In this document: piece after piece, positions 1-64,000 of the stretch
Layout: each line of letters starts with the position of its first letter
Numbering within the stretch: position 1 is the stretch's first letter
Assembly: GCA_009914755.4 (NCBI GenBank)
Contig: CP068257.2
Location: forward strand, 24,256,001 to 24,320,000
Length of the DNA: 64,000 bases
Direction: 5' to 3'
Origin: the human T2T-CHM13v2.0 reference genome, Homo sapiens
The notes under the pieces: model-generated
The model's database searches: none
The model's input: only the letters and a program-made list of their open reading frames with translations
Told to the model about the DNA's origin: nothing
Program-made: the position numbers and the translations under genes

Positions 1-2314
1 TAATTTTTGAAAATGGGGGAAAAGCAGAAGTTAAATCCTGGTTGAGAGGTTGGCAAGGATTTGTTCCTGGAATATGTTGGCTTGGCTTACGGGCTTATTG
101 TTTAGCCTATTATGTGTCTTTTTCCATGTGCACTCATTACTTCAGAAATAATAATAAAAGGCTTTAAAAATGAGCATTAATTACCTGGTAGAACAAAACT
201 GCTACTTTGGGGCTTTGTTCCAATTACAAATAAATTATGTTCATGTATCTATGCAGTGAAGCGTTGTAAAAATTATATAATTTTAGTCAAGTGTTCTAGT
301 TACACAGATTGTAATTGGTTCGTCTGCTGAATAAAGAGCTATAGTACATAATTTTAAAAATGCTTCTTAGCAACTAACAGAATTTATAACCTACGAACTC
401 TTCCTTTTCTATAAATTGCTATATGATTCTTAACACTAATTGTTCTGATGAATTTCATTATTCAAATAATAATTTGAAGCTTAAAACAAAATGCAGAGTC
501 ATTTAAAAACCAAAAACATAAGTAAAAAATGTAAATGTCAGTGTCCATGCTATAACATTTAATTATCAAACATCAGAATTTTAGGATGAAAAGGGCTTTT
601 GAAGTCATCTTCTCTACCGTGTTCCCACCCAGGGGCAGATTGTCAGTTCCTGTTTGAACATAGAGGAATGTATCAATTTCCCTCCATTTTTTGATAGATT
701 TGCCTGCCCAAACTGTCCTTTTTTTACATGAAGCCAGAATCAGCTTCCCTGTAACTTCCATCCTTTGAGCCTGATTCAACACAGAGCAAGCCTAATCCTC
801 CCTTCCACATTAAAACCTTGAACAGGTATCACGACCCTAAGGAGAGGCATGTTCCTGCTGGTTCTTGTCTTACTTGGGCTACACATTCCCAATTCCTTTG
901 GCTCCCAGGGGAATTCACTTCCTGCTCTTGGCCTAATCACTCTTTCAATCTTGTCTACGAGATTCTGGGAAACTTGTGACACATCTTGCTGACACTGAAA
1001 AGCACAATGTCCACAGCATATGATGTGCCAGTCTAAGAGCACAGCCTATACAAGGAGAAGGTAAGGATAATCTGACAAAACCTAGGAAATCCACGCTGGT
1101 TGTGACCTAGCACCATTTCCTCATCCAATTGTTCAAAAAGCTTCCACTTGATAACCTATTTGAAAAGAGACCCACAATCAATGTCACTCTATACCTGGCT
1201 TACAGATTGTGAAGCTATCTTCTCTCCTTTTTGCTATTCAGAACTTCATTTTCCTATCCCTACCTTCCCAGCTTTCCACAAAGACCACAGGCAATGGTGC
1301 TACTTCCCCTTCAAGTTCTCTTAGCCTGCAGTTGGTCTGGGTCATAAGAACTTGGACTTGGGTAGCAAGATGTCATAGTTTAAAATATATCCACAAATTT
1401 GCTGATACTCCTTCCTTCAAGAGGGAGAACTTGATTCCCTTCCTTCGAATGTGGTCGGGATGTAGTGACTTGCTCTAGTGAACAGAGCATGATAGAAGTG
1501 ATGGTGTATGACTTCTGAGACTGGGCCAAAAAAGGCACTAAAACTTCCTTAATCTCTTTCCTGGACCTCTTGGTGCAGGGGTGCGAGATGCCATGTTGTA
1601 GGGACGCTCAAGCAGCATTACAGAGTTCACATGGTAAGATACTGAGGTCTCTTAGTAACAGTGACGTGAGTGAGCCACGTTGGAAACAGACCCACCAGGT
1701 CCAATCAAACCTTCAGATGACTTTAGCTCAGGCAGTGTCTTAACTGCAACCACATGACGGACACTGTGCCAGAACCATCCAGCTAAACCACATCCCAAAT
1801 CCTGACCTATAAAAACTGTAAGAAACTAATGCTTGTTGTTTTAAGCTGCTAAATTCTCGCGTTATTTGCTACGTAGCAATAGGTAACTAATGGGCTAGGG
1901 CTTTCTTTTCTCATGTTGATCTATCTCGGGCTTTAATTTCCTTTCATCAGAAGTTCATTCTCTTTAATATAGACATAAAAGGCACAATGGAAGTGGGACA
2001 GTTTCCCTTTCTCATTCTTTAACTCTGGTCCTCTCAATGACCTAACCCTCAACCCCCAACTTCTTGCTACGAGACCCACAGAGTTCTCTATTCTTATTTA
2101 TTTTCTTACTTTAATATTGTTAAGTATTTTTTGGTTAAGTTTCAACTCATTCTGCTGAAACGAACCTTTCTGACACTTATTTTTATAGGGTAGTGATGCT
2201 AAAACTCTCTTAATTCTCACTGGCTGTATATTTTAATCTTTCTATAGCCCTTTTAAATCTGAGATCCTTATATAACCAGTGATTTCTTTAGAGCTCACTC
2301 CTTTTCTGTTATTA

Positions 2315-2677
<363 letters not shown>

Positions 2678-2795
2678 TTAGAACTATATTTCTGAGATTT
2701 TTAAGAAAACTTTCTTGAACAGTTTGAAGAGTCTTCCCTTTTAGATTTTGGAGCCAAATATTTATACTGAAAAATAAAAGTAAAGAATGAGCTCT

Positions 2796-3395
<600 letters not shown>

Positions 3396-5056
3396 AAAAC
3401 CAAGAGCTCTCCACTAAAAACTTTACAAGCCCACACTACTTTTGAAATGATACTGTGAATACTTTTGGTGGTCCAAAAAAAAAAATTCATATTATCAAGT
3501 CAGCATGACAGATAAATTCATGTTTACAGCTCAATAGTTTGAGAAGCTCTTGGCAGAAGAGCTCTTGCTATAATAGTTCATGTTTGTTTAGCATGAATAG
3601 TCATCTAGGGAAGACTTTTTACATTAAGCAAATCTTACTAAAAGAAAAAATCAGTAAGCTGGCACATAGGGAAATATTCATAATAAGGTGATAATGCATG
3701 TAATAAAATGTGATGAGTAGTTTCAAATAAATGGCAGGGACCTTGGTTTGCAGGCTTACTTAGAGGTCTTTCTTGAGTTGTGCTGATTTCACCCTAAGCC
3801 CTGGTGACTCCAGCTCTCTCTTCCTGTAAGTCATGATGAGTGGACAGAGCCTTTTGTTCATGTGGGGGCTAAGGGAGGTATGTCCTTCATGACACCTCTT
3901 GCATGGCTCGGGGTCAAGGACCTGGTTTCCCTTTATTTGGACTGCAGAAGGGTGGTGATGAATTGTAACAGAAAGGGTAGCTTTCTACCCTATGTGAAGA
4001 GCTCGCTAATGTGTTTTTCTTTTTTATTCTGGTCAAACTGTATAATTAGTCCTTCAGAGTCTATTTTTTCTTTGGAAGTAAGCCAGGAGGAGGAGCTATA
4101 ATGGCCACTATGCCCCCAAATCACCACTGTTATTACAATGGTCCCTACTTGACACTGCATGCTGGAAGCTACCATATTCTGTTTTTTTAGATATGAGAGT
4201 TAAGGAGAAGCCATTTTCCTCAGTCATGATTATAAAGCACTGGGTGGGGGAAAAACAAAAACCTTTTTTTAACTTGTTTCTGAGGACAACAGTGATTATT
4301 CAAAAACAATGCCATCACTTGAACGGCATGACAATCTTGGGAAGGCTTTCTAAGTTTGGAAAGGCTAAAGATATAATTCGGCACATTAGACTCAAGTGGG
4401 TGGTCTCTAAAATGTGAAGAAGAACCAAAGCTATGCTACAAAACACGGGGAAATTAGCCCAAATGTTTGATAAACTTACTACAAGCACAAAAACAGAACA
4501 CACGCATGGCTTAATACATGTGCAGTAAATACTGCTATTCATAGACAAACCTTAACTAGAATCTTCCTCACTTCATATCTGAGCATTCTTTCTCAACTTT
4601 AGCCATCTTACTGGGCAACCCAAGCCTACGCTGTGTATGAAAGGAAGCTTGGCTTAGGCCACCCTCTCTTCTGAATAGAATTGTTCCCTTCTTCTTTGCC
4701 AATCCAGGTGCCTCAAATCTTTCATAACCTCTCTGGAAGCCCATCTCCAGTAAGTTCTCTACTTAACATGCCCCTGGGTTAGTACTCCATCTCCTCCCAT
4801 CACAGAACATTCTTGTTAGCACTTAATGTTGCTTTGTATTTCCTTGTCTTCCAAATTCCATCTCATGTTTCCAAATATGCAAAATTCCTTCTATTATACC
4901 TCAAGCTCCTGAGAGCAGGGACCCTACCGTTTAATTTCTTTCAAACCTAGAAAGAATTTAGTGGATTGATCTTTGTGAAATCCCCAAGTGACATCATATT
5001 CTTACTGTTATGAGAAAGGTTTTGGATGGTTTTCTCCCACCAGTGTAATACCATTA

Positions 5057-5511
<455 letters not shown>

Positions 5512-7039
5512 TCACCTGTTCCTGGATGTTTCAATAGTAACATATAGGCTCTCCTGGCCCAATGTAGAAATTTGATAAAATTGAATGAGTCGAATGAGCG
5601 CTTTCTAAGTTACATTTTATGCTTGTAGATGAAGAGCATGTCTTTTAAAGAGAAGCACCATGAAAAAAGTCCCAAGGCAAATGACCAACCTGAGCTGGCT
5701 GTGGTTGCAATTAGAACTGAACTGACCCTCAGCCCGAGGCCTTACAAGTTGGCTGAGCAGAACAGGAATGTCAACTCCTGGCTCCTTGAGATTCCCTTAC
5801 ATGACATTGACAATAAGGAGGACATTAGAAGAACTGAAACTGTCTCTGACTCACTATAATTTAAGTTCCCCTTAAAAGCCTACAGACAGAAATTCATAAA
5901 TCAACGAGACCAGCTGTCAAGACGTGTCACACTACTGTCTCTGCTGCCACTGTTAATCACAGCATAAAGGCATGAAGATGCCACAGGCAGACTCTCAGTC
6001 TTCATCAGTGACCGTGCTTGGAGGCAGTCATGGCTCAAGCCTGTGGTGGAAGTGTGAGGGACAGGGTGGGTCTCCTGGCTCTGCTGCTGACTGTATCTGA
6101 ACCAGGCAGCAAAGGTTGACCTCTGTGTATTAATATCTTCAAAGAAAGTTAATTCCCTGTTCTTTGACTATCGCCTGGGGACATTATGAGGATAAAGAAG
6201 AAAATAAATATGGAAAAGTATGTGTTATTTGGGATTAAAATCTCCCTGGAATACACAAATTTGTCAATTCAATAACTTTCTTCCTCTTTTTGATTCACTG
6301 AAAGCACTGGCTACTATCAGTTGGGTGAGGTTGTTCATAGAGTAGACACCAGGCACATATATGCTTCTGCTGTGCTATGACATTATTCATAAAATAAAAA
6401 TGTGTTTCTTCTTAATGTTTGTGAAACTGTAAAAAAAGAAGTGTCTATTTCAGTGTTAATGGGATTTTTAAGTAATACATAAAAAAAGGGCTTATGTGCA
6501 AAATTATGCATCCACATCTGTTGTGTTACTTTAGCCACTCATTGAGAATAAGTACATACAACCCACAAAACAGAAGATGTATTTTGGGCTCTGGAAAGAA
6601 ACCAATTCTGGTATTTTCAGGAAATCATGTCTACTTCAGTAACTGATTGAAGTTTGAGCCCAGTTCAGTTAGAAAATTACCCATCTGGACACCAAACAAG
6701 AAAGGAGAGATGTTCACACTGGTATCCAAGTCATCACCTGAGAGTCTACATCTATCTGGGCTTCTGTTTTTAAGGACAGGCTGTATATAATCGTCTCTGT
6801 TTTTGTTTTGTTTTGTTTGTTTTAAAGAAAAAAGAAAAAAAAAAACCCAAATTTGGAAGGGCTCTCTTTTAGGTTTCAAAGGGAAAGCTCAGAAACAAAA
6901 AAAATCATTTCACTCGGAACTTGGGAAATGAAGAGTAAGGAATAGTCAAGGGGAATTTTTAAAAGTTTGGTTTCTAAGGTCACTTCAAATTCTACTCTGC
7001 AGTAAGTACAATTGAGAGAGGCTTAAAATGCAGAAAGGA

Positions 7040-7440
7040 GACAACGTCTGCTCGAGCTTAGGCCCAAGATGCGGAGAGGCACAAGTCAAGCGGTTCTGAT
7101 ACCTGGTCGAGTGGTCAGTCCTCGGTCGGCAGCAGGGCGGGCATCAACAGGCTCAACTGGGCACAGGAAGCAAGGGACACAGAAAGCAAACAAGACAAAT
7201 CAAGATGGTAAGTCGTGGCTCCCAAACATAGTCGAGCAGGGAAAAAAGCATATGCAATAAACAAGTTACAAAAAAGGAGCAGCCAGAAAAGAACCACAGT
7301 GAGTTAATCCCGAGCATCGAGGACCAGGAGGGGCACCACTTTAAATGGCTTATCGCTATTGATGTGCCAGTCCTGCTCCTTAGTTTTCTAATAAAAGCCC
7401 TCACCAGGATACGCAGCAACATCAAAGAAGAGGGGTGGGG
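7040..7440. repeat. CpG-retaining LTR-like segment (possible solo LTR; AATAAA at about 7391)
   Basis: ctcgagcttaggcccaagatgcggagaggcacaagtcaagcggttctgatacctggtcgagtggtcagtcctcggtcggcagcagggcgggcatc ... ttttctaataaaagccctcacc; it is neither Alu, L1 nor MIR; orientation and family are unresolved. Confidence 0.3.
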
Positions 7441-8394
7441 AGGGTGGATTTCCCTCTGAGCTAGTTTAGAGATAGTTTCTTGGCTTTTGATTAGAAATAA
7501 AATATTCCCAGCCTAGCAGAAAACCTTAAAGATACTTCCTTTTACAACTGCCCAATCTTATCTTATTTTACAGTTAATTAACTACAAAAGGACTCTGTTA
7601 AATTTCCAGGGGAAGTGCAAATATGAATTTATCAGGAGAGCAAAGTTTTACTATATAATCTGCCATTTAGTGAGTGAATCAAATTTGTCCTTAGTATGAG
7701 GGCAGAAGAGGGAAACCGCAGTCTTTTTCTCACTTTTTCAAAAAGGCTGGCTTCCATTTGACAGATGACATACAGCTGAAACGTGTGAAATGAGGATATT
7801 TCATTTTATATTTGCCATTGTTCACAATTTTCCCTTTTTATGTGTTCTGGGTCCGACCCAAAGAAAGCAGTGTGGACAGCATGATATTCCTCACCATCAT
7901 CTGACCTTTCCAAAGCACTTCTGATGCTCAGAAAATACTTCCTTGTTTTACGCTGGCGTTTGAAGAAACAAGGAATGGGGACAAAAGTGAAGTTTTTAGG
8001 ATTAATAATGGTCATAGGGTAAATGAAGCCACGGAGTGGAGGTGCAGGGGGAAGCTGCTTTGGTAAGGTGGCAAGTGTAAAGGGAAAAAGGTAAGACAAA
8101 GTGAGCACAGGTGCTGAAGGAGACACGGTGTGCTCGATGAAATGGCTTCTAACAATTTCAGCAAAACCATCCAGCTTACTGATGCACACAGGCCAGGCAT
8201 TCAAAGGTGGGATTCTCAGTCCAAATCGATTTTGGATGCCACATGTTAATAGAAACAGTGAGGGAGAAAAAAAGTGGCAGTAAGCCAAGTCTCCAAAATA
8301 TAAGAAAATATTTCCGGGAGCACTAGGATATTTGGATGAAATAAAAATTTGGTCCTTTCTCATGTAGAGACTGGCAGCATGGTGGAGTCAAAAG

Positions 8395-8545
8395 GAGGGT
8401 GAGGCATCTAATCCCAGGCCTGGGCCCAACATTTACAATGTCTGTGGCCTTGGGCATGCGCCCACTTCTGTGGCTGTTTCTCCATATGGAAACAGAAATG
8501 TTAACATCTGCATCTTCTAATTATGGTGAGGAACAAATAAGTAAC
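8395..8545 (+). repeat. MIR-like SINE fragment
   Basis: similar to MIR core: cctgggc..tgtggccttgggca..cttctgtggctgtttctccatatggaaa. Confidence 0.35.
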
Positions 8546-10879
8546 CTTTAAAGCCTGTTTGAGACCCTACCAGATACTACAGAACTGCACTGATTAAATA
8601 TCCTATGATTAAATATTCCATAGTAACTACTGATGCGAGAGTGACTATTCTCTAGTATTTCACTAGTGCATTAGAGGAAGACATAGTTCACTTCCTTCTG
8701 CAACTCCCAAATACATTTCGACAATGAGGTTTGGTTTTTCTATACTTCATTTTTTTTCCTATTTGCAGCAACCTGTAATGAGTAACTGTATTACTCCTTG
8801 TAAAATGCAGTTAGTTGAAAGGTCATTGTACTTTGTGAGAATTTCCTGATGATGAGGGACCCAATAGTGCTTCAACTGCAGTTAAGAACACAACAGACCA
8901 CATGCACGAGGGCAAACGCGTACCTTGAAGTGGTGGTGAGCACATACATCAATAGTTACGTTATTAGAAAATGTATATGCAACTCGGGGCAGTAAGTTAA
9001 GTGTACCTGTGGTTTAAATGCAGGCTGAGGAGCTGGTAGTCCCACGGGCCACTGCTAATGTCACCACTTACTTTCTCTGTGATCTGGGGCTAATCACATT
9101 CTTTCTGAACTTCAGTTGTGTCACAAAGTAAATGGTTTTTCCAGGGTTCAAATGCGTATACTTATGTGAAAGAAACTTACAAATGATATTGTCCTATAAG
9201 TTTCTCTGCCTCTCCCCGCTCTTCTTCTTCTTCTTCTATTTTTTTAAATAGGCATGTATTATTTAAAAACAATAATAAAACCCTAACCCTATTTTTTAGG
9301 AAGATTAAACAAAACTAGTTTCAGTGACATAAACCCTAATCTGCTTTAAAAGATTGAAGCTGATTTAGTATAAATTAATGCTCAAAAAATAAGTAGCTCA
9401 GGGAGCAGACATTAAAAGTTTTTTAAAAGGCAATTATGATATCATTGCCGAAAAAAAAGAATACACACCAACAAAACAAAGTAGTGTGTTATTTCCCAAT
9501 CCACTGCAAATACTTTCCAATTTTTCCAATTGACCTTTACTTAACCAGACAGTAACTTCATCAATGAAGTGCTAAAAAACATCTTACATTGGCTGTTTAG
9601 TAATTTAAAAACAAGAAATACATTATCTTAGCTTTAACTTTTAATAGAGTTAAAATAAAATGTAAGCAGAAATGAGTTATTCTCTTGCTCTCAGTAGCTT
9701 TGAATCAAATCCTTTGCTGTAAGAGGAGAGAAACAGAATGGTCAGACCTCTGGGATTTTTGAGTCTGTTACTTCTGGTATTCTTTGTAATAAACCTCAAC
9801 TATTAACCGTGCTGCCTTGTACAAACTCTCTACCAGGCCAAAGGTAATGAGGAATCAGCAGTACACCAGTTTTACATATAGATAAGAGGCTGACAAGAAC
9901 TGGTTTGTAAGTTTAATGAAATATTTATTTAATCTAAATTTCAACATTTAAATTGGCTTCCTCATTGCCTCTATAAAGCTAGTTAAAAATATACTAGAAG
10001 GCAGCTTCACATTTTGCAAATACATCCATACAAGTCTTATAAGACCTGCTTTGTCTCTTTAAAAATATTATTTTATCTACATATTATATCTAGGTATTAT
10101 CTACAAAGAGGCAGACTGTTGGCCACAAAGACTTGCTGGCAGTCACTGCATGCTATGCTGCTCTTTGTGGCTGCCCTTCTCAGGCAGTCAGGAAAAAGTA
10201 GAACAAACACAAATGTCATCAACGCTAATGCTTCCAGCCAGATCATTTCACGATCTGTGAGCACAATTCTGTAACAACAGCTTCATTTCAGCCTAGCCAT
10301 TCATTTAGGTTTTGTGGATGTGAAAACCAAAGAATAAAAAATTGTTAAGGCAAATCACAGCACATTGGAAAACTCTGATATGCTTATTTTCTTCAATGTA
10401 AATTTAAAAAATGGGCATCAGAACCTCCTCTGGATTTCACTGATTGTTCTTAAGAAAAACAACAAATTTTTGGTAAGCATTTGAAACTATGATAATGAGG
10501 ACTGCATGAAGAACAAAAGGAAATCCTTTGAGAATTTTAGATATTTTCAGTAGTTGGGTGTATGTGTGTGTGTGTGCACATGTCTGTACAAAGAAAGACT
10601 AACAAGTTTCTGGGGAGAGGTGGGAGACGGTGTTAGAAGAGAGACGGCTTTAGGACTGTATCTCATTATATGGCTTATTATATTCATTATTTTAAGGATA
10701 CATTGTTGAGGCCATAAGGTGATTCATCTTGAGACAGGCTGATAAAGTCTCTCTAATAAGATCCTGGCTCCATTAAAAAAAAAAAAAGCTACCACTGACA
10801 TTTACTACGTTCCAGGAATTTTGCTAAGAGCTTTTTTATGCCTTCTTATTTAATGCTCATACTATACCTCTGAGTTAGG

Positions 10880-10985
10880 AATTATTGTCAACCTTATTTT
10901 ACAGACGAGGAAGCAGCCAGAGAGGCTAAGTAACTTGCTCAGAAGCACATAGCAGGGCTGGAATTTAAACTCGGGTCTGTATCAT
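10880..10985 (-). repeat. MIR SINE fragment
   Basis: ttattttacagacgaggaagcagccagagaggctaagtaacttgctcagaagcacatagcagggctggaatttaaactcgggtct matches the reverse complement of the MIR core. Confidence 0.5.
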
Positions 10986-11063
10986 TCAGGAGTTCAGGGG
11001 TATGGGGTAGTATTTAATATCCTATGAGATGATGGCCGTCTATTTTATTTAAAAACCAATTGG

Positions 11064-11371
<308 letters not shown>

Positions 11372-12211
11372 TTGCTTAAGTGGCTTTTTAAATTGTTTGC
11401 TATAATCAATATATATATGTCAATGTTGGGACTGATAATGAAGAGTACTGCAACTCAAGACTCTGACACTGCAAGTTCTATTGCCTCCCAAAATTGTTAT
11501 ACCAGATTCTACTGTTCAAACAGAATCATCCAACAAGAATATCAGCTCTTTTCATGAGACCTAGGCAATGTAATAGCTGCGTGTTTGTCAAGTATCCAGA
11601 AGTACTTAATCAAGGTCTTTGCTCAAATGGACATCTTGGCAATACCCAAGGGTTTCACAGTGTATGTGTGTGTGTGTACATTCACACGTGTGCACGCAGA
11701 TTTTCTCCTAAGGCTGATGCAACAAGGTATGCTGTTAGTAAAAGAGCAAATTTAGCGTGCATTCAATTTACAAAATGAGATCGGACATTTTTCACTAAAA
11801 ATTCTCATTAGAGACTGAATGAAGAGGACCTTCAATGACCAAAATCTATCTACCTGTAAAGAAACAAAACAATCTGCACTCAATACATTTAACAGGACAG
11901 TTTTCCAGGTCTTTGATAATGAACTGTCCCTAAAATTGTTTTCTTCTATGTGATTAAGAATTATTTTCATAAATGGTAAAGTTTTAATTATTTTTACATT
12001 GTCAGTAACATGCTGTTTGCTATTACTGTAAGGTGCCCTTTTTCAAATTAAGGAAACAAATTTGGGGTGATGATTCACATTGTGAAAATAGTCTATATAT
12101 TTTCTGCAATGGTTCTTTAGAAAAAACTTGTCCAGTACACTTAAGGTCTAATATTATATTTAGATTTAGTACTAATTGCATGTTATAAGGTATATATATT
12201 TTTTACTTTAT

Positions 12212-12511
<300 letters not shown>

Positions 12512-13822
12512 TATAAGGTATATTATAAATATGAAATCTCCATCAACATTTGCTGCTTTGATAAAGAAAATCAGGTAAAGTGCTGTTGTGTTCTTAAAAA
12601 ACATGTTATTTGTATCTAGAAATCAAGGTGTTTGTGTGTAATTGTATACTTCTGAACATGTAGAAAAAGATAAAAGAAGCTGAAAGATATTCTTGCCTGA
12701 ACAGGTGTTTCTGCTAAGAAATCCCTGTGAAAAAGGATGCCATCTACTGCTCAAATTTGTTGATAGAGAAGAATCTTACTTCTCTGAGGTACCAAAGGAA
12801 AAAACATTTAGAGCAATGTGCTCCTTAATTTTGGCAGCTGCCTTAAATTTAATTTTCTAAACACAAATTAAGTCTTAAGCAAAATTAAATTTTATTTATA
12901 TGTAGTTCTCTATCTTTGCCTTTAACATTTAATTCAATCTGAAATTTCATGTAAGAATAAGTAGCCAGTGAAGACTACTTTGGTGCCTGTCAAATCTGCA
13001 TCTCTGCAGGCCCTCAAAACTCCTCTCTGTTGGTAAACTGTAATTTTTCCTTATTTCACTATCTATCTGCTTTTTTGGAAGGTGGCATTCTAGGTCATTA
13101 CGTCATAAACACAAGTTGAATTTTGTGCTTCCATTCCAGAGGGAACAATATACCTCACAGTTAAAAAACATTTCTAAAAAATTCCTACCAAAAGTCATCA
13201 CTTAAGAACTTAGTCTCCTGGTGCCTCCATTTCCTCATTTGAAAAAGTCATAAACATAATAATATGATATACAGTACATGCTCTTTATGTATCCACTTTT
13301 GTTATATAATGTACCATTTTATATTAAGAAGAGGAACTGGAAAATAAAAATTAGAAGAATGTTATTGCCACACATTTTCCTTGTGAAGAACTGCCTCTTC
13401 AATAATACACTGTGGCTCCCCTTCGTCCGGGAGTGTTCACTCGAAGGATAATATTCCCTAGAATGCAAACCTGGACATGTGCGAAACAAGAGGCCCTTTA
13501 CCTGCAAATGTTATGTAAATCATTACCATTTTGTTTTGCCACCTATACAATGGAGTTGTTGTCTTTTCCAACAATTGGCAGTTTACATGCTTTGCAGCAT
13601 AAAAAATATAAAGAATAATTTACACAGATATATTATTTTAATGACATAGTAACTCCTAGTATTTACTTTTTAAAGTAAAATTATAATGAAAATATTTATG
13701 ACTACATCAAAAAAAATTCACCACTCAAGAACATACAAAAGATAACTCTCTCTCTTGCACACACGTTATGTATGTGTATATATACCTCCCAGAACGCCCT
13801 TGCTGGCTCAGGGGACTCTTAC

Positions 13823-14063
13823 CTTCGTTTTCTGTGTTGGCTGGCACAGAGTCAGCCCCAAAAGAATGCCACGGCTGGAGATCGTCCAGGCTGAACTCTC
13901 CATTCACGGGAAGGAGCTCCACGGTGGTTTTCGTTTCGGTCAAAGATGGCATGAGAGCATCGTTTCCGTAACTGATCCTTGGTTCACTAATCATGTTGGC
14001 CAAGACGTCATCTGAATAGTTTTGCTCTTTCTGAAGCAGCTCATCTAAACCAAACAAAACCAT
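13823..14063 (-). CDS. coding exon (80 codons plus 1 nt, ends in phase 1 at a GTAAGAGT donor); contains an ATG, an LDELL (LxxLL-like) motif and an acidic tail; gene unidentified
   Basis: the only open minus-strand frame: [80 protein letters not shown]|gtaagagt. An in-frame TGA lies 8 codons upstream of the ATG. A possible acceptor AG at 14066-14067 would make it an internal exon instead. Confidence 0.6.
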
Positions 14064-14090
14064 CTCTTTGGTGAGTAACAACAATCACAA

Positions 14091-14108
14091 CAGCAGCAGC
14101 AGCAGCAG
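14091..14108. repeat. (CAG)6 microsatellite, preceded by a CAA-rich stretch; reads (CTG)n on the gene strand, 28 nt upstream of the exon's ATG
   Basis: cagcagcagcagcagcag at 14091-14108. Confidence 0.9.
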
Positions 14109-14189
14109 CCACCATTTACTTCTGCCAGGCAAGACTTCAACTGCTTTCACGTGCATGATCGCGTTTAGAGCCATGACATAGGTACCATT

Positions 14190-14300
14190 ATCATCTCCCT
14201 TTTACAGATGTGAAAACTGAGGCACATGGCATTCAAGCTACTTATGCAAAGTCGCAGCTCACAAGAGCTGCTGGCAGGACTGCAGGCAGGAGCATGGCAG
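14190..14300 (-). repeat. MIR SINE fragment
   Basis: ccattatcatctcccttttacagatgtgaaaactgaggcacat...caagctacttatgcaaagtcgcagctcacaagagctg matches the reverse complement of the MIR core (ttttacagatgaggaaactgaggcacaga..). Confidence 0.5.
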
Positions 14301-16404
14301 CCGGCCAATGTGCTGCAGCGTGGCACTGCTAGAGGTGAAAGGCCACAGGGGCTCAGCTGCCATTTCCTCCTGACACAGTTAGACGTCCCTAGTATACAAT
14401 GATCGCACAGGAATAAACGCCAGGCTTTGGTGTGGCGGCAGTAAGTGAGGCACAATCTCATTCAAGCTGAAAGACAACAGACAATCTCCTGTCTTGCCTT
14501 GCACACTTGCAAGGATAAGAAAAGCATTAAAGGGCCAGTAGTTTGCTACCTTCTTGAATAGTTTTCACTGTCTTGCCTTGAAAAAAAATCTGCATTTCCT
14601 AAATGCTCCTCTTGTGCTGCATGACCTATGCTCTGAGGCAACAAGGAAACTGTTCCCTTGCCCTTCCAGATGTAGCCCTGCAGACAGACATCCAGCCTTC
14701 TCTGGACTTAACCACCCCTGGCTCCCCGTATTTCCCAATGTGAGCAGACACCAAATATCCTGCCTTTCTCCTCTGTTGCTTCCCTTTCCAAAGAATGCTG
14801 TCAGTGCCGCCTACCCCCCCACTTTAAAAATTGATTAAACAAGAATCAGCTTTATGGAACATCATTGACTTATCTTTTCTTACTGGAAAAAGAGAGCTTA
14901 GAATATAATCTTGTATCATGTGTAATTACTGCTTTAAAAACTGACCCCAGGATATGAAGATTTGTGAGTCTTCTCTTATGTCACCAAAGATTCACCATGT
15001 TTTTCTCTGATTTTTACAAATTAGAGACCGACAGACAGCACTGCACTATTAACAATAATATTTGATTAACCAAAATGTCTCATTTTCCAATCATAGCTGT
15101 GTCAAGAGTTTGCTGTAGTATATATTTCAGACACATCACTGGTTAGTTTTATTGCTAGAGAAAATGAAAATAAGATCAGGATTTAAATTTGATTTGTAAC
15201 ATTTTACAATCATCTTTCAAATTCTCTTTTCTATTGACAAAAAATGTATCTGAAAAATTAAAATTCTGTTCAAATATACCCATTAAAATAATTTGATGGA
15301 ATAGCATTAAAGCTTGTGATTAATATCTTTTCATGTAGTCAGTTTTATTGCAAGTGATTTTAAATGATGGAAGTCCCAAGCAAATTAGTCCTTTTGAAGT
15401 CTAATCTGAGTTATAATATATCCCTATTCACTGTGGCACCGTTTCTAAAATTCAATACTTGATGCCCATGATGACCTTTCCCTTACAGATAAAAGACCCT
15501 CATTAGATTTCCTCCAACTTTTTCATGTTTTACAAAGCCATAGGTAGCGGCTAATAACTTAGCCAATGTCTGATTAAATAAATTAAATGAGCATTTCTTT
15601 TATATAAATCTTTTGCTTGTGACTGTTAAGCACTTACTATGCTAAAGAGAGGATATTCTGGAATACTAATAATTATTGGTGCATACACATTCATCTTGAC
15701 AGGAAATAACCTTTGCCAGCGAGAAAGCTCTTGAACTCCCCAGGGGCTACGCTGTTCTTGGGTCTGTGGTATCTACTATCACTTACCATGTCCTTTATTT
15801 GGAAATGTTCTCACTGTTTCGCATACACAGTACTTATCTTCTTCCCTGTGACATCTCTGAATAACTCTTTTTACTCTTTTTTTCTCCTCTCTTCATCCCT
15901 GTCATTTTCTTCTTGTATCTCTTTCCATCTCTTTCTACAATTCTCCCCTTTGGAAATCCCATCGACTCTTGAAACTCTAAAGATCTCCTACCTTTGGGTG
16001 AATCTGAAATGTACTTCCCCAGCTTTGACTTCTCCCTCCCACTCAAATTTGTATATTTCCAACAGTTTGCTGGAGATACCAACTTAGGGCTCCCTCCTGA
16101 TCCATGCACTTGGTAGGTACACAACTGTACTCAAGGTCCCTGGCTTTCCCTTCCACCTTTCCTGTTTTCTAATCATGGCAGAACCATTCTCCCTCCCAGT
16201 CACAGGCTTGAATCCTTCAGAGCCATCCAGGACTCCCTGTATTTCTTCGTGTCCAGTACTCACACTACCGACAAATCCTTTTGCATTCTATTTCTGAATT
16301 CTCTCAGCCATTTCCTGCTTGCTTTTCCACACCACCCTCACCGCCCCTAGGAATATGATTACTTTTCGCCTGGATAATTACGATAGTCTCCTCACTGCTT
16401 GCTA

Positions 16405-17045
<641 letters not shown>

Positions 17046-18162
17046 CCTGCTGGTTTTTATTTTACGTTTGGTTCCTGAAATCTTAGTTCCTGACACACAA
17101 GAATGGCTCCCTCTTTGTTTCAGTGGGTCTTCATTTTCTACCGAATTAATTCCAACTCCTTTGCCAGATGCTGAAGGCCCTCTGTGGTCTGGGCCCACCC
17201 CGTATTTCTAGCCATGGAACTCACAGCTCCAGCTGTCTACACCACACCTCTCTCTCAGGCTAAATAGCTTGGGGTATTCCCACAAAAGACCATGCATACC
17301 CATTCTGACACTTTTGTTTTCTATTCCTGCTATCTTGGAAGCCCATCTCTGCTCATCTACGTTATTTGAACTCTTTAGAGCCCAGCTCAAATGCCCTCTC
17401 CTGTATGACTCTCCTCTCCCAAGGCAGGCATTATTAATCTGATGGGACAAGGAGACTGAGGCTGGGAGAAAGGAACCAATCTCTTCAAGACCCAATGGCC
17501 AGTAAGCACCAGTGCTGAAATCCAAGTCCTGGGCTTCATAACACCAGCCTTCCCATGTTCAGCCCCTATCTATTTCAGCCTCTCGTATTATCACAAAAGT
17601 AGCTGTAGAAATTAGGCATTATTAAGCATGTCTGTTCCAATATCTTTAGCAGTCTCTTCCACCCTTGTGGATTTGTAAGCTGACTTAATCACCGTTAGTC
17701 CTATGGAATGGTTATTGCTTTTGGTCATCAAATAAGCATTTCTCAGGCAGGGGCAGCTGGAAAGGGCCCTGTGCCCATCTTAGCCCTTGGCAGTAAAAAG
17801 GCAGAGGAGCAAAAGATCACAGTGAGAAATCTTACACTTGTACTTCACAGAACAGTCAGGGGAGGTTGAGGTACGCTGTAGTACCCTTTTCTCTTTTCTC
17901 TGTTACACTGTTGGTAGAAAAGTTCCTCCAAATGGCCACCAGCATGCTGAGCCCCATGGTGGTTAATTATATTCATTTTCAGAAAATGTAAGTGAAAGAG
18001 TGACAGATTCAAGAAAAGGTACATTTTTAGCAGAGTGAAACACACTTAGCCTTCGTTTTTTTTTTTTGGTCGTTGTTCAAAATAGGAAGAAATCCACATT
18101 CCTATCTTAATTCAACACAGAAAATTTAGAAATAACCACCCCTGGCTATGTCATTCAGAACA

Positions 18163-18381
18163 ACGAACCTCTGCCTCCTGGGTTCAAGCGATTCTCCTGC
18201 CTCAGTCCCGAGTACTGTGATTACAGGCACACACTACCATGACCGGATAGTTTTTATGTTTTTAGTAGAGACAGAGTTTCTCCATGTTGGCCAGGCTGGT
18301 CTCAAACTCCTGACCTCAGGCGATCTGCCTGCCTTGGCCTCCCAAAGTGCTGGGATGAGGCGGGAGCCACTGCGCCTGGCC
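18163..18381 (-). mobile_element. Alu fragment (old AluJ-like, about 220 bp; lacks the last ~70 bp of the element and its A-tail)
   Basis: ctgcctcctgggttcaagcgattctcctgcctcag ... ggcctcccaaagtgctgggat..gcgcctggcc; no TTTTGAGACGGAG terminus. Confidence 0.75.
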
Positions 18382-19063
18382 GTCAGTGTAGTTTTAAGAG
18401 AAAAAAAGAGGTAGACATGATGGATTACCATTATCAGAAGTGGAATTCAATTTCGTCATCATAAAATGTCTAAGGCAGCCAGCTACCTGTAGACATGACT
18501 AAGGGCTCAGGATTTTACCAGTGGCTTACACACTGGCACTGGGCAATTGAGCCTATGACAAAATACCCAGAGACAAATATGATTCTTTCATTGTTCATTC
18601 TGAGTGGGACTTTCTTTGACTTCCATGGTGAGACTAATCACACCGAAACCACACTTCCACTACATTAGTGGCCCTGATGGATTATCCTTTTATCTGAATT
18701 AATTTAATACTTAATTACAACACTCTGATGGCCTGCAATGGGGATTTTCAGAACTTTTAAGCATCTATATTTGCCAACCGCTATATTAAACTAAGAGACT
18801 GCTTATTTTCCTCCCAAGACTTATTTTTTCCCCTTCTAAAAGCTATTTGTTATGACCCAAAATTGTAGCGTTTATCTTTGAAGTCAAATATCTTCTATAA
18901 TATCCAAGCATTTGAACCTTGTAGTTAACAGTGGAAATATTTAACTGAGTTTAGTGGTGATAATATTTAAAATATGGCTTCATCAATAACAGAGGTATTT
19001 AATTTCAAATACCAAACACCTAATGAACCCCATCACCTTGCTCTTTTACAAATGCTTCGAGGT

Positions 19064-19425
<362 letters not shown>

Positions 19426-19844
19426 TTATCATTGTAAACACTTTAAAGAAAACAACATCAAAAGATAATAATTTCATCTTCAAACAGCTAAATATTTTGT
19501 TTTTTCTTAGATATTCATGATCATTCATTTTGAGAAAAATAGCCTTATAAATAAAAGAACTGCTGAATAGGAAGCAGATGAATTCATCCAATATTCTTTT
19601 AATTATTAATCCACTAGCCAAATGTCTTCTAAGAATTTAACGGTCACATCTTACGATTAAAGAAAATAAAATTTATGGGCATTAAATCAATCAGTTATGT
19701 GTTACAAGTGTCAGTTATAATTACTGAACAGCTTCTTCCATCCACTGAACACAAGTGGGTTGGAGAAGAACATTTTCTTCATATAAAGGAGGTGCCACTC
19801 AGCCTTTTCCCTGTAAAGTCTGGCTGTTAAAGCTCTGATCTGAA

Positions 19845-20447
19845 TCTATCCATCTGACAAAGGTCTAATATCCAGAATCTACAAGGAACTTAAACAAATT
19901 TACCAGAAAAAAAAGAAAAACAACCCCATCAAAAAGTGGGCAAAGGATATGAACAGACACTTCTCAAAACAAGACATGTATGTGGCCAACAAACATATGA
20001 AAAAAAAAAAAAAAGCTCATCATCACTGGTCATTAGAGAAATGCAAATCAAAACCACAATGAGATACCATCTCACACCAGTTGGGATGGTGATCATTAAA
20101 AAGTCTGGCAACAACAGATGCTGGCGAGGATGCGGAGAAATAGGCACGCTTTTACACTGTTGGTGAGAGTGTTAGTTCAACCGTTGTGGAAGACAGTGAG
20201 GAGATTCTGCAAGGATATAGAACTAGAAATACCATTTGACCCAGCAATCCCATTACTGGGAATATACCCAAAGGATTATAAATCATTCTACTGTAAAGAC
20301 ACATGCACACATATGTTTACTGTAGCACTATTTACAATAGCAAAGACTTGGAACCAACCAAAATGTCCATCAACGATAGACTGGATAAAGAAAATGTGGC
20401 ACATATACACCATGGAATACTATGCAGCCATAAAAAAGGATGAGTTC
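19845..20447 (+). mobile_element. older L1PA 3' fragment, ORF2 C-terminal region (part 1), cut off by the young L1 insertion
   Basis: translates to ..[86 protein letters not shown]1 ORF2 cysteine-rich region, diverged from the adjacent young L1. Confidence 0.85.
20432..20447 (+). repeat. 5' target-site duplication of the young L1 (AAAAAAGGATGAGTTC)
   Basis: identical 16-mer at 26521-26536 immediately after the L1 poly-A tail region. Confidence 0.8.
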
Positions 20448-21355
20448 GGGAGGTGGGAGCCAAGATGGCCGAATAGGAACAGCTCCGGTCTACAGCTCCC
20501 AGCGTGAGCGACGCAGAAGACGGGTGATTTCCGCATTTCCATCTGAGATACCGGGTTCATCTCACTAGGGAGTGCCAGACAGTGGGCGCAGGCCAGTGGG
20601 TGCGTGCACCGTGCGCGAGCCGAAGCAGGGCGAGGCATTGCCTCACCTGGGAAGCGCAAGGGGTCAGGGAGTTCCCTTTCTGAGTCAAAGAAAGGGGTGA
20701 CAGACGCACCTGGAAAATCGGGTCACTCCCACCCGAATATTGCGCTTTTCAGACCGGCTTAAGAAACGGCGCACCACGAGACTATATCCCACACCTGGCT
20801 CGGAGGGTCCTACGCCCACGGAATCGCGCTGATTGCTAGCACAGCAGTCTGAGATCAAACTGCAAGGCGGCAGCGAGGCTGGGGGAGGGGAGCCCGCCAT
20901 TGCCCAGGCTTGCTTAGGTAAACAAAGCAGCCGGGAAGCTCGAACTGGGTGGAGCCCACCACAGCTCAAGGAGGCCTGCTTGCCTCTGTAGGCTCCACCT
21001 CTGGGGGCAGGGCACAGACAAACAAAAAGACAGCAGTAACCTCTGCAGACTTAAATGTCCCTGTCTGACAGCTTTGAAGAGAGCAGTGGTTCTCCCAGCA
21101 CGCAGCTGGAGATCTGAGAACGGGCAGACTGCCTCCTCAAGTGGGTCCCTGACCCCTGACCCCCGAGCAGCCTAACTGGGAGGCACCCCCCAGCAGGGGC
21201 ACACTGACACCTCACACTGCAGGGTATTCCAACAGACCTGCAGCTGAGGGTCCTGTCTGTTAGAAGGAAAACTAACAAACAGAAAGGACATCCACACCGA
21301 AAACCCATCTGTACATCACCATCATCAAAGACCAAAAGTAGATAAAACCACAAAG
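20448..21355 (+). promoter_or_regulatory. L1 5'UTR: internal sense promoter (YY1 box CAAGATGGCCG at 20462-20472) and antisense promoter region; CpG-rich
   Basis: 908-bp 5'UTR, near-identical to the young L1 5'UTR by recall. It contains many CpGs, whereas the flanks are CpG-depleted. Confidence 0.8.
20685..20900 (-). CDS. ORF0: L1 antisense ORF0 (71 aa, primate-specific ORF in the L1 5'UTR), intact
   Basis: minus-strand ATG at 20898-20900 (L1 position about 453) gives MAGSPPPASLPPCSLISDCCASNQRDSVGVGPSEPGVGYSLVVRRFLSRSEKRNIRVGVTRFSRCVCHPFL, then a stop at 20685-20687; position and length match the described ORF0. Confidence 0.6.
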   Translation of the reverse strand: MAGSPPPASLPPCSLISDCCASNQRDSVGVGPSEPGVGYSLVVRRFLSRSEKRNIRVGVTRFSRCVCHPFL

Positions 21356-22372
21356 ATGGGGAAAAAACAGAACAGAAAAACTGGAAACTCTAAAACGCAG
21401 AGTGCCTCTCCTCCTCCAAAGGAACGCAGTTCCTCACCAGCAACGGAACAAAGCTGGATGGAGAATGATTTTGACGAGCTGAGAGAAGAAGGCTTCAGAC
21501 GATCAAATTACTCTGAGCTACGGGAGGACATTCAAACCAAAGGCAAAGAAGTTGAAAACTTTGAAAAAAATTTAGAAGAATGTATAACTAGAATAACCAA
21601 TACAGAGAAGTGCTTAAAGGAGCTGATGGAGCTGAAAACCAAGGCTCGAGAACTACGTGAAGAATGCAGAAGCCTCAGGAGCCGATGCGATCAACTGGAA
21701 GAAAGGGTATCAGCAATGGAAGATGAAATGAATGAAATGAAGCGAGAAGGGAAGTTTAGAGAAAAACGAATAAAAAGAAATGAGCAAAGCCTCCAAGAAA
21801 TATGGGACTATGTGAAAAGACCAAATCTACGTCTGATTGGTGTACCTGAAAGTGATGCGGAGAATGGAACCAAGTTGGAAAACACTCTGCAGGATATTAT
21901 CCAGGAGAACTTCCCCAATCTAGCAAGGCAGGCCAACGTTCAGATTCAGGAAATACAGAGAACGCCACAAAGATACTCCTCGAGAAGAGCAACTCCAAGA
22001 CACGTAATTGTCAGATTCACCAAAGTTGAAATGAAGGAAAAAATGTTAAGGGCAGCCAGAGAGAAAGGTCGGGTTACCCTCAAAGGGAAGCCCATCAGAC
22101 TAACAGCGGATCTCTCGGCAGAAACCCTACAAGCCAGAAGAGAGTGGGGGCCAATATTCAACATTCTTAAAGAAAAGAATTTTCAACCCAGAATTTCATA
22201 TCCAGCCAAACTAAGCTTCATAAGTGAAGGAGAAATAAAATACTTTACAGACAAGCAAATGCTGAGAGATTTTGTCACCACCAGGCCTGCCCTAAAAGAG
22301 CTCCTGAAGGAAGCACTAAACATGCAAAGGAACAACCGGTACCAGCCGCTGCAAAATCATGCCAAAATGTAA
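21356..22372 (+). CDS. ORF1: L1 ORF1p (338 aa), intact
   Basis: MGKKQNRKTGNSKTQSASPPPKERSSSPATEQSWMENDFDELREEGFRRSNYSELREDIQTKGKEVENFEKNLEE...NNRYQPLQNHAKM; full length; only about 5 aa differ from L1HS ORF1p as I recall it. Confidence 0.95.
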   Translation: MGKKQNRKTGNSKTQSASPPPKERSSSPATEQSWMENDFDELREEGFRRSNYSELREDIQTKGKEVENFEKNLEECITRITNTEKCLKELMELKTKARELREECRSLRSRCDQLEERVSAMEDEMNEMKREGKFREKRIKRNEQSLQEIWDYVKRPNLRLIGVPESDAENGTKLENTLQDIIQENFPNLARQANVQIQEIQRTPQRYSSRRATPRHVIVRFTKVEMKEKMLRAAREKGRVTLKGKPIRLTADLSAETLQARREWGPIFNILKEKNFQPRISYPAKLSFISEGEIKYFTDKQMLRDFVTTRPALKELLKEALNMQRNNRYQPLQNHAKM

Positions 22373-22411
22373 AGACCATCAAGACTAGGAAGAAACTGCA
22401 TCAACTAATGA

Positions 22412-26260
<3,849 letters not shown>

Positions 26261-26478
26261 ACAATGAGATCACATGGACACAGGAAGGGGAATATCACAC
26301 TCTGGGGACTGTGGTGGGGTGGGGGGAGGGGGGAGGGATAGCATTGGGAGATATACCTAATGCTAGATGACGAGTTAGTGGGTGCAGCGCACCAGCATGG
26401 CACATGTATACATATGTAACTAAGCTGCACAATGTGCACATGTACCCTAAAACTTAAAGTATAATAAAAAAAAAAAAA

Positions 26479-26520
26479 GATTTGAATTTGCAAATACAAA
26501 AAAAAAAAAAAAAAGAAAAA
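26479..26520 (+). other. non-L1 19-mer GATTTGAATTTGCAAATAC followed by a second poly-A tract; candidate short 3' transduction or interrupted A-tail
   Basis: L1 3'UTR, then A13 (26466-26478), then gatttgaatttgcaaatac (26479-26497), then A17 g A11, then the TSD. Confidence 0.45.
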
Positions 26521-26536
26521 AAAAAAGGATGAGTTC
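26521..26536 (+). repeat. 3' target-site duplication of the young L1 (AAAAAAGGATGAGTTC)
   Basis: identical to 20432-20447; the sequence then continues the interrupted older L1 (GGATGAGTTCATGTCCTTTGCAGGGACATGGATGAAGCTGG). Confidence 0.8.
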
Positions 26537-26881
26537 ATGTCCTTTGCAGGGACATGGATGAAGCTGGAAGCCATCATCCTCAGCAAACTAACATAGGAAC
26601 AGAAAACCAAACACTCATGTTCTCACTCATAAGTGGGAGCTGAACAATGAGAACACATGGACACAGGGAGGGGGACATCATACACCAGGGCCTGTCCAGG
26701 GGTGGGGTGAAAGGGGAGGGAGAGCATTAGGACAAATACCTAATGCATGCGGAGCTTAAAACCTAGATGACGGGTTGATGGGTGCAGCAAACCACCAAGG
26801 CACATGTATACCTATGTAACAAACCTGCATGCTCAGCACATGTATCCCAGAACTTAAAGTAAACAAAGAAAAAAAAAAAAA
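26521..26881 (+). mobile_element. older L1PA 3' fragment (part 2): ORF2 end, 3'UTR and poly-A
   Basis: ..MSFAGTWMKLEAIILSKLTQEQKTKH.. then a 3'UTR with GGGTGCAGCAAACCACCAAGGCACATGTATACCTATGTAACAAACCTGCATGCTCAGCACATGTATCCCAGAACTTAAAGTAAAC and an A-tail at 26868-26881. Confidence 0.85.
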
Positions 26882-27439
26882 GCTCTGATTTGGACACCAG
26901 TGAGAATATGAAGTCCCTCGGCTTGCTGGATTTTCTTCTGTCTAGGATCGAACCTCCACTGCTATTACTATTTTTCTTCCTTTTTGATTCTTTTGGATCC
27001 CATGGAAAAATATTTATCTGCAACTTCTCCACAAAATGGAAATTTGTTTTTAATCTTATCTAACAGGAGATTCGCATATGACCAATTCTTATCTTTTAAA
27101 TAAAAATTTACTTATGTGCCTGCCTGAAAGGACTGAAGATCATACCTCTACGCTCTCTTCCATGTCCTTTCTTCTCTCTCCCCTGACACAGCTGCATTGG
27201 AAGTAGCTGTAAATGGGATGGACTAATTTTCCCTACCAAGAAGCCCCACTGTAAATCAGCGGTCACCCACTCCAGCTAGGCATTTTGCCCACACCAGGGC
27301 TATGAGATCAGATTTAATTTTCCAATCAGCAGTTCTGTGCATGTCTGATTCTTGGCTCAACATACAACTGCTATGCTGTTTATTATACTTCATCTCTCCA
27401 TGGCCTCTGAAACTCCCCAAGGCTCGGGTTCGTCATCCG

Positions 27440-28267
<828 letters not shown>

Positions 28268-28840
28268 TCAGGAAACAGGTCAGTAAGTGTAGAGGGCATC
28301 ACAGGACAAACTTCATTGCTGGGTTTCCCAGAAAAGAGCAGCTCTCCCCTACTGAAGACACTTTTAGCAGACGGGCCTTCACTAGTGAGTAAATATACTA
28401 AAGAAGCATGGACTTACTTGTAGGTCGGTGGAGCAGCTGATTTGGGAGAGAACCCATGAGATCTTTAAGGACGGTAGGGATGTTCTGATTAGCATATATG
28501 CTACAGCCATCTGCGATGCCAAAGCCATACTGTGATGGGACTATGCCAGTTATGACACCTTCATAACCATGAGAACTGCACTCATGGCCTTTTCATACCC
28601 ATCTGCTGATTTGATAACCACAATAATCTTCCTTAGTGGGATCACTACTCCCACTGACAGTTGAACAAACTGACATCCATCCTGAGAAGTATACTTAAAA
28701 CTAGCAAGTGGCAGAACTGAAATCTGAACCCAAGTATCCCAATTCCTAATGCAACCTTCTCACTGTTCCATGAAAAGTTCCATTTTATAGAGGACATGGC
28801 TATATTACTTGGATTAGAAACTAATATTAAAGAAGCATAT

Positions 28841-29231
<391 letters not shown>

Positions 29232-30150
29232 TTAAAGCAGTAGTCCAAGGTCACGGAGATTCCTGATGGTGGAGCAGGGCTGAAAAGCTCCCTCTTCTAG
29301 CTAAGTGAGGCCTGCCTGTCACTTTGCTTGGACAGCCCATTCTCAATAGCACTTTCCTCCCAGAACACTCTCCCAAGTCTTTAGGTTTCCCTTTCTCAGG
29401 ATGAATACGATGGCTACGTGAATGGCCAGAAGGTTTCACCAACTCTAAGTCAAATTGTAGTGTAGCGACCTAGGCACTTCAATGGTCAAGAGAGATACAG
29501 CCCTGTATGACGCGGCCACATTTTCCAACTTGGGGAAGAATTTATACACATATTATCACAAAGTAAATGCTGTACCACAAATCCAGTTTTTATCTTGACC
29601 TCCAGAAAATTAGGTCAGTTATTTTTAGCTACACTATCAATCTTGAAAATCTCCCAGAGTTAAAACTCAGACTACATGTCTAAATCGGGGTTTATTTTTG
29701 TTTAAAAATAACAGTTTCCTGGCCACACATGTTTAAATGAAGCATGCTTTGTCCCCTTATGGTAACAAACTGTCCCTGGAAGGGACACAAACAAAGCTTC
29801 ACATCATTTGTGAAAATATTCCTTATTGCTAGGGACATTTTCCTGAAATATCACTTGTCTGGCTTAGACTGAGGGTACAGAAGAAGTCCCTTTTCCTTTA
29901 AAACACATTTCCTTTTGGCTTTCAAACATCATAGATCAAAGAACTTAGACCTACCAGTGGCATCAGTCAGTAATCAAGATAAAGACCAGCCAGGCTCCCT
30001 GGCATCTAAAAGCAGATTGTAGGGCTCCTTTTTCCCGTTTACCTGTAGAACTTGTGCCAATGTGCTGATCTGATTTCCAACTACATTAGGGAGTCTTGGT
30101 CCTGCCTGGGTTGTCAGGAACTTAAAGTAGAGACTAAAAAACAACTTTAT

Positions 30151-30472
<322 letters not shown>

Positions 30473-30517
30473 TTATATACTACAGAAATAATCTCTGAAA
30501 GATGCTGTATTAAGATT

Positions 30518-30550
30518 ACAACACACACACACAAACACACACACACATAT
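30518..30550. repeat. (CA)n microsatellite, imperfect
   Basis: acacacacacacaaacacacacacacat. Confidence 0.85.
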
Positions 30551-30843
30551 CTTCTTGTTTTGAGGAAACGTACAGTGAAGTATTTAGGTGTAAAGGGCCA
30601 TTATGTCTGCAACTTCCTTTAAAAATTTTTAAATATATTTTTAGAACTTTTCTAAGTCTCCAATTATACTAAAACAAAAAGTTTAGTACTGTAGGCATTG
30701 TCAGCTTTAATTTATACATATTTGGATGTCTTCCTCTGGTTCGATTTATAGTGAAATTACATCATATGCCCATTAATGTGATACAAACTGCATGTCTTCT
30801 ACAAACAAAAATAAAAATAGAAGTGAATGTAATTTTGATGCCT

Positions 30844-31107
30844 TTTTTTTTTTTTTAACTGGAGACAGAGTCTTGCTCTGTCACCAGGTTGGACTGCAGA
30901 GGCGTAATCTCGGCTCATGGCAACCTCGGCCTCCTGAGTAGCTGGGATTACAGGCGCGCATCACTACGCCCGGCTAGTTTTTGTATTTTTAGTAGAGACA
31001 GGGTTTCACCATGTTGGCCGGGATGGTCTCGATCTTCTAACCTTGTGATCCACCCGCCTCGGCCTCCCAAAGTGCTGGGATTACAGGCATGAGCCACTGC
31101 ACCCGGC
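30844..31107 (-). mobile_element. Alu
   Basis: poly-T then ACTGGAGACAGAGTCTTGCTCTGTCACCAGGTTGGACTGCAG ... GGCATGAGCCACTGCACCCGGCC. Confidence 0.9.
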
Positions 31108-32679
31108 CTGATCCCTCATATCTTTTAAACATAAGTCAATTATTTCATATGGTCTTTAAGCCAAGAAACAGCTATCTCTTCACTCTTCACATGCTGGAGG
31201 AAAAACTGGCTGCCTGGCTGGTTGAGAGATGTGTACTTTGATGGCTGACCTGAAGACATTTCAAGGTGATTGTTACGTGAAATTCTCTCTTCAAATCTGA
31301 CTTGAAGAGTCTAACCTCTGCAGCATATGTTATGACTTCACTGTGAGTCTTCTTTTATTAATAAAATATAATGTTTTTACTAATTATAAGAGTAACATAA
31401 ATTTCATGCCAAAAATGTAGAAAAAAGGAATGAGAATTCATTTACAATTCTAACAGCAGAAATAATCAAGAGTAGTGGTTTTTTTTTAATGGTTTTATTC
31501 TTACAGCATTATTTTCGTCTCTTTATCACTTTACTATGCAATTTTTATGACTATGCTTAAGGAGAGTAAATTTTTCGAAGTTATTGAGGCAATGGAGAGT
31601 CTTTGGAATGAGGATAATTAGGCCTGAGGACACAGAGGAATCATGAGGAAGAATTCTCCAGTTTCATTCCTTTTTCTGGGTACAGTTTGTTTCTCCTTCT
31701 AAGTAAGTTCCTAGATATAGAATGAATTGGAAAAAATGAAACGTGAGGTTTGCTACGTCTATAACAGTATCACATTTCATTTTTTAAAACTGCCAATGCT
31801 TTCAGTGAGGACCAGAAAGTACAGTGAGAAAAAAAAATTCCTCAAATATTAGTTTTCATGCTCTTGCACGCATTTTTATAAAGGCAAAAGTCATTCTGGT
31901 GCCTGTATACAATCTAAAGGCATAATCTCCTGGAGCCTTCAGTGCTGGTTTTGGGGTTTTCTGGAGATCAATCCACAGTGTCCCATTTTTTCTGCTGGAG
32001 CTCTGAACCCACTAAGAGAGAGCAAGAAGAGATGTAAACCTCTCCTTTGCTTCTGATAAAGCCAAGCCCTTACTAGTCCACATGATGCTTTCTCTGGGGA
32101 GTGAGTCACATACAGGAGACATGGCTTGTCCAGCTGCGTGCTGGACTGAATTTCAGCTCCAACCTGAACCTTCCAACAGGACAAGGGAGGGAGGAGAATG
32201 GGCCGTAGCAAGACTTGCCCACAGCATTGCCATAACAGCTGTGCAGGCTGTGGGTACAACTCTAAGAGCAGCACTCATTTTGTAGTTTCAGTGAGTCGTG
32301 TCCCTAAAGCCGTGTCCTGTGTGACCAGCCCCGTCTCTCAAGCTCATGAGAGAAGTCTATCTGACCGGGATAAGAAGGATCCTGGGGCGGGCCCAAGCAA
32401 ATGAATGAATTGGGAAACAGTGCCCCTCCCGGCAGCCAGCAAAAACTCCGCCATGCTGTGAAGAAAGTGCATTCTAATTGATTCATGTTGATACATGCTG
32501 AATTGATGGAATTTTATACTTCAAAGGATGCAAAGAATTGGTTAGCAAGTCTGATGAGCTCATGGTAGAAAGGATGATTTTCAACATCCATACATAGTGA
32601 ATTTCATTCAAAGAGCCTAAAAAGACTTATGCAGATAATTATAAGGGGATCAGGCAAGTGTGTAAGATTAGCACAAATT

Positions 32680-32696
32680 ATATATATATATATATG
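32680..32696. repeat. (TA)8 microsatellite
   Basis: tatatatatatatatat. Confidence 0.85.
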
Positions 32697-34418
32697 TAAA
32701 ATCACAACACAGGATTGGGTCCTTTTCCCACAGACAGCACATCATCCTTGTATATATGATAGCTCATTTGAAATGTTTATTTATGCAGATTTTAAAAAGC
32801 ACACAAACCCTGTAAGCACTTCTGCACAGTGGCCTACTCGTGTTTTCTTTAACACAAAACTTGCTTTCTGGTGAACAATTCTAGATATAGCAATGGTTCT
32901 TTCTCCTCTGCTTTAGCTTATTCACAAGCTTCTTTAACTTCTTTAACAACGTGTGGGGAAACCAAGCCTGGCAACAGAAAGCACTTCACATGGGGGGCTT
33001 GGAAATGAATGGAAAGCGTCTGTCTTCAGGAGAGCATTCACGATGCACAGGAGTGAGAGAAGCTGAAAAGAGTCACTTTAAAAGAAATAATCTGCAACCA
33101 AGAAAATCAAACCACTTTATCATAAACTAGTGAGCCCCTCCCTCCCTGCCTGCCTTCCTTTTTCCAGGGGAGTGCTAGAAATAACTTCATCAATTTCTTT
33201 TCACTTGAAGGGCTCATGGTTCAGAAGAAAAGATGGGCATAAAAATAATTACTATTACAAGTGTTATGGTAGGGATACCGACAGAATGACAAAGAAACAA
33301 GCCTGGGCTTTAGGGATGTGACTAGTGATATTACAGTGGGGCCCCAGGGAAAGAGATCATTGTCCTAGCAGATACAAGTGCATGTACCGAGGCACAGAGG
33401 ACAAGCTGCCCAGGATCTGTGACTCTTCTGGCTGCTGTGGTACAAGGGAAGTGAAAAGGGAAGCAGCTTAGCCAAGAGGCTTTCAGTTTGTGGGATACAG
33501 AGGGCAGAGGAATACACTGACCTATACCATGAGTATGCAATTAGCAAAATCCCAGCCTATGGGAATTCTACGGGTCAAGTGACCTGCGCTTCATGAACAG
33601 GTAAACTGTAAAAAAAGGATGGAGGAGAAGCCTGGAGATTATAAAAGACTAACCAGACAAGTCAGCAGTAAAAAATGGCCAAAAGCATAGCCGATAAGGA
33701 TGCACACAAGAGTGATACAGCCAGAAAGATATTTCAGGAACTGGCCCAAGGAAAAACAGTGGGCATTTTGGTGGCGGTATTTGGGATAGGGCGAGATGCT
33801 ATCGGGGTGGAGGATAAACTTCTAATTCTTGACCTGAGTTTAATCTACGAAAAGAGAAAATATGGGGGAGAAAGGTTCTGTTTACACATGTTGAGTTGCA
33901 ATCTTTCAGAATATTGGGTGGAGCCAATGGAAACATGGACCCAGAGAGCTCACTTCTATGCTGAAACAGCCCACAGGGAAGCATCAGAATGAAAATGGAA
34001 ACGTTCCCAATACTAGCAGAACTCCACAGGCGCTTTGAAAAAAACATCCACATTAGATTCCCCAAAAGGGATTTATCTGGTAATAAATTCTGCTAGACAA
34101 TGAACAGTTCCACCCATGATAAAATAACATGTTGTTGCTGCAAATTCTTTGTATTGTCTAATTGCAGTGCTTAACGTAATAAAATCAGGCTGGTGTTATT
34201 GTTAAGAACTAGAGAGTGAAGCATTTTTTATCCAAATAAAGTGCAATGGGTTTTAAATCAAATCATTTTAGAATAAGAATCCTATGAGATAATAATAAAA
34301 TGCAACTTCATCTTTTCCTGCCGAGAACAAAGAAGAAAATAGTGTAGGAGATGAAAAGTAAAGTAGACCCAACCTTTTTGCTAATTTGTTTTTAGATACG
34401 TACTCCATGCAGACAATG

Positions 34419-34441
34419 GTGAAGTGAAGTGAAGTGAAGGG
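34419..34441. repeat. (GAAGT)4 short tandem repeat
   Basis: ggtgaagtgaagtgaagtgaagg. Confidence 0.8.
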
Positions 34442-35191
34442 GTGTCATCTTTATTCACCTAGAGAACCACAAATCTTGGTGCTGGAAAGTACGATCCATT
34501 CGACATGATGGACTATTTCCCACCCGGCCACTCACTCGAGAATGGATAACCTGTTTTCCCGCCTGGGGTAACTGCTTTCCATGGATGTACAGCTTCAGGC
34601 CTCATACGAGAGGATCTCACAACAATCTCTTCAAACTTTTTCTAATCCCCACACTTTCCAGTCTTGGCACAAGACCTCATCCAGGCTTCTGAGTCTTTGT
34701 TGAAAATTTACACAAAATTCTAGAAATGTATTTTCTTTAAGATAGTTACTTTAAAAATGTTATTTTCATCTCAGCACAGTTAGCCTTTCCTTATCTGTTC
34801 TTAAAATGTTTCAACTTGAAACTAAAAAAGAAAAAAAAAAACACATTTCATCTCAAATTATGATATACTAAATAATTATTGACTTGGCCCCAAACATTTC
34901 TACTCTTTTCTTCTTACACAATCAGATTTAAAAATGTAACTACCTTTTCTAAACATACAATATTAAAGCATACTCAACTTCAGTAACAGGTAATGAATGT
35001 ACCTCAAAAGTCAGAGCCTCTACGTTAAGTACCATAGTGCTCCAACATCGTTTTTTACATTTTTAAAATTTTATTTTTTATTGATACATAATAGATGTGC
35101 ATATTTTCAGATTATATGAGAAAACTTAATATATTCATATAATTTGGAAAGATCAAATCAGTATAATGGGATATCCATCACTTAAATGTTT

Positions 35192-35496
35192 TTCTTTTCT
35201 TTTTGCTTTGAGGAAGGGTCTCTCTCTGTCACTCAGGCTGGAGTGCAGTGATGTGATCATAGCTCACTTGAACCTTGAACTGCTGGGCTCAAGTGATCTT
35301 CTCACCTCAGCCTCCAGAGCAGCTGGGTCTACAGGCATGCACCATCACACCTGGCTAATTTTTAAATATTTGTTTTGTAGAGATGGGGTCTCACTATGAT
35401 GCCCTGGCTAGTCTTGAATTGCTGGGGTCAAGTGATTTTCCCACCTCGGCCTTCCCAAGTGCTGGGACTATAGGTGTAAGCCATCGTGCCCAGCCT
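35192..35496 (-). mobile_element. Alu (old AluJ-like, diverged)
   Basis: ..GAGGAAGGGTCTCTCTCTGTCACTCAGGCTGGAGTGCAGTGATGTGATCATAGCTCACT ... GGTGTAAGCCATCGTGCCCAGCC. Confidence 0.85.
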
Positions 35497-36035
35497 GTCT
35501 TCTTTACGCTAGAAACTTTCAAATTAGGTTCTCCTAGCTATTTTTAAATATACAGTAGATTACTGTAAATTAGTCACCTTGCTGATAATTAAATACTAGG
35601 TCTTGCTTCTTCTATCAAACTGTGTATTTGTATCCATTAATGAACCTCCCTTTGTAAGTATGATGTAAGCAATCCTTACTTGGCTACACTATAAGCTTCA
35701 ACAACAAATTAAAAAATGATTCACATTATAGAGCATTTATACATGCCTTTTCATCTTCCAAGTGTGGTAAACATTAATTAACCCTGGCTAATTAAAACAG
35801 CCACAGTTGACACATTTACTCATTAATCAGCCTCAAGCAAATGCAAAGCATTAAACTCTTTCACGTTTTGGTACCAATTAAATGTTATTATTTTTTTTTT
35901 AATGAAGAGGTCATAAATTTAAGACATGTAGTTCTTAGATTTAAATTTGATAGTGGTTGAAAAAATTTGACAATAGTTCACATTCTTAAAAGTCAAGGAA
36001 AATAAAAACATAACCGCATTATGGGTTGAATTTTC

Positions 36036-36470
36036 CCCCAAAATATATGTTGAAGTCCTAATGCCTACACCTAAGAATACAGCCTTACTTGGAAACAGGG
36101 TCTTTGCAGATATAAGATGAGGTCACAATGGAGAAGGGTGGGCCCTTAATCATATTAGAGAAGACACAGAAACAGAGACATGGGGAGTAACACCATGTGA
36201 AGACAGAGGTGGAGATTGGAGGGGTGCATGTACCAACCAAAGGAATATCAAGGGCTGGCAGCAGCACTAGAGCAAGCGAAAGGCATGAAACAGATTCTCC
36301 CCTAGAGCTGTAAGAGGCAGTGTGGCCCTGGCAACACCTTGCTTTAGGACTTCTAACCTCTAGAATAATGAGATAATGAGAGAGTATATTTCTGTTGGTT
36401 TCGGCCATGCGGTTTGTGGTAACTGGTTCCAGCAGCCCTAGGAATCTAATACACTGCCCATGTAAGTGAA
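36036..36470 (+). mobile_element. ERVL-MaLR-type solo LTR (MLT1-like)
   Basis: ttttcccccaaaatatatgttgaagtcctaatgcc...gaggtcacaatggagaagggtgggcccttaatc...gtgaagacagaggtggagattgg...ctctagaataatgag...gcagccctaggaatctaatacac; same family as the copy at 38218-38890. Confidence 0.5.
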
Positions 36471-36528
36471 TATTAGCTATTTGCTGATAAGACAAGAATT
36501 TCTGGTTATAATAAATATACTGGAATAG

Positions 36529-36828
<300 letters not shown>

Positions 36829-37654
36829 GAATGTGGTTTCTTAGTGAGTCCTTTACTCAAGGCTGGAATTAAACAAAGGAGATGAATCACGAGCTCTATG
36901 ATAATAGTCTAATAGTCTAATCTAGCCCTCTTAAGTGCAGAGATGTTTTCCCTCTGAACACCCGTGTGTTTCAGCTCTGTTCCTCTTCCAATGCCCTTCC
37001 ACAGGGAACAAATCCTTTCTTGACCACCAATGGCTGCATGACTTATCCTGAGAAGATCATGGGGATTTTGGATGCCAGGTCAACCCTTACACTCAGCAAG
37101 GAAGTGGAAGGGCCTCAGTTTCAAACACTTTGTAAACACAGAGGTTAGGTCATTTCCTCTCCAATAAGCCAGAAGCTGAGCTGTCCCTGGCAGCAAACTG
37201 TGTGTCAAATGCCTGGCGGGTTTCAGGTTTTACTAACTCCAGAGTGACGAAACATCACCACCTCTAATGCCAGAAAGAAGTCAGCTGTTGTACCTGTGTC
37301 ACAACTAAATTTACTGAAGTCAGGGCAGCTGAAGTAATCTATAAAACTTAGCATGTCAATTTCAATTTAGCGTTCACATTCAACAAATTGTGTATTTAAA
37401 AAAAAATCTCCAGTAGTCTAAAAGTTTTCATTTTATTCTTGTGTAAAATCTGGAAGACTGGAATAGAATGTTTTATGGTATGAGTGTTTAGTAGCAACAT
37501 TAGGTTAACTGTGACCTTTTGGCTCAAGACATGAGAAAATATAGCTAACAATGCTTGGTTATGGGTTTGTCACACTATACTTTGTTATACTATCCAGCAG
37601 TATCCACCTGCTTTAACAGTGTGGATACACTAAAAACTAATTTAAAAAAATCTG

Positions 37655-37957
<303 letters not shown>

Positions 37958-38217
37958 CTGTCAAATCCCTCCATACAAGTGTATGCACTTCACATACCAA
38001 GGAGGTCTAGGATTTGAAGTTCATCAAGGCCGAGTGTAGGCTGCCAGACCACAACCTCGTTTTAATGCCTTAGGTGCAGAAACAGGAGAAATAATACCTT
38101 CCATGCCTCCCCTGACTAGCTTTAGGATAAAGAAGCTGTGCACTAAATAGACAGTAGCTGAGGAACGATGAAGAGGATCTACCCAAAGTATGAATAAGCC
38201 AACTGCTATGGATCGAA

Positions 38218-38890
<673 letters not shown>

Positions 38891-39861
38891 CTAGTCACAC
38901 TCAGACAAAAGAAAGAGCACAGGTCAGAATAGCTTTTTCTAGAGGATTCTGTTTTCTTTCTTTCTTCGGCTTCTTTTTCTTTTTTTCCTGAAGGCAATAG
39001 CTGAATCTGAGAGTAACAAGGGGCTCACCAGGGATGTGCAAGGAATTTCTTGTACTGCCCCTTTCATGGAAATGACAAGGAAGTGATTTATTTCAGATGT
39101 GACTCAGTTCAGGATTTGAAAGCACATGTGACAAATGGTCAAGTAAAGAAAAAGCTTTTCTTTTTCTTTACTTGACCATTTGCCACGCAAGTTCCCAAGT
39201 TCTTCCTCCCTATCTTGCTTCATTACAGGCAGTGGGAAAAATCCAAACAGCTTCCCCCTGTGTCTGGGACATCTCCAGCTCTGTGGTGTATTTACTTTGA
39301 AGGAACAAAAAAGGGGATAGTATATGACTTCCATCCCAAGTCACTATAGGATATACTTTAAGAAACAAGGGAGTTTAAATTGCTCTGCTGTATAACCTGC
39401 AAAATTCATCTCCTACTGCAGAATAGAGTGAGTTGCTTCTCAGGATTCGCACCTGGAGTTGGTATTCAGCACATGTTTTCTTTGTAACATTTCTGTCAAT
39501 TCTCTAAAAAGACCACACTTTTTGAGCTGGCACTAGGCTCTCTGACAATCTTCCAAGACGAAGCTTTTACAGTCCATCATTTACAATGCTGACAACTCCA
39601 GGCACATTTTGTCAATTTTCCCTTTCATCTCTTATTAAAATAAAATAATATCACTTTGGATTTGAAGAGAGCCTAAATGGATAATTCTTTAAGCAGAATG
39701 TCAGTATCAATGATAGAAAGGGAAGAATCTAAGAGGGAGGTAAATGTTCTATAAGTAGAGAAGTAGGTTCACAATTTCTGAAACAGCAAATCAAACAGCA
39801 AATGGGGGAAAGTTATGAAAGGCAGAATTTTGTGACTCAAGCCCATCTTATGCTTATACAG

Positions 39862-40200
<339 letters not shown>

Positions 40201-42879
40201 TAATGGACATTAATAAGCAGTTTATGCCAATCCCTTTTCATAGCTAATAAGAAGTCTTATCTTGGATAAATAAAACCTAGCCACTAATGCTGCCACACCC
40301 AAATAAACTCTCTATGCATCTGAACTTCTTGAGGTTAATAATGCTTCATTGTAATATTTTATAAAATCACCACTTTGGAAGTGAACACCACTAGAAATTC
40401 ACATGGCCAGTTTATAGATGGGGACTGGGGGAAGCAGGGAGGATCTCTGCAATCCAGTAGTTAGGCTCTGCCAGAATGTATTTAGAGTTGTCTCTAAATA
40501 CATTCTGAGTCTCTGCTTCATTTTTTTTTTCAATGAAAATGACAATGTCTGTCATCCCATGTTCAAGACAAATATAACAAGTTTCTAAGAATCCTTATAT
40601 TTTTGTTATTGCATATAAGCATGAGTTTTAAAAACCTCTGAATGTTTAAAGGATCACCTGGGGGAATAAGAAAAATGCAGATCTCTGTAGGTCTGAGGTA
40701 GAGCCCAAGAATCTGTATTTTTAACTAGAATTCCTCTAAATTACTGTGCTTCACTTGGCCCCAATTACACATTAGGAGACAATGATTTCAGGATGACAAT
40801 CAGCCTTTTCCATCCAAGGACTTAAAGCAGCTAAACCGAAGACACCGACAAATACCAGATACTTTTCTCAGTCTACTGGCTGATGGCACAAAAGTGCAGA
40901 AGTCACGTAGGGCAGTATGGAAAGCTCGAGCTAGGACTGGAGTCAGCGAGAGACGCTAGCTTCCCCTGTTCGTGGATTCCGAAGCCTCAAGCCCACATTA
41001 ACAAGGCCTTAGACGACAGTAAACACCCAGACTCAGGCTCCTACAGAGGGCCCCCAGTTCTGCTCTAATATACCTATTTTTCTTTAAATAAAAAACATCT
41101 GATTTTTGCACCCCAGGTATTTAAAGACACACTTTGATTTCTGAAAGGCTTTTGACCACACATGAGGAACTCCTTGGGCCTTGACCATTTTTAGCACTTT
41201 CACAGTTTCTGATTTTGATCAAGCCACTTAATCACCCAGGATTCTGAATCTGAAAACCAGGAGGGTTTAATTCCACTTTCATGTTCCCTTGAGGAGCTGT
41301 TGGCAGCAGGATGAAGGCAGGTCCATACAGAACATGGGAAGGAAGCCAGGAAGCCAGCTTTTCCTTTCACATCAAAGAGATCTAGAAAGCAAAACCTGTC
41401 TCACATTTGCATACAATATTAGACTTACATATGGATGCCATGTCTGTCAAAAGACAGGCTAATTAGGGCATTAGTTTCTTTAATGGTTGCGATTTAGTAA
41501 TTCACAAATAGTCCCACTTAATTTTTCATCCTATACCTAAAGGATCTACTTCACACTTGAAGTTTAAGAAGGCTTCTCCCTTAAGATAGAAAGAAGGCAT
41601 TCAAGTATCAAAATACTGGTTTCCTGCCAAAAAATAAGGGATGAGAAAAAGCAGACACTTAGCTTATCAATCAAAATGCTGGCAGGGAAAGACTACTGGA
41701 TTACCAAGTTCATTCCCCTAGCCTGCACTGATTCCTCTTTTTCTCTAAAGTTTCTTATTTTTTCAGTTTTTCTCATGATACTGACATTGCCAACCAGCAG
41801 TCTGGAAACTGTTCAGGTTGATTCTTAGCAGAAAATCGAGGGGCTCTCCTGTTACTGTTAATATCCTTAAAACACTTAAATTTGGTTAGTTTGCTTCAAG
41901 CATTCTCAGTATATTACAAAAAAAAAAAGTACTCAAGAATTTCTAGACTTTATTTTGACTGACATCAGCTACCCTAATGAACAGGAGGGGACAACAGCAA
42001 GGTATATTAGGAGCATCTCCTTCCTTTTTAATCAGAATTATATAGGAATTAAGAACTCTAAGGCCACAGTAGAGTATAGTATCTTGGAAGAAGAAAGCGG
42101 AGAATGTCTGACATTTTCACTGATCGTTTAGGCTGATGGCTTAAACCATTTCCACCCAAGTTTCTTACAAGTTAGCATTTCCAGCCAACATTACCTACTG
42201 CAATTTCTCTATAATCTTAAGGGTATTGAGCCCCCAAATGAGAGAGAGAAAAGAGATGTAAACTAAACAGGAGTCAGAGAAGGGGAAACTGAGTCTGTTG
42301 CACATCATTTACCCTTTAACATGATTTTAAAGGTAATAATGCTTATAAAAATATTAGTAGTAGTAAGGGATATCAGGTGACAAGCAGAAGTGCCCCTCTC
42401 CACAGATATGCCAGTGTATCTGTAGAAATACGGTGCTAAAATTAGAAAAGACTGAACATTTTAATTTATTAGGTAGACCCAAATAGTCTAAAAGGTTTCA
42501 CCCATATACTTAGCAATAGTTTATGAAAGTTCCTTTTCACCTATCCTTATCATGACAAGGCATAACAGATTTTTAAAAAACTACCAATTGGCCATAATTT
42601 TTAAAAAATTACATTTTCATTGGTATTAATAATAAGAAGTTGTTCACCTTTTAATCTACAACTAATTATCAGATATGCATGCATTTTTTTTCTATGAATT
42701 GCAGCTGTTAAATTTTTGTGAATTAATCCAATGCATCAATTCCTTTGGGTTTTCACCTTAAACATTTTTGTGGCATACAATTTGTATAATGTGAATTTAG
42801 AAGATAATAGCATAGGTGACTGGGGTGCTACAATGGATTCTCACCTATTTATTAACTTTTTAATGAGTTGATTAGTCTC

Positions 42880-43090
42880 TAAATCAGTAATTCGCAAAGT
42901 TTAGCATTTATCAATGTCACCTGGACAGCTTGATAAAATACAGATTGCTCAGCCCCATCCCTAGCTTTGCTGATTCAGGAGGTCAGGGGTGGGATCATGG
43001 AATGTGCTTTTCCAACAAGTTCCCAGGTGATGCCAGGCGATGCTGATGTTGCTAGACTAAGGACCACACTTGGAGAACCACAGCTCTGAA
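42880..43090 (+). repeat. second copy of the ancient repeat family seen at 27440-27650, in opposite orientation
   Basis: cccatccctagctttgctgattcaggaggtcaggggtgggatcatggaatgtgcttttccaacaagttcccaggtgatgccaggcgatgctgatgttgctagactaaggaccacacttggagaaccac. Confidence 0.35.
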
Positions 43091-43549
43091 ATATTCCCTG
43101 GGCATGGTATTTGCAATACATACTTTATACCTAATAATTTGTTTCAGGACACACAAATGCACATGAGATTTGATACATACTCTCAAAAAGCTAACAATCA
43201 GTTAAGTGGTAATTCACTGACATGTACACATCAAAGTAATGTTAGACACATGTAATAGGCCAAGATTGGGGATGGGCATTATAGGCAGATGGAATAACAT
43301 AAATAAATGCATCCAGGGCTATGGATATAAGATCAGCCTGGCTGGCAAAGTCAGACTCATGAAGGAGATTAATGGGAAAACCTATCTGTTTTGTCTGTCT
43401 CAGGTTATTTTGAGGATCAAGTGAAACTTAGAAACAATAACAACAAAAAAAGCAAAGTCTGTGATCAAGAAGAATTACTCTGTTGCAACAATATAAACTA
43501 AGAAAAAAATACGCAAAATTCTCTGCTGCCTTGGGAGATGATCTCATGA

Positions 43550-43869
<320 letters not shown>

Positions 43870-45133
43870 AATGTGTATGATTTAATAGCCAGCAGCAACA
43901 GGCCACTAACATGCCATCTGCTAACAGGGGCTCTAGCTATTAACATCAACAGAGCTAAAAACTCTTATGTCTGATCCCTTGCAAATGGCGAAGACCTGGC
44001 TGAGAATTATTATCTCATGCTTTCAGAGAAAACTTTGCTTGTCCTGCACTGAAAAATCTGGCTGCAATAATCACATGGAAGAAGGTATGTTTGTTGGCAT
44101 GGTTCATGGGCTGGCTTATGACTTCTAAGCAGAAGATACAAAATAATATAAAAATCCTGCAACATGCACAATGTAGCTGATATTCATGTTCTCTTTAAAT
44201 ATCTTAACACTGACTTACATATTTAAGGGTGTGGAGTCTTTGAGCTTGGGAAGCATCTTATTACTGAGGTACAAATGCTAAAAGAGGGACATTTCTTCTA
44301 TCTACCGCATTTTCAATGAAAAGATGCTGAAGGTGAATAAACAGCTCTGCAAACCCAGTTTTGTTTAACTTGGCAACAGCAGTAAGTAAGTATCACTGGA
44401 CACAGAGACACTGGAATAGATTCAGTCTTTAGTCTTATTCATCACGTCTGACCTTGGGCATATTACATGGTTTTCCTGAGCCTATGAAATCATGCGGCTG
44501 AACGAGCTGAAAACTAAGATTCTTTCCTTTGCTAATAAATTTCAGCAAACGATAGGAGTAAGAACGGCTGTCTAACGAGACTACCAAATGCTACGAGACG
44601 CAGCAAGCAATGTCCCTTTACCTAATGGATACAGCTTCTTAACTGTTTATCCAAAGTCTCCCCAAGCAAATTCTAAATTATTCTAAATTATTTGAGTAAC
44701 AAAGATTGGGCCCTTATACCTGTGACGTGTCTGGCAATGACAAAGAATGTGGAACATGGGAAGCATTTAATACATATTTATTGAAGATCCTGTGTCCTTA
44801 TTTCTTCAATCTCCTTGCTATTCACAATGGCGAATGATATGAATATACATATATATATCCTATCATGGTAAATATATATAACATAAATCTTACTGTTTTA
44901 ACCATTTTAAGTGTAACGCTCAGGGTATTAAGTATATTTCACGATGCTGTGCAATGTGATGGACGATGCATCACGGCCATCCATCTTCCCCACTGAACTA
45001 TTTTCAATATTGCCAAATTGAACCTCTGTGCCCTTTAAACACTAACTCCACAGTCCCTCATCCTCTCAGCCCCTGGCAATCAGCATTCTACTTTCTGTAT
45101 CTATGAATTTACTACCCTAGGTACCTCATGTAA

Positions 45134-45830
<697 letters not shown>

Positions 45831-46699
45831 TATCACATATACACTTGTGAAAACTTCTAAGACTTCCTTACAAATAAAAGTGGTGACTGAGAACTAAGCC
45901 ATATACCTAGTGATATCTCAGTGGTGATGATAAAGTTAGTTTTTATTTGACAAAATCTATTTGCTATCAGAATACTATACTTAAAAATCATAAGCTTTAA
46001 CAATTAAATCGCATGTATAAAAATTTTAGAGAACATGCAGCTATAGCAACTTCAATGCTATACAGGAAGCTGAAGACATAGGTCCACACCTCAGTATCTG
46101 CCCTCAGGGGATGGGCAGACAAATTTCAATGCCCCCCCCCAACCAAAAGCAAAGACACAAAAGGCATGTACAAGACAATACAAGTTGTTGCCAAGCACTG
46201 TTTCAAAGAAATAAGATTTAACTCATGCTTTTAGGAGCATATGTAAATACATAATAATTATCAAAAGACAAACACATTAAACAGGCTTTTTTAAACGCAC
46301 TATCTGAAGTCAATGAATCCATCAACAGGAGCTGAAATTAAGTAACGCCCTGGCCTTGACCCTCTGACCCCGTTTCATGCTCGAAGTCCAAAGCCTCTTC
46401 ACAAATAGTGTTTAGGTGCACACCAAGTCAACATTCCTTTGGACACGTCTCATAACTTGGAACCGGTTAATAGATGGATCCACTATTTTTGATGAGATAT
46501 TATAACTAACCTTCTATGATTTACTTTCTAAAGCAGCCCATAGTGCATACGGCAGGAAAACTGTTAACTAATAATGGCACTTACTCAGAAAATACATGCA
46601 AAATTTGTTTCTGAGTTGAACACCAACAAGCAAATTAACATGTCTTCCAAACTCCGTCTCACATGAAACAAACTCATGTCATTCCCAGTTAGTGTTTGT

Positions 46700-46767
46700 G
46701 GAAACATATTTCAAAATTAATCTCAAAATTCGGGAAACATATTTCAAAATTAATCTCAATTTGGATT
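46700..46767. repeat. 34-bp tandem duplication (2 copies)
   Basis: ggaaacatatttcaaaattaatctcaaaattcg / ggaaacatatttcaaaattaatctcaatttgg. Confidence 0.8.
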
Positions 46768-47807
46768 CATCTCCATACTCAGGGTGGCAAACATCACTGA
46801 TTTTTTTCCCCTCCTCTTTTAAAAAATGAACCTTGAAGGCAGATGCTTGTGAAAAACAGAATAACCAGCCCTTGTTCCAGTCTAAAATCATTGGTTGTTC
46901 CCAAGACTCTACAAAAAAAGCAGGACACATCTGCTCTAGTGTTCCATGCCAGGAAGTAGTTCCACAGCCACCACTGTGGTCTGACTTCACTTCCCAATCA
47001 TTTTAATTTGGATTTCTTTTTAGATTTTGTTTCAAATTACAGGGCCATACAAACGAGCTGGTGAGTTGAGAAAATAGCTTTGGAACTGCATTGGATCATC
47101 AAAAGAAACGGCAGACTTTGGCGTGGGAGACCATGCCTCAGGCTCCATCCATTTGGTTGAGGTGCCCACACATGCACAAAAATAAAAGAATGGCATAAAA
47201 ACAGACAAAAACTACTGACATGTCAGTCATCATGGCTTAAGGAAAAGCTCACAAATAATTTCTCTGGAATCTCACCAAAATTTGGAGTAAAAGATGATAG
47301 CATGCTAAATCAGTTCTCTTGCTACTTCTAAAATACTAACGTTCCTGAATGGGGCTCAAGGTGGAATCATTTCGAGGCAAATATCAGTTCTAGTAGATAA
47401 AAGTGTTGTTTAAAACCTCATTAACATTATATATAAATATTCCCCAAAATGATCTACAGATCCAATGCAATCCGCACTTTTTTTTTTTTTTTTTTTTTTG
47501 CAGAAATGGTAGTGGGGGCAGGGGGTGAGGAAGATCTTAAAATTCATGTTGTAATGCAAGAGACTCCGGATACTCAAAGTAATATTGAAAAAGAAGAACA
47601 AAGATAACGGACTCACACTTGCTGATTTCAAAATTTACTACAAAGCTACAATAATCAAAACAGTGTGGTACTACAGTAAGCACAGGCACACAGATCAAAG
47701 AAAAGAACTAAGAATTAAGAAATAAACCCATATTATCTATGGACAATTGATTTTGTGTAATAGTGCCAAGACCATTCAATGGGGGAAATAATAGTCTTTT
47801 TCTTCCT

Positions 47808-48078
47808 TTTTTTGAGACAGGGTCTTGCTCTATTGCCCAGGTGGCGTGATCAAGGCTCACTGCAGCCTCAGCCACCCCAGGCTCAGGAGATCCTCCCACC
47901 ACAGCCTCCTGAGTAGCTGGGACTACAAATAGATGTTATCATGCCTGGATAATTTTTTTGTAGAAATGTGGTCTTGCCATGTTTCCCATTCTGGTCTTGA
48001 ACTTCTGGGCTCAAGTCATCTGCCCACCTTGGCCTCCCAAAATGCTGGAATTACAGGCATGAGCCACTGCACCTGGCA
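47808..48078 (-). mobile_element. Alu (old AluJ-like) inside the ancient L1
   Basis: TTTTTTTGAGACAGGGTCTTGCTCTATTGCCCAGGTGGCGTGATCAAGGCTCACTGCAGCCTC ... GGCATGAGCCACTGCACCTGGC. Confidence 0.85.
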
Positions 48079-48480
48079 AGAATAGTCTTTTTCAACAAAT
48101 GGTGCTGGGACACTGGATATTTATATGCAAAAGAATAAAGTCAAACCTCTACCTCACACCATATATGAAAATTAAAATGAATCAAAGATTTAACTGTAAG
48201 AGCTAAAACTACAAAACTCTTAGAAGGTAACAGGTATAAATCGTTGTAACCTTGTTTCGGACAATGGTTTCCTAGATACCATACCATAGTAACTGCCACA
48301 AAAGAAAAAACTGATAAAATAGACTTCTAAATTGAAAATTTTTGTGTGTCAAAAGGATCCTATTAAGGAAGTGAAAATACAACCTACAGAATGGGTAAAA
48401 TATTTCCAAATAATGTATTTGATAAGAATTTAATAGTATCCAGAATATATAAAAATTCTTACAACTCAATAATAACAGCA

Positions 48481-48855
<375 letters not shown>

Positions 48856-49815
48856 TCATTTATTTGAACTGAACAAAATAATCCATAACAAACCATTGCA
48901 ATCGCATGAAGAAAACACTGTGGTTGATATTTAATTCCTCAAATTTCTGCCAGCGTCCATTTGGAGCACAATAAACAAGATCAATATACTGCACTGAATT
49001 ATACATATTAAGGTCAACAATTTGTCTGCCAGAATGGTAGAGAGCGCAATATTTTTTTAAAAAAGGAAACTTTTTTTACATTCATTATTCCTAGAAAGTG
49101 TATTCTTTTTAATGTAGCTAAAAGGATTTACTTTTTCCTAAAATTATGGAGTAGAAATACATAAAAGAAAGTATCTGTTTGCCAATGGTAAAACTATAAA
49201 AATCATTCAGGAAAACGGATGCTGTATTACATGTGAATTTTTAAAGGTCATTATCAATGACTTCCACAGATCATCTGGATGACATATGCACTATATTTAC
49301 AGATTCCATAATTAAGCTCCAAAGCAAGAAAAAGAGAGCTTACCTAATATCACAACCAAAAAAGGCATAGAGAGCTAAACGTATACAAAGCACTCTACTA
49401 ACCACCACTATGGGTGAGTTCGACACCTGAGGTCTGTAACCTCAAGTCTGCAGACAGACCAGTTGGGGACCTAAGGTATGAAGTGTACTGGCATTCACAC
49501 ATTTGTATCTTGCTGTGTGGAGACATTTCAACATGGCAGTCCAAATGTCAGAAAACTAGGAGGCTGTCTTAATAGTATACCGTACTTTGCCATTCATTTG
49601 ACAAAGCATTTTCATTTATAAATGAGTGGTTCTATTTTGAAAGAGAAATTGTCTTGGGTCAAAGATATACATTTAGACACAGGCAGCTAAACTTACAGGC
49701 CTCATGTCTGTTACTTAATAACACTAGGGAAAATATGAATAAGGAGCTCTGAGACTATTATGAAACCAATGGGGGAACAAGGCTTTGGTTGTTGATAATA
49801 TGTATAAATGTTCTT

Positions 49816-50143
<328 letters not shown>

Positions 50144-52425
50144 TCAGCTGTAAACCATTAAATCTATATACATTTAAAAGTCATTTCTTATGAAAAACAA
50201 AGTCACACCTATGTTCTTATAAGAACAAAGTGACAGCTCTCTATTTGCTGTTATGATTTTTTTTTTTTGATGTTCATCCTTGACTAACAATTACACATAA
50301 GGATACTTGAAATTCTCAATAACATTAAATTTCTATTTTGTTGGGCTGGGAAGTGCTATAAATATTCTATTTTAAACCTAGTCTACTTTGGACCCACTAA
50401 ACCCCCAAATCAACAGGCTTATTAGAAACAGAATATGGAAACACTGTCTTTGAAATAACCATGCTGCATTTTTCCTGAAGAGTGGAACATTTTATCAAGA
50501 GGCCACAGTAAAATTGTAATAAAAAATAAGCATCCTTTCATTATTGCGAATTTCTTGATTCCCCGCCATATCTTTCAATCCTGCCCCATTCACTATGGAT
50601 TTATTCAGCCAGAGATCTTTCCCGCATCTGGTTTATAATAATTCATGTTTTTATTAATTTTGAATGCTAGAAGAAAAAAAATGGGTATGAAACAATTATG
50701 CCTTTGTTCCCTCTTTATTTCCTACTGCCTTTCTCATAAATTGGTTATTATAGCATTCTGTAAAACAGCCATCTCTGAAAAGAGCTACATTTTTAGCCTT
50801 GAGGTAGCTGCAAAGAGAAGCACACTTTGATAAATAACCTCAGTGCCAATACAAAGAGTAGAATAGAATCCTTTTAGCAGAGATTTAAGGAAGATTACAA
50901 AGGACAAAGAAAACACCAATCATTTTTAAGTAACAATTTGACAAAGCAAAGGTTGAAAGGATGAAGGGATTCTGCCCTTTTGAAGGATTAATAAATAATT
51001 AAAGCAGAATATGAACACTGAAGAGGAGCCATAGTTTCACTGAAATAATGATTCCATCGTTTGTTGAATGAAAAAATATTAATGAAGACCTACATAGTGA
51101 TTTAAAAGAGGAGATTTTATCTCTATACAAACAATGCCTGAGGCCATTCTTTGCAAGAAATCTTCATAATCTGCCTGAAAATAACTTTTTAAAAAATAAA
51201 AACATTAATAAATGACTGAGCCTGGGAACTTGCACATAATAATTAAAATTGAATGAAAAAAATATGAAATTATAAAATAAAACACGGGCCTTTTATAACA
51301 CAACAGGACACTTGAAAATTCACACTTATTTGTCATGGGAATAGCTTCAGACTGTGGTTGGCGGTCAAACAGGACAGCACAATTAAATCAAGTAGATGAC
51401 CAAATAGCAGAGGGTCATGGTACAAAGAAGGACCATGTTGTAAAATTTTATTAATAAAGGTCCTCAGAACCCTGATTTATGCTTTGTTATCTTGGCCAAC
51501 CACATCCATTTAGTTAGCTTGATCAATCACAGCTTTAGAGGATGCTGTGGCCTAGGAAAGAAATTTGTTTTGTGTGGTGCTTACGCTAGATGTCAAGGAA
51601 GGAGTTTTGGTCAGGTCTTTAGGGTTACGGAGGAGCCCACTTCATCAGTCCAAGTTAAGGAGCATCTGCCTTTTTATCCTGGGGACTGGCTTCAACCTTA
51701 TATTTATAATTACTAATATCTAAAAAGTACCAGGGTCCTTGCTGGATCTTGAGGAGGCAAGGATGACCAACATATATCTGGAAGAGTTCACAGGATGGAG
51801 GGTTAGTAGAGATATAAACAAATAATTTACTCCAAGTTAGAGTATGGTATTGGAGGTGGATACCCAGTGCTTTCACATTGAGGTTAAGTAGGGGAAAATT
51901 CCACTTCAGAGAGGAAAATAGGCAGCAGAAAGAACACAGATTTTGGACTTCTGGCAGGTCTTGGCTTCCACCCCACTTTCATCACTTTACTATCTGGGCT
52001 GGGCAAGTTGGCAAACTCTCTTAGGTTCAAAGTTCAATTTCTTCAACTGTAAACTGGGGATGCTATCACTGAATTTCCCAGTATCTTCACTAGCCCATAT
52101 GCTGCCTTTGTGTGAAATGCAAGAAAGCCCCACTTCCAGTGGGTGTGCACAATGCCAGAGGGCTTGGCTCCTTGAGTGGGATGTAGAATAAAATTATCAG
52201 TCTCCACTCTTACCCTAAACCACCTGCCACTGCCACATCTCTATATGGCGGTCCTGTACCTCAACGGGGAACATTCATAAAGAAAGAATGTGACCATCAG
52301 CATTATCACAAAGAGGCACTCATTAGTTGGTTACATGGTTGTCACTCAAATGCCAGCTCTTTTCTCCGTTCTCTATGCAAATTAGAAAGGGTTTATAGGA
52401 CTTGGGCATTTTACTTGAATCTTGA

Positions 52426-52731
<306 letters not shown>

Positions 52732-54277
52732 TGCAGCTGTTTTTTTTGTTTTGTCTTTTGTTTTTAAGGGAACTTGCATAGTTCCGAAAAGGAGGAATTG
52801 AAGTGGGAGGGGGCCAATGTGAGATAAGAGGTAGGGTGACTGGCTGGGAGTCTAATGACACTGATGAGAGGACAGGATCTCAGGTAAGTAGGGGATGTGC
52901 AGAGATTTCACATGAACACAGAAGGCCAAATATACAGAACTTGCAACTAATAAGAAATAATGGGTGAGGGAGAGGAAGGCATCATGGATAGTTTAGGCCA
53001 ACCAAGAGAACTCAGAATAGAGTGTGTAAAACAAGTAAATTTCCAGAAGGACATGAGTGTTATACACATTGATTGCAGGTTCAGAGGCACATGGGATATT
53101 TGGGGTCTGGAATATGGCACTGGGATTCAGTACGCTGGCTGTGGCTAGACCCATGAATTTGGGATTCACTGAAGTTAGTGGGAAAGTAGCATGAACAGAC
53201 AGGATGCCTCAGGGAAGCACAATGGAAGATACAAGGGCCAGGGCCAGAACTCACAAGCATGATGAACCCTATGCTCTGGTCACAGTTTACTGCTCACAAA
53301 TTTAATGTCAATTTTCCCCTTCACCGATAGCATTCCTTCTTCTCAGCATGACTCCATTCTTCCTCATTTTCACCCATAAAAGAGAATTCTAATTGGAAGC
53401 ATAATTTACTGAAGCAGATATACCTCTCCCACTAAAGATACTGGCAGTTCCCCAGACTGGTGAAAACCTCTTATCCATAAAGCAACTGTTACCATTATTT
53501 AATTAAACCATTGTATCTCTCTACAGATGTTTGACTGCATTAAGCACATCCTAATTGCTTGTATTTATAAGCACAAACTTCTATACAAAAGGCATGCATT
53601 TTTAGGGACTTTAAAATTTTCTCCTTTTGCCAGTGTCTCTGAATTTTAGTATGCTATTTGTACTGAACTGACTCCAAATCTAAAATTTGATTATATACAG
53701 AAATAGCAAATAAATGCAACTCAGACTAATGACAAAGCATTTAATCAGAGAATATTAGAACGACTACAAGACATAACCTGGAAAAAAAATCTATGAAGAA
53801 CCTATTTAGAAAGTAAGCTAAAAGCAACACTTTTTATTATGAGAAATTTTAAACACATACAAAAGTAAAAAGAATAACATGAGGAACCTCTAATAACATT
53901 TGGCTTAAGCAATTAGCACCCCTGGCCAATCTTGAAGTTTCAACTATATTCCTACTAAAAAGGGACGTATTGTTTTAAATGTTCCTTCAAATGAAAAAGG
54001 ACTATAGATGACAACTAGGTTCAACCCAGAAAAGCTATTCTCCCCAGCAAACCACTTCTGTAGCTTTGACACTAGCAGCTCAGATAGTGTACAGGGTTCG
54101 TTATTGCAAACTTCTCTTTCTATAGAGAACAGTCATTTAAAAATGGAAGCACCCAGGATTCCAAATGAAAGGTTTTTAAAAAAGATTATCTTTCAGAATG
54201 TGGCATCTGGTATATTTAGAATGATATATATGTCATTACTTAAAAAAACCCAACTAATGGGTGGATTGAGAGCATAT

Positions 54278-54286
<9 letters not shown>

Positions 54287-54322
<36 letters not shown>

Positions 54323-54331
54323 TAAGAGCAC
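54287..54331. repeat. (AC)22 microsatellite
   Basis: acacacacac... 45 nt, perfect. Confidence 0.95.
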
Positions 54332-54339
54332 ATACGTAA

Positions 54340-54445
54340 TATGTTCTTTATTTTTATTATACTTTAAGTTTGAGGGTACATGTGCACAACGTGCAGGTCT
54401 GTTACATATGTATACATGTGCCATGTTGGTGTGCTGCACCCCCTA
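54340..54445 (-). mobile_element. L1 3'-terminal fragment (about 100 bp) in reverse orientation; its T-rich tail lies next to the (AC)n repeat
   Basis: ttattatactttaagtttgagggtacatgtgcacaacgtgcaggtctgttacatatgtatacatgtgccatgttggtgtgctgcaccc is the reverse complement of the L1PA 3'UTR end (..GGTGCAGCAAACCACCATGGCACATGTATAC..ACTTAAAGTATAAT). Confidence 0.75.
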
Positions 54446-54838
54446 ATATGTTCTTAATCCAACCTAATGGCTGTTTTTTTTTTTCTTTTTACAGAAAAAG
54501 ATTCCATGATACTAGTTATCTAAATATCCTCCCTGGTACTGAGATTTGAAGTTTATTGTGCTGCCCTATTCTTGGGCATTTCGTAATATTCAAGATATCT
54601 GAACCACCATCTGTTCTGTGGAAGTGTGACTAATTAGTGGCTAATGTTTTCAGTAGTATAGTGCCAAATAAAAAGTTCTAATAATTTAATTATAAAGAGT
54701 CAACAATAATTGCTGGGTGAGGGTGGAATATTGGTCATCAACTTTTTAGTCCTTTGTAATGGCTTATTTCCCTATAGTTATTACCTATGCCACTTCAACT
54801 GAAGTCACATGTGAAAACAGGCTTAAGATAGCTGTAAA

Positions 54839-54868
54839 AAACAAACAAACAAACAAACAAACCATGTT
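54839..54868. repeat. (AAAC)n microsatellite
   Basis: aaaacaaacaaacaaacaaacaaacc. Confidence 0.85.
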
Positions 54869-55182
54869 TTCTAGAAGATTTTAGCTTCAGTTCATTAAGA
54901 CTGATAAATTATTTCATTTTGTACCTTCTACAACTTTTTGGAGAACTTCTTTACACTTATTTAATACATAGTATTTTAAAGGTTCCTTACTGATGTCTAT
55001 TCTCCAAGTATACCTGAAAAGTATATTTGTTTGCTAAAGAAACTTGATACAGTGAAAAATTAATTGGAGATCTCTGTTCTCAATTCATGGTGTAGACTAA
55101 AAACTCCACCTCCACTATCTTCATAAATTCTTGCTCAACACTGAGTTGCTCCTTCTGAACAAAAGCTTGGCACACTATGAAG

Positions 55183-55312
55183 TTGCTTTTTTTCTCTTCT
55201 TTTTTAAATAGAGAGGGGGTTTCACCATGTTGGCCAGGCTGGTTTCGAACTCCTGGCCTCAGGTGATCTGCTCACCTTGGCCTCCCAAAGTTCTGGGACA
55301 CTGCACCTCCCT
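55183..55312 (-). mobile_element. free left Alu monomer (FLAM-like) fragment, or an Alu missing its right monomer
   Basis: ttttttaaatagagagggggtttcaccatgttggccaggctggtttcgaactcctggcctcaggtgatctgctcaccttggcctcccaaagttctgggac is the reverse complement of the Alu left monomer only. Confidence 0.65.
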
Positions 55313-56677
55313 GACATATGAAGTTTCTTCTGCAAGTTATGTAGCTCAAAGTATAATTTCAGATTCCGTCCATTAATGTGCAGTACTGAACAGAACATCA
55401 TCACTTGACACATGCCAAATATTTCACAGCAATACAAACAATATTTACAAGGCCACATAAATCAGGAAAGAATGAGCAGAATAACACTGGCATAAAATGG
55501 AAAAAGTGAGGGCCAGCTGTTCCCTTGAGCGGTGTTTCAGGCACTTCAAAGTCGGACTTACTGTAATGGGTACATCCATCTACAACATCCTGGGTGCTCT
55601 GATTCCAGATGATAACCTGTATCTATTTCCAACCCAATTAACAAAGGGTAGGATTCTTTATGGGGAAGGATATGCCAGATACATATTGCTTATATGTTGG
55701 TAGACTACACACTAAATCTCCAGTATAGGTACATATGCTTATATTGAAAGATGCACCAACATAATCGTCATCTATGTACCTTTGTGAAGTAAGTTAAACA
55801 GTTATGGGCATTTTGGCAGCTGACAGAGACTCATGTGGTATTTTATTCTCTTTCCAAGAGAAACAGAAATGAGAGATCTTAAATGAAATCATTAGTCATT
55901 AGGAAAACTAGGGACATAAAAGACAGTGGGCACACAAGGTCAGTTTCCTGGTTTTGATAATGGACTATAGTTACGTAAGATGTCACTGGTGAGGCATGTG
56001 GGTGATGGATGCATGAGACCTCTCTGTACTATTTTTCCAAGTTCTTGTGAGAGTACAATTATTTCAGAATATAAGTTTAATAGCCCACTATCTTTTAAGT
56101 TTAAACAATGATGTGGTTCAGAGAACACTCATGGCTTCCCTGCTCAGCCATCAAAGAGAATTGTGACTTACTGAATATAACAATAACCTCAAAGTCACAA
56201 GTCACAGTTATGTGTTTTGGCTGTGCTACTTATAATGCATGTGACACAGGCCAGTAAGTTACTCAAATTTTAAGTTTGAGCTTTTTCATTTGTAAGATGG
56301 AACAATCGTGACACTCAAAAGATGAAGAATGAGTTTTTTTCCCCATTAATTGTAAAGTACCAAAGCATCATAATTTGAGAGCCATAACAAGATTGGGCAA
56401 ATTAGAAAAAATGCTGCCACGTATAATTCAATAACAAGTGTCCAATTATTACAAAACTATACCCTAAGTCAGGCGACATTCCTCCAGTCTTACAAGTATG
56501 GAGAGGTAAGAACTGATTCAATTGCTAAGGCTAGTAAGCTAGTTCCAGCCTGACAGTTTCATCGTAAAAGGCAAGCTGTTCTATTAACTTCCATATTCCT
56601 CAAACAGATAACTCACTTCCTCAATTTTCCTCTGGGGGAAAATACATGTCCATGTGCAGCATCAAAAGAACAGCTTA

Positions 56678-56900
<223 letters not shown>

Positions 56901-57682
56901 TCTTACCAAGCACTGCAGGTAGATACAAACTTCCAAAAGAAAACTGACAAACACTGCTACTGTTAAAAGGTTGAACTGAAAGGGCAACTTTATTTTTCTT
57001 GTTCTCCTATTTCTGTTCTCTAACTTTTGAGCTCAGGTTTAAGACTTATCTTAAAACTTACCATTATCTTGTATGCTTATAACAGCCAATTAAAAAGGCT
57101 ACCTCTGCCACCTCTGATTCCTAATACTGAGGCTCTCTAAACAGACCCTCATGCCCTAAATACATTTCTTTGCAAATTTCCCCCTAGAAAACAACGTATT
57201 TCAATTTGATTGGCTATTTCATGCTATATATATTTAACTCTTTCATTCAAGAAAATGTAAAATTTCACATTTCCTAAGGTAGATCCCAGTTTTCAGCCTT
57301 TGGGAACCGGGGAGTATAAAATACATTATTACTGGGCTTCATTTAGGCTCACATGAAATCTCAACATTCCAGTAGGTTTATGATTGCCTGCCATACTTCA
57401 GTTGAACCAGTTTTCAAGATTTTAGTTTATACAACTTTTGTTTTTCTCATTTTAGTCATTGGTTTTAATCAGTTCCTTAGCAATCAGTTAGCAGTAGACT
57501 AAGATTTTTACATTTGTTATTTTCATAACTCAGAAAATGCCAAACCACATATTGCTCTAAGACAAGCTTTTAGAATTTACCAGAAGTTAAAGAGCTCTTG
57601 CCATAGGGAAAACACCTATAGGTGCTCGGAGAATGCGTGGGATCCTGTCACCAACCCAAGAAGCAAGAATCCTGGATTGTCA

Positions 57683-57913
<231 letters not shown>

Positions 57914-59825
57914 TTAGAGGTTCCACTAATGCATCCGGTCATGTGAACGTACTGTGAGTCACCTTTTTGCAGGTCTGCCTTCTAAACATTTCTCCTACTC
58001 CTTTCTTAATGGGTAATTACTTAGATCGGCTGCTTTTCACTTCCACAAGAGCATTTAACATTCTCGACATATATGATGACTGTCCTCCTTACTCAACATT
58101 TTCTTTTTAAATAGGAGTACTCTGCTATAGAAAGAGAACAGATTTGAGGTCTGTCAGGTTAAGTTAGGTCCTTCTCTTTTCGCACCCAAGGGGCATATGT
58201 GAGACTACATTGCTACGTGTACATTTTGAAGACCAGAGGTAATGTCACACAGATAATCCCATCACCAGTAACATGTAACATACGAAATCAAAATGAGAAA
58301 AACAGGAAATTTAACCACTATTTTGTAAGCCAAGGAGTAACTGAACTGTAAGAGACATTATATTTTTCTAGGAGAAAGGCCATTGCTAAACTGTATTTAT
58401 TTTACTCTGAAATTTAATTAAGTTCTTTCTAAGCTATCAGATTCTAATTCTTTCAGCAACAATTACATTTCGTCTTAAGTGCTCCTATTTTCTTTCTAAT
58501 TGGTTCCATTTCATTTTTATTTTAGTTTTACCTGAAAACATCCATCCTAATAAAAACTAAGGACAAAGATTCCCTGGTCTTCAACAATTTCATCACTATA
58601 TGCATTCCACTACATGATTTTGTAAGATGATTTCCAAAAACACAACATTTCTTCTTCATTAAAACAAACAAACAAAAAAACCAGTTGTGAAAATTCATGT
58701 TGGGAATAGAATTTTGGTCATTTGGGCAAACCTAGCTATTATTAACCCATGTGTCATGAGTACCCTGAAAACCAGTTGGAAGGTACAAAATTTATTCCAG
58801 AGATGGTGTGTGTGGTGGTGGGGCGGGTGGTAATGGAGCTTTTGTTGTGTTATCCATATCCTATGGGATGTGCCTCTCCTTCCCCTTTTGCTTAGTTAAC
58901 TTAGGAGCCATCTCCCTGCCATCTCAGGTGGAACGAGGTACCCTTTTTCTGTGCTCCTATGAAATACTGTGCAAATCCCCATTAATGTACCTAACTCATT
59001 AAATTATCTATGATTCTTACTCCCCTCTTTAATGTGAGATCCACAGGGCTGGATTTGGTCTTTTTTCTTTATTTGGAACCCCAATAACACAGTGCTTGAC
59101 CCAGAGGGTGCTCTGTATTTGCTTGGTGAATGCCTGCCACAGAGGCCATGCTACTGTACTTGAGAAAACAAATACATATACACAATAAAAATAAAACAAC
59201 TTGGGCTCATCTGCCTTCTTTTTTCCTAAAAGAAATGTGCTTCTCTATAATCCCCAGAAAGACAGCCATCACAGCTTGCAACAGTTCTTGGCAACTTATT
59301 ACAACTCTCATCTGAACTGTGAAATCTGGTTGAATTTACAAATCAGAGGATGACCTTTTAAATCTCAGAAGAAAAGTAGTAAAAGAGGTAATGACTGATA
59401 AGCTATATCTCTATATATTGAAAAGAGGATAGGTTATACATGTGAATTAAAAAAAAAGAACATTTGAAAACATCAGAGATTAAAGGCTGACTCTTGTTGA
59501 TTGTGAAGGATATTTGATATGCAGAGTTGTGTGATCAGGATCTTGCACAACCACCCTCGATGCTTGCTTGTTATTAAGCACCAAGGTCTTAGAAATCTCT
59601 CTAGTTCTGTTACCATTATTCATCCAAGACTGGAGACAGAAGGGGCTGTGACTAATCGCATTTAACCATGATGTTCCTTCCTGGCCTTCATGGATGCTTT
59701 CTTAGTTGCTCTATTTCATTTTTCTCCCTTGTAAAGGATTTATTGTTTTGAAGAAAATGGGATGAATTTTTAAGAGTTTAAATAAGAAAAAAAAAAAGCA
59801 CTTCAATTAAAAAAGTAAGGATTGC

Positions 59826-60108
59826 TTTGGGAGTCTGAGGCAGGAGGATCACTTGCAGCCAAGAGTTTGAGACCAGCCTGGACAACATTACAAGAACCTG
59901 TCTCTACAAGAAAATTTTAAAAATTAGCTAGGTGCAGTGACACATGCCTGCAGTTCCAGCTACTTGGGAAGCTTGGTCAGGAGGATTATTTGAACCCAGG
60001 AGGTTGAGGCTGTAGTGAGCCCTGATTGCACGACTGTACTCAAGCCTGGGAAAGAGAATAACTGCCTGTCTTTTAATTAAAAAAAACAAAAAACAAAAAA
60101 CAAAAACA
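59826..60108 (+). mobile_element. Alu (old AluJ-like, 5'-truncated by about 25 bp), with an (AAAAC)n-like tail
   Basis: TGCTTTGGGAGTCTGAGGCAGGAGGATCACTTGCAGCCAAGAGTTTGAGACCAGCCTGGACAACAT ... AAAAAAACAAAAAACAAAAAACAAAAAC. Confidence 0.85.
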
Positions 60109-60361
60109 GTAAGAATTGCTTTTCATCATAACTTCTTTTTTTCCAGTTAGTCATCTATGAATGTTTTTGTAAGATATTTTGTCCTAAAAGGACTGTCACC
60201 AACAAGCAGGTACACCAGGATGCCATGGCCCCAGGCTGGCCTTGGCATTACTACTTCAAGCTAAATTTCAATTTAGAGAAGATGCAGGTCATTTCTGATG
60301 ACCAACATCTGGATCTCCCCTTTTCTTCTCCTATCACAACAAACAGCATATATTCCCACTA

Positions 60362-60665
60362 ATTATTATTATTATTATTCTTTGAGATGGAATCTCGCCC
60401 TGTCTCCCAGGCTGGAGTGCAGTGGCGTGATCTTGGCTCACTGCAACCTCCGCCTCCTGGGTTCAAGTGATTCTCCTGCCTCAGTCTCCTGAGTAGCTGG
60501 GACTACAGGCACGTGCCACCATGCTCAGCTAATTTTTTTGTATTTTTAGTAGAGACGGGGTTTCGCCATGTTAGCCAGGATGGTCTCCATCTCCTGACCT
60601 CGTGATCTGCCCGCCTTGGCCTCCCAAAGTGCTAGGATTACAGGCGTGAGCCACCATGCACGGCC
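60362..60665 (-). mobile_element. Alu (AluS-like), with an (ATT)n stretch at its tail end
   Basis: ATTATTATTATTATTCTTTGAGATGGAATCTCGCCCTGTCTCCCAGGCTGGAGTGCAGTGGCGTGATCTTGGCTCACTGCAACC ... GGCGTGAGCCACCATGCACGGCC. Confidence 0.9.
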
Positions 60666-61049
60666 AATTAATTATTCATGTTAACATACATTTAAAAATA
60701 AGCACAAAAGCCTTGACTTTTCCCACCTATGCAATTCAGATGGCAGTATCTTTCAGATAGTATTTGCAGATTAAATGTGTTCAGTGATAGTTACCCAGAA
60801 TGATGCGTAGTCCATTGCTGATACTCAATACACATTTATTTCTTTCACTCAGGCCTTATCTATAAATCATCGACCCCTTTCTTTCCTCTAAGTAATAAGA
60901 GTTCAATGTGTATTGACTGCTTCTGAATGAGACAGTATATTAAATGCTTTTTGCTGGTAACTCATCAAATCTTCGTCTCAGCCCTATGACAGAGTCATAG
61001 CAGCTCTCCCCACCTTATTGGTGAGGCATGAAGCACAAAGGAGATTGTG

Positions 61050-61150
61050 GTTACATAGGCTACATCCCTGGCCCATGGTTACACAGCTAGTTAGTGTTAG
61101 ATTGAGAATGGGTTAGTCTCACTGTCTGGCTCCAGAGCCTCTTCTCCTAA
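61050..61150 (-). repeat. MIR-like fragment
   Basis: ggttacacagctagttagtgttagattgagaatgggttagtctcactgtctggctccagagcc resembles the reverse complement of MIR (aaggtcacacagctagtaagtggcagagctgggattcgaacccagg..ctggctccagagcc). Confidence 0.4.
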
Positions 61151-61237
61151 TCACTTTGTGATCTGGCCCTTCAAGGAGAATCTAAAATAGACCAAGTTTA
61201 AGATAGTTCTACAAAGCAACTTACGAAGTTAAAAACA

Positions 61238-61541
<304 letters not shown>

Positions 61542-62349
61542 TTAAAAACAAAGAAATAAGTGCATGGTTAGAAAAGACAGTCTGTTCCAGGAGTACTTGC
61601 CTGACTTTCTAGTTTTTACAAGTGCAGGTAATATTCTGTGGGCCATGCTAACATCAGCTCCTTTAATTGTGCAGAAGGTTCAGATTTAGCTTGTTCAGTC
61701 TCTCAATTACTGTCCTAGGTTTCTGGAGTTCCATTATTCCTTAGCTAATGCATGAAATTATTTAGCTAATTATTAAGCTAATGTGTGGGGAGAAGAAAGA
61801 GCAAGATAGGAATGTCCTCTATCCATGTGGATAAAGGATTAGGATTACTGGAAAGTGATTCAAGGTATTAAAGTTAGGCTTTTGTGACATTCATGGTTTC
61901 TAGTGCTAAATTCATCCTTATCTTCTATTGAGATGGGTAATTAAATGGTGAATGTATTCACATGTTTTCAATTGCTGATCTCATTTAATACTGCCATTCT
62001 CCTTCAAAATATATTCCTAACTTATCCTGAAAATCCCCAGAGTTTGATAATAATGTTCCCGGACTGAACTGAGGGTTGGGCTACTATACCTCACAGCCCA
62101 ATAACGAGATGCAGATGAACTGGGAGGAAGAGAGTTTTTATTTTTGTAACCTTTTACAGGGAGATGGCCTGGAAATTAGTGCCAGACCAACTCAAAATTA
62201 CAAAGTTTTCCAGAACTTATATGCCTTCTAAGCTGTATGTCTACGTGTAAGTGTGCATTCATCTCATGACAGAAGTGATTAACTTCTTTTAATCCATAAC
62301 TAAGGTCTGAGTCCTGAAGACCTTCCTCTGGAGTCTCAGTAAATTTACT

Positions 62350-63530
62350 TAATCTAAATGGGTCTAGGTGCTGGGGTGATTACTCTTATCTTGTCTCCTG
62401 CTAAATCAGGGAGGTTTGGGGAGTTCCTGCAGACCTCCAGTAAACTTGTTCGTGGAGGCCTGGAGAGTTTCTTCAGACTCCCAGTAAAACTTGTTAATCC
62501 TAAATGGGTCCTGTTAAGAATTCCTTGGTTTTGCCAGGAAAGGCCTAGGCAAAACTCTTGGTGGGCTTTTGTTACATTCCAGCCTCTGTATAAGGGCGCT
62601 GGCTTTTTTTTAGCTTTTAGTATTTAACTGAACCACTCAGTCAGTACGGAAACAGCTGTTACGGAGGCCTGCATTAGTGAGATTTGGCCTGCCACAATAA
62701 CAGAGTAGCAAAGGAGGCTCTGAGGACTCCCCAGGCCTCAGCTCCTCCAGGGATAATGAGACCTGGGAAACCCCTTCACTGTTTATGTAAGCTGAGATGC
62801 GCATTTTGTGTGCATCTACATAAACACAAGCCTTTTCTTCCTAATGCCTATTGGATAAGCAAAGCCTGGGAACATCAGATAATTCAGGAAGACCTTAGGA
62901 TATCTCCCAATAAATGAATTTGCAGGGTTCTGCTTCATTGATTTGGCCACCTAAACACATCTCTAGGAATCATGCTTGGAAATGAAAACAAAATCAGATT
63001 ACCTTCTTTGTTGGACGGTAGGCAAATAAATCATACCAAATAAAATGGTAGTTATCTCTATCCCTCAGAAACAAATACTATTTTTAGTTAAGAAAGAAAA
63101 AACACAGGTGTAAAAAGAAAATAATTCTTGGGGCCCCCAAATCACTAAGCTAAAGGGAAAAGTCTAGCTGGGAACTGCTTAGAGCCAATCACCCTGATTG
63201 TCTACCCTGGAGAGGCTAATCAGAAACTCAAAAGAATGCAACTGTTCATCTCACCTATCTCTGACCTAGAAGGCCCCTCCCCACTTCGAGTCTTCCTGCT
63301 TTTTGTTTCAAGCTGTCTCGCCTTTCCAGACCAAACCAATGTACTTCTTATATGTATTGACTGATGCCTCATGTCTCCCTAAAAATGCATAACACTAAGC
63401 TGTGCCCCAACCACTTTGGGCACATGTCATCAGGACTTCCTGAGGCCGTGTCACAGGTGCATCCTCAACCAGGGCAAAATAAACTTTCTAAATTAACTGA
63501 GACCTGTCTCAGATTTGCTGGGTTCACATA
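62350..63530 (+). mobile_element. ERV-derived LTR-like block; includes an internal duplication of about 100 bp (62350-62560) and an LTR-like segment with AATAAA (63120-63530)
   Basis: repeated ..aatc(c)taaatgggtc.. and ..ctcc(c)agtaaa(a)cttgtt..; then ccaatcaccctgattgtctaccc..cttcgagtcttcctgc..caaaccaatgtacttcttatatg..ggcaaaataaactttctaaattaactgagacctgtctcagatttg, which has an LTR U3/R-like organisation with a poly-A signal. Confidence 0.4.
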
Positions 63531-64000
63531 GATAACAGTTCCCTATACTTTTATATTTTTGTTGAGGTTAAAAAAAAGACCTCCCTCCTTTTGATATATG
63601 ATTCCTGCATATTTCACTCAAATAAATAAATAATTGCCCTCACAACTTTTGGCCAAAATACAAATCCTCCAGGCTTAACATTTGTTATTTCTTGAGCTAT
63701 AATAATGTATCTAAGAATAACAAGGTGTCCTGATTGTCTAGTGAGGTTTATTTTATTATGCTAAGACAAAGATGAATTTCTTAAAATTTTAATTAAAAAC
63801 ACAGAAACCTTCATACAGGAATGGTAGGGAAAAACCCCTCTGTTATCTCTATAGAAACATATTCTCTTAAAGTAATTGCTATTACTATTGTCACAATATT
63901 CATACTTAAGACGGGTTATTCATATGATCAGAAAAACAAAAGAATTCAGTGGCTCACGAAAAGGATATTGATAAAGAGAGTTTAAGAAACATTTTTTTTT

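What the first reader, a model, noticed from the sequence alone, without database searches (positions are those of the whole stretch)
26466..26536. Bipartite L1 tail: A13, a non-L1 19-mer, then a second A-rich tract before the TSD; possible short 3' transduction
The L1 3'UTR is followed by A13, then GATTTGAATTTGCAAATAC, which is neither L1 nor older-L1 sequence. A17-G-A11 follows, and only then the target-site duplication. An L1, its own A-tail, a unique segment, a second A-tail and then the TSD is the expected signature of read-through transcription from a source element into its 3' flank. The 19-mer ends in AATACA, a known weak poly-A hexamer variant, directly before the second A-tract. If it is a real transduction, the 19-mer tags the progenitor locus. 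The alternative is simply an A-tail interrupted by a short insertion.
Basis: partly seen in the sequence, partly recalled or inferred. Interest (0 to 1): 0.5.

Follow-up and report, generated by a model that had tools for sequence, protein, structure and literature searches.

The report
Short L1 3' transduction tag
A full-length young L1 retrotransposon carries 19 foreign bases between two A-tails, most likely a small piece of its parent's flanking DNA copied along with it, which is an ordinary and well-documented by-product of L1 copying.

Summary
The L1 3'UTR ends at 26465. A13 follows (26466-26478), then GATTTGAATTTGCAAATAC (26479-26497), then A17-G-A11. A perfect 16-bp target-site duplication, AAAAAAGGATGAGTTC, sits at 20432-20447 and 26521-26536 and brackets the whole composite.

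The element is a 6,018-bp non-Ta (L1PA2-like) L1 nested in an older L1. Joining the two halves of the host L1 gives uninterrupted L1 sequence, so the 19-mer was not in the empty site. It is not L1-derived, has no local template in the 64 kb, and cannot be a decayed A-tail (12/19 non-A against 1/42, p=3e-7).

The best reading is a partnered short 3' transduction of 19 nt, or up to 37 nt if the A17-G is templated. The L1's own AATAAA lies 29 nt upstream, within the 10-30 nt range. This suggests a progenitor with a short A-tail whose transcript was cleaved just inside its flank.

The decisive test, finding the source locus, cannot be run here because no primate genome is held. All 19-mer hits in the held collections were microbial chance matches. 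The phenomenon is known and the interest is low.

The parts
19829..19842 (+). 5' TSD copy of the older host L1 (AAAGCTCTGATCTG)
   Evidence: family D15: 13/14 match to 26879-26892.
19843..20447 (+). 5' half of the older, 5'-truncated host L1 (ORF2 3' part). Its last 16 bp are the target site of the young L1.
   Evidence: families D1, D2, D5 and D7: 87-90% identical to the young L1's own ORF2 region 25555-26152. Sequence.
20432..20447 (+). 5' copy of the young L1's target-site duplication, AAAAAAGGATGAGTTC
   Evidence: 16/16 identical to 26521-26536. The bottom strand reads TTTTTT/AT at the nick.
20448..26465 (+). Young full-length L1 body (6,018 bp). It has a 908-nt 5'UTR and an intact ORF1 (21356-22372). 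ORF2 (22436-26260) keeps its frame but has four stops at codons 361-375. The 3'UTR carries the GAG (non-Ta) trinucleotide at 26372-26374.
   Evidence: The ORF1p and ORF2p parts are near-identical to solved human L1 proteins.
26463..26468 (+). The L1's own AATAAA poly(A) signal. It ends 29 nt before the last base of the 19-mer.
26466..26478 (+). First A tract (A13). Inferred to be the progenitor's genomic A-tail, transcribed as template.
   Evidence: observation. The role is inferred.
26479..26497 (+). Unique 19-mer GATTTGAATTTGCAAATAC. Inferred to be transduced 3' flank of the progenitor, probably part of the progenitor's own 3' TSD. It contains the 10-bp palindrome ATTTGCAAAT at 26486-26495.
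   Evidence: unique in the window within 3 mismatches.: longest other sub-match is 11 nt.: palindrome.
26493..26498 (+). AATACA variant hexamer. It overlaps the 19-mer/A junction. It can only be a signal if cleavage was near G26515, 17 nt downstream.
26498..26520 (+). Second A tract outside the TSD (A17-G-A5), read as the poly(A) tail of the retrotransposed RNA. Alternatively, A17-G is still templated flank and only the last As are tail.
26521..26536 (+). 3' copy of the young L1's target-site duplication
   Evidence: family D6 starts at 26521.
26537..26878 (+). 3' half of the older host L1 (end of ORF2, 3'UTR and its own A-rich tail)
   Evidence: families D3, D4 and D6.: joining 20447 to 26537 gives continuous L1 sequence.
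26879..26892 (+). 3' TSD copy of the older host L1 (AAAGCTCTGATTTG)
   Evidence: family D15

Best explanation
This is a partnered, very short L1 3' transduction.

The proposed sequence of events is as follows.

1. A full-length non-Ta (L1PA2-like) progenitor elsewhere in the genome had only a short genomic A-tail, about 13 As.
2. Its transcript was not cleaved inside that tail. It was cleaved about 29 nt past the L1's own AATAAA, at a C|A dinucleotide inside the progenitor's 3' flank.
3. The mRNA therefore ended L1-A13-GATTTGAATTTGCAAATAC and then received a new poly(A) tail.
4. L1 endonuclease nicked the bottom strand of an older L1 at TTTTTT/AT.
5. The new poly(A) annealed there and target-primed reverse transcription copied the whole 6-kb RNA.
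6. Second-strand nicking 16 bp away produced the TSD AAAAAAGGATGAGTTC.

The 19-mer is thus a fossil tag of the progenitor locus, most likely the start of the progenitor's own 3' TSD. It has no function of its own.

A sub-variant fits equally well. The templated flank may continue through A17-G (37 nt in all), with cleavage directed by AATACA 17 nt upstream of the G.

Shown: the anatomy, the TSD, the foreignness of the 19-mer, its absence from the empty site, and the poly(A)-signal distances. Inferred: that the 19-mer comes from an L1 flank, and which hexamer was used.
For: - **Anatomy.** The order is L1 3' end, A13, unique 19-mer, A17GA5, then TSD. A single perfect 16-bp TSD pair encloses everything.
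- **Empty site.** The host L1 halves overlap by exactly the 16-bp TSD relative to the young L1's own copy (D1 ends at 26152 and D6 starts at 26137). Joining them gives uninterrupted L1 ORF2 sequence. The 19-mer therefore arrived with, or after, the insertion.
- **Not L1-derived, no local template.** No match within 3 mismatches in 64 kb on either strand. The longest other sub-match is 11 nt, at chance level.
- **Not a decayed A-tail.** 12/19 non-A against 1/42, p=3.3e-7.
- **Poly(A)-signal geometry.** AATAAA ends 29 nt before the end of the 19-mer, and AAAAAG ends 18 nt before it. The junction is C|A. The accepted range is 10-30 nt, as stated in PMC13009371.
- **Literature (PMC13009371).** About 25% of L1 insertions carry transductions. 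71% of those resolved by long reads are under 100 bp. 72% of partnered ones show two poly(A) tails. 79% of endpoints have a signal 10-30 bp upstream. One source yields a modal 37-bp tag.
Against: - The progenitor locus was not found and cannot be found with the held collections. All exact 19-mer hits (19 metagenomic, 1 viral, 23 prokaryotic) lie in microbial sequence, and none follows an A-run or an L1 end. The defining criterion of a transduction is therefore untested.
- 19 nt is shorter than the modal tags documented (37-85 bp).
- 29 nt is at the far edge of the 10-30 nt range.
- No downstream GU-rich element can be inspected, because it stays at the source.
- The same final structure would arise from a second, extremely 5'-truncated retrocopy landing at the TTTT/AT junction between the L1 body and its tail, or from an RT template switch.
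Confidence: 0.7

Rival explanations
1. Two RNAs rather than one. There are two forms.

(a) A second, independent retrotransposition of an extremely 5'-truncated copy (19 nt plus poly(A)) of some other polyadenylated RNA, or of an orphan transduction. It landed at the TTTTT/ATTATAC site that every L1 body/tail junction offers on the bottom strand, and its TSD is made of As and so is invisible.

(b) During the same TPRT event, the reverse transcriptase first copied 19 nt of another poly(A) RNA and then switched to the poly(A) tail of the L1 RNA, giving a chimeric retrotranscript.
For: - The final structure is indistinguishable from a transduction.
- The L1 body/tail junction reads TTTT/AT on the bottom strand, which is an endonuclease-like site (sequence).
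- L1 chimeras formed with other RNAs exist (abstract of bioRxiv 10.1101/2025.02.02.635956).
Against: - This needs an extra rare event. By my own rough estimate, not a computation, the chance per site of a secondary non-L1/non-Alu insertion truncated to about 20 nt is orders of magnitude below the roughly 25% share of L1 insertions that carry transductions (PMC13009371).
- The survey cited defines chimeric partners as insertions 5' of the L1. Here the partner would be 3' of a full-length L1.
- The 19-mer holds no AATAAA or ATTAAA. This is only weak evidence, since a signal could lie further upstream in the donor RNA.
Confidence: 0.12
2. A post-integration, non-retrotranspositional insertion of 19 bp into a once-continuous A-tail, for example filler DNA from end-joining repair or a templated replication error.
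For: The 19-mer has internal symmetry: a near tandem ATTTGA/ATTTGC and a perfect 10-bp palindrome. Only 1.4% of window 19-mers and 3% of shuffles of the 19-mer have a palindrome that long. Fold-back synthesis can produce such symmetry.
Against: - No template for it exists within 64 kb on either strand. The longest shared sub-word is 11 nt, 16 kb away, which is about what chance gives.
- An insertion of about 20 bp of novel sequence hitting one particular 40-bp tract is a rare event (inference).
- It would be a coincidence that the insert ends in C|A at a distance from AATAAA that fits poly(A) cleavage.
Confidence: 0.12
3. The 19-mer is simply a mutated stretch of a single long A-tail, or an A-tail-derived microsatellite.
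For: Old L1 and Alu tails do accumulate substitutions and evolve into A-rich microsatellites (title and abstract of PMC3812793, listed).
Against: 12 of 19 positions are non-A, including two TTT runs. The 42 flanking tail positions carry a single G (Fisher p=3.3e-7). The L1 body is only about 2-3% diverged at the protein level from active human L1.
Confidence: 0.01

Closest known systems
Partnered L1 3' transduction. Classic references, cited from reference lists only because the papers are not held: Moran 1999, Goodier 2000, Pickeral 2000, Szak 2003. Short-transduction landscape: PMC13009371, 2026.
   Same: - The order is L1 3' end, first poly(A), unique non-L1 segment, second poly(A), with one TSD pair around the whole.
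- The target is of endonuclease type.
- A poly(A) signal lies 10-30 nt upstream of the end of the unique segment.
- Two poly(A) tails are reported in 72% of partnered transductions.
   Different: - The tag is only 19 nt (37 at most), below the modal tags reported (37-85 bp). From memory, it is also below the length cut-offs of the early genome-wide catalogues.
- The signal used may be the L1's own AATAAA rather than a bypass to a downstream signal.
- The source locus is not identified.
Source element Xp22.2-1 in PMC13009371
   Same: It gives very short, stereotyped tags (modal 37 bp) because a poly(A) signal sits almost immediately after the L1, 9 bp downstream. This is the same principle of cleavage close to the L1 end.
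   Different: That element is an L1HS active in tumours, with a separate canonical signal in its flank. Here the element is an older non-Ta L1 fixed as a fossil, and no canonical signal lies within the 19-mer.
L1 chimeric retrotranscripts formed by template switching or RNA ligation (U6/L1 and others; bioRxiv 10.1101/2025.02.02.635956, PMC4476161)
   Same: Two unrelated sequences are enclosed by a single TSD pair and end in a poly(A).
   Different: In the survey cited the partner lies 5' of the L1. Here the foreign piece is 3' of a complete L1 and is separated from it by an A tract, as expected for a transcribed genomic tail.

Membership tests
Partnered L1 3' transduction | Complete L1 3' end, including its AATAAA, followed by an A tract (the source's genomic tail) | tested here: met
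   ...CTTAAAGTATAAT + A13, with AATAAA at 26463-26468
Partnered L1 3' transduction | A unique, non-L1 segment lies between the first A tract and the terminal poly(A) | tested here: met
   The 19-mer has no match within 3 mismatches on either strand of the 64-kb window, which holds a full-length L1 and an older L1. It is 12/19 non-A.
Partnered L1 3' transduction | A terminal poly(A) directly abuts the 3' TSD, and one TSD pair encloses L1 + tag + tail | tested here: met
   A17GA5, then AAAAAAGGATGAGTTC at 26521-26536, identical to 20432-20447 directly before the L1 5' end
Partnered L1 3' transduction | The tag is absent from the pre-insertion (empty) site | tested here: met
   The empty site was rebuilt from the host L1. 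Joining 20447 to 26537 gives continuous L1 ORF2 sequence collinear with the young L1's own copy (D1 and D6). Orthologous empty sites in other primates could not be examined.
Partnered L1 3' transduction | A poly(A) signal lies 10-30 nt upstream of the end of the transduced segment | tested here: met
AATAAA is 29 nt and AAAAAG 18 nt upstream of base 26497. Alternatively, AATACA is 17 nt upstream of G26515.
Partnered L1 3' transduction | The tag maps to the immediate 3' flank of a full-length source L1 elsewhere in the genome | not testable with these tools
   No primate genome is held. Exact 19-mer scans of metagenome, viral and prokaryote collections gave 43 matches, all microbial and none after an A-run or L1 end. 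Exact look-ups of four ORFs from this locus were not on record. The 19-mer does not occur in the paper library.
L1 endonuclease-dependent TPRT insertion | TSD of 7-20 bp, a T-rich bottom-strand nick site (TTTT/AA-like) and a poly(A) end | tested here: met
   16-bp TSD. The bottom strand reads ...CCTTTTTT/ATGG.
L1PA2-like (non-Ta) primate L1 subfamily | GAG rather than ACA at the 3'UTR diagnostic trinucleotide, a ~6.0-kb length with a ~910-nt 5'UTR, and near-identity to L1HS proteins | tested here: inconclusive
   GAG at 26372-26374, body 6,018 bp, 5'UTR 908 nt. ORF2p C-terminal 847 aa differ from solved human ORF2p at roughly 20 positions. ORF1p residues 106-329 are near-identical to 2yko. No subfamily consensus library was available, and the diagnostic positions are recalled from memory, so L1PA2 and short L1PA3 are not separated.
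Chimeric retrotranscript (RT template switch) | The 3' component is the 3' end of an identifiable second cellular RNA | not testable with these tools
   No transcriptome or genome of the host species is held.

The most novel reading that the evidence does not exclude
The tag is a 'micro-transduction' made without bypassing the L1 poly(A) signal. When a source L1's genomic A-tail has shrunk to about 13 As, cleavage directed by the L1's own AATAAA falls 10-20 nt into the flank. Every offspring then carries a tag under 30 nt that is essentially the parent's TSD. If this is general, such tags sit below the length cut-offs of most catalogues. They could be mined to rebuild parent-offspring trees for fixed L1PA2/L1PA3 elements in ape genomes.
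Probability: 0.3. Interest if true: 0.3.

Novelty: already known. Interest (0 to 1): 0.1.

Why it matters
If the reading is right, the 19-mer is a barcode of the parent element. A genome-wide search for (A)n-GATTTGAATTTGCAAATAC after an L1 end would identify the progenitor and any siblings of this L1PA2-like copy.

It would also add one example to the recently documented under-detection of very short transductions (PMC13009371). It illustrates that such tags need not involve read-through of the L1 poly(A) signal.

Beyond that it has no functional implication. The element has a broken ORF2 and sits inside another L1.

Tried and rejected
- **Collection scans for the 19-mer.** Exact scans of metagenome contigs (19 loci), viral contigs (1 locus) and genome contigs (23 loci) were run. 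Inspection of the flanks showed only microbial sequence, and none of the 43 matches is preceded by an A-run or an L1 end. These collections do not contain even this locus, so the negative result says nothing about a source element.
- **Exact protein look-ups.** The antisense ORF that spans the tail was tried with three start choices, and the intact ORF1p was also tried. None is on record.
- **Protein-homology search, not run.** I chose not to spend search for homologous proteins (13 CPU-h) on the antisense ORF. I judged the chance that the progenitor's flank had been gene-called in that collection to be a few percent at most.
- **Full-text search for the 19-mer**: no paper holds it.
- **Classic transduction papers.** PMC156586 and PMC310862 are not held, so their length thresholds are quoted from memory only.
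- **Rejected: decayed A-tail**.
- **Rejected: origin from L1, or from the Alu or other sequence in the window**.
- **Rejected: locally templated filler**.
- **Rejected: AATACA as the signal for cleavage at 26497**.
- **Considered, not tested.** The palindromic ATTTGCAAAT resembles POU/octamer-type motifs. I recalled this from memory only, and nothing here suggests function.

Full report
**Observation.**
- The L1 3'UTR ends ...CCTAAAACTTAAAGTATAAT at 26465, and its AATAAA is at 26463-26468.
- A13 occupies 26466-26478.
- GATTTGAATTTGCAAATAC occupies 26479-26497.
- A17 (26498-26514), G (26515) and A11 (26516-26526) follow, then GGATGAGTTC.
- At the other end, an older L1 runs up to ...GCAGCCATAAAAAAGGATGAGTTC at 20447. 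A full-length L1 begins at 20448 with GGGAGGTGGGAGCCAAGATGGCCGAATAGG.
- The target-site duplication is AAAAAAGGATGAGTTC, 16/16 identical, at 20432-20447 and 26521-26536. Six of the final eleven As therefore belong to the TSD, and the tail proper is A17-G-A5.

**Context.**
- The young element has a 6,018-bp body and a 908-nt 5'UTR.
- ORF1 is intact at 338 aa.
- ORF2 keeps its frame over 1,275 codons but has four stops at codons 361-375.
- Its proteins are nearly identical to solved human L1 ORF1p and ORF2p. There are roughly 20 differences over the C-terminal 847 aa of ORF2p.
- The 3'UTR trinucleotide that distinguishes Ta elements (ACA) from older ones reads GAG (the diagnostic is recalled from memory). 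It is therefore a non-Ta, L1PA2-like primate L1.
- It lies inside an older, 5'-truncated L1 (19843-20447 plus 26537-26878). That host has its own A-rich tail and its own TSD, AAAGCTCTGAT[C/T]TG, at 19829-19842 and 26879-26892 (D15).

**Was the 19-mer in the empty site?** The nesting allows the empty site to be rebuilt without an orthologous genome.
- The host's left half aligns to the young L1's own copy of the same ORF2 region up to 26152. The right half aligns from 26137 (D1 and D6). The overlap is exactly the 16-bp TSD.
- Joining 20447 to 26537 gives uninterrupted L1 sequence collinear with the young copy.
- Everything between the TSD copies, including the 19-mer, is therefore inserted material.

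**What the 19-mer is not.**
- It is not L1, Alu or anything else in the window. No site on either strand matches within 3 mismatches.
- It has no local template. The longest shared sub-word is 11 nt, 16 kb away, which is about chance level.
- It is not a decayed A-tail. 12/19 positions are non-A against 1/42 in the two A tracts (p=3.3e-7).

**Poly(A)-signal geometry.**
A signal hexamer acts 10-30 nt upstream of the cleavage site (stated in PMC13009371). AATACA at 26493-26498 overlaps the junction, so it cannot have directed cleavage at 26497.
- Reading 1: the L1's own AATAAA ends 29 nt before base 26497, and the variant AAAAAG at the end of A13 ends 18 nt before it. Cleavage falls at a C|A step.
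- Reading 2: the templated flank continues through A17-G, AATACA is the signal 17 nt upstream, and the tag is 37 nt.
- I favour reading 1 as the simpler one. A progenitor with a short genomic A-tail would have its own signal place cleavage just inside the flank. That is not read-through in the usual sense.

**Comparison with the literature.** PMC13009371 (2026) reports the following:
- about 25% of L1 insertions carry a transduction;
- 71% of those seen with long reads are under 100 bp;
- 72% of partnered ones show two poly(A) tails, one from the source and one new;
- 79% of endpoints have a signal 10-30 bp upstream;
- one source with a signal 9 bp past the L1 yields a modal 37-bp tag.

The anatomy here is the textbook one at the short end of the range.

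**The test that could not be run.** A transduction is proved by mapping the tag to the 3' flank of a source L1, and no primate genome is held.
- Exact scans for the 19-mer gave 19 metagenomic, 1 viral and 23 prokaryotic loci. All are microbial, and none is preceded by an A-run or L1 end.
- Even this locus itself is absent from those collections, so the negative result carries no information.
- Exact look-ups of four ORFs from this locus were not on record.
- The 19-mer does not occur in the paper library.
- I ran no further search on this, because the chance of catching the progenitor's flank there seemed too small.

**Rivals.**
- A second, extremely truncated retrocopy could have landed at the TTTTT/ATTATAC junction of the L1 body and its tail. 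Alternatively, an RT template switch from another poly(A) RNA could have occurred. Either would give the same structure. Each needs an additional rare event and an unidentified donor RNA. In the chimera survey cited, the partner lies 5' of the L1.
- A repair-type insertion into the tail cannot be excluded without orthologs. It has no local template, and it would have to mimic the C|A and distance features by coincidence. The 10-bp palindrome ATTTGCAAAT (1.4% of window 19-mers have one that long) is the only feature that leans slightly that way.

**Verdict.**
All locus-internal criteria for a short partnered 3' transduction are met, the AATACA argument is corrected, and the source remains unidentified.
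- Confidence in the transduction reading is about 0.7.
- The phenomenon is well known, and the element is a dead copy nested in another L1, so interest is low.

Noticed in passing
window 19829-26892: L1-in-L1 nesting. The older 5'-truncated host L1 has its own A-rich tail and a 14-bp TSD, AAAGCTCTGAT[C/T]TG (19829-19842 and 26879-26892). The young L1 inserted into the host's ORF2 at the sequence homologous to its own 26137-26152.
   Followed up: yes
window 21356-26260: The young L1 has an intact 338-aa ORF1. ORF2 stays in frame over 1,275 codons but carries four stops clustered at codons 361, 368, 374 and 375. That pattern suggests a short out-of-frame stretch from compensating indels rather than scattered decay. 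The rest of ORF2p is about 97-98% identical to solved human ORF2p.
   Followed up: partly
window 26486-26495: The 19-mer contains a perfect 10-bp palindrome, ATTTGCAAAT, and a near-tandem ATTTGA/ATTTGC. Only 1.4% of window 19-mers hold a palindrome that long. It resembles POU/octamer-type motifs from memory only, and no function was tested or is implied.
   Followed up: partly
window 26125-26610 (minus strand): A mechanical 161-aa antisense ORF runs from the host L1 through both T tracts and the 19-mer into the antisense of the young L1's 3'UTR and ORF2 end. It is not on record in the protein collection with any of three start choices and is almost certainly not a gene.
   Followed up: partly
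window 19065-19362: An Alu element with a pure tail of about 22 As lies roughly 480 bp upstream of the host L1. It is ordinary and is recorded only as context showing that this is primate DNA.
   Followed up: no
window 20448-20461: The young L1 starts GGGAGGTGGGAGCC. As I recall, the canonical start is GGGGGAGGAGCC. The element is thus full-length with a slightly variant first dozen bases. I could not compare it with a consensus.
   Followed up: no
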